Source of the DNA: Acidimicrobiia bacterium | GTDB taxonomy: Bacteria > Actinomycetota > Acidimicrobiia > Spongiisociales > UBA11373 | Direction: 5' to 3' | Length of the DNA stretch: 64,000 nucleotides | NCBI GenBank assembly: GCA_040878325.1 | Contig: JBBDMM010000001.1 | Span: 1-64,000 of the forward strand | Shown: in pieces, positions 1-64,000 of the stretch | Layout of the letters: each line of letters begins with the position of its first letter | Position numbering within the stretch: the first letter of the stretch is position 1 | Position numbers and translations under genes: made by a program | Notes under the pieces: model-generated | Databases searched by the model: none | Seen by the model: the letters and a program-made list of their open reading frames with translations, nothing else | What the model was told of the DNA's origin: nothing

Positions 1-19
1 ACCCTTGGGACCTGCTACG

Positions 20-55
<36 letters not shown>

Positions 56-594
56 GCCTTGCCGTCGATATGGACTCTTGGGCAAGATAAGCCTGTTATC
101 CCCGGGGTACCTTTTAGCCGATGAGCCACGGCGCTTCCACATGCCGCCGTGGGATCACTAGGCCCTGCTTTCGCATCTGCTCGACTTGTAGGTCTCGCAG
201 TTAAGCTCCCTTGTGCCCTTACACTCAACGTCCGATTGCCAACCGGACTGAGGGAACCTTTGGGCGCCTCCGTTACATTTTAGGAGGCCACCACCCCAGT
301 GAAACTGCCCGCCAGGCAATGTCCCTGATCCGGATAACGGATCGAGGTTAGAAGCCCAGAATGTCAAGGGTGGTATTTCAAGGTTGACTCCACGAAAGCT
401 AGCGCCTCCGCTTCCAAGTCTCCCACCTATCCTACACATAACACACCAAACTCCAATGCCAAGCTGCAGTAAAGGTCCCGGGGTCTTTCCGTCCTGTCGC
501 AGGTAGTGAGCATCTTCACTCACATTGCAATTTCGCCGAGTCCGTGGTTGAGACAGCGCCCAAGTCGTTGCGCCATTCGTGCAGGTCGGAACTT

Positions 595-1352
595 CATCGA
601 TTTCCTCTGTTTCCAGAGGCGACAGACTATGCCTTCATCTCAGAACGATTGCTCAATATCACTCATCGAGTAGCGACGAACCCCACTGGGGTTCATGGCG
701 CCCGCCAGGCGGGCGATCATCTTGAGCCCGTTGGGCTCGAGGTGCGCTTCCTCCAGCATCAGCATGCAGACTTGCTCGAGGAGCTCCACATCTGCTTGCT
801 TCGCTGACACGAGTGGCCAACTATCGAAATGCGGAAGAATACGACTCACGATCTGTGAGACGCTCCTGCATTCCCACTTGATCGTTTGATCGCTCGTATC
901 GGGCCGGATCGAGCCGCAAGCGAAGTACGAGTGGATGAGATCCACGACTTGCCGGCGGTCTTCGTTCTGGCTGATCGATACGCTCGGTCGGACCTCCCAC
1001 CCAACCCTCAGACGAGGTTTTGGGGAGATCGACACCGAGAAGCATCCTTCGCCATCGAAGTAACCACTGATGTATGACGGAACATCGAGTCGACTGTTCT
1101 GAGAGCCCGCGTGTTGCCCCGGCGGTAGATTTGCCATCCCCGCAACATATGTCGCGGGTGTGACAGTCACCGGAGCCTCTCCCTTTCGGGATCAGTCGTT
1201 ACGGGGCCATGCCGAGTCATCTCGACAGAGGGCTTCCCACGGCATCGCCCGCCGACTCTCGCCTCGTCCTTGACACGAGGCAGTCGGTGAGGGTTTCGCC
1301 GTTATGAGCGGGGTTGTTGTGCGAGGTCGCCCTCGCACCGGGCAATTCAATT
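595..1352 (-). mobile_element. Group I intron at 23S position L1951 (IA-type core), 758 nt, carrying a homing endonuclease gene
   Basis: Interrupts CCTTGTCGGGT|AAGTTCCGACC. The 5' exon ends in U and the intron ends in G (...ATCGATG). P1 is CGGGUAAU/AUUGCCCG with a U.G pair at the splice site. Core elements: P AACGGCGAAAC, Q GATGCCGTG, R CGTAAACGACTG, S GAAGGCATAGTCT, P3 CCCGC/GCGGG, and P8 TCTCAGAA/TTCTGAGA enclosing most of the ORF. Confidence 0.95.
640..1170 (-). CDS. Single-motif LAGLIDADG homing endonuclease (intron-encoded)
   Basis: YISGYFDGEGCFSVSI motif followed by the SVSISQ...FACGSI...W pattern of I-CreI-like enzymes. Start is GTG 1170 (GGAGAGG upstream) or ATG 1137. Confidence 0.93.
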   Translation of the reverse strand: MTVTPATYVAGMANLPPGQHAGSQNSRLDVPSYISGYFDGEGCFSVSISPKPRLRVGWEVRPSVSISQNEDRRQVVDLIHSYFACGSIRPDTSDQTIKWECRSVSQIVSRILPHFDSWPLVSAKQADVELLEQVCMLMLEEAHLEPNGLKMIARLAGAMNPSGVRRYSMSDIEQSF

Positions 1353-1380
1353 ACCCGACAAGGAATTTCGCTACCTTAGG

Positions 1381-1660
1381 CACGTTGTTACTCCCCTCTC
1401 CGAAGAGAGAGTGGCGAGGACATTTCTGCCTCACTCCCTATGTCGCCATAGGGGTCGGACTGTCTCATCGCCGCTGATGCGGCGCCTGGCGTACAGTCTC
1501 TGAGGATCCCTTTACGGTTTCCTGCTGATTGTCCGCACCGGACGGATTGTCACTGCTCATGGTCGCACCCTATTGGCCGGGTGCGACACGAACTAGTACC
1601 GCCGGATGCTCGGATGTTCCAGCATATAGCCAGGTTTACCAACCGCCAGTTGGTATTCCA
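1381..1660 (-). mobile_element. ORF-less group I intron at 23S position L1923 (IB-type core), 280 nt
   Basis: Interrupts AACTATAACCGT|CCTAAGGTAG. The exon ends in U and the intron ends in G (...AACGTG). P1 is AACCGU/GCGGUU. Core elements: P ATGCTGGAAC, Q AATCAGCAGG, R TCAGAGACTGTA, S GATGAGACAGTCC, P3 CCTGGC/GCCAGG. Confidence 0.95.
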
Positions 1661-2616
1661 ACGGTTATAGTTACCGCCGCCGTTTACCGGGGCTTAAATT
1701 CAGAGCTTCGCCACCGAAGTGGCTAACCCCTCCTCTTGACCTTCCGGCACCGGGCAGGCGTCACAGCGTATACGTCGTCTTGCGACTTAGCACGCTGCTG
1801 TGTTTTTAGTAAACAGTCGCTTGGGCCTAGTCACTGCGGCCCCCTCCGGCTCGAGGACGCAAAGTCCTCTAACCGTACTGGGGCGCCCCTTATCCCTAGG
1901 TTACGGGGCAATTTTGCCGAGTTCCTTAACCACGGTTATCTCGCGCGCCTTAGTATTCTCTACTTGTCCACCTGTGTCGGTTTGGGGTACGGGCACCTCG
2001 TGCACTCGCTAGAAGGTTTTCTCGACGGCTTGGGCGTTCAGCAGCTTCTCCTAAAAGCGGATCGGCATCGCACCTCAGGCTTTTTGTGAGATCCGGATTT
2101 ACCTGGACCTCGCCCTACATGCTTACCCCGGGTCAACCAACGCCCGGGTCTGCTTACCCTTCCGTGTCACTCCATCGCTGGCCTACTACCAGCTGGGTCG
2201 GTAGGCCCCGAAGGGCTTTCCTTAGCAAACTGGATTCGGCCTTGGCGCGCACGTGGTGGTACCGGAATATCAACCGGTTATCCATCGACTACGCCTCACG
2301 GCCTCGCCTTAGGCCCCGACTAACCCTGGGCGGACGAGCCTTCCCCAGGAAACCTTGGACTTTCGGCGGGGGAGATTCTCACTCCCCTCTCGCTACTCAT
2401 GCCGACATTCTCACTCCAGCGGCCTCCACGGCTGGCTCACGCCGCCGCTTCGCTGGCCGCTCGACGCTCTCCTACCGAATCCACCGCCTGGACTCGATCC
2501 CGAAGGACCGAGTCGAGCTTGATGGATTCCCGCAGCTTCGGTGCTGGACTTGAGCCCCGTTACATTTTCCGCGCAGAACCACTCGACCAGTGAGCTGTTA
2601 CGCACTCTTTCAAGGA

Positions 2617-2647
<31 letters not shown>

Positions 2648-3217
2648 TTATGCAATTCCACATCGTTTCCCACTTAGTCCAGACTTAGGGACCTTAGCTG
2701 GCGATCTGGGCTGTTTCCCTTTTGACCAAAGAAGCTCATCCCCCATGGTCTGACTGCCGCGCTGTGGCACGTTGGAATTCGGAGTTTGAGTGGGGTCGGT
2801 AAGCTTGTAGGCCCCCTTACCCAATCAGTGCTCTACCTCCAACGTGGAACACGCGACGCTAGCCCTAAAGCTATTTCGGAGAGAACCAGCTATCGCCGGG
2901 TTTGCTTGGCCTTTCACCCCTATCCACAGGTCATCCCCCAAGTTTTCAACCTTGGTGGGTTCGGGCCTCCACGAGGTCTTACCCTCGATTCACCCTGCCC
3001 ATGGATAGATCACCCGGCTTCGGGTCTAGAGCACGCGACTAGACGCCCTATTAAGACTCGCTTTCGCTGCGGCTACGGCTAACGCCTTAACCTTGCCACG
3101 TACTGCTAACTCGTCGGCTCATTCTTCAAAAGGCAGGCCGTCAGATCACCGAAGTGATCCTCCGACTGCTTGTAGGTAAGCGGTTTCAGGTTCTATTTCA
3201 CTCCCCTCACCGGGGTG

Positions 3218-3259
<42 letters not shown>

Positions 3260-3506
3260 TGGGGAGTACTTAGCCTTACGAGGTGGTCCTCGCAGATTCA
3301 CACGGGATTTCACGGGCCCCGTGCTACTTGGGAACTCCATTAGGAGCTCAGTGCGTTTTCGCCTACAGGGCTGTTACCTCCTATGGCCTACCTTTCCAGG
3401 TATGTTCGGCTAACGCCTGAGTTTGTAACTCCTCGACGGACCCGGTGGTCCGTCAGATGGCTCCCACAACCCCAGCACGACAACGGCACCGGCCTATCAC
3501 GCCGTG

Positions 3507-3548
<42 letters not shown>

Positions 3549-3784
3549 GTCGCTATTGCTTTCCTCTCCTCGGGGTACTGAGATGTTTCAATTCCCCCGG
3601 TTACCTCTTCCGGTCCTATATATTCAGACCGGAGTGACTGGGCATTACCCCAGACGGGTTTCCCCATTCGGAAATCCCCGGATCAAAACCTGCTTGGCGG
3701 TTCACCGGGGCTTATCGCAGCCTGCTACGTCCTTCATCGGCTCCCAGCGCCAAGGCATCCACCGCAAACCCTTAGTAGCTTGAA

Positions 3785-4001
3785 TCATGTGAATACAAGA
3801 CGCTTGTGCTCGCTATGCAGTTCTCAAGGTGCCAGAGTGAATCAGTGCCAGGTGGCTCTGACTCCCTCACGACTAAACAGTGTGCCCACGCCGGCGATCG
3901 ATCCCATCGGGCCGAAGCCACGATCGGATCTCAACGATTCGAAATGAATAGCCAGTTCATTGACTAGAAGCTCGAGGTCACTAGGACCTCAATTGCTCCT
4001 T
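3785..4001 (-). other. 16S-23S ITS (~217 nt) without tRNA; contains a boxA-like element and one arm of the 16S processing stem
   Basis: GCACCTTGAGAACTG is boxA-like. GGCACACTGTTTAGT (minus strand, ~3872-3886) is complementary to leader ACTAAACAGTGTGCC (~5736-5750). No cloverleaf was seen. Confidence 0.75.
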
Positions 4002-5532
<1,531 letters not shown>

Positions 5533-5820
5533 AAGATCCGGGTCCGAAGACCCAGAATCCTCAGTTGTTCGAGTTTGGTTGTGGGTGTCTGGCCAAACCG
5601 TTCACCCACGTCTGACATCAGATCGTTGTCTCTGACATCCGGTGCCGGATCGCTCCAGCACCTTCTACTCGAGTACGGCCTCCCCAGACGCGACGGGACG
5701 AACCCACCTTGTCGGGAGAGGCAAAACTGGCTTTTGGCACACTGTTTAGTTGTCAAGGAGCCAGACACTCCGAAGTCCCAGGGCACGCGCGCTCGTCGCT
5801 GAGTCCCGGGAGGGACCAGA

Positions 5821-5848
5821 ACTGTAGCACCGGGCCGGAACTCGTCAA
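5821..5848 (-). promoter_or_regulatory. Housekeeping-sigma promoter of the rRNA operon
   Basis: TTGACG-N16-TACAGT with an extended -10 TG; a boxA-like CTCCTTGACAAC lies at ~5749-5760 downstream. Confidence 0.8.
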
Positions 5849-5959
5849 AGACCGTGCGGGCCCAGCACCACATCGGTCTCCAACTCCCCCGCTTGAGTCG
5901 GCATTCCCCGAGCCGGCGTGATTATTCTCTGGCGCCGTGCAACACCGGAGGGGAGATCC

Positions 5960-6682
5960 GTGACTGAATCAACCGTTGGGCCAGCCTGGAGACGGGTCGC
6001 CGCGATCGTCGCGGTGGGGATGGCGCTCTGGGTGATCATCATCACCCTCGCGTCTGGAGAGATCATCCCGCCGGTCATCATCATCGGCGTCGCCTTCATC
6101 GTCGCCTGGGGGTTCACCCGGTGGCGCCCCAACCGGATCACCTTCGGCGTCTTCGGTGGGATCGGACTCGCAACGATCCTGACCAGCATCCCCTATGTCG
6201 TGGACGATCTCAGCCACCCGGAATCTGCGATCGGGTTCAACATCACCCTCATGACCCTGCTGGCTTCCATCCTGGCGATACTCGTGGCGGTCGCGGCGTG
6301 GCGTCCCCTGTCCGCTCGGGCCGCTTCGCTCTCTTGGATCGGCGCCGCCATCATCCTGCTCGCAGGCACCGTGGTCAGCGTCGTGCTCGCCCTCGGCCTC
6401 GAGGACGATCCGACGGCGGCCGGTGATATCCGGCTCGCGGCCGACGTCGCCGAATGGGTGCCCGATTCACTCAGCGCTACCGCCGGCACTGTTGCGGTCT
6501 ACGTAGACAACAAGGATTCAATCCGGCATACCTTCGCGATCGAAGCGCTCGATCTCGAACTCGAGTTGCCGGCCTCTACCGGCCGCCGCATCGAGTTCAA
6601 CGCCCCGGCAGGGTCGTACGAGTTCATCTGCACCGTGCCGGGCCATGAGAACATGGTCGGCACCCTCGTCGTCGGCGGCTGA
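5960..6682 (+). CDS. Membrane protein (about 5 TM helices) with a C-terminal cupredoxin (type 1 copper) domain
   Basis: Hydrophobic N-terminal segments; C-terminal N..HTF...YEFICTVPGHENM supplies His/Cys/His/Met ligands. GTG start after GGAGGGAG. Confidence 0.8.
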   Translation: MTESTVGPAWRRVAAIVAVGMALWVIIITLASGEIIPPVIIIGVAFIVAWGFTRWRPNRITFGVFGGIGLATILTSIPYVVDDLSHPESAIGFNITLMTLLASILAILVAVAAWRPLSARAASLSWIGAAIILLAGTVVSVVLALGLEDDPTAAGDIRLAADVAEWVPDSLSATAGTVAVYVDNKDSIRHTFAIEALDLELELPASTGRRIEFNAPAGSYEFICTVPGHENMVGTLVVGG

Positions 6683-6722
6683 CCCTCGGGGGGCCCACCA
6701 CCGTCGCTACCCTGCGGCGTCG

Positions 6723-8003
6723 ATGGCCCACCCCCTAGACACACTCGCCGAGCGCGGCTTCGTCCAGGACGTCACCGACGTCGAGGGCCTGCGCGGCCTC
6801 CTGGCCGACGAGAAGGTCACCTTCTACTACGGGGCCGATCCCTCTGGATCGTCGCTCCACATCGGGAACCTGCTCGGACTGATGGCCATGGCCTGGCTGC
6901 AACGCGCGGGGCATCGCCCCATTGCCCTAGTAGGAGGTGGCACCGGCCGGATCGGTGACCCCTCCGGGCGCGACGGGGAGAGAGAACTGCTGGCCGACGA
7001 CCAGATCGCGGCCAACGTCGAGCGGCTCCGCGATCAGATGAGCCGAATCGTCGATCTCTCCGATCCCGAGTCGGGCTTGCTCATCGACAACGACCAATGG
7101 TTGCGAGGGCTCCGACTCGTCGACTTTCTCAGAGACGTCGGCAAGCATTTTTCGGTCAACCAGATGATCGCCCGTGAGTCGGTGCGACGACGCCTCGAGG
7201 AGCGCGAGCACGGCATCTCGTTCACCGAGTTCTCGTACCAGCTGCTGCAGTCCTTCGACTTTGCCCACCTGTATGAAATCGAGGGGTGTCGCCTGCAGAT
7301 AGGCGGCTCCGACCAGTGGGGCAACATCACCGCCGGGGTCGAGCTGACCCGGCGCCTTCACGGTGCGAAGGTGTTCGGCCTCGTCTGGCCGCTGGTCGAA
7401 CGATCCGACGGCAAGAAGTTCGCCAAGTCGTCGGGCGAAGCGGTGTGGCTTGCCGCCGACGAGACCAGCCCTTATGCCTACTACCAATGGTTCCTCAACG
7501 TCCCCGACGCCGACGTCGGCAGGTTCCTCCGGCTGTACACGTTCCTGCCGCTCGACGAGATCGCCGAACTGGAGGCGGCGACCTTCGAGGATGCGGCGGC
7601 CCGCCCCGCGCAGCGTTCACTGGCCACCGAGGCCACCCGGATAATGCACGGCGACAAGGGCCTCGCCGAGGCGCAACGCGCTTCCGACGCGCTCTTTGGC
7701 GACCGTCCCTTCGCCGACCTCGACGAACGAACCCTTTCCGACGCCTTCGACTCGGCTCCTTCGACGGAGTTGGCAGCGTCGGCTCTCAAAGAGGGCGTGG
7801 GGGTTCTCGAGGCCCTGGTCGCAGCCGGCGCGGCGGCGTCGAACGGGGAGGCCAAGCGCCTCGTCACTCAAGGTGGCGTCCAGATCAACAACGCCATCGT
7901 CGACGATCCGGCCCGTGCGATCGGCCCGAAGGATCTCCTTGGTGATGGCACGGTCGTGCTGCGCGTCGGCAAGAAGAGGTACTTCCTGCTGAGATTCCGC
8001 TAG
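6723..8003 (+). CDS. tyrS: Tyrosine--tRNA ligase
   Basis: YYGADP...LHIGN, IGGSDQWGNI, KFAKS (KMSKS-like) and a C-terminal S4 domain. Confidence 0.97.
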   Translation: MAHPLDTLAERGFVQDVTDVEGLRGLLADEKVTFYYGADPSGSSLHIGNLLGLMAMAWLQRAGHRPIALVGGGTGRIGDPSGRDGERELLADDQIAANVERLRDQMSRIVDLSDPESGLLIDNDQWLRGLRLVDFLRDVGKHFSVNQMIARESVRRRLEEREHGISFTEFSYQLLQSFDFAHLYEIEGCRLQIGGSDQWGNITAGVELTRRLHGAKVFGLVWPLVERSDGKKFAKSSGEAVWLAADETSPYAYYQWFLNVPDADVGRFLRLYTFLPLDEIAELEAATFEDAAARPAQRSLATEATRIMHGDKGLAEAQRASDALFGDRPFADLDERTLSDAFDSAPSTELAASALKEGVGVLEALVAAGAAASNGEAKRLVTQGGVQINNAIVDDPARAIGPKDLLGDGTVVLRVGKKRYFLLRFR

Positions 8004-10378
8004 CCGGCGGGCTGCACCCAGATGGTCGCCCTCCCGGTGACCGGCTCTCCCGGCCCCGGCATCTGTGCCCACACTCGATACGGCTCCACCGAGGCGTTCG
8101 GGTCGGCCACGACGATCACGGTCACTTCTTGCCCGACCGCGGTCAACCGCTCGGTTGCGTCCGAACGATGGCGACCGAGTACGTCCGGGGCGATCGTGCC
8201 GGGTTCGGGCCCCGCCACGACCAGTTCCACCTTCGATCCGATCGGAAGCTCCGACCCCGGGGCAGGGAATTGCCCGATCACGGTGCCCGGGACTTGCGGC
8301 ACGTCGGCCCAGAGCAGCGAGATCGTGTATCCGGCGGCCTCGAGCACCGATACCGCATCAACGATCGTGTAGGTGCCGACTCCAGGCACCGTTCCGTCGG
8401 CGAGGATTGCCAGACCCTCGGGGTTGTGGATCGGGCAAACGATTCGGGGCACGGACGACGCCTGAAGCTGGATATCGGCGACATTCGACCGGGGACAGAG
8501 GGGACCGGCGAGGAACCCGGTGGTCACATCGATCTTTACGGTCACCATGTCGTTGCTGCCCGCTTCGGGGGCGTCTGAATACCCGACGCCGCCAAGCGCG
8601 GCGATGCCAAAACGCGACCAGATCTGCGCCGGCCAGGTTCCTCCGGTGACTGTGAAGGGTGTGTTGGGGGCGACCATCGGTTTGTTGCCCTCGGCGAAGC
8701 CAACCCAAACTGCGGCGACCAACTCGGGCGTGTACCCGACGAACCAGGCATCGTGGGTGGCTTCGGTCGTGCCCGACTTGCCGGCAATCGGCCGACCGAT
8801 CTTTGCTTGCTGACCGGTCCCCCGACGAACCGTCTCGGTGAGCGTCGCCGTCACCTGCTGGGCCACGAATTCGTCCAGAACCCGCTCGAAGGTGGGGAGA
8901 TGCTCGTAGATCACCCGGCCATCGCGATCCTCGATTCGGCTCACGAGCACCGGGTCCACCTTGATGCCATCGTTGGCGAAGGTCCCGTAGGCGGCCGCCA
9001 TGTCGAACACGGTCACCTCTTCGGTGCCGAGAACAATCGACGGCACTGCGGCCAGGTCGGCGGTGATGCCCATCTCCTTGGCCAGAGCGACCACACGGTC
9101 GGCCCCGATCAGGTGAATCAGGTGGGCGTAGGGCACATTGACCGAGAAGACGGTCGCCTCCAGCAGCGAGAGACCCGGGAAGTAGGCGTCCTTGTGGTTA
9201 CGCACCGTCCACACCTCGTCGGCGGTACGGATGTAGGCGGCCCGTCCGCCGGGCCAGGTGCTGTCGAGCTCGATCCCGTACTCGAGGGCGGCGGCCAGGG
9301 TGAACGGCTTGAAGGCAGAGCCGGGCTGCCGCCTCCCCTGCGTTGCAAGGTTGAACTGACCGATGGGGTCGGAGGCGTCGTAGAAGCCGTCCCCGCCGAC
9401 GATGGCGAGGACATGGCCGTTGCGGGGATCGATGGCAACCAGTGCCGCCGCCGGGCCGTCATCTGGAAGCACCGAGGCGATCGCCGCTTCCGCCGCCATC
9501 TGAACGGCAGGGTCGATGGTCGTGTAGATCGTCAGCCCGCCGGTGGTGAGCGCCTCGTACCGGTCGTCGGCGGTCGCCCCGAGCGCCGGGTTCTCGAGCA
9601 GTCTTCGGCGCACCTCGTCGGTGAAGTAGGGGAACCTCATCAGGTCGGATACGCCCCGAACGGCCAGGTCGAGAGGCTCCGCGGATGCCTCGGTGGCAGC
9701 CGACTGGTCGATCCACCCGAGGCCGACCATCTCGGCGAGCACCAGATCACGCCGCGCCATCGCCTCGACTGGATGCTCATAAGGGTTCAGATCCGACGGG
9801 GCGAGGATCAGGCCGGCGAGCAACGACGACTGGCCGAGGCTCAATGATCCCACCGGGAGTCCGAAGTACCGCTTGGCGGCGGCGCTCACCCCGTACGCCC
9901 CTTCACCGAGATAGATGGTGTTGAGGTAACGCTCGAGGATCTCCTCCTTGGTGAGGGTGGTCTCGAGCTGGAGGGCGAGGCCGATCTCTTCAGCCTTGCG
10001 CTCGAGGGTGAGATCATCCGAGAGGAGCACGTTCTTGACGTACTGCTGGGTGATCGTCGATCCGCCTTCGACCACGGCCCCCGCCTCGATATTCTCCCGG
10101 GTGGCCCGCGCCACCGCTCTCACATCGACCCCGTTGTGGATCCAGAAGCGGCGGTCTTCGATGGCGACGACGGCATCGACCAGATGTTTGGGCAGATCGG
10201 AGTACGCAACGAGCTGACGGTCTTCCTCTGCGTGCCACTCGGCCAATACCGAGCCATCGGCCGCAAGGACCGTCGTGGTGAGGCCGCCCGCTCCAATCCC
10301 CGGATCCTCGATTGGTGTCACCGAGCAGGCAGTGGCGATCAGCGCGATCCCCAGCGCACCCACCCCGAGGCGAGGCAT
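8000..10378 (-). CDS. Class A penicillin-binding protein (transglycosylase/transpeptidase) with C-terminal PASTA domains
   Basis: EDRRFWIHNG, GGSTITQQYVKN, SAFK (SxxK), SVN and KSGT motifs; two PASTA-like repeats; lipobox-like ATAC. Confidence 0.92.
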   Translation of the reverse strand: MPRLGVGALGIALIATACSVTPIEDPGIGAGGLTTTVLAADGSVLAEWHAEEDRQLVAYSDLPKHLVDAVVAIEDRRFWIHNGVDVRAVARATRENIEAGAVVEGGSTITQQYVKNVLLSDDLTLERKAEEIGLALQLETTLTKEEILERYLNTIYLGEGAYGVSAAAKRYFGLPVGSLSLGQSSLLAGLILAPSDLNPYEHPVEAMARRDLVLAEMVGLGWIDQSAATEASAEPLDLAVRGVSDLMRFPYFTDEVRRRLLENPALGATADDRYEALTTGGLTIYTTIDPAVQMAAEAAIASVLPDDGPAAALVAIDPRNGHVLAIVGGDGFYDASDPIGQFNLATQGRRQPGSAFKPFTLAAALEYGIELDSTWPGGRAAYIRTADEVWTVRNHKDAYFPGLSLLEATVFSVNVPYAHLIHLIGADRVVALAKEMGITADLAAVPSIVLGTEEVTVFDMAAAYGTFANDGIKVDPVLVSRIEDRDGRVIYEHLPTFERVLDEFVAQQVTATLTETVRRGTGQQAKIGRPIAGKSGTTEATHDAWFVGYTPELVAAVWVGFAEGNKPMVAPNTPFTVTGGTWPAQIWSRFGIAALGGVGYSDAPEAGSNDMVTVKIDVTTGFLAGPLCPRSNVADIQLQASSVPRIVCPIHNPEGLAILADGTVPGVGTYTIVDAVSVLEAAGYTISLLWADVPQVPGTVIGQFPAPGSELPIGSKVELVVAGPEPGTIAPDVLGRHRSDATERLTAVGQEVTVIVVADPNASVEPYRVWAQMPGPGEPVTGRATIWVQPAG

Positions 10379-10465
10379 CGGTCGTGTTTCTCCGTGGGCC
10401 ACGATAGTGACCACACCCTTTGAAACCGCGTCAATCGGGCGAGGGGGTGAGCGCTCGCCCCGGGA

Positions 10466-10499
10466 TCAGGTTTCAGCTTGCGACAAGCCGAAACCTGAT
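10466..10499 (-). terminator. Hairpin downstream of mpg (possible terminator)
   Basis: ATCAGGTTTCGGCTTG-TCG-CAAGCTGAAACCTGAT inverted repeat, without a strong U tract. Confidence 0.5.
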
Positions 10500-10510
10500 G
10501 AAGCCAGCGC

Positions 10511-11050
10511 CTATTCGCTCACCCCCCTCAGCACGAAACGCCACAGGCGCTCGGTCGCCCGCGAGATCCCGATCCGGGGCGACGCGGTCACGCGACCCGT
10601 CAGCAGCCCGGCTTCCAGGCGCAGCGGGCCCCCGGACAGCGACGACCCATCGTGCTCCCCGGTGACCCCGAGCGCCTGGGTGAGGTTTCCCGGCCCCACC
10701 GTCAGGGGACGGCGGCCTCCCCGCCGATGCTCGATGGTCTCGTGACCCTCGACCGGGATTCCACCCCGCAGCAGCACGGCGGCCGCGGTCCCCGGCGGCC
10801 CACACACCACGTTCATGCACCAATGGACCCCATACGAGCGGTAGACGTAGAGCGTGCCCGGAGCGCCGAACATGCTGCTGTTGCGCGGCGTCTCGCCCCG
10901 GAAGGCATGGCTGGCAGGATCGTTGGCACCGTCGTAGGCCTCGACCTCGGTGAGAGCCACCACTACCCGATCCCCGTCCACCTCACTGACCAGATGCCGG
11001 CCGAGAAGCCACCTGGCCGCCGCCAGCACCGGGCCGCCGAGTTCGGTCAC
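10511..11050 (-). CDS. mpg: DNA-3-methyladenine glycosylase (MPG family)
   Basis: EVEAY...DPASH, YVYRSYGVHWCMN, AVLLR, GPGNL and RIGI motifs. Confidence 0.93.
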   Translation of the reverse strand: MTELGGPVLAAARWLLGRHLVSEVDGDRVVVALTEVEAYDGANDPASHAFRGETPRNSSMFGAPGTLYVYRSYGVHWCMNVVCGPPGTAAAVLLRGGIPVEGHETIEHRRGGRRPLTVGPGNLTQALGVTGEHDGSSLSGGPLRLEAGLLTGRVTASPRIGISRATERLWRFVLRGVSE

Positions 11051-11949
11051 CCGGCGATGTGGAGCAGTAGCGCCTTGAACGCGTGCATTCTGTTCTCGGC
11101 CTGATCGAACACGCGGCTCCGGGCGTGATCCATCACCCCGTCGGTCACTTCCTCCCCGCGGTGCGCAGGAAGGCAGTGGAGAAAGATCGCCTGCTCGCCG
11201 GCGCGGGCAAACAGGGCCTCATCGATGCGATACGGATCGAACGCCTTCAGTCGCTGCTGCGACTCGAGCTCCTGACCCATTGATGTCCAGACGTCGGCGT
11301 AGACCGCGTCGGCACCCGCCACCGCCGCCTCAGGGTCCTCAGTTATCACGATCTCAGCGCCGGCCACGGCGACCGCCCGAGCTTCCGCCACTATTTTCTC
11401 CGCCGGGGCATATCCGGCCGGCGAAGCAACCCGCACCGTGACGCCGACCGCGGCACCGGCGATCATCAGCGAGTTGCACACGTTGTTACCATCGCCCACA
11501 TAGGCGATGGTCGCGCCCTTGAGGGGTCGGTTCTCGGCCAGTGTCTGTAGATCCGCCAGCGCCTGACATGGGTGCTCCAGATCGGAGAGCAGGTTGATCA
11601 CCGGCGCTTCGGCGAACTTGGCGATCGTCACCAGGTCACCGTGGCGGAAGACACGGAAGGCGAGGATGTCCAAGTAGCGGTCGAGCACCCGGGCGACGTC
11701 CTCCACCGCCTCGCGGCTCCCCAGCCCCACCTCATCCTGCTTCAGCACGATGGGCACCGCCCCCAGGTCGGTGACGGCGACTTCGCACGACACCCGGGTT
11801 CGGGTCGAGGGCTTCTGGAAGAACAGCCCGACCCGCTTCCCGGCGAGCGCTCCCCGCGTCTTGGCCGGGTCCTGCTTCACCGCCGCTGCCACGTCGAGCA
11901 CCGCGTGCAGTCCTTTGGCTCCGAGGTCGGCTACCCGGTTGAAATCCAT
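11047..11949 (-). CDS. argF: Ornithine carbamoyltransferase
   Basis: FQKPSTRT, HPCQ, DVWTSMG, HCLP and QAENR motifs. Confidence 0.95.
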   Translation of the reverse strand: MDFNRVADLGAKGLHAVLDVAAAVKQDPAKTRGALAGKRVGLFFQKPSTRTRVSCEVAVTDLGAVPIVLKQDEVGLGSREAVEDVARVLDRYLDILAFRVFRHGDLVTIAKFAEAPVINLLSDLEHPCQALADLQTLAENRPLKGATIAYVGDGNNVCNSLMIAGAAVGVTVRVASPAGYAPAEKIVAEARAVAVAGAEIVITEDPEAAVAGADAVYADVWTSMGQELESQQRLKAFDPYRIDEALFARAGEQAIFLHCLPAHRGEEVTDGVMDHARSRVFDQAENRMHAFKALLLHIAG

Positions 11950-11950
11950 C

Positions 11951-14326
11951 TCAGCCTCCTCGGAGACGCCCGGCTAGTTTTTCGGCGACCTGCCCGGCGA
12001 TCGCCTCGCGGACCGGTATCAATTGTTCGTCGGTGAGGGTTCGATCCGGAGCCCGAAACGTGAGCCGCACGGCGACACTCGTTCTCCCGGGCTCCAGCGG
12101 TGGGCCACGGAACACGTCGAAGATGCGGGCGCGCTCCAGCATTTCTCCGGCGGCTCCTTGGATCACCTGCACGAGGGAGGCGGCAGGGACCGACTCGGCG
12201 AGGTCGAACGCGAGGTCGAACACCACGGGTGGGAACAGGCTGGGAGCCCGGAACGCCACCCGGCGCGGGATGAGGGCGTCCAGATCCAACTCGCCGGCGG
12301 CAACCCGGCCGGTGATTCCGAATCGTTCCGACACTGCGGGGTGGATCTCCCCCACGAACCCGATCGCCTCTTCCCCGAGCATCACCCGGGCGCATCGCCC
12401 GGGGTGGTAACCCGCCTCGTGCACCTGCTCGAGTCGGCCGTCGATATGGAGCGCGGCAAGCAGCGCCTCGACGACCCCGGTGGCATCGCGGGCATCACGC
12501 TCGGGACGCGCTTCCCACGCCGCCCCTGGAGTCCGCCCGGACGCCACGAAGGCGAGCTGCTGAGGCTGCTCGGGCAATTCGGCGTCGGATGGGAAGAAGA
12601 CCGTCCCCATCTCGAAGAGGCTCACATCGCCGAGGTTTCGAGCCTGATTGAGGGCGACTCCCTCGAGGAGGCCGGGCAGAAGTGTGGTCCGCAAGTGCCG
12701 CTGTTCGTCGCCCAGCGGGTTGCGGACCTCTACCGGGGAGCTCCGCCGATCGCCTGCCGGGATATCCATCGCCTTGAGTGCCTCAACGCCCATGAAATCG
12801 AAGTTCCAGACTTCGAAGTAGCCCGCCCCGACCATCACCTGGCGGATCAGCCGCTCGCGCCGCGACCAGGCCGGAAGCACTCCGCCCTTGCCGAAGGGCA
12901 GGGTTGCCGGAATCTTGTCATACCCGTGGATCCGGGCCACCTCTTCGACCAGGTCGGCCGGGCGGCTCACATCCGGCCGAAAGGACGGCACGGTGACCAC
13001 GAGATCGGACTTGCCCGACACCGCGAACCCGAGCCTCCGCAGGTACGCCGCCGCCGTTTTCGGATCGATCGGAATGCCCAGCAGTCGCTGCGCCTCCCCC
13101 GCCGGCAGCGTCACCACCGGTGCGATCCATGGCGTCGGGTAGTGGTCGATGAAGCCATCCGCGACCTCGGCGCCGGCGAGGTCGACCATCAGCCCGGCGG
13201 CGCGCGCCGACGCAAGCGGCGGAAGGTGGGGGTCGACGCCCCTTTCGAAACGCGACACGGCCTCGGACCGCATGCCATGACGCTTTCCTGCCAGGAGCAC
13301 CCCCTCCGGCGCGAAGTGGGCCACCTCGAGCAGTATCCGGGTGGTCGCCCCGGACACCTCCGACTCCTCACCACCCATGATCCCCGCCAGGCCAAGCGGG
13401 CTCTCCGGACCGGCGATCACGAGATCGGCCTCGGTGAGCTCCCGATCTGCTCCATCCAGGGTTCGCAGGGTCTCCCCCGGGCGTGCTCGCCGCACCACGA
13501 TGGTCTCTTCGGGGATGCGATCGAGGTCGAAAGCGTGCAACGGCTGGCCGTATTCGATCATCACATAGTTGGTGATGTCGACGATGTTGTTGATCGGCCT
13601 GATTCCCACTCGGCGCAGGCGGTCCCTCATCCACAAAGGGGAGGCCTGCACGGTCACCTGCCGCAGCTCGCGCGCCGTGAACCGGGGACAGAGCGCCGGT
13701 TCTTCCACCCGCACCACCGCGTTGGTGGCACCGCCAGTCGGCGCGACCGTCGGGACCGGGAACCGCACCGGGACGTCGAAGTAGGCAGCCAGGTCGCGGG
13801 CGATCCCGTAGATCGACATCGCATCCGGGCGATTGGGGGTGATCGACAAGTCGAACACTGCGTCCGGGTACGCCAGCGTCTCGGCGAAGTCGGACCCGGG
13901 GACGAGACCGCCGTCGAGGATGAGGATGCCATCGGATTCGTCGCCGATCCCCAATTCGGTCTCCGATGCGATCATCCCCGGAGAGGCGACGCCGCGGATC
14001 TCGCGCTCCCCCACTTCCAGCCCCCCCGCCAGCACAGATCCCACCCGGGCGTAGGCGACGGTGGCGCCCGCGTCGAAGTTCCATGCGCCGCAGACGACCT
14101 CGAGTGGAGGGCTACCAGAGTCGAGAGTGACCACGCGCAGCCGATCGGCATCCGGATGCGGCCGGATCGATTCCACCCGCGCCACCACCACCCCCGAGAA
14201 GGGGACCTCGAGCCGTTCGACGGTCTCCACCTCGATCCCCAGAACGGTCAAGACCCGGGCGATCTCGTCAGGATCGTCCACCGGCAGATCCACGAACTCC
14301 TCGATCCAGCGAAGCGAGGCCTTCAT
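11951..14326 (-). CDS. pheT: Phenylalanine--tRNA ligase beta subunit
   Basis: HPDADRL, ITPNRPD, GQPLHAFD, RFERGVD and DLVEEVARIHGY motifs; C-terminal FDX-ACB domain. Confidence 0.97.
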   Translation of the reverse strand: MKASLRWIEEFVDLPVDDPDEIARVLTVLGIEVETVERLEVPFSGVVVARVESIRPHPDADRLRVVTLDSGSPPLEVVCGAWNFDAGATVAYARVGSVLAGGLEVGEREIRGVASPGMIASETELGIGDESDGILILDGGLVPGSDFAETLAYPDAVFDLSITPNRPDAMSIYGIARDLAAYFDVPVRFPVPTVAPTGGATNAVVRVEEPALCPRFTARELRQVTVQASPLWMRDRLRRVGIRPINNIVDITNYVMIEYGQPLHAFDLDRIPEETIVVRRARPGETLRTLDGADRELTEADLVIAGPESPLGLAGIMGGEESEVSGATTRILLEVAHFAPEGVLLAGKRHGMRSEAVSRFERGVDPHLPPLASARAAGLMVDLAGAEVADGFIDHYPTPWIAPVVTLPAGEAQRLLGIPIDPKTAAAYLRRLGFAVSGKSDLVVTVPSFRPDVSRPADLVEEVARIHGYDKIPATLPFGKGGVLPAWSRRERLIRQVMVGAGYFEVWNFDFMGVEALKAMDIPAGDRRSSPVEVRNPLGDEQRHLRTTLLPGLLEGVALNQARNLGDVSLFEMGTVFFPSDAELPEQPQQLAFVASGRTPGAAWEARPERDARDATGVVEALLAALHIDGRLEQVHEAGYHPGRCARVMLGEEAIGFVGEIHPAVSERFGITGRVAAGELDLDALIPRRVAFRAPSLFPPVVFDLAFDLAESVPAASLVQVIQGAAGEMLERARIFDVFRGPPLEPGRTSVAVRLTFRAPDRTLTDEQLIPVREAIAGQVAEKLAGRLRGG

Positions 14327-15366
14327 CGGAACTGCTCCAGGACCCGTAGATCGGAGCTGAAGAAATGGCGCAACTCGGGCACCTGGTACCGGATCATCGC
14401 CAGCCGATCCAACCCCATCCCGAAGGCGAAACCCGACACCCGGGTGGGGTCATAGCCGACGTTCTCGAGGACGTTCGGATCGACCATTCCGCAGCCGAGC
14501 AATTCGATCCACCCCGTCTGGCTGCATATCCGGCACCCCGCTCCATCGCAGCCGAAACACGACACGTGCATCTCGGCCGACGGCTCGGTGAAGGGGAAGA
14601 AGTTCGGGACGAACTGCAGCCTGCGGCCGGGACCGAAGAACTCGTCGGCCATGTGCTGCAGAGTCCCCCGCAGGTCGGCAAAGGTGATCGACTCGTCGAC
14701 GACGAGTCCCTCCAGCTGGTGGAACACCACCGCGTGGGTGGCGTCGGTGGTCTCTCGCCGATACACCCTGCCGGGGGCGACGATGTACACGGGGGGATCG
14801 TGCTCCTCCATCCATCGCACCTGCACCGTGGACGTTTGCGTGCGCAGCAGCACCCCTTCGGGATCGTCGCCGTGTCGGATGTAGAGGGTGTCCGTCTCGA
14901 GCCGGGCGGGATGGGCGTCGGGGTAGTTCAGCGCCCGGAAGTTGTGATAGTCCGTGTCGATCTCGGGACCGGACGCCACCGTGTACCCGAGACCCACGAA
15001 GATGTCCACCACCTCGTCCCACACCTGCCGTACCAGATGGACGGCACCTCTCGCCGGTGCCCGGCCCGGGAGGGTCATGTCGAGTCCTTCCTCCGCCAGA
15101 CGGGCGTCGCGCTGAGCCGACTGGAGCTCGAGCCGCCGCTCCTCGATTCGGCTGTTCAATCGGGTGGCAGCCTCGTTGACGACCCGGCCAAGGTCGCGTT
15201 TGGTGGCCGCGTCGGCTTCTCGCAGCGATCGCCGGCCCACGGTCACCGGGGAGGCGGGATCGACCAGGTCGGCCTCGACCTGGTCGACCGCGGCCAAGGA
15301 TGACGCGGCTTCGAGCCGCTCGAGGGCGGCGGCGACGAACGACCGGATCTCGTCGGGTGAGGTCAC
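14323..15366 (-). CDS. pheS: Phenylalanine--tRNA ligase alpha subunit
   Basis: HPAR, LLRTQTS, FPFTEPS and GFAFGMGLDR motifs. Confidence 0.97.
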   Translation of the reverse strand: MTSPDEIRSFVAAALERLEAASSLAAVDQVEADLVDPASPVTVGRRSLREADAATKRDLGRVVNEAATRLNSRIEERRLELQSAQRDARLAEEGLDMTLPGRAPARGAVHLVRQVWDEVVDIFVGLGYTVASGPEIDTDYHNFRALNYPDAHPARLETDTLYIRHGDDPEGVLLRTQTSTVQVRWMEEHDPPVYIVAPGRVYRRETTDATHAVVFHQLEGLVVDESITFADLRGTLQHMADEFFGPGRRLQFVPNFFPFTEPSAEMHVSCFGCDGAGCRICSQTGWIELLGCGMVDPNVLENVGYDPTRVSGFAFGMGLDRLAMIRYQVPELRHFFSSDLRVLEQFR

Positions 15367-15378
15367 TGCGAGAGCAGG

Positions 15379-16131
15379 TTAGATCGTGCCGCCCGGCGAC
15401 GGTCCCGAGCCGCCCAGGAACGCGACGATGGCCCCGGCAACCGCCGCATTGAGGCTCTCGGCGCCGCTCGCCATCGGAATGGTCACCCGGATATCGGCGG
15501 AGGCCACGATCTCGGCGGGGAGGCCGTGGGGCTCGCTCCCCACCAGAATGGCGGCATCGGCCGGGAGCGGCCCGGGAGCAACGCCGCCCTCGACCACGGT
15601 GGCGATCAGCACTCGACCTCCGGATTGGACCTGGTCGAGATGGTCGGCTTGAGCCAAGGTGGTGCGGAACTGGCCGCCGGCGCCTGCCCGCAGCACCTTG
15701 GGCGACCATGGATCCGCCGAGCCCGGCCCCGCGACGAAGGCATAGGAGAGGGCCGCCGCAGTGCGGATCAGGCTGCCGCAATTGCCTGGGTCGCCCACCC
15801 CCCAAGCGACGATCAAGCGTCCCGAGGGGATGGCGGATGGAGCCGGGATCGCCATCACCGCCACCGGGCTCTGCGCCTCCTCGGTGGTCGACAGCTTCGC
15901 CAGCACTTCGGGACTCACCGCGGTGAATTCGACGCCGGCGGCACTGCCCAGAGAGACGCCGACCTCATCGTCCTCCAGCCCATAGATCGCCGCGATCGGG
16001 AAACCGTTGGCCACCGCCTCGCCGATCAGCACCGGCCCCTCCAGCAGCGTTCGCCCCGCATCGGCGCGCCCCCGCCGCCGATGGAGCCGTACGACCGCCA
16101 CCACCTCGGGGTTGCGAAGAGAAGTGATCAA
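15379..16131 (-). CDS. TrmH/SpoU-family RNA methyltransferase
   Basis: DPGNCGSLIRTA, GSEPHG and ESLNAAVA motifs; conserved position between rplT and pheS. Confidence 0.9.
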   Translation of the reverse strand: MITSLRNPEVVAVVRLHRRRGRADAGRTLLEGPVLIGEAVANGFPIAAIYGLEDDEVGVSLGSAAGVEFTAVSPEVLAKLSTTEEAQSPVAVMAIPAPSAIPSGRLIVAWGVGDPGNCGSLIRTAAALSYAFVAGPGSADPWSPKVLRAGAGGQFRTTLAQADHLDQVQSGGRVLIATVVEGGVAPGPLPADAAILVGSEPHGLPAEIVASADIRVTIPMASGAESLNAAVAGAIVAFLGGSGPSPGGTI

Positions 16132-16194
16132 CCGGTCACCTCGGGAACGAACTCACAAGATGCCATGTACCAACGGCGGGACGAGGCTCTCGCC

Positions 16195-16548
16195 CTACTC
16201 CGCCGCGCCGGCCACCTTCACCAGGGCACCGAAGGCCGCTGGATCCGACACCGCCATCTCGGCGAGCATCTTCCGGTCGATCTCGATCTCGGCCGCTTTG
16301 AGGCCTGCGATGAGGCGCGAGTAGGTGGTGCCGTGCTGGCGGGCGGCCGCATTGATGCGGGCGATCCACAGCCGGCGAAAATCTCCTTTACGGGCCCTCC
16401 GGTGGGAGTACGCATCCTGCATCGCCCCCATCACCTGCTCGTTGGCAGTACGGAGCCGGCGGCTGCGAGCCCCCGTGTATCCCTTCGCCCGCTCGAGAAT
16501 CTTCCGGCGTTTCTTCTTCGAGTGGACGGAGCGCTTGATTCTTGCCAT
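16195..16548 (-). CDS. rplT: 50S ribosomal protein L20
   Basis: MARIKRSV...AKGY...[16 protein letters not shown]...[10 protein letters not shown]. Confidence 0.97.
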
Positions 16549-16558
16549 CAGCCGCCTC

Positions 16559-16756
16559 CTAGCGTCCCAACATCCGATTGACCCGCTTGCGATCGGCGGA
16601 AGACACCTCGGTGTCCCCCGCAAGCCGTCGCATCCGCGAGCTCGACTTCTTTCCCATGACCAGATGCGCCCGAAAGGCCTGAAGGCGTCGGAGCTTGCCG
16701 CTGCCCGTGACCTTGAACCGCTTGGCCGCTGATCGTCTCGTCTTCTGCTTCGGCAT
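16559..16756 (-). CDS. rpmI: 50S ribosomal protein L35
   Basis: [21 protein letters not shown]. Confidence 0.96.
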
Positions 16757-16759
16757 TTC

Positions 16760-17371
16760 TCACTCCTCGGCGGCCGTGGCCGCATCATCATCATTCGTGC
16801 CGGCCGCAAGGTCGCCGGTCGTCGTCTCGTCAGCCGCCGATCCCTCGTCGGCCTCCCGGCGCCGCTTCTCCGGCGTCAGTTGCATGGTCATGTTGCGGCC
16901 CTCGAGCTTCGGGCCGGTCTCGACCCCGCCGATTCCGACCACATCCGCCGCCAGTCGCTTCAGGATTCGCTCCCCCAGCTCCGGGTGGGTCACCTCGCGT
17001 CCCCGAAACATCATCGTGATCTTCACCTTGTCGCCCTCGTCGAGAAACTCGATGACCCGGCGCTTCTTCACTTCGTAGTCGTGAGTGTCGATCTTGGGCC
17101 GGAACTTGACTTCCTTGACAACCGTCCTGGTCTGCTTCTTGCGGGCCTCACGCTGACGGACCGACTGCTCGTACTTGTACTTGCCGTAGTCCATCATCCG
17201 ACACACGGGCGGTTTGGCATCCGGTGCCACTTCGACGAGGTCCAATCCGAGTTGGCTGGCGAGCCACCTGGCCTCCTCGATCTTCCGCACGCCGATCTGG
17301 CTTCCGTCCGGTGCGACGACACGCACCTCTTTCGCCCTGATCTTGTCGTTGACCCTCAGTTCCTGTGTGAT
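16760..17371 (-). CDS. infC: Translation initiation factor IF-3, with a non-canonical ATC start
   Basis: [12 protein letters not shown]...LDLVEVAP...DYGKYKYE...FRGRE. SD GGAGGAG then ATCAG-ATC-ACA-CAG. Confidence 0.93.
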
Positions 17372-17395
17372 CTGATCTCCTCCTCGACGGCCGAC

Positions 17396-17497
17396 AAAGT
17401 GAAAGACGGCAGCGGCTGCCGTCTCGTGAGAACGACCACGGCGCACGATTCTCGTGGCCGGGTGGGAAGCAGCGCCTCCTCTTTCGTATTCAGTTGT
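17396..17497 (-). promoter_or_regulatory. Putative L20-leader-type autoregulatory 5' UTR of infC-rpmI-rplT
   Basis: GGAGGCGCTGCTTCCCACCCGG resembles the L20 leader core. It is followed by hairpin AGACGGCAG-CCG-CTGCCGTCT-TTCACTTT. A -10 TATGCT lies at 17504-17509. Confidence 0.55.
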
Positions 17498-17509
17498 GCA
17501 GCAAGCATA

Positions 17510-17641
17510 GCGATACGCGATGCGCAATACGCGATACGCGATACGCGATACGCGATACGCGATACGACAGAGGGTCGCCGACCCCGCCGCTGGGAGATCA
17601 TCCTGGCTCCTTCGAATTGCGAATCGCGTATCGCGAATCGC
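17510..17641. repeat. Heptamer tandem array (GCGATAC)x8 with an inverted 4-unit copy
   Basis: Direct units at 17510-17565; inverted GAATCGC/GTATCGC units at 17614-17641. Confidence 0.9.
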
Positions 17642-17645
17642 GCTC

Positions 17646-18341
17646 TTAGAACAACCGTCCCTGCGCCTCCGGACGCACCAGCCGTGCGACCCCGTTCCAC
17701 ATCAGCGAGTCCATGAATACCCACGACCTACGGTGGATTGCGCTCGGGCCATACCACTGGAGGGCGGCCTGGTGGCGTGGTTCGGGATAGCCCTTGTTCG
17801 AGTCGAACCCGTAGGCCGGATAGTGCTCGGCTTCGACTCGCATGAGCCGATCGCGGGTGACCTTGGCGAGAATCGACGCGGCCGCGATCGACAGGCAGGT
17901 GGCATCCCCCCTGACAATGGTCTCGGTGCGGGGGCCTCCCACGAAGTCCCACGACCCATCGACCACCACCGCTTCAGGAGTCACTCCGAGCCCGTCGATC
18001 GCCCTCCTGGCTGCTAGCCGCTGGGCCTCCGACATACCCAGTTCATCACACTCTTCGAAAGAGGCGTGACCTACCGCCCATGCTTCGCACCACTCTGCGA
18101 CCCGATCGAAGCGCGCCTCTCGTTCGCCCTCAGTGAGCATCTTCGAGTCACGGAGCTTGTAGATCCGACGGTCGCGCGGAACGACGACGGCGCCAACGGT
18201 GATCGGGCCAGCCCAGGCTCCCCGGCCCACCTCGTCGACCCCGACGACGACGGTGGCGCCAGCCTCCCAGAGCGATCGCTCGACGACGAGGCCCGGCGCA
18301 GACCCCTTCAGAGCTCCGCGCAACATGGGGACAGTGGGCAC
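17646..18341 (-). CDS. rnhB: Ribonuclease HII
   Basis: GVDEVGRGAWAGP, DSK, SIAAASILAKVTRD, NKGY and HRRSW motifs. Confidence 0.95.
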   Translation of the reverse strand: MPTVPMLRGALKGSAPGLVVERSLWEAGATVVVGVDEVGRGAWAGPITVGAVVVPRDRRIYKLRDSKMLTEGEREARFDRVAEWCEAWAVGHASFEECDELGMSEAQRLAARRAIDGLGVTPEAVVVDGSWDFVGGPRTETIVRGDATCLSIAAASILAKVTRDRLMRVEAEHYPAYGFDSNKGYPEPRHQAALQWYGPSAIHRRSWVFMDSLMWNGVARLVRPEAQGRLF

Positions 18342-18382
18342 CTGCCGACGTTAACGCGGGTGGACCCTCCAGCCGCGTCGCT

Positions 18383-18844
18383 TCAGGTGCCCCGCAGCGC
18401 CCGCACGGCGTGAGCCGCCCGCACTGCGGCCTCGGCGGCCTCGGCACCCTTGTTCGCCGGGCCGGCGATGCTGCGTTCGACTGCCTGCGACGCGGTGCTG
18501 GTGGTGAGGACCCCGAAGGCCACCGGCACTCCGGTGTCCACCGCCACCTGCTGGAGTCCCGCCGCGGTCTGAGTGGCCACATGTTGATAGTGATCCGTCT
18601 CCCCCAGGATCACTGCGCCGAGGGCGACCACGCAATCGTGGCCTGCCTCGACCAGCGCCCGGGCCACCACCGGCAACTCGAACGCCCCGTGCACCCAAAT
18701 GACGGTGGGGTTGGGTGCCCCTGCCCGATCGAGAGCCTCCAGGGCTCCGCGCAACAGTCCTTGTGTGATCGATCCGTTGAACTCGGCGACGACTATCCCC
18801 ACCCGCAACCCGCGCGCATCGAACGGTGGGACGATATCAGCCAT
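18383..18844 (-). CDS. ribH: 6,7-dimethyl-8-ribityllumazine synthase
   Basis: VAEFN, GAFELP, GETDHY, FGVLT and NKG motifs. Confidence 0.96.
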
Positions 18845-20051
18845 CGGTACCCAGATCCATCAGGTGGCCGAGCTTGGCGACCTTTGCCGCGAGGTACGCC
18901 CGATTCTCATCGGTCGGCTCGGTTTCGAGCGGTACTCGCCCGGTCACGCTGAGCCCGTACCCTTCGAGCCCCGCCCGCTTGGTGGGGTTGTTCGTCAGTA
19001 GTCGCATCGAGCGGACACCCAGATCGACCAGGATCTGTGCCCCGATCCCGTAGTCCCGGGCGTCGGCGGGCAGCCCAAGGTCCAGGTTCGCCTCCACCGT
19101 GTCCCGGCCGTTCTCTTGCAAGGCATAGGCCTGGAGCTTGTGCATCAGCCCGATCCCGCGGCCTTCATGACCGCGGAAGTAGACGACCACCCCTTCGCCC
19201 TCGCCGGCGATTTTTGCCATCGCGTCGTGCAGTTGCATGCCACAGTCGCAGCGCAGGCTTCCAAATACGTCGCCGGTGAGGCACTCCGAGTGGACGCGCA
19301 CCAGCACGTTCTCCTTGTCCTCCACCTCGCCTTTGACGAGGGCGATGTGCTGGGTGCCGTCGAGTCGTGACTCGTAACCGACGGCGCGAAACTCGCCAAA
19401 GGCGGTTGGAATCCGGGCCTCGGCGATCCGCTCTACCAGTTGCTCGCGGTGGCGCCGGTACGAGATGAGATCGGCGATGCTGACCATGGGAATCCCGTGT
19501 TCGGTCGCAAAGTGCTGCAGCTCCTCGAAGCGGGCCATCGAACCGTCCTCGCTCACGATCTCGCACAGCACCCCGGCCGGGTAGAGGCCAGCGAGGCGGG
19601 CCAGGTCGACGGCCGCCTCGGTGTGCCCCGCCCGGCGCAGCACCCCGCCCTGCCGGTAGCGCAGCGGAAAAATGTGTCCGGGACGGGCCAGGTCGGCTGG
19701 GTCGGTGGCCGGGTCGATCAGTGCCCGGATCGTCGCTGCACGGTCGGCGGCCGAAATCCCGGTGGTGGTCCCCTGCAGCGAATCGACCGAAACCGTGAAG
19801 GCCGTGCGGTGCGAGTCGGTACTCTCGGTGACCATCAGCGGAAGGCGAAGTTCGTCGAGCCGCTCGCCGAGTAGCGGCACGCAGATGAGTCCTGAGGTGT
19901 GGCGAACCATGAAGGCGATCCGCTCCGGCGTGACCCTCTCGGCGGCGAGAATGAGATCGCCCTCGTTCTCGCGATCCGCGTCGTCGACCACCACGACGAA
20001 CTCGCCGCTACGCACCGCCGCGATTGCCTCCTCGACCGTGGCCAGGGTCAT
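18837..20051 (-). CDS. ribBA: Bifunctional DHBP synthase / GTP cyclohydrolase II
   Basis: [22 protein letters not shown]...RCDC, EGRGIG and LLTNNP motifs. Confidence 0.97.
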
Positions 20052-20641
20052 GAACGGGTCTCCATGAGTCGTTCGACGTATTTCGCCAGGACGTCGACCT
20101 CGAAATTCACCTGATCGCCGACGGCGAGCGCACCCATCGTCGTCACCTGAAGGGTGTGCGGGATCAGAACGACCTCGAACCCAGAGTCGTCGACGCCCGA
20201 GACGGTGAGGCTCACCCCGTCGAGGGCGATCGAACCCTTTCGCACGATGTAGCGGTGGTGCTCAGCGGCAAGGTCGAACCACAACCGGGATGACTCGTCA
20301 TCGCTGCGCAATGACCGCACCGAGGCCACCCCATCCACATGGCCCTGCACGAGGTGCCCGTCGAAACGGCCGGCGGCGGCCACCGGGCGCTCGAGGTTGA
20401 CCGTCGACCCCGGCGCGAGGGCGCCGAGATTGGTGCGCTCCAGGGTCTCGGGAACCGCCTCGAGATCGAAGAGGGTTGGTCCCATCGCGACGACCGTCAG
20501 GCACACCCCGTTTACCGCGACCGAGTCGCCCACCGACAGCCCGAGGTGAGTGTGCGGACCCAAGATCGACAGTCGACGGCTCCGGCCGGCCGCCGCCACT
20601 CCTGCGATCGAGCCGACCTCGGCCACGATTCCGGTGAACAT
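20048..20641 (-). CDS. ribE: Riboflavin synthase alpha chain
   Basis: [21 protein letters not shown] and IPHT motifs. Confidence 0.96.
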
Positions 20642-21678
20642 CAGCGAACCTCCGCGTCCACCCGAAGGTCGGGACCAAGCCGAACGACATCCGTGATTTC
20701 GACCGGGGTCAGCTGGTCCATCGACGCAAAGACGCCGTCGAGCATCGGCCGCCCCGTCCCGAGGGCGAGCGCACCCGCCAGGTACACGACCAGTCTCCTG
20801 GCCAGACCACCTCGGAGGATGGCACCGGCGAGGGTGGCCCCACCCTCACAGAGAACGTCGAGGAACTCCCGCTTCCCCATGTCGGCCACCATCGACTCCA
20901 GGTCTACGCCGTGGACCCCGGGCATCACCACGACCTCGGCAGGGAGATCGACCGGAAGGGCCGAGTACACGATCGCATCGCGCCCGAACACGGCTGCTAC
21001 GGGCGGAATCAGGCTGCGGCCGGCGACCACCACCGGACGCGGCTGGGGGCCCTCGTAACCGGGCAGTCGAACGGTGAGGCGGGGGTCGTCGGCGATCACG
21101 GTGCCGGAACCGACCAGGACCGCATCGGAGCCCGCTCGTAGCCGATGTGCATCCTCGCGTGCGGCGGTACCGGTCACCCACTTCGATCTGCCGTCCGAAG
21201 CGGCCGACTGGCCGTCGAGCGTTGCCGCCATCTTCACGGTGATCAACGGCAGTCCCGTGGCTCGATGATGGAAGTAGCCGGGATCGAGGGCGTATACCTC
21301 CTCCGCCGCCACACCCGCGACGATCTCGATGCCCCGGTCGCGCAGCAGTTCGAATCCCCGGCCGGCGACCCGCTGATCGGGGTCACCCACTGCGGCCACC
21401 ACGCGGGCGACTCCCGACGCGATGACGGCGTCGGTACAGGGTGGGGTGCGGCCCGAATGGGCACACGGCTCGAGAGTTACCACCACCGTCCCGCCACGAG
21501 CACGATCACCGGCTTCGGCCAGAGCGAGCCGCTCGGCGTGAGGTGTACCGGGCCCGGCGTGCGCCCCCCGGCCGACGACCCGTCCGGCCGCGTCCAGCAC
21601 CAGGGCCCCCACCCGCGGGTTGGGGTGGGGGTGCTCAGCGGCTGCCAGCCGGATCGCCTCGAGCATGTGTTCGCGCAA
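20641..21678 (-). CDS. ribD: Riboflavin biosynthesis deaminase/reductase
   Basis: PNPRVG, HAE, TLEPC...PPC, DDPRLTVR and EGG motifs. Confidence 0.96.
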   Translation of the reverse strand: MREHMLEAIRLAAAEHPHPNPRVGALVLDAAGRVVGRGAHAGPGTPHAERLALAEAGDRARGGTVVVTLEPCAHSGRTPPCTDAVIASGVARVVAAVGDPDQRVAGRGFELLRDRGIEIVAGVAAEEVYALDPGYFHHRATGLPLITVKMAATLDGQSAASDGRSKWVTGTAAREDAHRLRAGSDAVLVGSGTVIADDPRLTVRLPGYEGPQPRPVVVAGRSLIPPVAAVFGRDAIVYSALPVDLPAEVVVMPGVHGVDLESMVADMGKREFLDVLCEGGATLAGAILRGGLARRLVVYLAGALALGTGRPMLDGVFASMDQLTPVEITDVVRLGPDLRVDAEVR

Positions 21679-21729
21679 CGCTCGTCTCCCGTCCGGGGCA
21701 CGCGGGCGCGAGCGCGCGACACGTACCCC

Positions 21730-21846
21730 TCTTCTCTCATCCGGACTGTCACCGTCGGCGCCGGTATTCCATCGGCTCGGCCCTCGCGGTTGGCAAGGGT
21801 TCGCGGGCTTTCACCGCCGGTAGGGACTTTCACCCTGCCCCGAAGA
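21730..21846 (-). promoter_or_regulatory. FMN riboswitch (RFN element)
   Basis: TCTTCGGGGCAGGGTGAAAGTCCCTACCGGCGGT...AGCCCGCGA...CCGACGGTGACAGTCCGGATGAGAGAAGA directly upstream of ribD. CGCTCG/CGAGCG could sequester the RBS. A -10 TACACT lies at ~21861-21866. Confidence 0.97.
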
Positions 21847-21896
21847 GGGGGCGCGACAGAAGTGTAATGGTCGATGAACCCGGCTTCGCCGGGTTC

Positions 21897-21978
21897 GCAA
21901 TTCGCGATACGCGATACGCGATACGACCGAGTGTCGGTCGAGCCCCACGACGCCTCTCGCCAATCGCCAATCGCAAGA
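21897..21978. repeat. Heptamer arrays (GCGATAC)x~4 and (CGCCAAT)x~4, degenerate
   Basis: Visible period-7 repeats, next to a hairpin at 21876-21896. Confidence 0.8.
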
Positions 21979-22008
21979 CGATCTGACGCCTGACCTGCTA
22001 CCTGCGCC

Positions 22009-22938
22009 CTACTTCGTCCTTCGATCGATCCTGAACGACGAACCGGCCTCGCTCTTGGCGTGCTCCTTCATCTCGGCGGCGATGGCCGAGGCCTCCCACT
22101 CACTGGTGAAAGTACGGCGACTGTTGGTGGCGACGCCGAGCGAGATCGACACGATCGGGAAGGCATGTCGCTCCCCTCGCCGGTCGATCACCTCGACGTA
22201 GCCGCGCATCGCGTCATGGGTGTCGTAGAAGTCGAGGATTCCATCGTCGAACCGCTCCGCCACCGCCTTGCAGAACTGCTCCGACGACGCCGGGTCCATC
22301 ACCATGATGAAGTCGTCGCCACCCACATGGCCGATGAAGCACGAAGGATCGCCGACTTCGACCGCTGCCTCGACCAGGGTGTTGGCTGTGAACTTGATCA
22401 CGTTGTCCCCCCGCATGAACCCGTAGTGGTCGTTGAATGCCTTGAAGTTGTCGAGGTCGGCGTGCACCACTGCAGCCGGTCCTCCCCCCGCGACCATGCG
22501 TTCCAACTCCTCAGAGATACGGAAGTTTCCGGGGAGGCCGGTGAGAGGTGAAAGATCTCGCATCGCCTTCGATCGCCTCAGGACCGAGCCCACCCGCGCC
22601 CGAAGCTCCTCGATGTCGAATGGCTTGGTGATGTAGTCGTCCGCCCCCCCGTCCAGGCCCCGAACCAGGTCGCGCACGTTTGCCTTGCCGGTCAGCAGCA
22701 CTACGGCGACGTTGGCCGACGCGGGGCTGGTCTTGAGGCGACGCAACACTTCGAATCCGTCCGTCCCCGGCATCATCAGGTCGAGAAGAACCAGTTCCGG
22801 CGGGTCGGAGAGGGCGGACTCGATCCCGGCAAGCGCGTCAAAAGCGCTACGGACGACATAGCCATCCATGGTGAGGCTCGTCTCGACGAACCTGACGATA
22901 TCTGGATCGTCGTCGATGATGAGGATCTGTCCGCTCAT
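22009..22938 (-). CDS. Response regulator (REC) fused to a GGDEF-family diguanylate cyclase domain
   Basis: IIDDD...LLDLMMP...YITKPF receiver; SPLTGLPGN, DLDNFKAFNDHYG...GD and GHVGGDDF. Confidence 0.92.
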   Translation of the reverse strand: MSGQILIIDDDPDIVRFVETSLTMDGYVVRSAFDALAGIESALSDPPELVLLDLMMPGTDGFEVLRRLKTSPASANVAVVLLTGKANVRDLVRGLDGGADDYITKPFDIEELRARVGSVLRRSKAMRDLSPLTGLPGNFRISEELERMVAGGGPAAVVHADLDNFKAFNDHYGFMRGDNVIKFTANTLVEAAVEVGDPSCFIGHVGGDDFIMVMDPASSEQFCKAVAERFDDGILDFYDTHDAMRGYVEVIDRRGERHAFPIVSISLGVATNSRRTFTSEWEASAIAAEMKEHAKSEAGSSFRIDRRTK

Positions 22939-23597
22939 TCCATCCCGTCTGCCGCCGCCCGAAGGCTCTTGATCGCCGCGACGGGGTCAGGCGCCCGGAA
23001 AATCGACGTTCCGGCCACGAACACGTCAGCACCGGCATCCCGGGCCAATCGAGCTGTGCTCGTCGTTATGCCCCCGTCTACTTCGATATCGGTAGGGAGT
23101 CCCGCGGAGTCAATGAACTTCCTGGCCGCCTCCAGCTTGGGAAGAACCTCCGGAATGAATGCCTGGCCGCCGAATCCCGGATGAACCGACATCACCAGGA
23201 GGAGGTCGCACAACTCGGCGAACGGGGCGACGGCTTCGAACGGTGTCCCCGGGTCGAGAACGAGCCCGAAACCCAGCCCGTTCCGGCGGGCCTCCTCGGC
23301 GGCTCGGGTGGGATCCGGATGCACCTCGATGTGAATCGTCACCAGACTTGCGCCCGCGGCCGCCAGCGGCTCGAACAGTGCAATCGGATTGGTGACCATC
23401 AGGTGGCAGTCGAAGTAGAGAGCGGTGACGGCCCGCAACGCTGCGATGACGGGCATGCCGAAGGTCAAGTTGGGGACGAAGTGCCCATCCATCACGTCGA
23501 GGTGCAACAGGTCGATGTGGGCTTCGACCCGGGCGACTTCTTCGCCAAGACGGGCAAAGTCTGCCGCCAGAAGCGACGGGGCGATGCGAGCAGGCAT
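22935..23597 (-). CDS. rpe: Ribulose-phosphate 3-epimerase
   Basis: IAPSLLAADF, HLDVMDGHFVPN, MSVHPGFGGQ and EVDGG motifs. Confidence 0.97.
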   Translation of the reverse strand: MPARIAPSLLAADFARLGEEVARVEAHIDLLHLDVMDGHFVPNLTFGMPVIAALRAVTALYFDCHLMVTNPIALFEPLAAAGASLVTIHIEVHPDPTRAAEEARRNGLGFGLVLDPGTPFEAVAPFAELCDLLLVMSVHPGFGGQAFIPEVLPKLEAARKFIDSAGLPTDIEVDGGITTSTARLARDAGADVFVAGTSIFRAPDPVAAIKSLRAAADGME

Positions 23598-23691
23598 TGT
23601 CGGAGGTTACCCCGGCGCGCATCCACCCCCACACCAGCCGTCCGTCCCCAACTCCCGCGGGCACCCGTAGGAATGTATAGGTTGTGGCCCC

Positions 23692-24495
23692 ATGCAGCGA
23701 CACCGCATCGAGTCCGCAACCGATTTCAGGCTTTCCGACCACGACCCAAGGGACCTGGGCGGGTTCGCCGGCGACAAGAGCGAAGGGAAGGACGCGCTCA
23801 AGAAGGTCATCAAGCGCCTCGAGGAGCTCCAGGAGCTGCTCTACGCCAGCAGCAAGCATCGGTTGCTGGTCGTACTCCAGGCGACTGACACCGGGGGCAA
23901 GGACGGCACCATCCGCCATGTCTTCGAGGGGGTCAACCCCCAGGGCGTCAAGGTGGCCTCCTTCAAGCGACCCACCGAGCAGGAGCTGGCCCGCGACTAT
24001 CTGTGGCGGGTTCACCAGGAGGTCCCCGCCAACGGCGAGATCGTCATCTTCAACCGAAGTCACTATGAGGACGTGCTCGTCGTCCGGGTTCACTCGGTCG
24101 TCCCCGAAAGCCGTTGGCAACGGCGTTACGACCACATCAACGACTTCGAGAGAATGCTCACCGACGAGGGAACGACCATCCTCAAGTTCTTCCTCCACAT
24201 CTCCAAGGAAGAGCAGGCGGCTCGCCTCCGCAGTCGCCTCGACGAGCCCGAAAAGCATTGGAAGTTCGAGCAGGGGGACCTCGCCGAGCGAGCCCGCTGG
24301 GACGACTACCAGGCAGCGTTCCAGGAAGCGATCGCCCGCACCAGCACCCCATGGGCACCCTGGTACGTGGTTCCCTCCAACCACAAGTGGTACCGCAACG
24401 TGGTCATCGGGACCGTCCTCGTCGAGACGCTGGAGAGCCTGAAGATGGAGTACCCGGCGCCTGAACAGGGGCTCGACCAGATCGTGATCGAGTGA
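23692..24495 (+). CDS. ppk2: Polyphosphate kinase 2 family protein (class III-like)
   Basis: QATDTGGKDG, FKRPT, FNRSHYEDVL, KFFLHISK and WKF motifs. Confidence 0.93.
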   Translation: MQRHRIESATDFRLSDHDPRDLGGFAGDKSEGKDALKKVIKRLEELQELLYASSKHRLLVVLQATDTGGKDGTIRHVFEGVNPQGVKVASFKRPTEQELARDYLWRVHQEVPANGEIVIFNRSHYEDVLVVRVHSVVPESRWQRRYDHINDFERMLTDEGTTILKFFLHISKEEQAARLRSRLDEPEKHWKFEQGDLAERARWDDYQAAFQEAIARTSTPWAPWYVVPSNHKWYRNVVIGTVLVETLESLKMEYPAPEQGLDQIVIE

Positions 24496-24507
24496 GGGCG
24501 AGGCACC

Positions 24508-24635
24508 CAAGTCTCCAGTCCCCAGTCTCCAGTCAGAAGGAGCCCCGGCTCCGGCCACTGCTCCGGCCAGAACGCGGCACACGGCCCGGAAGTGCCTGTC
24601 CGGGTCTGGCTGGGGCCGTAGCCGGGGCCGGGGCT
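24508..24635. repeat. Heptamer array (CCAGTCY)x4 followed by a long imperfect inverted repeat, between convergent ppk2 and fmt
   Basis: Heptamers at 24508-24535; 31-bp arms at 24541-24571 and 24605-24635. Confidence 0.75.
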
Positions 24636-24649
24636 GGGCTTAACAATCG

Positions 24650-25567
24650 TCAATAGCCGAACCGGGCGGGCTCGCCGCGGCGGCCGTTCATCCAGGCGGT
24701 GGCGGCCATGCGCGCCCTGCCCGCGGGTTGCACCCTGACCAGCTCGACGGCTCCATCGGAGCAGCCCAGGATCACAGCTCCGTCGACCTCGCTGGCGACG
24801 CCCGGTTCGGCATCGGCCTCTCTTGCCCGCACCGCCCACACCTTGACGCGCTCGCCGTCCACCATCCCCCACGCCCCCGGCTTGGGATCGAAGGCCCGTA
24901 CTGCGCGATGCACCGCCGCCGCGGTGTGGCGGGCGGGGTCGAGGAACGCTTCCTCGACGGTCACCTTCCCGGCCGCGGTCGCTTGAGACTCGTTCTGGGG
25001 ACTGGCGACCGACCTTCCCGCGGCGATCTCGGGGAGCAACTCGGCCACCAGCACCCCCCCGAGAACGGCCAGCCGTGCGGTCAAATGACCGGCGGTCTCC
25101 TCGGTGCCGAGCGGAGTCTCCACGCAGGCAAAGATCGGTCCGGTGTCGAGGCCTTCATCCATCTGGATCAGCGTCACGCCTGCCTTCTTGTCGCCGGCGA
25201 GGATCGTGCGCACCACCGGGCTCGCTCCCCTCCACCGTGGCAACAGCGAGTAGTGAAGGTTGACGAACCCGTGCGCCGGGGCGAGGAGAAGGGAGGGCGG
25301 CACCAGGAGCCCGTACGCAGCCACCAACGCCACATCTACCGAGCCCGTCTCCTCCAGCACCTCCACCGGGCGCTCCGGCTGCAGTACCCGCAGACCGAGG
25401 CCCTCCGCCGCCAACTTGACCGGGGGAGCGACCCGACCGTCGGATCGCCCCTGGGGGGCATCCGGCCGGGTGACGACGAAGGCCACCTCCGCCACCTCGA
25501 GGAGGCCCGCGAGCACCGGGATCGACTCCAAGGGGGTGCCGAAAAAGGCGGCCCGAAGCGCGGTCAC
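24650..25567 (-). CDS. fmt: Methionyl-tRNA formyltransferase
   Basis: FFGTP, VTRPD, AAYG, NLHYSLLPRWRGASP and GLDTG motifs. Confidence 0.96.
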   Translation of the reverse strand: MTALRAAFFGTPLESIPVLAGLLEVAEVAFVVTRPDAPQGRSDGRVAPPVKLAAEGLGLRVLQPERPVEVLEETGSVDVALVAAYGLLVPPSLLLAPAHGFVNLHYSLLPRWRGASPVVRTILAGDKKAGVTLIQMDEGLDTGPIFACVETPLGTEETAGHLTARLAVLGGVLVAELLPEIAAGRSVASPQNESQATAAGKVTVEEAFLDPARHTAAAVHRAVRAFDPKPGAWGMVDGERVKVWAVRAREADAEPGVASEVDGAVILGCSDGAVELVRVQPAGRARMAATAWMNGRRGEPARFGY

Positions 25568-26058
25568 ACCGATCCCATCGACTCTTCGCGCAATTCTCTT
25601 AAGGCCGCTTTTCTCGTCCGTCGTCCCAGCCGCGACAGGAGGAGCAGCCCCTGCAGGTGGTCGAATTCGTGCTGGAGGACCCTACCGACGAGCTCGTCGC
25701 CCGAATAGCGCACCGGTTCCCCGCGTACGTCAACCCCCGACACCGCCGCCAAAGACGGCCGGGCGATCGGCCAATACTTGTTCGGTACCGAGAGGCAGCC
25801 CTCCTCATAGGTCCACGACCCCGACGCATCCTCAAGCACGGGGTTGACCACATGGTGGGGGCCGTCTCCGATGTCGAACACGAACACCGAAACCGAGACC
25901 CCGATCTGGTTGGCGGCGAGGCCCACCCCGGGGGCGGCGTACATGGTCTCCAGCATGTCGTCGACGATCCGCTCCAAGGACCCATCGAAGTCGACCACCG
26001 GGGTCGCCTTCATCCTCAGCACGGGATCAGGGAATGTCCGGATTGGGAAGATCGCCAT
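25564..26058 (-). CDS. def: Peptide deformylase
   Basis: GVGLAANQIG, EGCLS and QHEFDHL motifs. Confidence 0.97.
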   Translation of the reverse strand: MAIFPIRTFPDPVLRMKATPVVDFDGSLERIVDDMLETMYAAPGVGLAANQIGVSVSVFVFDIGDGPHHVVNPVLEDASGSWTYEEGCLSVPNKYWPIARPSLAAVSGVDVRGEPVRYSGDELVGRVLQHEFDHLQGLLLLSRLGRRTRKAALRELREESMGSV

Positions 26059-26086
26059 CGGCGAGGGAGATTAGTTGCTCCGCTAC

Positions 26087-27850
26087 TCAGAGTTCGATCG
26101 GGTCCGAGTCGATCCTGACCCGGGCGCCACCCTCCCGCCACCTCCCCACCACCCCGCGGAGGACGGTCCGGGCAGCCGTGAGGTCGCGCCCCTGGAGAAG
26201 CCACCTCAGCCCGTCACCCGACGCCGCCGGACCGAGGACCTCGGCGCGCCCCCCGATCTCGTCGACGAGATCGGCCGCGGCGCCGATCGGGAGCCCCGAC
26301 GCCTCGAGTGCCACGATCTCGCCTCCCGGCGGAAATCCCATCGAGGATCTGCGGGCGGCGTCCGCCCTGACGAACTCAATCGGATTCCCCCGGCGCAACG
26401 TCTCGACGACGGGATGGTCGGGATCAACGGTCTGCACGATGGCCCGACGCCCTCGGCCAGATCCGGCCGCCGCCACGGCCCGAGCGAGCAGGCGCAGCGC
26501 ATCCTCGGACGCCCGATAGTGCGGGGCGAGGATCGGTCCGTCGGCGTCGATCACGATCGTCAGTTCGACAGCCAGTCCGGGCAAGTCGCGCTCGGTGCCC
26601 ACCACGACCGGCCGCCCCGAGCCCACCTCACCCACCTGTTCCCGGCCGACCAACCTCCCGGCGTCGGCGAGCACCCGGGGTGCCCCCGAGCCGAGGGCCT
26701 CGAACCGGCGGCCGCCGCACGCCTCGCAGGCGCCTACTGGGGCCCCACAACGCGAGCACGCTTCACCGGCGCCAGGGCCGGCGCCACACCGCCCACACTG
26801 GCGTAGGGCCCGACAGCGCACGCACCGCTGCGCCGCCACCCGGCGGTCGGTGAACAGCAGGACCCTGCGGCTGTCCGCCACCGCTGCCCGAAGAGCCGCC
26901 ACGGTGGCCGGTGAAAGCAGACCGGTGCCGACCGGATCGTCCCGCCGGTCGACGACCTCTACGTGGCCCCACGAGCGCCGTCCCGTGGAGATCACCGAGG
27001 CCGAACGACTGACCGCCTCCGCCGACGGCACCAGATCGCACAACAGCACCGAAAACCGTTCCACCGTGCTCCGGCGCATCACGGCATCGCGCGCGTGCAC
27101 CGTGGGGGTCGCCTTGTCCTTCATTCCCCGCCTGCCCTCACCAGCGAGCACCACCAGCCCCGGCGACGCCCATGGCCACAACGCCACTTCGCGCGTTCCT
27201 ACCAACACCGTGCCTGGTCGCGACGCGGCGCTCTCCCAGGCTGCGGTGGTCTGAGCGGCCGGAACGCGAGAGGATGCCAGTAGCACCCGGTCTCCCATCG
27301 AACTCCCCAACCTCTCGGCCATCACCGATGCCTCGTCGAAGGTCGCCGCGATCACCACGACGGTTCGCCCTGCACCGGCCGCCGACGCCACGATCCCTTC
27401 GATCGCCTCGCCCCACGGACCCGGGCCGACCAGGGTGGTGGGACCGGAGCGCCCGCCGTGGACGATGCGGTCGGCCAGGACCGCCAAGAAGGGGGCTACG
27501 GGCCGCGGCGCCACCGGCGGAAGATCGGGTCGTTCGCGGAGCCGCGGAAGGTTGGGTGGGGTGGCCTTGGCAAGCACCGCGGCGAGTGGCGCCACATAGC
27601 GCGAGGCAGCCCAGCGAAGAACATCGAGTAGACGCCGGTCGAATACCGGTAGGTCCCCCGATACACCGAGGACCTCTCTCAGCCGGGGACGATCGGGTTC
27701 CCCGGTCGATACGACCCAACCGCGCACCCGGCGCCCACCGAGGGGCACCCGGACGATCGAGCCGACGGTGACACCGTCTTGCGCCCGATAGGCGAACCCG
27801 TCGTCCACAGAGAACGACGGGACGTCGGGCACCACGCGCACGACCTTCAT
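26087..27850 (-). CDS. priA: Primosomal protein N' (actinobacterial type, degenerate helicase motifs)
   Basis: N-terminal VRVPLGGR 3'-DNA-binding domain; four CxxC pairs; C-terminal R...FPP and RIDSDP; syntenic with coaBC and def-fmt. Confidence 0.85.
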   Translation of the reverse strand: MKVVRVVPDVPSFSVDDGFAYRAQDGVTVGSIVRVPLGGRRVRGWVVSTGEPDRPRLREVLGVSGDLPVFDRRLLDVLRWAASRYVAPLAAVLAKATPPNLPRLRERPDLPPVAPRPVAPFLAVLADRIVHGGRSGPTTLVGPGPWGEAIEGIVASAAGAGRTVVVIAATFDEASVMAERLGSSMGDRVLLASSRVPAAQTTAAWESAASRPGTVLVGTREVALWPWASPGLVVLAGEGRRGMKDKATPTVHARDAVMRRSTVERFSVLLCDLVPSAEAVSRSASVISTGRRSWGHVEVVDRRDDPVGTGLLSPATVAALRAAVADSRRVLLFTDRRVAAQRCVRCRALRQCGRCGAGPGAGEACSRCGAPVGACEACGGRRFEALGSGAPRVLADAGRLVGREQVGEVGSGRPVVVGTERDLPGLAVELTIVIDADGPILAPHYRASEDALRLLARAVAAAGSGRGRRAIVQTVDPDHPVVETLRRGNPIEFVRADAARRSSMGFPPGGEIVALEASGLPIGAAADLVDEIGGRAEVLGPAASGDGLRWLLQGRDLTAARTVLRGVVGRWREGGARVRIDSDPIEL

Positions 27851-27889
27851 CAGGCGAAGTTCATTCGGACGTATCCGTCGGCCTGCCGA

Positions 27890-29095
27890 TCACGAAGATC
27901 GCGCGGAGGATTCCTCACCGCTTCGCATCTCGATGATCCGGTCCCACAGCCGGGCGGCCACGGCCTGCTTCGGCATCGTCGGCCACTCCTCTGCCGACCC
28001 ATCGGAGGTGAAAACAGTGACGGCATTCGTGTCCACTTCGAACCCGGCATCGGGGGCAGTGACGTCATTGGCCACGAGGAGGTCGACGCCCTTCGATTTG
28101 GCCTTTCCCGCGGCGTCGGCCGCCGGGCCGACCTCGGCGGCGAAGCCGACCAGGAACGGCCGGCGCTCGAGCGCAGCCACGCCGGCGAGTATGTCGGGTG
28201 TGGGCTCGAGGTCGAGTCGAGGCAGGCCATCGGCACGGCGTAGTTTGCCCGACGACGCCTGCGCGGGCCGAAAGTCGGCAACCGCCGCCGACAGCACCGC
28301 CACGTCCACGGCGGGAGCGTGCTTCCACACCGCTTCCGCCATGTCCGCCGCGGTCGCGGCGTTCACGACGACGATGCGCGGGTGCTGCGGACCCTCGGCA
28401 GAGGTGACGAGCGTCACCTCTGCTCCGCGTTCGGCGGCCTCGACCGCGACTGCGTGACCCATCTTCCCCGATGACCGATTGCCGATGAAACGAACCTGGT
28501 CGATCGGCTCTCGGGTTCCGCCGGCGCTCACCAGCACCTTCCACCCAGTGAGTGAACCGTGTCCGAGTGCAGCCTGGAGTGCCTCGATGATCTGCTCAGG
28601 CTCCACCATGCGGCCGGGGCCCTCATCGCCGCCCGCCAGTGCCCCCGTGATAGGGCCCACCACGACCACGCCATCGGCGGCGAGAGTGGTGATATTGCGC
28701 TGCGTCGCTTGCTGCTCCCACATCTCGGTGTGCATGGCCGGTGCGACGATTACAGGGCCGGCAAAGGCGAGCACGGTGCCGGAGAGCAGGTCGTCGCTCA
28801 GACCGTTGGCGATCCGGGCGATGGTGGCGGCCGTGGCAGGCGCCACGACGATGGCGTCGGCCCACCGAGCGAGGATGGTGTGGGGGCTGACGTCGTCGTC
28901 GCCGAAGAAGTCGAGATGGGGGTGCGACCCGGTGATCGCTGCCAGGGTCTGCGGGCCGAGGAACTCGAGCGCCGACCGTGTCATGATCGTCTCGACGTGA
29001 GCGCCATTCTCGACCAGGCGCCGGGCCAGATAGGCAGCCTTGAAGGCGGCGACTCCCCCAGATACGGCCAGGACGATGCGGCGCCCAGCCAGCAT
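27890..29095 (-). CDS. coaBC: Phosphopantothenoylcysteine decarboxylase/synthetase
   Basis: SGGVAAFKA, APAMHTEMW, GTREPIDQVRFIGNRSSGKMG and GFAAE motifs. Confidence 0.97.
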   Translation of the reverse strand: MLAGRRIVLAVSGGVAAFKAAYLARRLVENGAHVETIMTRSALEFLGPQTLAAITGSHPHLDFFGDDDVSPHTILARWADAIVVAPATAATIARIANGLSDDLLSGTVLAFAGPVIVAPAMHTEMWEQQATQRNITTLAADGVVVVGPITGALAGGDEGPGRMVEPEQIIEALQAALGHGSLTGWKVLVSAGGTREPIDQVRFIGNRSSGKMGHAVAVEAAERGAEVTLVTSAEGPQHPRIVVVNAATAADMAEAVWKHAPAVDVAVLSAAVADFRPAQASSGKLRRADGLPRLDLEPTPDILAGVAALERRPFLVGFAAEVGPAADAAGKAKSKGVDLLVANDVTAPDAGFEVDTNAVTVFTSDGSAEEWPTMPKQAVAARLWDRIIEMRSGEESSARSS

Positions 29096-29102
29096 GGCTT
29101 AC

Positions 29103-29333
29103 CTACTCGCCGGAGTCGACGACGACCTTGCCGGCGGCGATCTCCTCGAATGCGATCGAGAGGGGCTTCCGTGACAGGGAGTGGACCTGGGGAGGAACAT
29201 ACCCTCCGATGCCGTCGCCGAGCTGATTGAAATAGGCGTTGATCTGCCGGGCGCGGCGAGCGGCAAGCACCACGAGGGTAAAGCGCTCCTTGGTACTCTC
29301 GAGCACGGCTTCGATCGGCGGGTCGACCATCAT
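29103..29333 (-). CDS. rpoZ: RNA polymerase omega subunit
   Basis: PPIE...RFTLVVLAARRARQINAYF...PPQV...KPLSIAFEEI. The start is uncertain (29363, 29345 or 29333); TATAAT at 29344-29349 favours 29333. Confidence 0.92.
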   Translation of the reverse strand: MMVDPPIEAVLESTKERFTLVVLAARRARQINAYFNQLGDGIGGYVPPQVHSLSRKPLSIAFEEIAAGKVVVDSGE

Positions 29334-29454
29334 CAGGGAATCCATTATAGGGGCGAGGGGCATCGTTCCCGTCGTACGATCAATGCCTTCGCGGCGGCGT
29401 CGGTTGCGTACCTCCGGCGGGAAACGAACAGCGAGGCTTCTACGCTCCACCGCG

Positions 29455-30303
29455 ATGAACCACGCACCGCCCCGGACACCGGGAAAGATCGCCATTGCCG
29501 GCAACATCGGCAGCGGAAAGTCGTCAGTGGCGAGGCGGGTAGTGGAGATCACCGGGTGGCCGCTGGTGTCGACCGGATCGCTGTTCCGGGAACTGGCTGC
29601 CCGGCGGGGGCTGACGGTGCTCGAGTTGAACCAACTCGCCGAATCTGATCCCACGATCGACGCCGAGGTGGACGGGAACCTCATCCGCCTCGCCGCGACC
29701 GACCAGGCGGCCGTGATCGACTCCCGCCTGGCATGGCACTTCGTACCCCAGTCGTTCAAGGTCTACCTCGTCGTCGACCCGAAGGCTGCCGTAGGCCGGG
29801 TCTACGGAGCGGGCCGCGCCGATGAGCGATATTCATCGGTAGAAGAGGCCACCGCCGAGGTGCTCGCCCGTCAAGCGGTCGAAGCCGAGCGGTATCACGA
29901 CACCTACGGCGTCACAGTCGACGACTGGCGCAACTACGACCTCATCGTCGATACGAGTCGGGTTGGCGTCGATACGGTGGCCGAGGTGGTCATCGCACAT
30001 CTCGATGAGCACCCGCCCGCAGAATCTCCGAAACCAACCTGCCATTTCGACCCGGCACGCCTCATGGCGTCACCCGACACGGTCGGCGCCCCGACCATCG
30101 ACCCGATCGTCCGGGTGGCAGTACACGACGATCAGATAGCCGTCGTCAGCGGACACGAGTTGGTGGCGACAGCGCTGGACCGAGATGATCGACTGATCCG
30201 TTGCGAGCTGATTGCCTTCGAAGACGAGGAGGTCGATCCCGGGGTATCGGCCATCCAGTTCGTCTCGGCGATCACCGCGGGGCGAGACATGGATGAACAG
30301 TGA
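29455..30303 (+). CDS. Cytidylate kinase-like protein of the archaeal-type (d)CMP kinase family, with a C-terminal extension
   Basis: IAIAGNIGSGKSS, STGSLFRELA, ID..VD, IDSRLA, R...E.ERY...YG and YDLIVDT motifs. Confidence 0.8.
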   Translation: MNHAPPRTPGKIAIAGNIGSGKSSVARRVVEITGWPLVSTGSLFRELAARRGLTVLELNQLAESDPTIDAEVDGNLIRLAATDQAAVIDSRLAWHFVPQSFKVYLVVDPKAAVGRVYGAGRADERYSSVEEATAEVLARQAVEAERYHDTYGVTVDDWRNYDLIVDTSRVGVDTVAEVVIAHLDEHPPAESPKPTCHFDPARLMASPDTVGAPTIDPIVRVAVHDDQIAVVSGHELVATALDRDDRLIRCELIAFEDEEVDPGVSAIQFVSAITAGRDMDEQ

Positions 30304-30307
30304 GCCC

Positions 30308-30622
30308 TCAGGGCCCCAGTTCCTCCAGCAACGCTTTCCGCTGCTGAGTCCCCAGACCTCGTACCCGACGGTTGTCGGCTATCCCCAACCGATCCATCAG
30401 CCGAAACGACTTGACCTTCCCCAGGCCGGGGAGCGCGGTCAGAATCGCCTTCACCTTCATGCCGGCGATCATCTCGTCGTCGGTCCGACCCAGCACATCC
30501 GCGAGGGTGGCCTCGCCCGTCCGCAGCTCCTCGCGTACTGCAGCCCGCACCCGCCGTGCTTCCGCCGCCTTGGCAAGCGCGGCCGCCCGCTGCTCGGGAG
30601 AGAGGTATGGAGGGGTCGACAC
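30308..30622 (-). CDS. mihF: Actinobacterial integration host factor
   Basis: LSPEQRAAALAKAAEARR...MKVKAILTALPGLGKVK...RRVRGLG; GTG start. Confidence 0.93.
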   Translation of the reverse strand: MSTPPYLSPEQRAAALAKAAEARRVRAAVREELRTGEATLADVLGRTDDEMIAGMKVKAILTALPGLGKVKSFRLMDRLGIADNRRVRGLGTQQRKALLEELGP

Positions 30623-30654
30623 ATGTCGAGCATAAGAAGCGCAGCACCCGCTGG

Positions 30655-31260
30655 TCAACGAGCCGCCAACCCGTCCCGAATGGTTGGAAGCAGATCGGAC
30701 CCGGCGATCAGGTGGGTGGCGCCGCGATCGACGGCGCGGGTGGCTTCCTCGGCGGTGGCAACACGTACCAACCTATCTGCCGCGGGCGCCACCTGGGCGA
30801 CGACGCCGAGGTCGGGCGAGTCACACAAGACTCCGACCGCACCTGCCCCGACGGCGAGCTCCGCGAGGCGAGATACCGTCCGGCCGCGCGACTGACCGAG
30901 CCGCAGCGCCGCCACTTCCGCGTCTCCTTGCCCGGGGCGTAGGGTCACCGCCACCACTCGCACGCCTGCCGCGGCTACTGCGGCCACCAGATCGGGGCCA
31001 TCCTTGGCTTGAACCGTCACCCACGTGGCGCCGTAGTCGGCCAGGCGAGTTGCTGCCGCTACGGCGGAAGCGGTGTCACCGTGAAGGCCGGCGAGAACCA
31101 TCACCGGCCCCAGCCCGGCCAACGCCGATACGATCGCCGGCCCCGGGCCCAAGATCAGTTCGGCGCCGACCACGAACCCGTCGACCTCGCCGAGTGCCGC
31201 CGCGGAGCGGACCGCATCTTCGGCGCTTCGCCCTGAAACGACCGCCAGCAGCCCGGTCAT
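30655..31260 (-). CDS. Degenerate orotidine-5'-phosphate decarboxylase (PyrF)-like protein, predicted catalytically inactive
   Basis: Aligns by eye along the PyrF fold (FVVGAEL, GATWVTVQA..G, VAVT, GAVGVLC, GATHLIAG) at the pyrF position upstream of mihF, but DxKxxD is replaced by LAGLHG. Confidence 0.7.
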   Translation of the reverse strand: MTGLLAVVSGRSAEDAVRSAAALGEVDGFVVGAELILGPGPAIVSALAGLGPVMVLAGLHGDTASAVAAATRLADYGATWVTVQAKDGPDLVAAVAAAGVRVVAVTLRPGQGDAEVAALRLGQSRGRTVSRLAELAVGAGAVGVLCDSPDLGVVAQVAPAADRLVRVATAEEATRAVDRGATHLIAGSDLLPTIRDGLAAR

Positions 31261-31628
31261 CCGTCGACCCGCTCAGTCGCGAGGCGGGAGAGCACGCCGT
31301 TGACGAATCCCCCACTGCGCTCGGTGGAATACAGCTTCGCGAGCCGCACTGCCTCCGAGATGACGACAGCCACCGGGATGTCGGGACGGTTGAGCAGTTC
31401 CCATAGGGCGATCCGCAGGATGTTGCGGTCGATCACCGGCATCCTCTCGACCCGCCACCCGGACGAGACCGCGCCGATCGCCCCGTCGAGGGCAGCACGG
31501 TCGGCCCACACACCGGTCACGAGCCCACCAGCCCGTCCGCTCAATTCCTCGGTGTCGGGAGACTCGCGTCGCTGGTCTGCCTGGTAGAGCGTGCGGAGCG
31601 CCGCCTCGCGGGCCTCCGCGGGCTTCAT
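31257..31628 (-). CDS. nusB: Transcription antitermination factor NusB
   Basis: AREAALRTLYQ, WRVERMPVIDRNILR, ISEAVRLAK and FVNGVL motifs. Confidence 0.96.
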   Translation of the reverse strand: MKPAEAREAALRTLYQADQRRESPDTEELSGRAGGLVTGVWADRAALDGAIGAVSSGWRVERMPVIDRNILRIALWELLNRPDIPVAVVISEAVRLAKLYSTERSGGFVNGVLSRLATERVDG

Positions 31629-32185
31629 GTGACCCGGGTCATGTACGAGCCAGAGCGGGTGTCGACTTTGATCCGGTCGCCGGTCTCCACGAACAGCGGA
31701 ACCTGGACCACCAGCCCGGTGTCCGTCGTCGCCGGCTTGGTGCCCGCCGACGACCGATCGCCCTTCACCCCTGGTTCCGTGTAGGCCACTTCCATCTCGA
31801 CCGACGCCGGCAGGTCGATCCCGATCGCCTTGCCCTCGTACATCGAGAGGCTGACGTTGTCCCCCTCCCTGAGATACGCCTCCGCCGAGCCGACCTCATC
31901 GCCCTTCAGGGCGAGCTGGGAGAAGGTCTCGCCGTCCATGAAGTGAAACCCGAAGTCGTCGCGATACAGGAACTGGTGGGGACGCCGGGTGATGATCGCT
32001 TGCTGGACCGGCTCGTCGGCGCGAAAGGTCCGGTCGACTACGGCGCCGGAGTCTATGTTCTTCAACTTCATGCGTACGAAAGCCTTGCCCTTCCCGGGCT
32101 TGACGTGCTGGTAGTCGACGATCTGGAAGATGCCGTCATCCAGGTCCAGCGTCATGCCGGGCCGTACGTCGTTCGTCGAGACCAT
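31625..32185 (-). CDS. efp: Elongation factor P
   Basis: QHVKPGKGKAFVR, PGVKGD, VPLFV and KVDTRSG motifs. Confidence 0.97.
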   Translation of the reverse strand: MVSTNDVRPGMTLDLDDGIFQIVDYQHVKPGKGKAFVRMKLKNIDSGAVVDRTFRADEPVQQAIITRRPHQFLYRDDFGFHFMDGETFSQLALKGDEVGSAEAYLREGDNVSLSMYEGKAIGIDLPASVEMEVAYTEPGVKGDRSSAGTKPATTDTGLVVQVPLFVETGDRIKVDTRSGSYMTRVT

Positions 32186-32207
32186 CGCCGCCTCCAGTCA
32201 GCCGGCG

Positions 32208-33275
32208 TCAAGCGCCCAGCGTGAACTCTTTGTGTGATCCGGTGAGGACCGAGCCGCCCGACTCGGTCACCACGATCATGTCCTCGATGCGCACCCCACC
32301 TGCACCCGGAATGTATACGCCTGGCTCGACGGTGATCACATCGCCGACCTCGAGCAGGTCGTCGTTTCCCCGGCGAACCCAGGGCGGTTCGTGGATCTCG
32401 AGACCGACGCCGTGACCGGTGCTATGGAGGAATTGCTCCTCGTAGCCGTAGCCTCGGAGTACCTCTCGCGCTGCTTCGTCGACGGCCCCGCAGGCAACGC
32501 CGGGCGCCACCCTGGCCAGTCCCGCCTCCTGCGACTCCAGCACCGCCCGGTACACCCGCGTCATCTCCTCGTCCGCCTCCCCCTCGAGCCACACCGTCCG
32601 GCTCATGTCGGAGTGGTAGCCGTCCACGACGCACCCGTAGTCGAGAAGGAGCAGCCCCGACCCGACTCGCTTCTCCCCTGCCCGGTAGTGAGGAATGGAC
32701 GCTCCTGCGCCTGCTGCGACGATGGGCTCCCACTCGGCGGCATCACCACCGTGCTCGCGCATGACGTCGATGAGCCGCCAGCCCAACTGCTTCTCGCTCA
32801 CCGCGCCTCCAGCGATGGTCCGAAGCGCGGTGAACGCGGCGTCACCCGCCGCGGCGGCCGCACCCAGGGCGGCGATCTCGACGGAATCCTTGGTGCGCCG
32901 AAGGGCCTCGACCGAGCCTCCGCCGGCGACGGTGTCGACTGCGGTCTCCCGGGCGAAGTCGCTGGAGAATGCCCAGGTGACCCCGTCGGCCTCGAGCGCC
33001 ACCGAGTCGAGGCCACCGACGACCTTGCGGAACACATCCCACATGCCCGAGGTGTACACGATCAACTCGGTGTCGGACAGATCGGCAACGAGTGCCTTGG
33101 CCAGCTCTCCATACCTGCCATCGGTGATGAACACGGCGGCGCCGGAGGGTCTCACCAGGAGAAAGCCGTTCGAGCCGGTGAAGCCTGTCAGGTATTGGAG
33201 GTTGGGAGCCCGCGACACCAGGATCGGCGCAGTGATGCTTGCCCGGAGCGCGTTCAGACGTTCGCCGTGCTTCAT
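32208..33275 (-). CDS. pepQ: Xaa-Pro peptidase (M24 family)
   Basis: YLTGFTGS, TDGRY, DYG...YHSDMSRT, HSTGHGVGLEIHE, EPGVY and GVRIED motifs. Confidence 0.92.
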   Translation of the reverse strand: MKHGERLNALRASITAPILVSRAPNLQYLTGFTGSNGFLLVRPSGAAVFITDGRYGELAKALVADLSDTELIVYTSGMWDVFRKVVGGLDSVALEADGVTWAFSSDFARETAVDTVAGGGSVEALRRTKDSVEIAALGAAAAAGDAAFTALRTIAGGAVSEKQLGWRLIDVMREHGGDAAEWEPIVAAGAGASIPHYRAGEKRVGSGLLLLDYGCVVDGYHSDMSRTVWLEGEADEEMTRVYRAVLESQEAGLARVAPGVACGAVDEAAREVLRGYGYEEQFLHSTGHGVGLEIHEPPWVRRGNDDLLEVGDVITVEPGVYIPGAGGVRIEDMIVVTESGGSVLTGSHKEFTLGA

Positions 33276-34315
33276 GACTCTCCTCCCGAAATGCCAACGG
33301 CTGCGAGGGCGGCGTCAACGGTAGCGGAGCCGACCGGCCGCACCAGCGGGCGACCGACTGCCTCGAGGACCACCATCCGGAGACCTCGGGAGTCGTGCTT
33401 CTTGTCGAGCCGCAGACGGCTCAACAACTCGACCCGGTCCACGATGGGCGCCTCGGTGGGCAGGCCCAACCCGGCGATGGCGGCACGCTGCCGCTCCTCT
33501 CCGTCGAAGCCGGCCTCGATGACCGACGCCCGCCCCGCGGCCACCATCCCGACGGCGACTGCTTCCCCGTGCGGCATGCCGGTGATTGCTTCGAGAGCGT
33601 GTCCCACCGTGTGCCCGTAGTTCAAATGGGCTCGCGCGCCCCGCTCCTCGAAGTCCTCGCCGACGATGCGGGCCTTTACCGCCACCGCCCGGGTGACGAC
33701 CTCCGCCAGGTCGGCCCCCTGGCCGTCGCGCTCGATGAGTTCGAACAGCCCGGGATCGCCCACGAGCCCTGCCTTGAGTGCCTCGGCCATGCCCTCCCTG
33801 ATCAGCTCCCCCGGCAGGGCGTCCAGCACCGAAAGGTCGATCACCACCCTCGCCGGGTGGCGAAACGCCCCGATCAGGTTCTTGCCCCCGACATTCACCC
33901 CCGATTTTCCTCCGATCGAGGCGTCGATCGCCGCCAGCAGAGTGGTCGGCACGAAGTGCACCCTCACCCCCCGCAAGAAAACCGCCCCGACGAACCCGGC
34001 GAGATCGGTGACCGCTCCCCCGCCCACCCCGACCACCATGTCGTCTCGTGTCGCCCCCGCCTCGGCAAGGCCGCGACAGACCGCCTCGACGGTCGCAAGC
34101 GACTTGGCGACATCCCGGTCCGCGACCGGATACACCTCGGTACGGATACCGGCTGCGGCCAGTCCGGCGGCAACGCGCTCGGCCACGGGCGCGGCTCCTG
34201 GCTGAGTCACGAGGCCACAGAACGCCGGAGTGGCGTCCCCTAAGACGGCATCAGGCCCGAGGAGATCGCGCCCGATCACCACCCGGGTGACTCCGCCTAC
34301 GACGACTTCGCCCAT
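33272..34315 (-). CDS. aroB: 3-dehydroquinate synthase
   Basis: GGGAVTDLAGF, PTTLLAAIDASIGGK, LNYGHTVGHALE, HGEAV and DKK motifs. Confidence 0.96.
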   Translation of the reverse strand: MGEVVVGGVTRVVIGRDLLGPDAVLGDATPAFCGLVTQPGAAPVAERVAAGLAAAGIRTEVYPVADRDVAKSLATVEAVCRGLAEAGATRDDMVVGVGGGAVTDLAGFVGAVFLRGVRVHFVPTTLLAAIDASIGGKSGVNVGGKNLIGAFRHPARVVIDLSVLDALPGELIREGMAEALKAGLVGDPGLFELIERDGQGADLAEVVTRAVAVKARIVGEDFEERGARAHLNYGHTVGHALEAITGMPHGEAVAVGMVAAGRASVIEAGFDGEERQRAAIAGLGLPTEAPIVDRVELLSRLRLDKKHDSRGLRMVVLEAVGRPLVRPVGSATVDAALAAVGISGGES

Positions 34316-34797
34316 GCCTCGATCACCCTCTCCGCCACTTCCTGCGGTGGCACCGTGGCCACGACCACCGCATGCGCCGCGGCCTCATACCTCCCAAGCC
34401 GCTCTTCGAGAATCCGGAGGAGAGTCCCCGCGGGGCCGGCACTCAGCAGCGGCCGCTCCGCTGCGGGGCCGGTCCGCAAGCGCAGCACCTCGGGTGGTGC
34501 GTCGAGCCAAACGAGAAACCCGCCAGAGCGCATCGACGCGGTCAGCTCCTCGTCCAGCACCACTCCCCCGCCACAGGCGACCACGATCGGCTCGCCGAGC
34601 AGCGAACGCACCACCTCGGCTTCCGCCCGGCGGAAGACTCCCTCTCCCTCTGCGAACAGCTCGACGACGCTCCGACCCGACCGGGATTCCACCAGGCGAT
34701 CGGTGTCCACCCAGTCGCGCCCGAGCCGCGCCGCCACCAGTGGCGCAACGGTCGTCTTTCCCGCACCCATCATGCCGATGAGCCAGATGGTCGCCAT
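34297..34797 (-). CDS. aroK: Shikimate kinase
   Basis: GMMGAGKTT, DTD, GEGVFR, CGGG and RPLL motifs. Confidence 0.95.
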   Translation of the reverse strand: MATIWLIGMMGAGKTTVAPLVAARLGRDWVDTDRLVESRSGRSVVELFAEGEGVFRRAEAEVVRSLLGEPIVVACGGGVVLDEELTASMRSGGFLVWLDAPPEVLRLRTGPAAERPLLSAGPAGTLLRILEERLGRYEAAAHAVVVATVPPQEVAERVIEAWAKSS

Positions 34798-35948
34798 CAG
34801 AAGGCGGCTTGGCGGCTTCTGTACGAGTCCACCGACCGGCGGAAGTCAGCGATTGTGTCGCCGCCGAACATCCGGGACATCTCAGCGGCGAGCACCAGCG
34901 CCACCATCTGCTCGCCCACCACCGCCGCGGCCGGCACCGCGCACACGTCCGAGCGTTCCCGAAACGCCTCACCCGGCTCCTTGGTGGTGACGTCGACGGT
35001 CGGCAGAGGCCGCATCAGCGTCGACAGCGGTTTCATGGCAATCCGCGCCGTAATCGGCTGGCCGGTCGACATCCCACCTTCGATCCCACCCGCCCGCTCG
35101 GTCGGGCGCTTGAAGACACCATCCTCGAAGCCGATCTCGTCGTGAGCCGCCGAGCCGGGACGGGCTGCCGAAATCAGTCCGTCCCCGACGCCGACGGCCT
35201 TGATCCCTGGAATCGACATCAGCGCCCCGGCAAGAAGACCGTCGAGGCGGCGATCCCAATGGACATGGCTGCCCACGCCCGCCGGCACTCCATAGGCGAT
35301 CACCTCGGCGACGCCCCCGAGCGTGTCGCGTTGGTCGCGTGCCAGGTCGATGGCGGCAACCATCCGCTCTTCAGCGACCGGATCGAGCGTCCGCACCGGC
35401 GAGCGATCGACGAGGTCGAGCTCGCCCGGGCCGGGCCGGGTGTCTCCGCTTGTTTCGACCTGTCCGATGGCGATCACATGGCTGACGATTTCCGCCCCCG
35501 CTTCGGCGAGGAGCCGTTTGGCCAGATGACCGGCGACCGTGCGGGCGGCGGTCTCCCGCGCAGAAGATCGCTCGAGGATGTCGCGGGCGTCGTGGGTGTC
35601 GTACTTGAGCATCCCCGCGAGGTCGGCGTGCCCCGGCCGAGGGGTGGTCAGTGGCCGGGTGGCGGCACCCGGCGTGGGGGACATCTCTGCGGCCCAACGC
35701 GGCCATTCGGTATTGCGGACGAGCACGGCCACCGGGCTCCCCAGGGTCTTGCCGAACCGGATTCCGCCGAGAACCTCGATCTCGTCCTGCTCGATCCGCA
35801 TCCGCGGACCCCGTCCGTGGCCCATCCGGCGTCTCGCCAGCTCCGCGGCTATGCCCTCAGCCGACACCTCGAGGCCGGCAGGCAGCCCTTCGACGATGGC
35901 CACCAGGCCGGGGCCATGTGACTCACCAGCAGTAAGAAAGCGGAGCAT
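34797..35948 (-). CDS. aroC: Chorismate synthase
   Basis: TAGESHG, PRPGHAD, ERSSARET, GGIEGGMSTG and ERSD motifs. Confidence 0.97.
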   Translation of the reverse strand: MLRFLTAGESHGPGLVAIVEGLPAGLEVSAEGIAAELARRRMGHGRGPRMRIEQDEIEVLGGIRFGKTLGSPVAVLVRNTEWPRWAAEMSPTPGAATRPLTTPRPGHADLAGMLKYDTHDARDILERSSARETAARTVAGHLAKRLLAEAGAEIVSHVIAIGQVETSGDTRPGPGELDLVDRSPVRTLDPVAEERMVAAIDLARDQRDTLGGVAEVIAYGVPAGVGSHVHWDRRLDGLLAGALMSIPGIKAVGVGDGLISAARPGSAAHDEIGFEDGVFKRPTERAGGIEGGMSTGQPITARIAMKPLSTLMRPLPTVDVTTKEPGEAFRERSDVCAVPAAAVVGEQMVALVLAAEMSRMFGGDTIADFRRSVDSYRSRQAAF

Positions 35949-35961
35949 GAGATGAGGCTAG

Positions 35962-36086
35962 GCCTTCCGTCTACTGCCTTCCGCCTTCCGCCTTCCGCAA
36001 GAGCGTCCTCCTCCGTCGTCTTCGACGGGGGAGGTGGCGCCGCCATCGGGCGGCCTTCGGCCGCCGGGGGCGGGGGCGGAGGGGGG
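35962..36086. repeat. Heptamer array (GCCTTCC)x5 plus a REP/RIME-like palindromic element
   Basis: Heptamers at 35962-35996; hairpin CCTCCTCCGTCG-TCTT-CGACGGGGGAGG and a second GGCGGCC/GGCCGCC hairpin in 36007-36086. Confidence 0.7.
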
Positions 36087-36106
36087 AGCTGACCCGGCGG
36101 GCGGCC

Positions 36107-36694
36107 CTACTTCACTATCGATTGGCCTACCGCGAGGGTGAACGCACTGTCGCCGTAGGTGAAGACCCCGCCGTTGTCACTGAGGCTCACCACCTTGAAG
36201 TCGCCGGCAAAGGTGTCGCCGACCCCAACCGTGTAAGTCTGACCGTCGACCTCCACGACGGCGACCCGACCCCCGGCCTCCTGCCTCACCTCCAGCAATG
36301 TCACCCGCTTCCCCTGGGGTTGATCGCCCGTAGTGGTGCTGGTGGTGGTACCGCCGGTCGACGAAGAGGTCGTCGCACCCGGGGTCGTGGTCGTGGTCGC
36401 ACCCCCGCTGGTAGATGTGGTGGTGTCGCCACCGGGAACGGTCGTGGTCGAGTCCGGCACGATGAGGGGCTCGAATGGGTCACGCGGCTGCGCGACCTGA
36501 TAATCCGTCGACGGATCGAGCGCTCCTCCCGGGGCGGCGGCAACGGTGCCCGGATTGACCGATGCACTCGGCAGGGCTGGCTCACCTCCCGTGAACACCC
36601 CGGCTGAAGCCAGCAGCCAGACCGAAGCAGCAGCCGTTCCCACCAGGAGGAGCGAGACCAGCACCGACACCAGGGTCCGCTTGACGCCGATCAC
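36107..36694 (-). CDS. Type IV pilus-associated membrane-anchored protein (PilP-like), with a Thr-rich linker
   Basis: N-terminal TM helix, PRDPFEPL motif, Thr/Gly/Ser linker and a small beta-rich C-terminal domain; last gene of the pilMNO run. Confidence 0.6.
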   Translation of the reverse strand: MIGVKRTLVSVLVSLLLVGTAAASVWLLASAGVFTGGEPALPSASVNPGTVAAAPGGALDPSTDYQVAQPRDPFEPLIVPDSTTTVPGGDTTTSTSGGATTTTTPGATTSSSTGGTTTSTTTGDQPQGKRVTLLEVRQEAGGRVAVVEVDGQTYTVGVGDTFAGDFKVVSLSDNGGVFTYGDSAFTLAVGQSIVK

Positions 36695-37341
36695 GGGTCC
36701 ACCTCCCCGCCGGCCTCGGCATCGCCCGCCAGGGTGGTCGTGGTGGTGCTCGCACCGCCATCGCCGGGAATCACGATGTCCTCGAGAGGTGGCAGCAGAT
36801 CGGCAAGGGTGAAGAGTCTCATCTGGACGCCCACCGCCAACACGGTGACCCCGGACTCATTGACCGATGACGATGCCGATATTCCATCGACTCGCACCAG
36901 CCGATCCATCTCGTTCAACCCGAACAGGAATCCCAGGATCTCGAAAAACTCACCCTCTATCTGGGCGGAAATGGCGATCTCACGCAGATCCGAATCCGAG
37001 TCGTCGCCCGCGACCGCCGGCAGCGACGGGGAGAGAGTCTGGAGCTCCACCCCGGTATCGTTTGTCAAGGCAAAGATCGCCTCGATGAACTCGTCGAGCA
37101 GCGGACGCTCAGGGATGAGTGATTCGAGCTGACCGAGGGCAGCGAGATACTCGACCTCGCGGTCCCTGATCTCCTCGAGCTGCCGGACCTGTACCCGCAG
37201 GCGTTGTTCCGTGTCCTGGGCGACCACCAACTCGTCCCCCAGTTCGGCGATGCGGCTGTTACGCGGGCTGACGAGGAACATCCACCACGCCGCTGTGATG
37301 AAAAGCATTCCGAGAATGAGGAGAAGCCCAATGCGCCGCAT
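36691..37341 (-). CDS. pilO: Type IV pilus assembly protein PilO
   Basis: TM helix, coiled coil, LIPERP, and EGEFFEILGFLFGLNEMDRLVRV. Confidence 0.85.
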   Translation of the reverse strand: MRRIGLLLILGMLFITAAWWMFLVSPRNSRIAELGDELVVAQDTEQRLRVQVRQLEEIRDREVEYLAALGQLESLIPERPLLDEFIEAIFALTNDTGVELQTLSPSLPAVAGDDSDSDLREIAISAQIEGEFFEILGFLFGLNEMDRLVRVDGISASSSVNESGVTVLAVGVQMRLFTLADLLPPLEDIVIPGDGGASTTTTTLAGDAEAGGEVDP

Positions 37342-37342
37342 A

Positions 37343-37957
37343 TCAGGGAATCTCCGGGATCAAGGTCTCGGCACGGTTCGTGGCCGCGGCCGAGGTCAGC
37401 ACGGCCGTCGAGGTAAAGGTCACCACGTCTACATCCCCGATGACCCCCTCGGCGATCGTACTGACCCAGGTGCCGGTGACGCCATTGAACTGATCTGAGT
37501 CGAGGGCACGAAGCCATGCCGACACGTCCGGGAAGTCGAACCCGACCCCGGAGAACGCCACCTGCCCGAGCACCCCAGGGGTGGTCTCCACAACGATCGT
37601 GCCGCTGAACGTCTCGACCCACACCCGCGGCGGGAGCAGACGCGCCAGATCGTTGAGGAGGATTCCCCAGTCGATGTCGGTGGCGAGCGCGGTGCGCACC
37701 AGATCCGAGCGATCCTGGTACTCGGTCTGCAGTTCACCGGCCGAACTCAGCGCCACCACTTCGCGCTCGAGGCTCTGGTTGATCTCCAACTGGGCGTCGA
37801 CGTCGTCGCGGGCCGCCGACACCCGGGAATCCCAGTAGAGGACACCGACCCCCAGGAGCGCGATGTATGCGACGACACCGAAGATCAGGAAACCGACGCG
37901 CCGGCGTCGATTCCGCTCCTCGGCGACCTCAGGCGGAAGGAGGTTGATCGGTCTCAC
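37343..37957 (-). CDS. pilN: Type IV pilus assembly protein PilN
   Basis: INLLP motif, TM helix, coiled coil, and W..LL.DL...LPPRVW. Confidence 0.9.
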   Translation of the reverse strand: MRPINLLPPEVAEERNRRRRVGFLIFGVVAYIALLGVGVLYWDSRVSAARDDVDAQLEINQSLEREVVALSSAGELQTEYQDRSDLVRTALATDIDWGILLNDLARLLPPRVWVETFSGTIVVETTPGVLGQVAFSGVGFDFPDVSAWLRALDSDQFNGVTGTWVSTIAEGVIGDVDVVTFTSTAVLTSAAATNRAETLIPEIP

Positions 37958-37972
37958 GATCGGTGCCTGCTG

Positions 37973-39076
37973 TCAAGCGACATGCGCGAACCTGTTCGTC
38001 GGAGGCACCACATAGGACCCCCAGAGCGCGAGACCGACCGCGGCCGGAAGCACGGGTTGGAAGTTGAGGAGCTCGCTCTCGGTCATCTGCACCCGGCCGA
38101 CGCTGACGTGGTCCAGCACTCGCACGGGCTCGACCCGCGTGTTGAGCGAGCGGCCGACACGGTTGGCGAGGTGGGGCAGGCGAGCCCCGTTGCCGGCAAC
38201 GACCAGTCGATCGAGGCCGTGCTCGGCTGCCTGGGTCAAGTAGTAATTGACCGAGCCGCGAATCTCCTCGATCAAGGCATCGGCCGTTCGGGTGAGGATG
38301 CGGCGGGCGATCATCTCTTCGTCGTCGCCCTCGGGGAAACCATGCGGAGCGACGCCGACCCGCCGCTTAAGGGCCTCCGCGTCCTCCCGCGAAATCGACA
38401 TTCCGGCCATCAGCGTCTCGGTGAAGTGCTCACCACCGGTGGGGAGAATCCGCACGAAGCGGGTGATGCCGCCGCGTACGATGGCGATCTGCGAGATCGA
38501 CCCGCCGATGTCGAGCATCGCCTGGGGGCCCTCGCCGCCAAGCATCAGGTCGGCCCCGAAGGCTGCCCGGACGAGCCCGAAGGCCTGTAGATCGATCGAC
38601 AACACGCTCAAACCAGCGCTGTTGGCGATGCGAACGAGCCCCTCCACCATATCGCGCTGAGCGGCCACCACCAGGATCGACAGCATCAGGTCACCCTCGG
38701 GGGTGGTGAACTCCTCGAGAGGGACGAAGTCGAGGACGGCTTCTTCCACCGGGATAGGGATGACGTCTTGGACCTGGAACGGGAGGGCGTCGACGAGTTC
38801 CCCCTCCTCGAGATGGGGGACGTCCACCTGGCGGACGATCACTCGCTGATTGGCGATTCCGACCACCACCCGCTTGCGCGGCAACCTGTAGCGCTTCCAC
38901 AGCGCGGCCACGACCTCTGCGATCGCTCCCTCATCCACGATGTCGCCCGATTCGATCACGCCAGGCGGCAACGGCATCTCGACGAAGCGCCGGAGAACCG
39001 GTGCTCCCTTGCCGCTGTCGACGACGGCCGCCCGGACCGCCTCCGATCCGATGTCAAGACCTATCGAGACAGCCAT
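37973..39076 (-). CDS. pilM: Type IV pilus assembly protein PilM
   Basis: Actin-like GLDIGS, IPIPVEEAVLDF, LDIGG, AEALK, EIRGSVNYY and AVGLAL motifs. Confidence 0.93.
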   Translation of the reverse strand: MAVSIGLDIGSEAVRAAVVDSGKGAPVLRRFVEMPLPPGVIESGDIVDEGAIAEVVAALWKRYRLPRKRVVVGIANQRVIVRQVDVPHLEEGELVDALPFQVQDVIPIPVEEAVLDFVPLEEFTTPEGDLMLSILVVAAQRDMVEGLVRIANSAGLSVLSIDLQAFGLVRAAFGADLMLGGEGPQAMLDIGGSISQIAIVRGGITRFVRILPTGGEHFTETLMAGMSISREDAEALKRRVGVAPHGFPEGDDEEMIARRILTRTADALIEEIRGSVNYYLTQAAEHGLDRLVVAGNGARLPHLANRVGRSLNTRVEPVRVLDHVSVGRVQMTESELLNFQPVLPAAVGLALWGSYVVPPTNRFAHVA

Positions 39077-39250
39077 GGGTCTCTCCGCGAGCCACCAATG
39101 GGCGCCATAGCAAGGCTCCTTACCCTGGTCACAGACCTGTAGTTACGCCTGTGTCAGCAAAGCGTACTCAGGGGCCGCGCGGGGACCAAGGATTCAACCC
39201 GATCACCGCCAGCGCGCGGGACGCGCGCTCAGCGCGGCCGAGACCGGCCT

Positions 39251-40012
39251 CTATCCGAGGTACCACGCCGCGACCGAGTCACCGACCGCGATCGCCAGCC
39301 ACGAGCCGAGCACGAGCCAGGGACCGAACGGAATGGCGTCCTTCCTGCTCGCCTTGGTCAGAGTCAGAAGCAGGATCGAGGCAAGGCCCCCGAGGACGAA
39401 CGCGCCGAATACTGCCACCGCGAGCGTCTCCCACGATCTGAATGCGGCGAACAGCCCGAGGACGAAAGCGAGCTTGACGTCGCCCATGCCGAAACCACCG
39501 CGAGCCAGCAGCGCCACCAGCAGGAGCACCGCGAAGTAGGCGACTCCTCCCGAGAGGCCACGCCACAGTGACGACAAATCACCATCTGCGGTGGCTCCAG
39601 CGGCAAGCAGTACCGCGCCGACGACCGTGCCAGGGTAAAGGATTCGGTTGGGCAGTCGCTTGTGATCGATGTCCACCAGCGAGAGGACAAATGTCAACGC
39701 GGCGAACCACAGGTATGCCAGTAGCACCCACGACTCGCCAATCACGGCGGCGGTGGCGGCGAGCAACGCCGCGGTCGCCAACTCGACCACCGGGTACCTC
39801 ACCGAGATGGGGGCGGAGCAGTCCCGGCACCTGCCACGCAACAGGATCCACGACAACACCGGAATGTTGTCCCTTGCCCGGATCTCGCTCCCGCACCGGG
39901 GGCAGCGCGACGCCGGTTTCACCACCGAAGCCCCAACGGGCACGCGATGGGCGATCACGTTGAGGAAGCTACCGACGAGCATGCCGGCGAGCCCGGCGAG
40001 AGCGATGATCAC
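39251..40012 (-). CDS. pilD: Prepilin peptidase / N-methyltransferase
   Basis: GSFLNV..RVP, SRCPRC, NIPVLSW..LRGRCRDC, GMGDVKL and IPFGP motifs; GTG start inferred. Confidence 0.93.
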   Translation of the reverse strand: MIIALAGLAGMLVGSFLNVIAHRVPVGASVVKPASRCPRCGSEIRARDNIPVLSWILLRGRCRDCSAPISVRYPVVELATAALLAATAAVIGESWVLLAYLWFAALTFVLSLVDIDHKRLPNRILYPGTVVGAVLLAAGATADGDLSSLWRGLSGGVAYFAVLLLVALLARGGFGMGDVKLAFVLGLFAAFRSWETLAVAVFGAFVLGGLASILLLTLTKASRKDAIPFGPWLVLGSWLAIAVGDSVAAWYLG

Positions 40013-40226
40013 CAGTCGGTGCCCGTACAGGTATCGACGGTCATTTCGGCTTCGAGGATCGAGCTGCAGGCGTGGCGCCCGGACTCCGGTCCGACCCCGA
40101 CGACGAGTACACCGAAGCACATTCCGCTCACGGCTCGAGAGTACATCAGGTCTGTTGGCCGTCGTCCGGGACGAACCCGCGGTCAGCATCGATTGTGGAT
40201 CGCATCCTTGGCCCCCTCAGGGCATA

Positions 40227-40260
40227 GAGGAGGGGGCGGATCGAAATCCGCCCCCTCCTC
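40227..40260 (-). terminator. Strong hairpin downstream of pilA (terminator or 3' stabiliser)
   Basis: Perfect 15-bp stem GAGGAGGGGGCGGAT-TTCG-ATCCGCCCCCTCCTC. Confidence 0.75.
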
Positions 40261-40308
40261 CGAGCGTGCCCGGAGGCCCGCTCTTGGTCGCCGTCGACCG
40301 TGGGTTGT

Positions 40309-40770
40309 TTAGAAGCCGTCCTGGACATAGCCCGCGGGGGCCGCGTCCGGGCAGGCAGCGCTGAGGTCGGTCGCTCCGTAGAACGTCCCGGCCGTGGAGC
40401 TCTCCCAGATGGAGAAGGTCGTCCCCGACGCGGAAGTCCTCACGACGCAGACGGTGTCAGCACTTAGAGCGTTGAGCTGAAGCGCCACACCCAGTGCGGG
40501 GTCGGCGTTCAGGTTTGCATTCGGCTCAAATGCCGTGATGTCGGCGGCGGTCTCGGTGTAGTCACCGGAGTCCAGCCAGAACGCCTTCTCCGAGAGGAGG
40601 ACGTTGCGGATCTCGCTCTGGGCAGAGCGGTCCTGCGCCGACTTACGGAATCCAAGGAACGAGGGAATGGCAATGGCGATGAGGACTGCAATGATCATCA
40701 CCACAACCATCAACTCGATGAGCGTGAACCCCTCGTCGCGGTTCATGCCACGTCGGATGGTCTTCATCAT
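40309..40770 (-). CDS. pilA: Major type IV pilin
   Basis: Class III signal DEG|FTLIELMVVVMIIAVLIAIAIP; C-terminal Cys pair; SD AGGAGG; has its own promoter and terminator. Confidence 0.93.
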   Translation of the reverse strand: MMKTIRRGMNRDEGFTLIELMVVVMIIAVLIAIAIPSFLGFRKSAQDRSAQSEIRNVLLSEKAFWLDSGDYTETAADITAFEPNANLNADPALGVALQLNALSADTVCVVRTSASGTTFSIWESSTAGTFYGATDLSAACPDAAPAGYVQDGF

Positions 40771-40825
40771 GTTGTCGAGAACCTCCTATATCGGGTCTCT
40801 TCAGGCCTCTCTGGCCTGAAGAGAG

Positions 40826-40854
40826 TTATCGGCCTACGCCGCCTCAGTCCTTGA
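40826..40854 (-). promoter_or_regulatory. Sigma28/WhiG-type promoter of pilA
   Basis: TCAAG-N16-GCCGATAA (exact FliA/WhiG -10 consensus). Confidence 0.8.
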
Positions 40855-40931
40855 TCGGTTTTCGCGAGAACGAGCAAGCAAGGGCGAAGGGCGAAACCCG
40901 GAAGGCCCCTCGCCGAGCGACTGTCCCCACC

Positions 40932-40979
40932 AAAAACCAGTCTCCAGCGGACCGAAGCCCGCTGGAGAGTGGAGACTGG
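40932..40979 (-). terminator. Intrinsic terminator after pilC
   Basis: TCTCCAGCGGGC-TTCG-GTCCGCTGGAGA followed by CTGGTTTTT. Confidence 0.75.
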
Positions 40980-40986
40980 CGACCGA

Positions 40987-42213
40987 CTAGTTCTGAATCA
41001 GGTTGGCGATGTTGAACATCGGCAGGTAGAGGGCGATGAGGATCCCGCCGACCGCCAGGCCCATGACGACGATGAGCAGCGGTTCGATCAGGGAGGTCAG
41101 GGCGCCCACCGTGTCGTCGACCTCGTTGTCGTAGAAGTCGGCAACCTTCGACAACATGGTGTCGAGTGCCCCGGTCTCCTCACCGACGGCGATCATGTGG
41201 GTGACCATGGGCGGGAAGATCGCGTGGCGGCTCAGCGGGCCTGCCAGAGACTCGCCCCGCTTCACCGATGCCTGGACGTCATTGACCGCCTGGCCGACGA
41301 GGGCATTGCCGGCGGTGGCAGCCACGATGTCGAGAGCCTGCAAAACCGGGACACCGGTGCGGCTCAGCACCGAGAAGGTTCGAGCGAACCGGCTGATGGC
41401 GACCTTCTGGACCAATTTGCCAAACACCGGAGCGCGCAGCTTCAGGCGATCCCAGGAGATCTGGCCCGTCTCCGATCGCTTCCAGCGGCGAAACAGGGTT
41501 ACCCCCCCGACGGTCAATCCGATGAACAGCCACCAGAACTTCGTCATGAAGCCGGAGATGTTGATGAGCATCAGGGTGGGAAGGGGAAGCGTTCCTCCGA
41601 GGTCGTCGTACATGCCCTTGAAGATCGGTACGACGAACAGCAGCATTCCGGCGACGATCAGCACGATGAGGGTGAGGACGACCACCGGATAGGCCATCGC
41701 CGACTTCACCTTCGACCGGAGCCGCACCGTCGACTCGAGGGTGTCGGCGAGCCGCACCAGGGTCTCGTCGAGCGCACCGCCCACCTCACCGGCTCGGATC
41801 ATCGACACATACAGATGGTTGAAAGCTTGCGGGTGATTGGCAAGGGCCGCCGACAGGCTGCTCCCCTGCTCGACCTGCTGGCGCACATTGGTGATCATCC
41901 CCCGGAGAAGCGCACCGTCCGTTTGCTCCTCGAGAATGCCCAGCGATCGGGTGAGGGTGAGGCCGGAGTTGACCATCGTCGCCAGCTGGCGGCTGAAGAT
42001 GGCGACCTCTTTCGGCTTCACCTTCTTCTTGAAGCCGGGAAGCGAGAATTCCTTGTCGAGAGCCGACGATCGCTTCTCGTCGATCCGGAGCGGCACGTAA
42101 CCCTTCTCGCGCAGCGCGCTGGCGACCGCGGCCGAAGACGAGCCTTCGATGATCCCGGCGTGAACCCCACCCGAACGGTCACGGGCGCGGTATTCGAACG
42201 TCAGGGTGCTCAT
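40987..42213 (-). CDS. pilC: Type IV pilus platform protein PilC (GspF family)
   Basis: FSRQLATMVNSG, AGEVGG, KVKSAMAYP, VGEETG, LIEP and YLPMF motifs. Confidence 0.96.
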   Translation of the reverse strand: MSTLTFEYRARDRSGGVHAGIIEGSSSAAVASALREKGYVPLRIDEKRSSALDKEFSLPGFKKKVKPKEVAIFSRQLATMVNSGLTLTRSLGILEEQTDGALLRGMITNVRQQVEQGSSLSAALANHPQAFNHLYVSMIRAGEVGGALDETLVRLADTLESTVRLRSKVKSAMAYPVVVLTLIVLIVAGMLLFVVPIFKGMYDDLGGTLPLPTLMLINISGFMTKFWWLFIGLTVGGVTLFRRWKRSETGQISWDRLKLRAPVFGKLVQKVAISRFARTFSVLSRTGVPVLQALDIVAATAGNALVGQAVNDVQASVKRGESLAGPLSRHAIFPPMVTHMIAVGEETGALDTMLSKVADFYDNEVDDTVGALTSLIEPLLIVVMGLAVGGILIALYLPMFNIANLIQN

Positions 42214-43817
42214 CGCTGGTTCCCTCCAAGCAGGTTCATGAACTCATCGACGTTCTGGGCTCTTTCCGTAGCCACTTTCAAGTCGACCTTGCCGGTCTTG
42301 ACGAGTGCGGCGAGCGCCCGGTCCATCGTCTGCATCCCATGCCTGCCTCCCGCCTGCATGGCGCTGCGAATCTGATGGACCTTGCCCTCGCGGATCATGT
42401 TGCGGATCGCCGGAATCGCCACCAGGACCTCGACGGCGGCCACCCGGCTCTTGCCATCGACCGTGGGGAGGAGCTGTTGCGTCACCACACCGGCGAGCGA
42501 CTCGGCGAGCTGCACCCGGACCTGCTGCTGCTGATGCGGGGGAAACACGTCGATCACCCGGTCGATCGATCCCGGCGCATCCTGGGTGTGCAGGGTGGCA
42601 AAGACGAGGTGCCCCGTCTCGGCAGCGGTGAGCGCGGTGCTCATCGTCTCCAGGTCGCGCAGCTCCCCGACGAGGATGACATCGGGGTCCTGACGGAGTA
42701 CATGCTTGAGCGCCGAGGAAAAACTCGGGGTGTCGCCGCCGACCTCTCGCTGGTTCACGATTGCCTTCTTGTGGCGATGCATGAATTCGATCGGGTCCTC
42801 GACCGTCATGACGTGAACCGCCCGGCGGCTGTTGATGTCGTCGATGAGCGCGGCAAGGGTTGTGGACTTTCCTGACCCCGTCGCTCCGGTCACCAACACC
42901 AGACCACGGGGAATGTCGGTGAACTCACTGACGACCGGCGGCATCCCCAGCTTCTCGAGGGAGACGATCTCATTGGGGATTGCCCGCATTACCGCCCCGA
43001 CCGAACCCCGCTGGAAGAAGGCACTCACCCGGAAGCGTCCCCGCCCGGGAACCGGATGGGAAGCGTCGAGTTCGAGTTTGTTCTCTAGCTCTTCGCGCTG
43101 CCGAGCGGTGAGGATTCCGTACACGAGAGTACGCAACGGACCCGGCTTGAGGACCCCGAATCCGTCGATCTGATGCAGCTCGCCGTTCACCCGCATCTGT
43201 GGGGGCGAGCCTGCGGCCAGGTGGAGGTCCGAACCCCCGTGCTCGATCAGAACCTCCAGTAGATCATTGATGTGAAAACCTGTCGTCTCGGACTGAAGCA
43301 CCTCTTGCGGCTCCGCCAGGCCCGCCAGCAACCGGCCACTGCCCGGCATCGCCACTGGCTCGATGCCGGGACCGCCGGCCATGTACAGCCGCCTGACGGC
43401 CTGGTCGAGGGCATCGCGCGGGCCGAGGGCGAACACCACGTCAGCCGTCGCCCCTCGCCGTACCCGATCGCGAACTCCCTGGTCGAGCGGATCAGGGACT
43501 GCCACCACGACCTGGCCCTCATGCACCCGAATCGGCAGGGCGGTCTCGGACACCGCCACCCGCCCTTCCAGAAGGGCGGAGGCCTCCGGGTCGGCAACGA
43601 ATCCGAACGTGGGGTCGACGAACTCGACCCCGATATGGCGGGCGACGACCGCAAGGGCGTCAGCCCGCCTTACCGTGCCGTCCTCGATGACGCTGCGAAG
43701 CACCTGGGACCCGTCGCCTTCGGCGGCACGGGACGCCGAGGCCAGGTCATCGGCGGAGAGCAAGCGCTCGTCCACCAGCCGCTGGGCGACAGAGAGCAAC
43801 ATCTTGTCGGGAGGCAT
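42210..43817 (-). CDS. pilT: Type IV pilus retraction ATPase PilT with an extra N-terminal PilB/MshEN-like domain
   Basis: SDLHL, GATGSGKSTT, EDPIE, QREVG, LRQDPD, AETGHLVFATLH, AIRNMIRE and GMQT motifs; about 180 extra N-terminal residues. Confidence 0.92.
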   Translation of the reverse strand: MPPDKMLLSVAQRLVDERLLSADDLASASRAAEGDGSQVLRSVIEDGTVRRADALAVVARHIGVEFVDPTFGFVADPEASALLEGRVAVSETALPIRVHEGQVVVAVPDPLDQGVRDRVRRGATADVVFALGPRDALDQAVRRLYMAGGPGIEPVAMPGSGRLLAGLAEPQEVLQSETTGFHINDLLEVLIEHGGSDLHLAAGSPPQMRVNGELHQIDGFGVLKPGPLRTLVYGILTARQREELENKLELDASHPVPGRGRFRVSAFFQRGSVGAVMRAIPNEIVSLEKLGMPPVVSEFTDIPRGLVLVTGATGSGKSTTLAALIDDINSRRAVHVMTVEDPIEFMHRHKKAIVNQREVGGDTPSFSSALKHVLRQDPDVILVGELRDLETMSTALTAAETGHLVFATLHTQDAPGSIDRVIDVFPPHQQQQVRVQLAESLAGVVTQQLLPTVDGKSRVAAVEVLVAIPAIRNMIREGKVHQIRSAMQAGGRHGMQTMDRALAALVKTGKVDLKVATERAQNVDEFMNLLGGNQR

Positions 43818-45484
43818 CAGACCACCACCCTCAGGACCTCTTCGAGGGTGGTCATGCCGAGCTTGACCTTCTCCATCCCGTCCTGGCGGAGGGTCAGCAT
43901 CCCCTGCTCCACGGCTACGGACTTGATCTCATCGGATGGGCGGCGCTCGACGGCCATCCGCTGGAGCTCTTCGGACATCAGGAGCACTTCGACGATGGCC
44001 ACCCGGCCGCGGTACCCGGTGTCCGAACAGGCCTTGCAGCCGACCGCCTCGTAGATGGTGACCGGCCCCGCCTCGGTGTCGAGGCCCATCTGCTTGATCA
44101 GCTCCGGGCCTGCCGGCTTGGTGACCTTGCACCGGTCACACAGTCGCCGGGCGAGGCGCTGGGCGAGAATGGAGTCGATTGCGGAAGCGACCAAATAGGG
44201 CTCTACCCCCATGTCGACCAGGCGGTTGACGCTGGAGGCAGAGTCATTCGTATGGAGGGTCGTCAGCACGAGGTGTCCGGTGAGCGCGGCCTCGACCGCG
44301 ATCTTGGCGGTCTCGGCGTCGCGGACCTCGCCGACGAGTACCACGTCAGGGTCGGACCGCAGGATCGACTTGAGCACGGTCGAGAATTGCAGGCCGGCCT
44401 TGCGGTTCACCTGCACCTGGACCACCCCGGCCAGCCGGTACTCGACCGGGTCTTCCACCGTGATGATGTGCCGCGAAGGGACGTTGAGGATGTTCAGGGC
44501 GGAATAGAGGGTCGTGGTCTTGCCCGAACCGGTGGGGCCGGTCACGAGAATCGCTCCGTACGGCTTCGTGTAGGAAGTCTCGAACCGTGTCATCGAATGC
44601 GGAAGGAAGCCCAGTGCTTTGAGATCCAGCACCGCGTCCTCCTTGTCGAGGATTCGCATGACGACCTTTTCCCCATAGATGGTGGGAAGGGTGGCAACCC
44701 GCAGGTCGATGGGGCGTCCCGACACCCTGATGCTCACCCGGCCGTCCTGCGGGACGCGGCGCTCGGCTATGTCGAGATCCGCCATGATCTTGAGGCGGCT
44801 CACGACCGCACCGGAGACCGACCGGGGCGTGCTCATGACCTCGTGCAGCACCCCGTCGATGCGAAACCGCACCCGCAAGTCCTTCTCCCCCGGTTCGATG
44901 TGGAGGTCTGAGGCACGCTCGTTGACAGCGCGGCTGATGAGCGTGTTGACCAATTTGACGATCGGTGCCTCGTCGACCGCGGCCTCGATCTTGCTGAGGT
45001 CGTCCTCCGCCACCTCTTCACCCGCCAGGTCGGCAAGATCGGCCACCGAGTCGTCGAACCGGCCTGCACGCCGGATCGCGTCGTCGATCTCGCTCCTCGT
45101 GGCGATCTTGGGGATGATCCGCAGCGCGGTGATCGCCCGGATGTCATCGACCACGAGCACGTTCCCGGGATCAGCCATCGCCACGACGAGGGCATCGTCT
45201 TCGAACTTGATCGGAATTGCCGCGTAGCGCCGAGCCAGTGACTCCGGAATGAGGGCGGCGGCGGCAGGGTCGATCGCGACGTCGCTGAGGCTCACGAACT
45301 CCACGCCCATGTGGCTGGCGATCATCTTCGCCAGATCGACTTCGCCCACGATTCCCTCGGACACCAGAACGCGGGTCAGGGAGTCGCCGGTCTCTGCCTG
45401 AAGTGAACGGGCGCGGGCCATGTCGGCATCCGTCACCAGCCCGGTGTCGACGAGTACTGATCCAATCGTTTCGCGCTCAGCCAA
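43817..45484 (-). CDS. pilB: Type IV pilus assembly ATPase PilB
   Basis: ASDLHIEP, DIAERRVPQDG, GPTGSGKTTT, two zinc CxxC pairs and TTLEEV; TTG start after SD GAGGAG. Confidence 0.95.
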   Translation of the reverse strand: MAERETIGSVLVDTGLVTDADMARARSLQAETGDSLTRVLVSEGIVGEVDLAKMIASHMGVEFVSLSDVAIDPAAAALIPESLARRYAAIPIKFEDDALVVAMADPGNVLVVDDIRAITALRIIPKIATRSEIDDAIRRAGRFDDSVADLADLAGEEVAEDDLSKIEAAVDEAPIVKLVNTLISRAVNERASDLHIEPGEKDLRVRFRIDGVLHEVMSTPRSVSGAVVSRLKIMADLDIAERRVPQDGRVSIRVSGRPIDLRVATLPTIYGEKVVMRILDKEDAVLDLKALGFLPHSMTRFETSYTKPYGAILVTGPTGSGKTTTLYSALNILNVPSRHIITVEDPVEYRLAGVVQVQVNRKAGLQFSTVLKSILRSDPDVVLVGEVRDAETAKIAVEAALTGHLVLTTLHTNDSASSVNRLVDMGVEPYLVASAIDSILAQRLARRLCDRCKVTKPAGPELIKQMGLDTEAGPVTIYEAVGCKACSDTGYRGRVAIVEVLLMSEELQRMAVERRPSDEIKSVAVEQGMLTLRQDGMEKVKLGMTTLEEVLRVVV

Positions 45485-45527
45485 TTCGGTGGCTCCTCGG
45501 TCCATTCGCGGCGGACATACAAAGGGT

Positions 45528-45555
45528 TTGTCGGCACGACCCACCGTGTGCTTGA
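45528..45555 (-). promoter_or_regulatory. Sigma28/WhiG-type promoter of pilB-pilT-pilC
   Basis: (C)TCAAG-N15-GCCGACAA. Confidence 0.75.
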
Positions 45556-45632
45556 GAGGAGAGGTCGGGCGCGCCGCGGCATTGCCCAGGTCTCGAGTGG
45601 CAGTCGGTGCCGGGACATGCCGGCGACCACGG

Positions 45633-46412
45633 TCAGGCCCGTCGCGCCGCCCGCATCATCGCCTCGAGGGGTGCCGCGACGCCGGTCCAGATGGTGAACG
45701 CGGCCGCCGCTTGGGCCACCAGCAGATCGATCCCGTCGACGACCGGCAGGCCGCGCCGAAGTGCCTCCGTTACCGCCGGGGTCGGCTCGGCGCCGTAGGC
45801 CAGGTCGACCAGCCATCCGGCGGCGTCGACCACTCCCGGCGGGAGGGTTTCGCCGGCCATCCCCAGGGGGGTGGCGTTGATGACGGCGGCACCCTCGGCC
45901 GGATCTCCCCAGGCCACGGTGTCGAGGCCGAAGCGGACCGCCATCGCCTCTGCCGCAGCCGGGTTTCTCGCAGAAACGAGTGTGTCCCGGCCTGCCGACG
46001 CCACCGCGGCTGCCTTCGCGGCTCCACCGGCGCCGAGGATCAGCACGGTGCCCACCGAAGCGGCGAGTGCCGCCCTCAGGGCGACCACGTCAGTGTTGCG
46101 CCCTTTCAGTCGGCCACGGCCTGCCACGATGGTGTTCACCGCCCCGGCGAGACGGGCGTCTTCATCGAGTTCGTCGACCATTCCTGCGGTGGTCGACTTG
46201 TAGGGCATGGTTATGTTCGCTCCGTCGATCGCTCCGGACCGAAGCTCGTCGATGGCCGCCCCGAGGCCGGCCAGGTCGACCCGACGGGCCTCATAATGGC
46301 CGTCGATACCGGCGGTCTCGAAGGCCGCCTGGTGAATCGCCGGAGAGCGCGACCCGCCCACCGGGTCGCCGAGAAGCACGAATCGCCGCGAGCCGTTCGC
46401 GGCCACGCTCAC
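45633..46412 (-). CDS. aroE: Shikimate dehydrogenase
   Basis: SRSPAIH, GANITMPYK, GAVNT, NTD, GAGGAA and NATPLGM motifs. Confidence 0.95.
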   Translation of the reverse strand: MSVAANGSRRFVLLGDPVGGSRSPAIHQAAFETAGIDGHYEARRVDLAGLGAAIDELRSGAIDGANITMPYKSTTAGMVDELDEDARLAGAVNTIVAGRGRLKGRNTDVVALRAALAASVGTVLILGAGGAAKAAAVASAGRDTLVSARNPAAAEAMAVRFGLDTVAWGDPAEGAAVINATPLGMAGETLPPGVVDAAGWLVDLAYGAEPTPAVTEALRRGLPVVDGIDLLVAQAAAAFTIWTGVAAPLEAMMRAARRA

Positions 46413-47512
46413 GGGCTCAGATACTCCTCCTGGAGTTCGAGGAACTCCTCGAACGTCTCAGCGAAATGAGCCCGCCCGTCCTCATCGGCGAGGAAGTAGA
46501 TATACGGGGTCTCATCGGGCGCCGCGGCGGCTTGCAGCGACGCCATGCGAACGGTCGAGATGGGCGTCGGCGGCAAACCGGTGATCAGGTAGGTGTTGTA
46601 CGGCGAATCGACCTCGAGATCCTCGAGGGTCAGCCCGCCGTCAGGCAGGCCGCCGAGTGCATAGATCACCGTCACGTCGAGCTGGAGCGGCATGTCGACC
46701 GCGAGCCGATTGAAGATCACGCTGGCTATCACCGGGCGATCGTCGTCGAAGAGCCCTTCCTTCTCGATCAGCGAGGCGATCACGATCCCCTCGTAGGGGG
46801 TGAACCCCAACGCATCGAGGTAGGTCCAGTCCACCGAGCCGACCCGCTCACTCATCGTGGCCACCATCCGGCCGAGAATCTCCTCGGCGGTGGCATCGAC
46901 CTCGAACTCGTAGGTATCGGGGAACAGCAGCCCCTCCCAATCCTGGAGATTCTCCGGCTCGCCCAGCATGAGACCCGACACGATCGTCCCGTCGAGCAGC
47001 GGGCGCGAGAGATCGGCAAACGGGATGTCCGTCTGGCGGGCGATCGAGTCGAGCGTCTGTGAGATCGTCAGGCCTTCGATGACGGTGAGCCGGTAGACCT
47101 CTCTGACGGGCCCCTCGATGAGCAAGGCCAGCACTGATTCCGGAGACATCCCGGTCTCGAGCTCATAGCGGCCGGCGACCAATCGGTCGCTGGCGCGGGC
47201 GTCACTCACCGCCCGGTCGAACGCCGAGGCCGAGACCACCACGCCTGCCTCCGCCAACTGGCGGGCGATCTCCGAGGCGGGCGCACCGGGAGTGATCTCC
47301 ACCGTCACCGGCACGCCAGGCACCACTGTCGTGGACTCGGGTCCGGCGATCACGTCGTTCACCGCCGACGCCAGCCACGTCACACCGAGAAAGGCAACCG
47401 CGAACAGCACCAGGACGAACCCGAGGACGCCGAGCCCCCGGAGAAAGGTATTCGGACCGCGCGGACCGGTAGGCGACGATCCCGGCTCGTAGGGCTCTAG
47501 CTCGAAGCTCAT
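46409..47512 (-). CDS. mltG: Endolytic transglycosylase MltG
   Basis: TM helix, IEGL, EGLLFPDTY, ASLIEKE and SPYNTY...GLPPTPI motifs. Confidence 0.95.
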   Translation of the reverse strand: MSFELEPYEPGSSPTGPRGPNTFLRGLGVLGFVLVLFAVAFLGVTWLASAVNDVIAGPESTTVVPGVPVTVEITPGAPASEIARQLAEAGVVVSASAFDRAVSDARASDRLVAGRYELETGMSPESVLALLIEGPVREVYRLTVIEGLTISQTLDSIARQTDIPFADLSRPLLDGTIVSGLMLGEPENLQDWEGLLFPDTYEFEVDATAEEILGRMVATMSERVGSVDWTYLDALGFTPYEGIVIASLIEKEGLFDDDRPVIASVIFNRLAVDMPLQLDVTVIYALGGLPDGGLTLEDLEVDSPYNTYLITGLPPTPISTVRMASLQAAAAPDETPYIYFLADEDGRAHFAETFEEFLELQEEYLSP

Positions 47513-47916
47513 TCTCTCTCCAGGTAGCCCTGCAGCAGCACGGCGGCCGCGGCTCCGTCGCGCACCTGCTGCCGCCGCTTGCGTCGGGTGCCGGTCTCGA
47601 TCAGCGATCGCTCTGCGATCGCGGTGGTGAAACGCTCGTCGATCAACTCGACCGGCACGCCTGTTCCTTCTTCTACCTCCGCTGCAAATGCCCGGGCCGC
47701 GACGGCTGCCGCCCCCTCGATGCCGCTCAGCCCGGTGGGCAACCCCACGAGGATACGATCCACCGCGAGTTCCGCGACGAGGTCGGCGACCTGCTGAACG
47801 AGCGCCGGGTCGTCTGCAGCGAGAAAGCCCCGAGGATGCGCCACGATGCCCGCCGCATCGGTGACCGCAACCCCAATCCGCACCGTTCCGGGATCCAGAG
47901 CGAGGATTCGGCCCAC
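47509..47916 (-). CDS. ruvX: Holliday junction resolvase-like protein RuvX/YqgF
   Basis: LALDPGTVRIGVA, VGLP, DERFTT and D..AA..LLQGYL motifs. Confidence 0.93.
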   Translation of the reverse strand: MGRILALDPGTVRIGVAVTDAAGIVAHPRGFLAADDPALVQQVADLVAELAVDRILVGLPTGLSGIEGAAAVAARAFAAEVEEGTGVPVELIDERFTTAIAERSLIETGTRRKRRQQVRDGAAAAVLLQGYLERE

Positions 47917-47917
47917 T

Positions 47918-50554
47918 TCAGACCCGGCCGAGCGACTCGCGGGCGAGTCGGACCGCCTCCTCGATGGCATCCTCGATGCGGTCCCCATTGGGACCGCCGG
48001 CCTGGGCGAGCTCCGGATCGCGACTCGCACCACCGCCGACGAGCTTGGCCGCCGGGCCTGCGATCTCCGCGGCGTTGATGCCCTGTGCGACCAGATCGCT
48101 CGTCACGACCACCACCAGCCCGGCCTTGCCATCTCGGGCGCTGCCGAGGACGGCGACACCCGACCCGATGCGATCGCGCACCTGCATCCCCAATTGGCGC
48201 AGCGCATCCGGCGACAGGTCGTGACGGTCGGCCACCACCAGCCGCCGCCCGCTCACTTCCTCGGCTCGCTCCACCATCTCCCGGGCAGCCTCGTTGCGCG
48301 TCTGGGCCTCGATCTGGTCGAGTCGTTCCTCCTGCTGCCGCGACCGAGCCGCGAGGTTCGCCGCCGCTTCGTCGACGCGATCCGGTGGCACCCGCAGGCT
48401 CTCCGCCGTGGCTCGGAGCCGTCGGCGCATGTCCGAGAAGTACTCGTAACCGGCCGAACCGGTGTAGGCCTCGATGCGACGCAGGCTCGACCCGATGGAT
48501 GATTCGCTCACCACCACCAGCGGACCCACCTGGCCGGTGGCGTGGACATGGGTGCCGCCACACAGTTCGCGGGAATAGGAGCCGGCTTCGACGATCCGCA
48601 CCACTTCGCCGTACTTCTCCCCGAAGAAGGCCAGCGCCCCCATCTCCTCGGCCTCGCCCCGTGTCACTTGATACGCCCTGACCGAGGCGTTCTCGATCAC
48701 TCGCTCGTTCGCCAACCGCTCCACCTCGATGACCTCCTCGTCGGTGAGCGCCCCGAAGTGAGAGAAGTCGAAACGCAGCCGCCCCGCCTCCACCAGCGAG
48801 CCTGCCTGCTGAACGTGGGACCCGACCACCGACCGGAGCGCCCAGTGGAGGATGTGGGTGCCGGAGTGGCTCTTGCGGATCCGCTCCCGGCGCCCGGGCT
48901 CCACGCTCAGGGAGGCGCGCTGACCCACCGCGACCGTTCCTTGCTCGACGAGGGCCCGGTGCCCGTGCAGATCCTGCACGGCGTGCTGGGTGTCGTTCAC
49001 CCGCAACCGGCCGGTCTCGGTGATGGCCGTTCCTGAGTCGCCCACCTGGCCACCCGACTCGGCATAGAAGGTGGTGGTGTCGAAGAACACCTCCACCTCC
49101 TGGCCTTCGGTGGCCTGCTGGATCGTCTCACCGTCGGCCACGATCGCCAGGACCACGCCCATCGTGTCGACGTGGTCATACCCCTCGAAGCGGGTCGGCC
49201 CCGACTTGTCGTAGATCTTGCGGTACACCTGAGGCGCATCGGCAGTGGCCGCCTTGCTTCGTGCCGCCCGGGCGCGTTCCCGCTGCGCCGACATCTCGGT
49301 GTCGAAGGCGTGCCGGTCGAGGTCGACACCTCGTTCGGCGGCGATCTCGGCGGTGAGCTCCACCGGGAACCCAAAGGTGTCATGAAGTTTGAAGGCGGTC
49401 TCGCCGGGCAGGGACGCGCCGGTGTCGATCCGCTCGAGTTCGGCGCTCAGCAGCGAGTGCCCCGACTCGAGCGTCCGGCGGAACCTCTCCTCCTCGCGCT
49501 CGGCGGTCTCGGTGATCCCGTCGGCGGCCGCACGCAATGTCGGATAGGCATCGCCCAGAGTGTCGATGGTGGCCCTCACCAGGCGGGGGGTGACGTTCTC
49601 CTCCGCCCCGAGCTGCCAGGCGTGGCGCACCGCCCGGCGCAACAGCCGCCGGAGCACGTAGCCGCGACCCTCGTTCGACGGGACCACGCCATCGGCGATC
49701 AGGTTGGTGATCGCCCGCCCGTGGTCCGCGAGGATGCGCAAACTCACGTCGCTCTCCGGCCGATGCCCGTACGACACGCCCGTGGCCGCCTCACCCGCCG
49801 CCAGCACCGGTCGCAGCAGGTCGGTGAGAAAGGCGGTGTCTACGTCCTGGAGCAGCACGCAGACCCGCTCCAGGCCGGAACCCGTATCGATGTTCTTGGT
49901 CGGCAGGTCGCCGATCACGTGATACGGCTCGTCCTGGACGTACTGCATGAACACCAGGTTCCAGAACTCCATGAAGCGTTCTTCGTCGACCACGGGGCCG
50001 CCGTCCTCACCGAAATCGGGGCCGCGGTCGTAGAAAATCTCCGACGAGGGGCCGGCCGGGCCGGCCACCCCCATCTGCCAGAAGTTGTCCCGGTCCCGCC
50101 GCTGGACCCGGTCGGCCGGCACCCCCACCTGGTCGATCCAGATCTGGGCGGCCTCCTCGTCGGTGTGGTGGACCGTGTACCAGAGCCGTCCCGGGTCCAT
50201 CTGATACACCTCGGTGATCAACTCGTAGGCCCACGGGATCGCCTTCTCCTTGAAGTAGTCGCCCCCGAAAGAGAAGTTGCCCAGCATCTCGAAGAACGAG
50301 AGGTGCCGTGCGGTGGTGCCGACGATCTCGATGTCGTTGGTCCGAATGCACTTCTGCGAGCTGGCGGCGCGCGGGAAGGGCGGCACCTCGTCGCCGAGCA
50401 GGTACGGCTTGAAGGGCACCATGCCGGCCACCGTGAGCAGCAGCGAGGGATCGACCGGGATCAGTGAGGCCGACGGCACGATCGGGTGTCCCCGCGTCGC
50501 GAAGAAGTCGAGGAAAGCGCGCCGAATGTCGGCGCCGGCAACGGGCGTGCTCAT
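47918..50554 (-). CDS. alaS: Alanine--tRNA ligase
   Basis: AGMVPFK, FFEMLGNFSFG, WNLVFMQ, FYAESGGQVGD, HSGTH and ELCGGTH motifs. Confidence 0.98.
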   Translation of the reverse strand: MSTPVAGADIRRAFLDFFATRGHPIVPSASLIPVDPSLLLTVAGMVPFKPYLLGDEVPPFPRAASSQKCIRTNDIEIVGTTARHLSFFEMLGNFSFGGDYFKEKAIPWAYELITEVYQMDPGRLWYTVHHTDEEAAQIWIDQVGVPADRVQRRDRDNFWQMGVAGPAGPSSEIFYDRGPDFGEDGGPVVDEERFMEFWNLVFMQYVQDEPYHVIGDLPTKNIDTGSGLERVCVLLQDVDTAFLTDLLRPVLAAGEAATGVSYGHRPESDVSLRILADHGRAITNLIADGVVPSNEGRGYVLRRLLRRAVRHAWQLGAEENVTPRLVRATIDTLGDAYPTLRAAADGITETAEREEERFRRTLESGHSLLSAELERIDTGASLPGETAFKLHDTFGFPVELTAEIAAERGVDLDRHAFDTEMSAQRERARAARSKAATADAPQVYRKIYDKSGPTRFEGYDHVDTMGVVLAIVADGETIQQATEGQEVEVFFDTTTFYAESGGQVGDSGTAITETGRLRVNDTQHAVQDLHGHRALVEQGTVAVGQRASLSVEPGRRERIRKSHSGTHILHWALRSVVGSHVQQAGSLVEAGRLRFDFSHFGALTDEEVIEVERLANERVIENASVRAYQVTRGEAEEMGALAFFGEKYGEVVRIVEAGSYSRELCGGTHVHATGQVGPLVVVSESSIGSSLRRIEAYTGSAGYEYFSDMRRRLRATAESLRVPPDRVDEAAANLAARSRQQEERLDQIEAQTRNEAAREMVERAEEVSGRRLVVADRHDLSPDALRQLGMQVRDRIGSGVAVLGSARDGKAGLVVVVTSDLVAQGINAAEIAGPAAKLVGGGASRDPELAQAGGPNGDRIEDAIEEAVRLARESLGRV

Positions 50555-50576
50555 CGCGGAGAGGGTAGTGAGACAG

Positions 50577-50740
50577 TCAAGGACCAAGAATCCAAGAACC
50601 AAGAGCCAAGAATCAAGAACCAAGAACCGGGAGCCGTGAATCGAGAATCAACGCCCGGCCCACCGTGGGCTGGACGCCCGGCCGGGTTCGCCCTTCGCCC
50701 TCTGCTCTTACCTTCTTGGCTCTTGATTCTTGACTCTCGA
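50577..50740. repeat. Heptamer array (YCAAGAA)x7 with an inverted 4-unit copy overlapping the rarA 3' end
   Basis: Direct units at 50577-50626; inverted units at 50713-50740. Confidence 0.85.
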
Positions 50741-52066
50741 ATCTCCCTTCCCCATGGCCTCATCGACGACTCGCAGTCTCTCCGCCAGCTCGGCCTCCGC
50801 GCCGGTGGTGCCGGGCCGGTAGAGCGTCTGACCCACCAATTCGTCGGGGAGGTACTGCTGCGGGGCGATGCCATCCGGGCGGTCGTGAGGATACACGTAG
50901 CCGACGCCGTGGCCGAGGGCTTCGGCCCCGCGGTAACCGGACGACCGCAGATGGGGAGGCACCCGGGCCCCCGGATGCTCCTCGACGGCCTGCCGCGCCG
51001 CGGCGATCGTCCTCGCCACCGAGTTCGACTTCGGAGCCGTTGCCAGGTGGAGTGCGGCGTGGTGGAGGGCGTAGGAGGCTTCAGGCAGGCCCACGAACTG
51101 GAGTGCCCGAGCCGCGTCGACGGCCACGCCGAGGGCGGTCGGGTCGGCCAGCCCGATGTCCTCGGACGCGAGGATCACCATCCGCCGGACGATGAACTCC
51201 GGGTCTTCGCCTGCGGCGAGCATCGTCTGCAGCCAGTACGCGGCTGCGTCCGGGTCGGAACCGCGCAGGCTCTTGATGAATGCGGAGATCACGTCGTAGT
51301 GCTGGTCACCCGCCTTGTCGTAGCGGATCACCCGATGCTGCAGAGCCTCCTCGACGGCGTCGACGGCGATGGTGTCCGCGCCCCGACCGGCGGAGATCAC
51401 CGAGGCGACCTCGAGGGCGTTGAGGGCCAGGCGGGCATCCCCGCCGCAGCGCTCGGCAAGAAGAGCGGCGGCGGCGGGATCGATCGATCCCGGCTCGGCG
51501 ACCCCCCGATCAGGCTCCAGCATCGCCCGCTCGATCAGGGTGCCGACCTCATCGACAGACAGCGGCTCCAATCTGAACAACAGACTCCGGGAAATCAGCG
51601 GCGAGTTCACCTCGAAGAACGGGTTTTCGGTGGTCGCCCCCACCAGGATCACGGTGCCATCCTCCACGCCGGGCAGGAGGGCGTCCTGCTGCGACTTGGT
51701 GAACCGATGGATCTCGTCTAGGAAGAGCACGGTCCGACGCTCGTCCTGCTCCAAACGGTGCCGCGCTCCAGCCAGCACCTCGCGCACTTCCTTGACGCCG
51801 GCAGAGGTCGCCGACATGGGCTCGAACGCCGCCCCGCTGGATCCGGCGACCAGACGGGCGAGCGTGGTCTTGCCGGTCCCGGGCGGTCCCCAGAGGATCA
51901 TGGAAACCGGCCGGCCCGAACGCACCATCGTCCCGAAGGCGGCACCCGGCCCCAGGAGGTGCCCCTGCCCGACCACCTCATCGAGGTTGGCCGGGCGCAT
52001 CCGCGCCGCCAGCGGCTCCGCAGACCTGCGCCGCGCGGCCCGCTCCCCGGCGAAGAGGTCGTCCAT
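50708..52066 (-). CDS. rarA: Replication-associated recombination protein A (MgsA)
   Basis: PLAARMRP, GPPGTGKTT, DEIHRF, GATTENP, HYDVISAFIKSLRGSD and APKSNS motifs. Confidence 0.96.
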   Translation of the reverse strand: MDDLFAGERAARRRSAEPLAARMRPANLDEVVGQGHLLGPGAAFGTMVRSGRPVSMILWGPPGTGKTTLARLVAGSSGAAFEPMSATSAGVKEVREVLAGARHRLEQDERRTVLFLDEIHRFTKSQQDALLPGVEDGTVILVGATTENPFFEVNSPLISRSLLFRLEPLSVDEVGTLIERAMLEPDRGVAEPGSIDPAAAALLAERCGGDARLALNALEVASVISAGRGADTIAVDAVEEALQHRVIRYDKAGDQHYDVISAFIKSLRGSDPDAAAYWLQTMLAAGEDPEFIVRRMVILASEDIGLADPTALGVAVDAARALQFVGLPEASYALHHAALHLATAPKSNSVARTIAAARQAVEEHPGARVPPHLRSSGYRGAEALGHGVGYVYPHDRPDGIAPQQYLPDELVGQTLYRPGTTGAEAELAERLRVVDEAMGKGDSRVKNQEPRR

Positions 52067-53856
52067 CAGCCGGTGTCCGCTTCCTCCTCTAGCGCTCGTT
52101 TCACCTCCGGGAGGAGATCGATCCCCAACTCCGCCAACTGGACCCCCGCCACCGGGCCCGGAGACCCCGTGAGCGGATCCGTGCCGGTCTGAGTCTTCGG
52201 GAAGGGAATCACCTCACGGATGTTCGGCTCGTTCTGGAGGATGGCGACCAGCCGATCGATCCCCACCGCAAAGCCGGCGTGCGGAGGGGTGCCGTAGCGC
52301 AGGGCGCGCATGAACCAGCCGAACCGCGACTCGGCCTCCTGGTCGGAGATTCCGAGGATGTCGAACACGGTCTTCTGGGTGCGGGGGTCGTGGATACGCT
52401 CGCTCCCCGATCCGAGTTCGCTGCCGTTGAGCACCAGGTCATAGGCCCGCGACAGCGCGGTCTCGGGGTGATCGCGCATTTCGGCCACGTCGTAGGGCGC
52501 GGTGAATGGGTGGTGCTCCGGCATCAATTCGCCATTCGGCCCCACGGCGAACACGGGAAAGTCGACCACCCACAGCAGGGCAAGGTCGTCGTGACCGCGC
52601 GGCTTGCCGAGGTCCAGGCGCAGGGAACCGAGCACCGACTGCACCACCTTGGTCTGATCGGCGACCACCAGAAGGGTGTCGCCCGGGACGGCCCCGAAGG
52701 CGGCAACCAGGCCCTCCTGCTCGGCCGCGGACAGGAACTTCGCCACCGGTGACCGGAGGGTTCCGTCCGCTTCCACCACCAGCCACACGAGCCCTTTGGC
52801 CCCGAGCGCCACGGCCCGCTCGACCAGCGCATCGAACCCGCTGCGGGATAGGTCCTGCTTGCCGGCACCGATCCCGGCCACGGTCCCCCCGACGGCCAGG
52901 GCGCCGGCGAACGCCTTGAACTCGGTGCCGGCGAAGAGCCCGCTGAGATCCACGATCTCGATCCCGAACCTGGTGTCGGGTTTGTCGGTGCCGTAACGGG
53001 CCATTGCCTCGTGCCAGGTGAGCCGGGGGAAGGGCTGCGCCAGTTCGATTCCGCGGAGTGACAGGGCGACCGCAGCCAGCACCGGTTCGAGGGAAGCGAA
53101 CACTTCCTCTCTACGCCAGAACGAGCCCTCGATGTCGAGCTGGGTGAACTCGATCTGCCGATCCGACCTGAAGTCCTCATCTCGATAGCACCGGGCGATC
53201 TGGTAATACCGCTCGACCCCGCCGACCATCAGCAACTGCTTGAACAGCTGGGGCGATTGCGGCAGTGCATAGAAGGAGCCTTGTCGAAGTCGGCTGGGGA
53301 CCAGGAAGTCGCGAGCGCCTTCCGGCGTCGACTTCACCAGGGTCGGCGTCTCCACCTCGAGAAAGCCCTGGGCAGCCATTGTCGACCGCATCGCGTGGAT
53401 CGCCTTGGAACGCGCCACCAGGTTCGCCGCCATCCTCGGCCGCCGCAGGTCGAGGTAGCGGAACTCGAGGCGGCGGGTCTCGTCCACTTCCGACCGGTCA
53501 TCGATCTGGAATGGCAGCGGGTCGGACGGCGAGAGCACCTCGACCAGGGCGGCGGCCACTTCGACGTCTCCGGTGGGGAGATCATTGTTCGCAGTGCCAT
53601 CGGGGCGTGCCCGCACCAGGCCCGTGACGCTGATGCAGTATTCGGCGCGGAGAGAATCCGCGACCGCTGCGGTTGCGTCGTCGGCATCGGGATCGATCAC
53701 GACCTGCACCACTCCTGATGCATCGCGCAGGTCGAGGAACAGCACGCCGCCGTGGTCCCGGCGAGTTGCCACCCAACCGGCGAGCCGCACCTCGCGGCCC
53801 GAGTCGCCCGCCCTGAGCTCCCCGGCGCGAGCCGTCCTCAGCGGTTGGTCAGCCAC
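52066..53856 (-). CDS. aspS: Aspartate--tRNA ligase, probably non-discriminating Asp/Asn
   Basis: RRDHGG, STPEGARDF, LPQSPQLFKQ, EFTQLD and FPKT motifs; His and Gly at the non-discriminating signature positions. Confidence 0.96.
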   Translation of the reverse strand: MADQPLRTARAGELRAGDSGREVRLAGWVATRRDHGGVLFLDLRDASGVVQVVIDPDADDATAAVADSLRAEYCISVTGLVRARPDGTANNDLPTGDVEVAAALVEVLSPSDPLPFQIDDRSEVDETRRLEFRYLDLRRPRMAANLVARSKAIHAMRSTMAAQGFLEVETPTLVKSTPEGARDFLVPSRLRQGSFYALPQSPQLFKQLLMVGGVERYYQIARCYRDEDFRSDRQIEFTQLDIEGSFWRREEVFASLEPVLAAVALSLRGIELAQPFPRLTWHEAMARYGTDKPDTRFGIEIVDLSGLFAGTEFKAFAGALAVGGTVAGIGAGKQDLSRSGFDALVERAVALGAKGLVWLVVEADGTLRSPVAKFLSAAEQEGLVAAFGAVPGDTLLVVADQTKVVQSVLGSLRLDLGKPRGHDDLALLWVVDFPVFAVGPNGELMPEHHPFTAPYDVAEMRDHPETALSRAYDLVLNGSELGSGSERIHDPRTQKTVFDILGISDQEAESRFGWFMRALRYGTPPHAGFAVGIDRLVAILQNEPNIREVIPFPKTQTGTDPLTGSPGPVAGVQLAELGIDLLPEVKRALEEEADTG

Positions 53857-55067
53857 CCGGCCACCTCCTCGATCGGGACGCGGGCATCCTCACCGGTCAC
53901 CAGCCGCTTCACGGTCACCTCGCCACCCTCCCATTCGTCTCCGACCACCGCCACCGCAAACGCACCCGCACGGTCGGCGGCCTTGAACTGGCCCCGGAGA
54001 GAGCGACCTGGGGTCGGATCCCAGTCGACCCGCATTCCGTCGCCCCGCAGCCGGGCGACCCAACGTCGGGCGTCGTCGCGGCGCCCGACGTCGGCCACCG
54101 CCACGAACAGGTCGAGACGGGAGGCCTCGACCGCCGGCATTGCCTGGACGATTCGATCACACCCCAACGCGACACCCACTGCGGGCACCTCGCGACCGCT
54201 GCCGATCAACTTTGCGAGGGGGTCGTAACGTCCGCCCCCGCCGAGCGCATCCTGCGCCGCCTCGAAGGAAGACGAGAAGAACTCGAAGACAGTGCGGTTG
54301 TAGTAGTCCAGCCCCCGGACGAGGCGCGGTGCGATTTCGTACGGGACTCCGATTGCATCGAGGCCGGCACGCACGGCCGTGAAGTGTTCCCGGGCGCCGT
54401 CACCGAGATGGTCGAGGGGAACAGGGGCGTCGGCGACCACCGCGGTGTCTGCCTTTGAATCGAGCACCCGCAGCGGGTTCGTCTCGATGCGACGCTGCGC
54501 ATCCGACGAGAGATCGGCTTCACGGGACCGCAGGAACTCCTGGAGGAGACGGCGATACGCGCTCCGATCGGGAGCGTCGCCGATCGAGTTGAGCCTCAGG
54601 GTGACCCCGGCCACCCCGACCTCGTCGAGCAGGCGGGAGGAGAACTCGATCACCTCGACGTCGGCCTCGGGTGACGCCTCTCCCAGGTACTCCAGGTCGA
54701 CCTGGTAGAACTGTCGACGCCTGCCCTTCTGGGGCTGTTCGTAACGGAACATCGGCCCGCTAGATGCGAACTTCGCCGAACCCTGTCCCCCGGCCTCGAG
54801 AAAGGCGCGGACCATGCTCGCGGTCAGTTCCGGGCGCAGGGTCACCGAACGGCCGCCACGGTCCTCGAAGGTGTACATCTGCTTCTCGACGACTTCGGTG
54901 GCCTCGCCGACCCCGCGGGCGAACAGCTCAGTCGACTCCATCACCGGAAGCAGCACCAGGTCGTACCCGTAGCGTTCGGCGAGGGAGTCGAAGGCGCGCA
55001 GCAACGACCGCCACCGAGCCGATTCGGGCGGAAGGATGTCGTCGGTGCCCTTGAGTCGCGGAATCAA
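53838..55067 (-). CDS. hisS: Histidine--tRNA ligase
   Basis: KGTDD, KQMYTF, LRPELTAS, FRYEQPQKGR, LVRGLDYY and GGGRYD motifs; TTG start overlaps the upstream stop. Confidence 0.96.
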   Translation of the reverse strand: MIPRLKGTDDILPPESARWRSLLRAFDSLAERYGYDLVLLPVMESTELFARGVGEATEVVEKQMYTFEDRGGRSVTLRPELTASMVRAFLEAGGQGSAKFASSGPMFRYEQPQKGRRRQFYQVDLEYLGEASPEADVEVIEFSSRLLDEVGVAGVTLRLNSIGDAPDRSAYRRLLQEFLRSREADLSSDAQRRIETNPLRVLDSKADTAVVADAPVPLDHLGDGAREHFTAVRAGLDAIGVPYEIAPRLVRGLDYYNRTVFEFFSSSFEAAQDALGGGGRYDPLAKLIGSGREVPAVGVALGCDRIVQAMPAVEASRLDLFVAVADVGRRDDARRWVARLRGDGMRVDWDPTPGRSLRGQFKAADRAGAFAVAVVGDEWEGGEVTVKRLVTGEDARVPIEEVAGWLTNR

Positions 55068-55711
55068 CGGAATCTCTCGAGGAAGGGATTGGTCTCGAGC
55101 TCCCGGGCAAGGGTAGTTGTAGGCCCATGCCCAGGAAACACGGCGGTGCCGGCGGGCAGCGGGACCACCCGCTCCGCCATCGATCGCATCAGTGCACCGT
55201 GGTCGCCTCCGGGCAGGTCGGTCCTGCCGATCGAGCCTGCGAACAACTGGTCCCCGCTGAAGAGAGCACCTTCCTCCGGAACCCAGAAGCAGCAATGCCC
55301 CGGCGTATGCCCCGGAGTGTGGAGGACAGTGAGGGCGATCCCGGCGAGGTCGAGGGTCTGACCGTCCTCCAGATGCTCGTATCGCTCCGGCTGCTCGTAA
55401 TCGCCCGGCGGAGCCGTCCCCCACAGGGTCTCGAGCTGACGACGCGGATCGGCCGCCAGCCACTCGTCGTCGGGATGCAGATAGACGGACAACGCGAAGG
55501 ACTTCGCGACAGACCCCGCACCCCCGAGGTGGTCGACATGCCCGTGCGTGAGCACAAGGGCGGCGGGGATCAGCTCATGACGCGCCAGGAGGTCGACGAC
55601 CCCGGCGCCATCCGGAGGGGCGTCCACCACCACCGCCGGCCCCCCGGCCTCCCGAGCGATCACCCAGCAGTTGGTCCCCGCCAGCCACAGCACCGACGAG
55701 TCGATGAGCAT
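55064..55711 (-). CDS. MBL-fold metallo-hydrolase (glyoxalase II-like)
   Basis: THGHVDH, HTPGHTPG, SGDQLF..SIGRTD and PGHG motifs. Confidence 0.93.
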   Translation of the reverse strand: MLIDSSVLWLAGTNCWVIAREAGGPAVVVDAPPDGAGVVDLLARHELIPAALVLTHGHVDHLGGAGSVAKSFALSVYLHPDDEWLAADPRRQLETLWGTAPPGDYEQPERYEHLEDGQTLDLAGIALTVLHTPGHTPGHCCFWVPEEGALFSGDQLFAGSIGRTDLPGGDHGALMRSMAERVVPLPAGTAVFPGHGPTTTLARELETNPFLERFR

Positions 55712-55785
55712 GGGGAGGAAGATAGGACACCACCAGCCACCAGCCGAACATTCCTCTTGCTGGTGGCTGGTGGCTCTGGACTGTC

Positions 55786-57168
55786 TTAGATCTCCACCCA
55801 GCTGGTGGCCGTCAGCAGTTCGACCGTCGCGCCCAGCTCGGTCTCCACCGGACCGTCGTTGTCCACGGTGACGTTGCCGCCGACCCGCGACATCGTCACC
55901 AGGTTGCCCGAGTCGCACGCTGATGCGGCGAGAAACCCGCCGCCGCTGACCACGGCAGTACCCGAGATGTCGATCTGCTCATGAGCCGCGGTGAGACCCG
56001 ACATGGTTGGGCTCCCGCTGATATCGATGTCGCGCCCGGCGATGAATTGCAGATTGCCGGCCCCGGGGAACGGGATCATCTTCGGGCTTCCGGCGATGTC
56101 GATGTCGCCGCCCACAAGACTGCCGCAGACCCCGCGAGCCTCGGTGATGACCGTGGTCTTCCACGGGATCAAGGTCGATCCCGGGCTCGAGACGATGGTG
56201 GCGGTGCCTTCGAACACATAGAAGACCCCGTCGTTCGAGCCGGTGCTTTCGTACTTCCAGGTCGCCCAGTCATCCGAGTCGCAGCAACCCATGAAGCGCC
56301 ATCCGAGGTAGGGCGAGCCCCCGGCGTCGGCTGCCAGTGTCTGGCCGGTGCAGGGCACGTTGGCGGCAGTGTTCCCGTACGCCGGATGGGCCGGCCCGGC
56401 CCGGACCTTGCCGTCGGGGCATAGGTCGTAGAAAGAGTCGTCCCAATGGTTGCGCGGGTGGACCAGGGGGATGAACTCCAGCGGCTGGGCTCCCGGCGCC
56501 GGGCACCCGGGGTCTTGTGACACCCCGCCGGTGACCTGGGCCCCGCCCGACGCCGACAGGCATCCATCCACTTCGGTGCTCCCGCCCACATCGAGGTATC
56601 CGTTGGCGTGGATGCCGACGGCGGCCCCCGTCAGGAACGTCGGGTTGCCGCGCAACTCCAGGTCATCGTCAGAGAGGAACGCAAAATGGGTGGTCCACGT
56701 GGTGTTGTACGAGATCAGCTCGTAATCGATCCGCACGACCCGAACCCGACGGTTCTCCGCATCGCGGCTCGGGGCAAACCCGGCCGAGTACAGGAAAGCG
56801 CTGTTGGACGGCTTCACGATGACGAACTCGCCGTCGGGCGTTCCCACCACGTCCTCTACGGGGCGGGCGTCGGCCGCCGCCACCACCCACGTCTTCTCGT
56901 GGCCGGTGCCGGCCAGGCCTTCGGTTGCCAACTCGCCGGTGTGATAGCCGTCATCGGCTTCAACGGTTGCCAGCCCCACACTGAGACCCGACTCGGCCGT
57001 GGCCAGCGCTTGCTCCCAGAGGGCATCGCCACTGGTGTTGCCGTACTGGGCCACGCCGCGGGCGAACACCACCGATGACATCAGCACCATCGCCGAGCCC
57101 AGCATCACGACCGCGAACATCGCCATTCCCCGGTCCTCCGCTGCGAGTGATCTCAATGACTTCTTCAT
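55786..57168 (-). CDS. PilX-like large minor pilin / putative tip adhesin, copy B
   Basis: EDRG|MAMFAVVMLG prepilin-like N-terminus lacking Glu5; QALATAESG; Cys-rich body; (I/L)xGxP repeats. Confidence 0.75.
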   Translation of the reverse strand: MKKSLRSLAAEDRGMAMFAVVMLGSAMVLMSSVVFARGVAQYGNTSGDALWEQALATAESGLSVGLATVEADDGYHTGELATEGLAGTGHEKTWVVAAADARPVEDVVGTPDGEFVIVKPSNSAFLYSAGFAPSRDAENRRVRVVRIDYELISYNTTWTTHFAFLSDDDLELRGNPTFLTGAAVGIHANGYLDVGGSTEVDGCLSASGGAQVTGGVSQDPGCPAPGAQPLEFIPLVHPRNHWDDSFYDLCPDGKVRAGPAHPAYGNTAANVPCTGQTLAADAGGSPYLGWRFMGCCDSDDWATWKYESTGSNDGVFYVFEGTATIVSSPGSTLIPWKTTVITEARGVCGSLVGGDIDIAGSPKMIPFPGAGNLQFIAGRDIDISGSPTMSGLTAAHEQIDISGTAVVSGGGFLAASACDSGNLVTMSRVGGNVTVDNDGPVETELGATVELLTATSWVEI

Positions 57169-57680
57169 GCGTTCCTCACGTGTATTCGTAACCCGATACT
57201 TCTCGTGCCGGACTCCCCCGCGACGGTGACGACGTGGGCCCTCAGCTGGATACCGATCTCGGTGATGTCCTCCAGGGTCGGTGAGTCGTAGCCGAAATAG
57301 CTCTCGCCGTAGACCAGATTCGAGGCGAGCACGCCGAATTCGCCGCCGTCGGTGGTACGGGTGAGTTCTCCGTCGTCGGTGACCGCCCAGGTGATCGCCT
57401 CCCCGATGTCCTGAAAGTCGTCGTCGTCGTCATCCACCCAGACGGTGACCGACACGGTCTCGGCGCCGAGCACACTCTCCGCGCTGCGAAGATCGCGCCC
57501 GATGACGCTCTTGGCGATGCGCAGATCCTGCATCGCCTGGTCGTCACCCCCGTGGAGTGAGGTGGCTGCCCCGGCAGTGTGCATCCAGGTGACCATCGCC
57601 GCACTCATCAGTGCGGTCACGAACATCGCCACCCCGAGTTCCACGATCGATGTACCCGAGTCACTCTTGAGTCGGTTCAT
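57165..57680 (-). CDS. PilW-like minor pilin, copy B
   Basis: SDSG|TSIVELGVAM; IGRDLRSA; C-terminal IHVRN. Confidence 0.8.
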   Translation of the reverse strand: MNRLKSDSGTSIVELGVAMFVTALMSAAMVTWMHTAGAATSLHGGDDQAMQDLRIAKSVIGRDLRSAESVLGAETVSVTVWVDDDDDDFQDIGEAITWAVTDDGELTRTTDGGEFGVLASNLVYGESYFGYDSPTLEDITEIGIQLRAHVVTVAGESGTRSIGLRIHVRNA

Positions 57681-58174
57681 CTCGTCGATGCCTCTGAGAT
57701 CAGGGTGCTGTTGCGGTGATACGACACGACGCCGTCGAGGTTCCATTCGACGATGACGAGGAATCGGCGTATGCCACCTCCGGCGTCACTCACATAACGC
57801 CAGATGGTGAAGGATTGGCCATCGATCGTCTCTATCTCCTTGGGCGAGATCCAACCGTCATCGTCGACGACGAGCAACTCGTCCGCTTCCAGATCGGCTT
57901 CGCTGGCGAGGAGGACTCCCTCGGTCTGGTCCATCGCCGGCGCGCCCGAGGCCAGAGCCGTCATGGCGACGCCGTCCCATGTCAGCGAGCGGGCGTACTC
58001 GATCTGCTCCACCGCCAGTGCGGTCGCCTCCTGGGCCACATCGTTGTCTTGGGCTCCGTTGAAGGCTCCTCCGAGGGTGGTCCCAAATCCGGCGAAGATC
58101 ACGAGGAGAATCGACGCGGCAACGAGTGCCTCGATGATGCTGAAACCCGAGTCGTGACTAGTTAGTTTACGCAT
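57677..58174 (-). CDS. PilV-like minor pilin, copy B
   Basis: HDSG|FSIIEALVAASIL; ATALAVEQIEYARS; VIVEW. Confidence 0.82.
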   Translation of the reverse strand: MRKLTSHDSGFSIIEALVAASILLVIFAGFGTTLGGAFNGAQDNDVAQEATALAVEQIEYARSLTWDGVAMTALASGAPAMDQTEGVLLASEADLEADELLVVDDDGWISPKEIETIDGQSFTIWRYVSDAGGGIRRFLVIVEWNLDGVVSYHRNSTLISEASTR

Positions 58175-58188
58175 TACTCTTAGTAGCG

Positions 58189-58217
58189 TTATCGACCACT
58201 ACGGGTGGCATACTTGA
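58189..58217 (-). promoter_or_regulatory. Sigma28/WhiG-type promoter of minor-pilin cassette B
   Basis: TCAAG-N16-GTCGATAA, 14 nt upstream of the ATG. Confidence 0.7.
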
Positions 58218-58375
58218 ACGCTATTCCCCAGGGCTCGCGCCAGGGCAGGGTGGCCTCGCGCCAGATGGGGATGGGGCCTCGATGATCGTGAAGCCCTGGG
58301 TAGCCCTGTCGGCTGTCGCCGCGTGCTTGAGTGAGCCTCGTTCCGTCGAACCGGCGTCGTGGCCACCCAGGCTGG

Positions 58376-59797
58376 CTAGAGCTCGTCCCAATCGACCAGG
58401 CGCACGTACCCAGGGCCGTCATCGGTCGTCAAGCCGGTGTCCATGGCGCCATCGAGGTTGACGGTCGGATTGCCCGAGATCTCGGTGTCGTGGATGTTCG
58501 AGTTCGGCGAGTCGCAGGCCGCTTCGGCGATGAATCCGCCCTCGACCTGGGGATTGCCGTTGATCTTGATCTGCTCATGGGCGGCGACGACCCCGGGAAG
58601 CTCGAGCCTGCCGGTGCCCGACCATTCCACGTCACGGCCGGCGATGACGACCATGGTGTTGTCGGCATGGGCCGAGCCTGCCGTGTAGGGGGCCAGCACG
58701 GCGCTGCCGGAGATGTACAGGTCACCCGCGACCACCGAGTCACACGAGCCCCGCGCGCCGACGATCATCAGGACGCGCCACGGGTTGCCGTTCGTGCCCG
58801 GGCGGTTGGGCACCCGGACGGTCCCCTCGTGGAAGAAGTACGCACCGTCGTTCTTGGTGTTCGTGTCGTAGAGCCACTTCGCCCACTCCTTCGAGTCGCA
58901 ACACCCTTCGAACTTCCACCCGCGATAGGGAGAGGACGCATCCTGGTCCAGCACCTGCCCGGTGCAGGGCTCCGAGCCCACGGATGCATAGAGGGTCGGA
59001 TGTGCCGGCCCCGCCCGAACCTTGCCGTCGGGACACATGTCGTACTCCGACAAGTGCCAGTGGTCGATCGGGATGACCTCGGGGACGATCTCGACGGGCT
59101 GCTGGAAGCGGGTGCCCGCCGGCGGGCACGATGAGTGCATCTTCAGGTTTCCGCTCGCGGTGCCGCCATCCGACGCGGTCAGGCAGCCGTCCTTGAAGTC
59201 GGGGTTGCCGGAGACGTCGACCGAACCGTTGGAGTGCGCCGATGCCGCCGCGCCGTGGAAGGTCGGGTTCCCCGAGATCTTGAGGTCGTCGTTGGTGAGG
59301 AACGCCCAGGTCAGCTGCCAGGACGTCACGGTGATGCCGCCCTCCCAGGTGGCGCGGATGACCCTGACCCGCGGATTCGCGGCGTCACGCTCGGGGCAGA
59401 ACCCGATGGCGTAGACGATCGCCGAGTCGACCGGCCTGATGAACGCTCCCTCCCCTTCGGGGGTCGAGATGAGGTCTTCGCCCTCGACGGCCAACGCCGC
59501 CTCGCGGGCCCACGCCCGCTCGTCGCCACTGCCTACGAGGCTCGCCGGCAGGGCCTCGCCGGTGGTGAACGTCTCGTCGGCTTCGAGTTGTGCCAGCCCC
59601 CATCCCAACGCGCTGTCGGCGGTGGCAAGCGACTGCTCCCAGCACTCGTCGGCGGCGGTGTTGCCGAACTGGGCGATCCCGCGTGTGAGCATGACCGACA
59701 TGAGAACGGCAAGCGTGGCGCCGAGAATTGCCACGAGGGCGAGAGCCGCCCCGCGATCGTCGGCGAAGACGCGTCGAGCGGTCGGCGTTCTCATCAA
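58376..59797 (-). CDS. PilX-like large minor pilin / putative tip adhesin, copy A
   Basis: DDRG|AALALVAILG; paralogous to 55786-57168, sharing CPDGKVRAGPAHP, GWxFxGCCDS and AAHEQI. Confidence 0.75.
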   Translation of the reverse strand: MMRTPTARRVFADDRGAALALVAILGATLAVLMSVMLTRGIAQFGNTAADECWEQSLATADSALGWGLAQLEADETFTTGEALPASLVGSGDERAWAREAALAVEGEDLISTPEGEGAFIRPVDSAIVYAIGFCPERDAANPRVRVIRATWEGGITVTSWQLTWAFLTNDDLKISGNPTFHGAAASAHSNGSVDVSGNPDFKDGCLTASDGGTASGNLKMHSSCPPAGTRFQQPVEIVPEVIPIDHWHLSEYDMCPDGKVRAGPAHPTLYASVGSEPCTGQVLDQDASSPYRGWKFEGCCDSKEWAKWLYDTNTKNDGAYFFHEGTVRVPNRPGTNGNPWRVLMIVGARGSCDSVVAGDLYISGSAVLAPYTAGSAHADNTMVVIAGRDVEWSGTGRLELPGVVAAHEQIKINGNPQVEGGFIAEAACDSPNSNIHDTEISGNPTVNLDGAMDTGLTTDDGPGYVRLVDWDEL

Positions 59798-60312
59798 CCG
59801 CTCCTCAGGTGGATCTCGGTGCTAATGGTCCGCTGCGAGTCGTCGACGTGGGCGACAAGTGTCAAGCGGATCAACGTGATGTCGTCGACGTCGACGTCAT
59901 CGAAGGCGAAACCGCTCTCCGACACCACCAGGCCATCCATGATCAGGATGGACTCCCCGTCGTCCGTCGAGCGGACCAGACTTCCGCCGCTGCCAAAGGT
60001 CCAAGTCACGTGCTCGCCGGCGTCGACGACGAGGTCGGCATCGTCGTCCAGCCACACCGTCACGCTGTTCGATTCGGCACCGACCAGGCCGGCGGCACGA
60101 CGAAGCTCACGGCTCATCACTTCCTTGGTGACGCGGAGGTCTTGAACGGCGATGTCGTCGGATTCATGGACGAGGACCGACTCGGCGCCGGATGCGATCC
60201 AGGTGACAAGACCGACTGCGAGCAGCGAGGTGATGAACATCGATATCCCGAGCTCGACGATCGAGACGCCCGCGTCGGCTCGGTGTCCTGCGAGCACCCT
60301 GGGCGTTGTCAT
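59794..60312 (-). CDS. PilW-like minor pilin, copy A
   Basis: ADAG|VSIVELGISMF; MSRELRRA; C-terminal IHLRS. Confidence 0.8.
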   Translation of the reverse strand: MTTPRVLAGHRADAGVSIVELGISMFITSLLAVGLVTWIASGAESVLVHESDDIAVQDLRVTKEVMSRELRRAAGLVGAESNSVTVWLDDDADLVVDAGEHVTWTFGSGGSLVRSTDDGESILIMDGLVVSESGFAFDDVDVDDITLIRLTLVAHVDDSQRTISTEIHLRSG

Positions 60313-60800
60313 CGCGTCACCGGCTCGGAGACGAGCACCGAGGTGTTGTGGCTCGACGACATCCCACCCTCGACCCATGTCACCAACACGACCACCCGGC
60401 GAAGCCCGTCGCCGGCGTCCGTGACGTACTGCCATATGGTGTAGCTCGTAGTGTCGACCGTCTCGTTGACGCGCGGCGGGATCAGCCCGGCCGGCAACTC
60501 AACGAGCGACTCGTCGGCCTCCAGACCGGCGTCGGCGGCGAGCAGCTGGTCGCCCCCGAGCATCGGAGCGTCTCCGTCGATCCCTGACATCGCGATCGAC
60601 TCCCACGTCAGCGACAGCGCATACTCGATCCGCTCGGTGCCGATGGCCGTAGCCTCTTGCGCCTGGGCGTTGGTCCGCGAGCCCCGCAGGGTGGAGCCCA
60701 TCATCCCGCCGAATGCCGTCACCAGGATCATCGCCACCACGGTGGCCACGGCGGCGTCGATGAGCGAAAAGCCCTCGTCGTCATGGAAGCCATACCTCAT
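60309..60800 (-). CDS. PilV-like minor pilin, copy A
   Basis: DDEG|FSLIDAAVATVV; AQEATAIGTERIEYALS; paralogue of 57677-58174. Confidence 0.8.
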   Translation of the reverse strand: MRYGFHDDEGFSLIDAAVATVVAMILVTAFGGMMGSTLRGSRTNAQAQEATAIGTERIEYALSLTWESIAMSGIDGDAPMLGGDQLLAADAGLEADESLVELPAGLIPPRVNETVDTTSYTIWQYVTDAGDGLRRVVVLVTWVEGGMSSSHNTSVLVSEPVTR

Positions 60801-60807
60801 ATGACAA

Positions 60808-60835
60808 CTGTCGGTAGGCGTTTCGACCACGTTGA
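60808..60835 (-). promoter_or_regulatory. Sigma28/WhiG-type promoter of minor-pilin cassette A (probably leaderless)
   Basis: (C)TCAAC-N15-ACCGACAG, 7 nt upstream of the ATG. Confidence 0.6.
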
Positions 60836-60888
60836 GGAGTATTCTGGCCATCGCCAAAGGACTAGTCCGTGCGACGAGCGTCGCCCGG

Positions 60889-63072
60889 CTATCTATTCGG
60901 CAAGAGCCGATAGGCGTCGTACACGCCTTCGACGCGCTTCATCTCAGTGATCGCCCGGTCGAGCGTGGCGACGTCGGAGAGCTCGATCTCGAATCTGAGG
61001 ATGGCCACGCGATCGCGGCTGGTGGCCGAAGACGACGACACGATGTTGGCCCCGAGATCGGCCAGCGCCGTGGTGATGTCTCGCAGCAGCCGGGGTCGGT
61101 CGAGCGCCTCCACCTGCACCGTCGATCGAAACGACCCCACCTGGTCGGCCGACCATCCGACCTCGATCATCCGCTCCGACCGATCCCCCAGTGCGTCCAC
61201 GTTGGTGCAATCCGAGCGATGAATCGACACTCCCCGCCCCACGGTGACGAACCCGACGATCGCGTCGCCGGGCACCGGTCCGCAGCACCGGGCGACCCGC
61301 ACCAACATGTCGTCCATGCCCTCGACGACGATCCCCCCGGCAGGGGCTCGCCGGGACGGGGCGAAGCCGGTGCCCTCATCCCCTTCCTCCTCGTCGTCCT
61401 CGTACAACTCGGGACGCGCCAGCCGCAACAGCCGGTTGATCACCGTTTGCGCCTGGGTGTTGCCGTCACCCACCGAGACGTAGAGCGAGTCGATGTCCTG
61501 GAACCCGAGCGACTCGGCGACCGCGATCAGGAACTCATCCCGCGTGGCGGCAGTGAGGCCGAGGCCCTCCTTGCGAAGCAGTCGACCGACCTGGTCCTTC
61601 CCCTCCTGATGCGCATGCTCGCGCCGCTCCCGGGTGAACCATTGGCGGATCTTGGCCGATGCCCGCGAAGTCCGAACGAAGGAGAGCCAGTCCCGACTGG
61701 GTCCATCGCTCTTGGAGGTGATCACCTCGACGATGTCGCCGGACTCGAGACGGGTCGACAGCGGCACCAGCCGGCCGTTCACCCGAGCCCCGGTGCAGCG
61801 ATGTCCTACCTCGGTGTGCACCGAGTAGGCGAAGTCGACAGGCGTCGCCCCGCGGGGAAGGGCCTTTACGTCGCCATTGGGCGTCAGCACGAAGACCTCG
61901 TCGCGGTAGAGGTCGAGCTTCAGGCCGGCGAGGAACTCACCGGGCGTCTCGAAGTCGTCAGACGAGTGAGCGAGATCGAGGACCGGGCTTTCGCCGACCT
62001 CCGCCCCCTCTTTGTACCGCCAGTGGGCGGCGATCCCGTGCTCGGCCCGGTCGTGCATCTCCCGGGTACGAATCTGCACCTCCAGCGGCTTGCGATCCGG
62101 CCCCAGCACGGTGGTGTGAAGGCTCTGATAGAGGTTGAACTTGGGCATCGCGATGTAGTCCTTGAAGCGCCCGTGCACCGGCGGCCAGCGGGTATGGATG
62201 ATCCCGAGACTGGCGTAACAGTCGCCGACTTCCTTGGTGATGATCCGGATGCCGACCAGATCGTGGATGTCGTCGAAAGTTCGACCGCCGTCGATCATCT
62301 TGCGGTACACCGAATAGATGTGCTTGGGCCGTCCGGTGACCTCGGCGCTTATCCCCTGATCTGTGAGCAGGCTCTTCACCTCGACCACGACCGCGGCGAT
62401 GTATGCGTCGCGCTCCGGCGCCCGGGCGCGCATCAGGTCGACGACCTCGGCATAACGGCGCGGATGGAGGACTTCGAAGCAGCGATCCTCCATCTCGTGC
62501 TTGATCTCCTGCACCCCGAGGCGATGGGCTAGCGGGGCATACACCTCCAGTGTCTCGAGGGCGATCCGCTCCTGCTTCTCACGAGGCAACGGGTGGATGG
62601 TCCGGATGTTGTGAAGGCGATCGACCAGTTTGATCAGCAGCACCCGTACGTCCTTGGCCATCGCAATCACCATCTTGCGGATGGTCGCGGCCTGGGCCTC
62701 CTCGGTGTTCGAGAACCGGACCCGATCGAGTTTGGTGACGCCGTCGATGAGGGCAGCGACAGCCGGGCCGTACCCCGCGCTCACCTCATCCAGGGTCAGG
62801 CCGGTGTCCTCCACGGTGTCGTGGAGGATGGCGGCCGCCACCGTATCGGCGTCGAGTCCGTACCGAGCGAGGATCAGCGCCACCGCCAGGGGATGGGTGA
62901 TGTATGGCTCCCCACTCATCCGGAACTGCCCGTCGTGCCGTTCCGCGGCCACCTCGTAGGCGCTGTGGATCTTGCGATCAGAGGCGTGGGGGTGATGGCG
63001 TCGGAACTCATCCAGAACCGGGCCGAGCTCGGCGATCACCGCGTCGTCGGGCCGGGCCGGGGTCTCACTCAT
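60889..63072 (-). CDS. relA: Bifunctional (p)ppGpp synthetase/hydrolase
   Basis: SGEPYITHP, LHDTVED, FKDYI, YQSLHTTV and EVQIRT motifs; TGS and ACT domains. Confidence 0.97.
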   Translation of the reverse strand: MSETPARPDDAVIAELGPVLDEFRRHHPHASDRKIHSAYEVAAERHDGQFRMSGEPYITHPLAVALILARYGLDADTVAAAILHDTVEDTGLTLDEVSAGYGPAVAALIDGVTKLDRVRFSNTEEAQAATIRKMVIAMAKDVRVLLIKLVDRLHNIRTIHPLPREKQERIALETLEVYAPLAHRLGVQEIKHEMEDRCFEVLHPRRYAEVVDLMRARAPERDAYIAAVVVEVKSLLTDQGISAEVTGRPKHIYSVYRKMIDGGRTFDDIHDLVGIRIITKEVGDCYASLGIIHTRWPPVHGRFKDYIAMPKFNLYQSLHTTVLGPDRKPLEVQIRTREMHDRAEHGIAAHWRYKEGAEVGESPVLDLAHSSDDFETPGEFLAGLKLDLYRDEVFVLTPNGDVKALPRGATPVDFAYSVHTEVGHRCTGARVNGRLVPLSTRLESGDIVEVITSKSDGPSRDWLSFVRTSRASAKIRQWFTRERREHAHQEGKDQVGRLLRKEGLGLTAATRDEFLIAVAESLGFQDIDSLYVSVGDGNTQAQTVINRLLRLARPELYEDDEEEGDEGTGFAPSRRAPAGGIVVEGMDDMLVRVARCCGPVPGDAIVGFVTVGRGVSIHRSDCTNVDALGDRSERMIEVGWSADQVGSFRSTVQVEALDRPRLLRDITTALADLGANIVSSSSATSRDRVAILRFEIELSDVATLDRAITEMKRVEGVYDAYRLLPNR

Positions 63073-63580
63073 ATCGAATCAGGGCCTGTACCGGGACGTC
63101 TAGACGCGATCGTCCCTGGAGGAACTCGAGTTCAAGAAGCACCGAGACCGCCTCCACCGAGGCACCGGCACCGCTGATCAAATCGACCGTTGCGGCGGCG
63201 GTGCCGCCAGTCGCCAGGACGTCGTCGACGACGACGACCCGCGACCCCGACCCGACCGCATCCTCGTGGATCTCGAGGGTGTCGGTGCCGTACTCGAGGT
63301 CATACGACTGGGTGAACGTGCGCCACGGAAGCTTGCCGAACTTCCTCACCGGTACGAAGCCCACCCCAAGACGGGCCGCGATCGGGGCGCCGATGATGAA
63401 ACCGCGCGACTCGATCCCCACGATCGCGGTCGGCTCCACCACGGCGATCGCCTCGCTCATCAGTGTCACCGCCTCGGCGAACGCCCGCCCATCGGCGAGC
63501 AGCGGGGTGATGTCCTTGAACACGATCCCCGCCGCCGGAAAGTCGGGCACGTCCCGGATGAAAGCCCTGAGGTCGATCAT
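63065..63580 (-). CDS. apt: Adenine phosphoribosyltransferase
   Basis: PDFP..GIVFKDITP, ESRGF, LEYG and VDDVLATGGT motifs. Confidence 0.97.
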   Translation of the reverse strand: MIDLRAFIRDVPDFPAAGIVFKDITPLLADGRAFAEAVTLMSEAIAVVEPTAIVGIESRGFIIGAPIAARLGVGFVPVRKFGKLPWRTFTQSYDLEYGTDTLEIHEDAVGSGSRVVVVDDVLATGGTAAATVDLISGAGASVEAVSVLLELEFLQGRSRLDVPVQALIRYE

Positions 63581-63599
63581 CGGACGATTGTACGGTGAC

Positions 63600-63662
63600 C
63601 GCTAAGCGCTACCGGCTACCCGCTGCCCGCTGCCTCCTACTGGAGACTGGGACTGGAGACTG
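63600..63662. repeat. Heptamer arrays (CGCTRCC)x5 and (ACTGGAG)x~3
   Basis: Period-7 repeats between secF and apt. Confidence 0.75.
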
Positions 63663-63664
63663 TC

Positions 63665-64000
63665 TTATCTCCGCTTGCGGCGCTTGCGGGGTGGGCGGGG
63701 GGCGGCGCCGGATTGGTGGAGGACCTGGGCGGTGTGATCGACGCTGGCGGTGACGGTGCGGGGTGCGAAGTCCTCGACCCCACCCCGCCGCTCGACCCGA
63801 AGGCGTACCCGCTGCCAGTGCTCCTCGCGTTCCTTCCACATACCCAGCAGCGGGGCGGCGAGGAAGATCGAGGAATAGGTACCGACGGCGACCCCGACGA
63901 ACAGGGCAAGAGCGAACTCCCGCAACGTGGTTGCCCCCAGCAGGAACGAACCGACCAACAGCAGCGAACCGATCGGCAACAGGGTGGTGAACGAGGTGTT
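63665..64000 (-). CDS. secF: Protein translocase subunit SecF (3' part only)
   Basis: NTS.TTL...FALALFVGVAVGTYSSIFLAAP; secF-apt-relA synteny. Confidence 0.9.
   Translation of the reverse strand, partial: NTSFTTLLPIGSLLLVGSFLLGATTLREFALALFVGVAVGTYSSIFLAAPLLGMWKEREEHWQRVRLRVERRGGVEDFAPRTVTASVDHTAQVLHQSGAAPRPPRKRRKRR

What the first reader, a model, noticed from the sequence alone, without database searches (positions are those of the whole stretch)
595..1660. Twin group I introns in 23S rRNA (L1923 and L1951) flanking a 28-nt micro-exon
Seen: two structurally different group I introns, each with a U.G pair in P1, a terminal G and P/Q/R/S cores. They split the H69-H71 region, leaving only CCTAAGGTAGCGAAATTCCTTGTCGGGT (1353-1380) between them. 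Known: bacterial 23S group I introns are sporadic. Coxiella burnetii has an L1917+L1951 pair, and L1923 is the I-CeuI intron site of chlorophyte chloroplasts. Inference: an L1923+L1951 pair in an actinobacterium is unusual and implies two independent acquisitions. Both must splice correctly to form intersubunit bridge helices, with a risk of skipping the micro-exon.
Basis: partly seen in the sequence, partly recalled or inferred. Interest (0 to 1): 0.85.

Follow-up and report, generated by a model that had tools for sequence, protein, structure and literature searches.

The report
Two self-splicing introns in 23S rRNA
The only 23S ribosomal RNA gene of this uncultured Acidimicrobiia bacterium is split by two genuine group I (self-splicing type) introns just 28 bases apart, with a third further on; the layout is real, but it is common among its relatives and already known from other microbes.

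Summary
The 23S gene lies on the minus strand. A 280-nt insert (1381-1660) follows E. coli U1923. A 758-nt insert (595-1352) follows U1951. The exon between them is 28 nt (1353-1380).

Both inserts are group I introns of different build. Intron A scores 55.2 bits on Rfam RF00028 (threshold 50), lacks P2 and has no ORF. Intron B has P2 and P7.1/P7.2 helices, and carries a single-motif LAGLIDADG gene in P8. The window copy of B gets no Rfam match. An ORF-less relative scores 45.6 bits, just under threshold. Covariation supports both folds (A: 25 of 88 pairs compensatory; B: 48 of 90).

The same L1923+L1951 pair occurs in 8 of 25 genomes carrying an L1951 intron, and two more also have L1931 (exons of 8 and 20 nt). 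Intron-A-like cores occur in 63 of 401 genomes sampled from the class and 57 of 401 from the phylum.

Coxiella, CPR bacteria and archaea show equivalent layouts in print, and this scan noted the same pair before in a chlamydia-like genome. Splicing itself is inferred, not shown. I found no paper on rRNA group I introns in Actinomycetota.

The parts
1661..3656 (-). 23S rRNA exon 1 (E. coli 1-1923), ending ...GGUAACUAUAACCGU
   Evidence: RF02541 match. Contiguous alignment to the intron-free G008 23S up to E. coli copy position 1928, which is standard 1923.
1381..1660 (-). Intron A: ORF-less group I intron at L1923, 280 nt. It has no P2, an extended P5a-c domain, and P9, P9.1 and P9.2 (IB4-like).
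   Evidence: RF00028 55.2 bits against a threshold of 50, E 2.7e-11; the model put its P1/P2 part wrongly into the exon. RNAalifold recovers P1, P3-P6, P8-P9.2 on 7 ORF-less homologues. With P7 added, 96.5% of 603 cells pair and 25 of 88 pairs have compensatory changes, against 32-44% in slid controls.
1642..1649 (-). Internal guide sequence of intron A (P1 3' strand). It pairs with exon ACCGU plus intron UGG; U1923 pairs with G.
   Evidence: The exon C/G change at the third pair is matched by a G/C change in the guide in 3 of 7 sequences (pair 8/115).
1458..1498 (-). P7 (GACUGU / ACAGUC) of intron A enclosing P3' and P8; this is the guanosine-binding helix.
   Evidence: helix 9: 5 of 6 pairs kept in all 7 sequences, with one G-C to A-U compensatory change. 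Coordinates.
1353..1380 (-). 28-nt micro-exon (E. coli 1924-1951: the end of H69, H70 and the 5' half of H71)
   Evidence: 100% match to the intron-free reference and exact motif positions. The helix names are from established knowledge of 23S structure (recalled).
595..1352 (-). Intron B: group I intron at L1951, 758 nt, with P2, P5a/b, P6a/b, P7.1/P7.2 (IA3-like) and an endonuclease gene in P8
   Evidence: No RF00028 match in the window even at E<=10. The ORF-less homologue in G050 matches the full model at 45.6 bits, E 1.2e-10, below the threshold of 50. On 25 family members, 89.6% of 2086 cells pair and 48 of 90 pairs have compensatory changes, against 37-42% and 16-24 pairs in slid controls. 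The alignment is shown.
1339..1345 (-). Internal guide sequence of intron B (UUGCCCG). It pairs with exon CGGGU plus intron AA; U1951 pairs with G.
   Evidence: P1 at 1351-1357 with 1339-1345. In L046 the exon G-to-A change is matched by a C-to-U change in the guide.
640..1137 (-). Single-motif LAGLIDADG homing-endonuclease gene (165 aa from the conserved AUG; 176 aa if read from the GTG at 1170). Its start overlaps P3' and the P8 5' strand, and its stop lies in the P8 3' strand.
   Evidence: ORF list. PF00961 E 6.9e-22. A conserved ATG/GTG-GCA-AAT-CT start region across 25 introns. dN/dS 0.20 against G001. PDB relatives are LAGLIDADG endonucleases.
625..629 (-). P7 3' strand of intron B (UAGUC), pairing with GACUG at 1193-1197
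   Evidence: 100% paired in 25 sequences but invariant, so there is no covariation to count. It matches the RF00028 consensus ...AUAGUC.
1..594 (-). 23S exon 3 (E. coli 1952 to about 2546). The gene runs off the contig and most likely continues on contig C12 of the same genome.
   Evidence: There is an exact 16-nt overlap between the start of C1 and the start of C12, and the order matches G001.

Best explanation
Two unrelated group I introns sit 28 nt apart in the single 23S rRNA gene, and a third most likely lies at L2593 on the adjoining contig. Both are transcribed within the pre-23S RNA. Each then removes itself by the standard two-step guanosine-initiated transesterification. Intron A's guide sequence holds exon ...AACCGU (U1923.G). 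Intron B's guide holds ...UCGGGU (U1951.G) at the far end of the micro-exon. The two ribozymes therefore grip different exon pieces and can act independently. Ligation restores H69-H71. Intron B is or recently was mobile at the DNA level through its LAGLIDADG homing endonuclease. Intron A has no endonuclease gene where its relatives carry one in the P6 loop. It persists by vertical descent, and possibly by co-conversion when its neighbour homes. Shown here: the positions, the folds, the covariation, the intact and constrained ORF, and the recurrence of the layout. Inferred: splicing, exon ligation and homing.
For: Positions and splice-site rules: the 5' exons end in U and the introns end in G. 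This holds in 15 of 15 L1923 rows and 26 of 26 L1951 rows, one genome being present twice in each count. Covariance model: intron A scores 55.2 bits, its G001 homologue 70.2 and the G050 homologue 65.7. The ORF-less L1951 intron of G050 scores 45.6 bits, E 1.2e-10, over the full model. Covariation: including compensatory exon/guide changes in P1 of both introns. Endonuclease: Pfam LAGLIDADG_1, dN/dS 0.20 against G001, 32 related loci. Splicing must be needed or tolerated. The genome has one 23S copy. G050 (2 contigs, 4 introns) and G060 (1 contig, 1 intron) also have one 23S copy each. The inserts lie in helices that, by established knowledge, form the subunit interface. The two guide sequences are specific to their own exons, by direct reading. 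Precedent: Coxiella's L1917/L1951 introns are reported as spliced from the precursor (PMC4990558, passage seen).
Against: There is no direct RNA evidence. The one read-laying run showed joints that skip each insert in RNA runs X19 and X20. The intron-B skip also stands in DNA run X2, and every joint side is under 30 nt, so these joints may come from intron-free 23S of other organisms. RF00028 finds nothing in the window copy of intron B, and its best homologue is below the curated threshold. I drew intron B's structure myself from this window and the alignment, which favours it over the slid controls. Two of its helices are weak across the family: P7.2a 62% and P8 73% of cells paired. P10 pairing for intron A is weak by eye. 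The endonuclease ORF overlaps P3' and P8, so translation and folding could conflict. An L1931 intron in Simkania is titled 'unspliced' in the literature (reference list seen).
Confidence: 0.85

Rival explanations
1. The inserts are group I-derived, but one or both no longer self-splice. They would then be retained in the mature 23S as expansion segments, or cut out by host RNases without ligation to give a fragmented 23S, as with bacterial intervening sequences.
For: No RNA evidence for ligated exons that can be assigned to this organism. The window copy of intron B has no RF00028 match. Unligated IVS excision is common in bacterial 23S (PMC4990558 passages). The Simkania L1931 intron is titled 'unspliced' (reference lists).
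Against: All catalytic-core helices are kept by compensatory changes across 7 and 25 homologues. A terminal G and the U.G pair are kept in every L1923 and L1951 intron examined. Together these point to selection on ribozyme function. A 28-nt piece held only by tertiary contacts between two breaks in H69-H71 seems unlikely to work (inference).
Confidence: 0.08
2. Splicing happens but depends on helpers. The LAGLIDADG protein would act as a maturase, or a host RNA helicase or chaperone would be needed, rather than autonomous self-splicing.
For: The ORF is under purifying selection (dN/dS 0.20) even though the intron appears fixed in this genus, so a function beyond homing would explain its retention. 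A paper title cites a potential role for an RNA helicase in Coxiella intron splicing (reference list). LAGLIDADG maturases are known in organelles (recalled).
Against: ORF-less L1951 introns exist in G005 and G050, so the RNA can do without the protein in cis. Nothing here tests protein dependence.
Confidence: 0.05
3. Assembly or binning artefact: the intron-bearing rRNA stretch is chimeric, or belongs to another organism in the sample.
For: The rRNA operon sits at a contig end in a metagenome-assembled genome, and the 23S is split over two contigs.
Against: The contig carries 16S, the spacer and 23S joined to 60 kb of genome. The same layout is seen in G001 with 96% operon identity and in 7 further genomes. 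Contigs of the independent run X2 cover 467-821 and 827-1380.
Confidence: 0.02

Closest known systems
Coxiella burnetii 23S rRNA twin introns Cbu.L1917 + Cbu.L1951 flanking a 34-bp exon (Raghavan et al. 2007, seen only as a title in the reference list of PMC11270868; Haugen et al. 2007 PMC1995217, table passage; PMC4990558 passages)
   Same: Two different group I introns in the H69-H71 region of the sole 23S gene, with a tiny exon between them. The downstream one sits at L1951 and carries a single-motif LAGLIDADG gene: 720 nt and 157 aa in Coxiella, 758 nt and 165-176 aa here. Exon skipping has been studied there (title of Hicks et al. 2011).
   Different: The upstream site is L1923, not L1917, so the exon is 28 nt rather than 34 nt. 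Both introns here end in the canonical G, whereas the Coxiella paper's title says one element lacks it. The host is a free-living environmental actinobacterium. A third intron at L2593 is likely. No Coxiella sequence was compared here.
rRNA insertion sequences / group I introns of CPR (Patescibacteria) bacteria (Tsurumaki et al. 2024, PMC11270868; passages seen)
   Same: LAGLIDADG_1-bearing group I introns concentrated at 23S positions 1917, 1931, 1952, 2593 and 2604. ORF-bearing and ORF-less forms occur at the same site, and genes carry multiple introns. Outside Acidimicrobiia-like loci, the nearest relatives of this window's endonuclease are in CPR genomes (43-50% identity).
   Different: The host phylum is Actinomycetota, with ordinary genome sizes of 2-5 Mb. 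Position 1923 is not among the LAGLIDADG hot spots named in the passages I saw. That paper treats rRNA group I introns outside CPR as limited to a few species.
Archaeal IB4 and IA3 group I introns in LSU rRNA (Nawrocki, Jones & Eddy 2018, PMC6125680; Table 1 passage seen)
   Same: IB4 introns at LSU/1923, LSU/1931 and SSU/1498, and IA3 at LSU/2593. These are the same sites and, by architecture, the same two intron types as in this clade. One archaeal contig lists LSU/1923 and LSU/1931 introns 8 nt apart, like G005 and G050 here.
   Different: Archaeal hosts, and no L1951 entry in the passages seen. I could not test subgroup membership of the window's introns because no subgroup models are on hand.
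Cyanobacterial and Thermotoga 23S introns (Haugen et al. 2007, PMC1995217; passages seen)
   Same: [quoted passage not shown] The ORFs extend from a peripheral loop into the ribozyme core, as the ORF here overlaps P3' and P8.
   Different: No L1923, and no L1951 in those hosts. Those authors called such multi-intron genes surprising and rare.
Chloroplast L1923 intron of Chlamydomonas eugametos encoding I-CeuI
   Same: The same insertion site. Relatives' L1923 introns carry LAGLIDADG_1 genes.
   Different: The window's L1923 intron has no ORF. No sequence comparison with I-CeuI was made, and it was not among the listed PDB matches of the L1951 protein.

Membership tests
Group I catalytic intron (Rfam RF00028) - intron A, 1381-1660 | Covariance-model score at or above the curated threshold | tested here: met
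   55.2 bits against 50, E 2.7e-11. Homologues score 70.2 and 65.7 bits.
Group I catalytic intron - intron A | P1 formed by the 5' exon and an internal guide, with a U.G pair at the splice site; terminal G | tested here: met
   U1923.G in 6 of 7 sequences; the exception is a badly aligned row with an internal duplication. There is a compensatory exon/guide change. All 15 L1923 rows end in G.
Group I catalytic intron - intron A | P3-P8 core with the P3/P7 pseudoknot and P4-P6 domain | tested here: met
   RNAalifold plus a hand-added P7: 96.5% of cells paired, 25 of 88 pairs compensatory, slid controls 32-44%.
Group I catalytic intron - intron B, 595-1352 | Covariance-model score at or above the curated threshold | tested here: not met
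   No match in the window at E<=10; the 498-nt ORF in P8 probably defeats the model. The ORF-less G050 homologue scores 45.6 bits, below 50, with E 1.2e-10 over the full-length model.
Group I catalytic intron - intron B | P1 with U.G, terminal G, and P3-P9 core kept by covariation | tested here: met
   16 helices, 90 pairs, 89.6% of 2086 cells paired, 48 pairs compensatory, slid controls 37-42%. 26 of 26 rows end in G. I proposed the structure from this window and the alignment.
Group I catalytic intron - both | Guanosine-dependent self-splicing with exon ligation | not testable with these tools
   The read laying was uninformative. This needs an in vitro assay or strain-specific RNA reads.
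Subgroup IB4 (intron A) and IA3 (intron B) | Match to subgroup-specific models. Architecture: IB4 lacks P2; IA3 has P7.1/P7.2. | tested here: inconclusive
   Architecture fits. Intron A has no P2. Intron B has the helices I labelled P7.1 and P7.2, at 94% paired. No subgroup models are available. The site-to-subgroup link comes from PMC6125680 and from an earlier scan note.
LAGLIDADG_1 homing endonuclease (PF00961), single-motif homodimer type | Pfam match above threshold, one LAGLIDADG motif, about 160-180 aa | tested here: met
   78.7 bits against 23.1. One motif, YISGYFDGEGCF. It matches each half of two-domain I-OnuI-family enzymes and a 170-aa homodimer-size entry, 5gkk.
LAGLIDADG_1 homing endonuclease | Cleaves the intron-less L1951 target DNA | not testable with these tools
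   Only indirect evidence: the ORF is intact, and dN/dS is 0.18-0.83 in 9 pairs, 0.20 against G001.
Twin-intron / micro-exon arrangement of the Coxiella type | Two group I introns in H69-H71 of 23S separated by a few tens of nt, the downstream one at L1951 with a LAGLIDADG gene | tested here: met
   It differs in the upstream site: L1923 rather than L1917.

The most novel reading that the evidence does not exclude
Uncultured Actinomycetota (Acidimicrobiia and at least some sister classes) may be a large, so far unreported reservoir of rRNA group I introns outside the CPR. About one species-level genome in seven of those sampled carries IB4-like introns. This is a lower bound, because many assemblies lack rRNA. 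Single-copy rRNA operons hold up to four or five introns (L1917/L1923/L1931/L1951/L2593/L2604, and one 16S site), with exons as short as 8 nt. Within this setting, endonuclease-less introns such as the window's L1923 intron may persist by hitch-hiking: being co-converted when the endonuclease of the neighbour 28 bp away triggers repair.
Probability: 0.45. Interest if true: 0.5.

Novelty: new member of a known kind. Interest (0 to 1): 0.3.

Why it matters
For this locus alone, little: it is a clean new example of a layout known from Coxiella, CPR bacteria and archaea.

The wider pattern is more useful. Reviews and a 2024 survey treat rRNA group I introns outside the CPR as confined to a few species (PMC11270868 passages; PMC3984707 has no mention of Actinobacteria). 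Here, IB4-like cores turn up in 63 of 401 genomes sampled from the class and 57 of 401 from the phylum.

If that holds, three things follow:
- Free-living bacteria with ordinary genomes routinely depend on ribozyme splicing to make ribosomes.
- Tools that extract 23S or full rRNA operons, and long amplicons, will mis-size or miss these lineages.
- The clade offers many natural ORF-plus and ORF-minus pairs at fixed sites for studying the homing cycle.

Tried and rejected
1. RNA evidence for splicing. One run search and one read laying were allowed. Joints skipping 758 nt and 280 nt appear in RNA runs X19 and X20. Their sides are at most 28 nt, the 758-nt skip also stands in DNA run X2, and the flanks are among the most conserved rRNA stretches. 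They cannot be assigned to this organism, so I count them neither for nor against. RNA contigs over intron B have depth 2-3 against hundreds on the exons, but exon depth sums all organisms. In X18 the bin 1489-1612 (intron A core) has depth 859, with no listed piece to explain it.

2. RF00028 on the window's intron B: no match even at E<=10. I turned to ORF-less homologues instead.

3. (Rfam on four small loci) failed with an internal error. I repeated the question on other loci.

4. My first guess for P3' of intron B (GCGGGG at about 1134-1139) was wrong. The family alignment and the G050 model alignment place P3' at 1106-1110.

5. P10 pairing. For intron A, RNAalifold proposed a 4-bp helix between GGUA after the guide and UG|CC at the 3' splice site. 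This is not in the classical position for P10, so I left it out of the counted structure.

6. Recent horizontal transfer of the L2593 region between G000 and G001. I briefly suspected this from the 98% identity. I rejected it once the whole operon proved 96% identical, with exons about 100%.

7. Spread of one intron between sites within a genome. Rejected: cores group by site, not by host. L1923, L1931 and L2604 are each one side of a branch, and 21 of 29 rows were kept, namely those with both core halves.

8. Labels 'Acidobacteriota' (L041, L044) and 'Gemmatimonadota' (L051) as evidence for the pair in other phyla. Rejected: their 23S exons are 87-90% identical to the Acidimicrobiia reference, like the other Acidimicrobiia loci.
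Full report
WHAT IS THERE

Rfam places a bacterial 23S rRNA on the minus strand at window 1-3656. Its 3' end is cut by the contig start. A 16S follows at 4004-5532. The window is the first 64 kb of contig C1 of a 2.21-Mb, 18-contig genome that is 98.9% complete, and this is its only 23S copy. Earlier scan notes call the genome Acidimicrobiia. The named public records with the closest endonuclease relatives are mostly titled Acidimicrobiia or Actinomycetota.

The LSU model alignment opens two large insertions around GUAGCGAAAUUCCUUGUCGGGUAA. I mapped the exons onto an intron-free 23S from a relative (G008) and onto an E. coli rrl copy. This gives:
- exon 1 down to 1661;
- a 28-nt exon at 1353-1380;
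- exon 3 from 594 to 1.

The inserts are therefore 1381-1660 (280 nt, "intron A") and 595-1352 (758 nt, "intron B"). The E. coli copy used is 2909 nt, 5 nt longer than the standard upstream of this region. With that offset, fixed from recalled landmarks, the sites are U1923|C1924 and U1951|A1952.

INTRON A

RF00028 matches at 55.2 bits against a threshold of 50, E 2.7e-11. The model pushed its P1/P2 part wrongly into the exon.

I aligned seven ORF-less L1923 introns: G000, G001, G050, G033, L044, L047 and L053. RNAalifold recovered P1, P3, P4, P5 with a long P5a-c extension, P6, P8, P9, P9.1 and P9.2. After I added the P7 pseudoknot by hand:
- 96.5% of 603 cells form standard pairs;
- 25 of 88 pairs show compensatory changes;
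- 0 of 500 shuffles reach these values for four of the five measures (19 of 500 for the count of further pair types);
- partners slid by 1-3 columns give only 32-44% pairing.

P1 joins exon ACCGU and the first intron bases to the guide at 1642-1649, with U1923 paired to G. Where relatives have G instead of C in the exon, the guide has the matching change (3 of 7 sequences).

There is no P2 and no ORF. In relatives with 743-773-nt L1923 introns, a LAGLIDADG_1 gene sits between the two halves of the core, at what is a 5-nt P6 loop in the window.

INTRON B

The window copy gives no RF00028 match even at E<=10. This is probably because about 500 nt of ORF sit inside P8. The 266-nt ORF-less L1951 intron of G050 shares sequence blocks with intron B. 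It matches the full model at 45.6 bits, E 1.2e-10, just under the threshold.

I aligned 25 L1951 introns from 25 genomes. From the window and that model alignment I drew 16 helices: P1, P2, P3, P4, P5, P5a, P5b, P6, P6a, P6b, P7, P7.1, P7.2, P7.2a, P8 and P9. The counts are:
- 89.6% of 2086 cells pair;
- 48 of 90 pairs have compensatory changes;
- slid controls give 37-42% pairing and 16-24 such pairs.

The structure is mine, which favours it. P7.2a (62% paired) and P8 (73%) are the weak helices.

P1 pairs exon CGGGU plus AA with the guide at 1339-1345, with U1951 paired to G. One relative with A for G in the exon has the matching guide change. All 26 L1951 rows and all 15 L1923 rows end in G. 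In each count one genome appears twice, as L018 and L039.

THE ORF

The ORF at 640-1170 (176 aa) matches Pfam LAGLIDADG_1 at E 6.9e-22, with a single motif YISGYFDGEGCF. A conserved ATG/GTG-GCA-AAT-CT block suggests the real start is the AUG at 1137, giving 165 aa. On that reading the coding sequence runs through P3' and the 5' strand of P8, and its stop lies in the 3' strand of P8. Haugen et al. noted the same overlap of ORF and core for cyanobacterial introns (PMC1995217, passage).

Against congeneric G001, dN/dS is 0.20 with dS 0.92. Across nine pairs it ranges from 0.18 to 0.83. The protein has therefore been under constraint. In the PDB, the nearest relatives are halves of two-domain I-OnuI-family enzymes (best E 1.1e-35) and a 170-aa entry.

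HOW COMMON IS IT?

Congeneric G001 has the same L1923 (284 nt) and L1951 (757 nt) introns 28 nt apart, plus a 721-nt intron at L2593. The two operons are 96% identical over 5071 nt, with exons near 100%, intron A at 91% and intron B at 80%. The pair therefore predates the split of these two species.

The 25 genomes with an L1951 intron divide as follows:

| Layout in the H69-H71 region | Genomes |
|---|---|
| L1923 + L1951 | 8 (G000, G001, G048, L040, L044, L047, L051, L053) |
| L1923 + L1931 + L1951, with exons of 8 and 20 nt | 2 (G005, G050) |
| L1931 + L1951 | 2 |
| L1951 only | 11 |
| Upstream side unresolved | 2 |

Twenty of these 25 were found through the L1951 endonuclease, so the sample is biased towards L1951 carriers.

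All of them have 23S exons 82-93% identical to the Acidimicrobiia reference. That includes three records labelled Acidobacteriota or Gemmatimonadota. CPR loci score 65-74%.

Other relatives carry L1923 alone, L1931 alone, or L1931 plus L2604.

Intron-A-like cores were found in:
- 20 of 61 near relatives (the tally includes one unpublished genome, G040);
- 63 of 401 genomes sampled from the class, or 56 of 314 of good quality;
- 57 of 401 sampled from the phylum, 52 of them outside the class (the tally includes unpublished G570, G594 and G544).

These are lower bounds. Of five relatives without a match that I checked, two had no 23S assembled, one had only 170 nt of it, and two (G008, G015) have an intron-free gene.

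Four loci from other classes carry introns at about L1917, L1931, L1951 and probably L2604. One of them has three introns.

A tree of the shared core groups introns by insertion site, not by host. L1923, L1931 and L2604 each form one side of a branch, and 21 of 29 rows were kept, those with both core halves. These are site-specific lineages, and A and B are unrelated types.

DOES IT SPLICE?

This is not shown. The single read-laying run gave junction-skipping contigs, but they cannot be assigned to this organism (see Tried and rejected). The case for splicing is indirect:
- The catalytic cores are kept by compensation.
- The splice-site rules are kept in every copy.
- There is a single 23S copy here, and also in near-closed relatives with one to four introns (G060 in 1 contig, G050 in 2 contigs).
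- The inserts lie in H69-H71, which form inter-subunit bridges (established knowledge).
- Coxiella's L1917/L1951 introns are reported as spliced (PMC4990558).

The two guide sequences read different exon words: AACCGU for A and UCGGGU for B. Each ribozyme can therefore find its own site. Skipping of the micro-exon, with U1923 attacking intron B's 3' splice site, remains possible, as studied in Coxiella (title only).

COMPARISON WITH WHAT IS KNOWN

The closest match is Coxiella's twin-intron 23S, with a 34-nt exon and the L1951 intron carrying a LAGLIDADG gene. CPR bacteria have LAGLIDADG_1 introns at 1917, 1931, 1952, 2593 and 2604 (PMC11270868). Archaea have IB4 introns at LSU/1923, LSU/1931 and SSU/1498 and IA3 introns at LSU/2593, including a 1923/1931 pair 8 nt apart (PMC6125680).

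Intron A's architecture (no P2) fits IB4, and intron B's (P7.1/P7.2) fits IA3. I could not run subgroup models.

This scan noted the same L1923+L1951 pair before, with a 28-nt exon, in a chlamydia-like genome (e1-2139826). It has also noted several CPR cases.

Searches for papers on group I introns in rRNA of Acidimicrobiia, Actinobacteria or Actinomycetota found nothing relevant. A search for "L1923" with "intron" found nothing relevant. The 2014 review of bacterial group I introns does not mention Actinobacteria. Subscription papers and supplements (for example Tables S2-S3 of PMC11270868) were not seen and could hold such cases.

VERDICT

This is a new member of a known kind, and it is ordinary within its own clade. 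The modest interest lies in the clade-wide prevalence, which I could not find in print.

Noticed in passing
G000 contig C12 (L071:1-1262), adjoining window position 1: The 23S gene most likely continues on contig C12. There is an exact 16-nt overlap with the window's first bases, and the order matches G001. C12:64-784 is a 721-nt insert after U2593 with a 172-aa LAGLIDADG_1 ORF. It is 96% identical to G001's, and the flanking exon and 5S are 100% identical. The gene would then have three introns. RF00028 gave no match there at E<=1.
   Followed up: partly
L019 (G005) 3860-5753 and 8143-8945, minus strand: A same-family genome has three introns within 28 nt of 23S: L1923 (744 nt), L1931 (708 nt) and L1951 (414 nt, ORF-less). 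The exons between them are 8 and 20 nt. It also has an insert of about 803 nt with an intron-A-like core near the 3' end of its 16S, after ...GAAGUCGUAA. Bacterial 16S group I introns are described as rare outside CPR and giant sulfur bacteria.
   Followed up: partly
L020 (G050) 6027-8760: A nearly closed genome (2 contigs) with a single 23S copy carries four introns: L1923 (252 nt), L1931 (793 nt), L1951 (266 nt) and L2604 (742 nt).
   Followed up: partly
L074-L077 (G507, G704, G518, G463; other classes of the phylum): The 23S genes of other classes in the phylum carry introns at about L1917, L1931, L1951 and probably L2604. G518 has three in the H69-H71 region.
   Followed up: partly
L053:928-1297: This ORF-less L1923 intron (370 nt) starts with a partial duplicate of its own 5' part, followed by a stretch resembling the upstream 23S exon (GCCCCAGUAAACGGCGGCCGUAA...). 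It may be a scar of an aberrant recombination or homing event.
   Followed up: no
L041, L044, L051 (named public records): Contigs binned as Acidobacteriota or Gemmatimonadota carry 23S exons 87-90% identical to the Acidimicrobiia reference. The rRNA contigs are probably mis-binned or mislabelled.
   Followed up: partly
window 1489-1612 in RNA run X18: The core of intron A has summed contig depth 859 in one metatranscriptome. Intron B shows depth 2-3, and depth over this stretch is 0 in runs X19 and X2. No listed piece explains it. It could be stable excised intron RNA or a relative's intron.
   Followed up: no
window 21725-21851 (-): FMN riboswitch, 107.5 bits. Ordinary.
   Followed up: no
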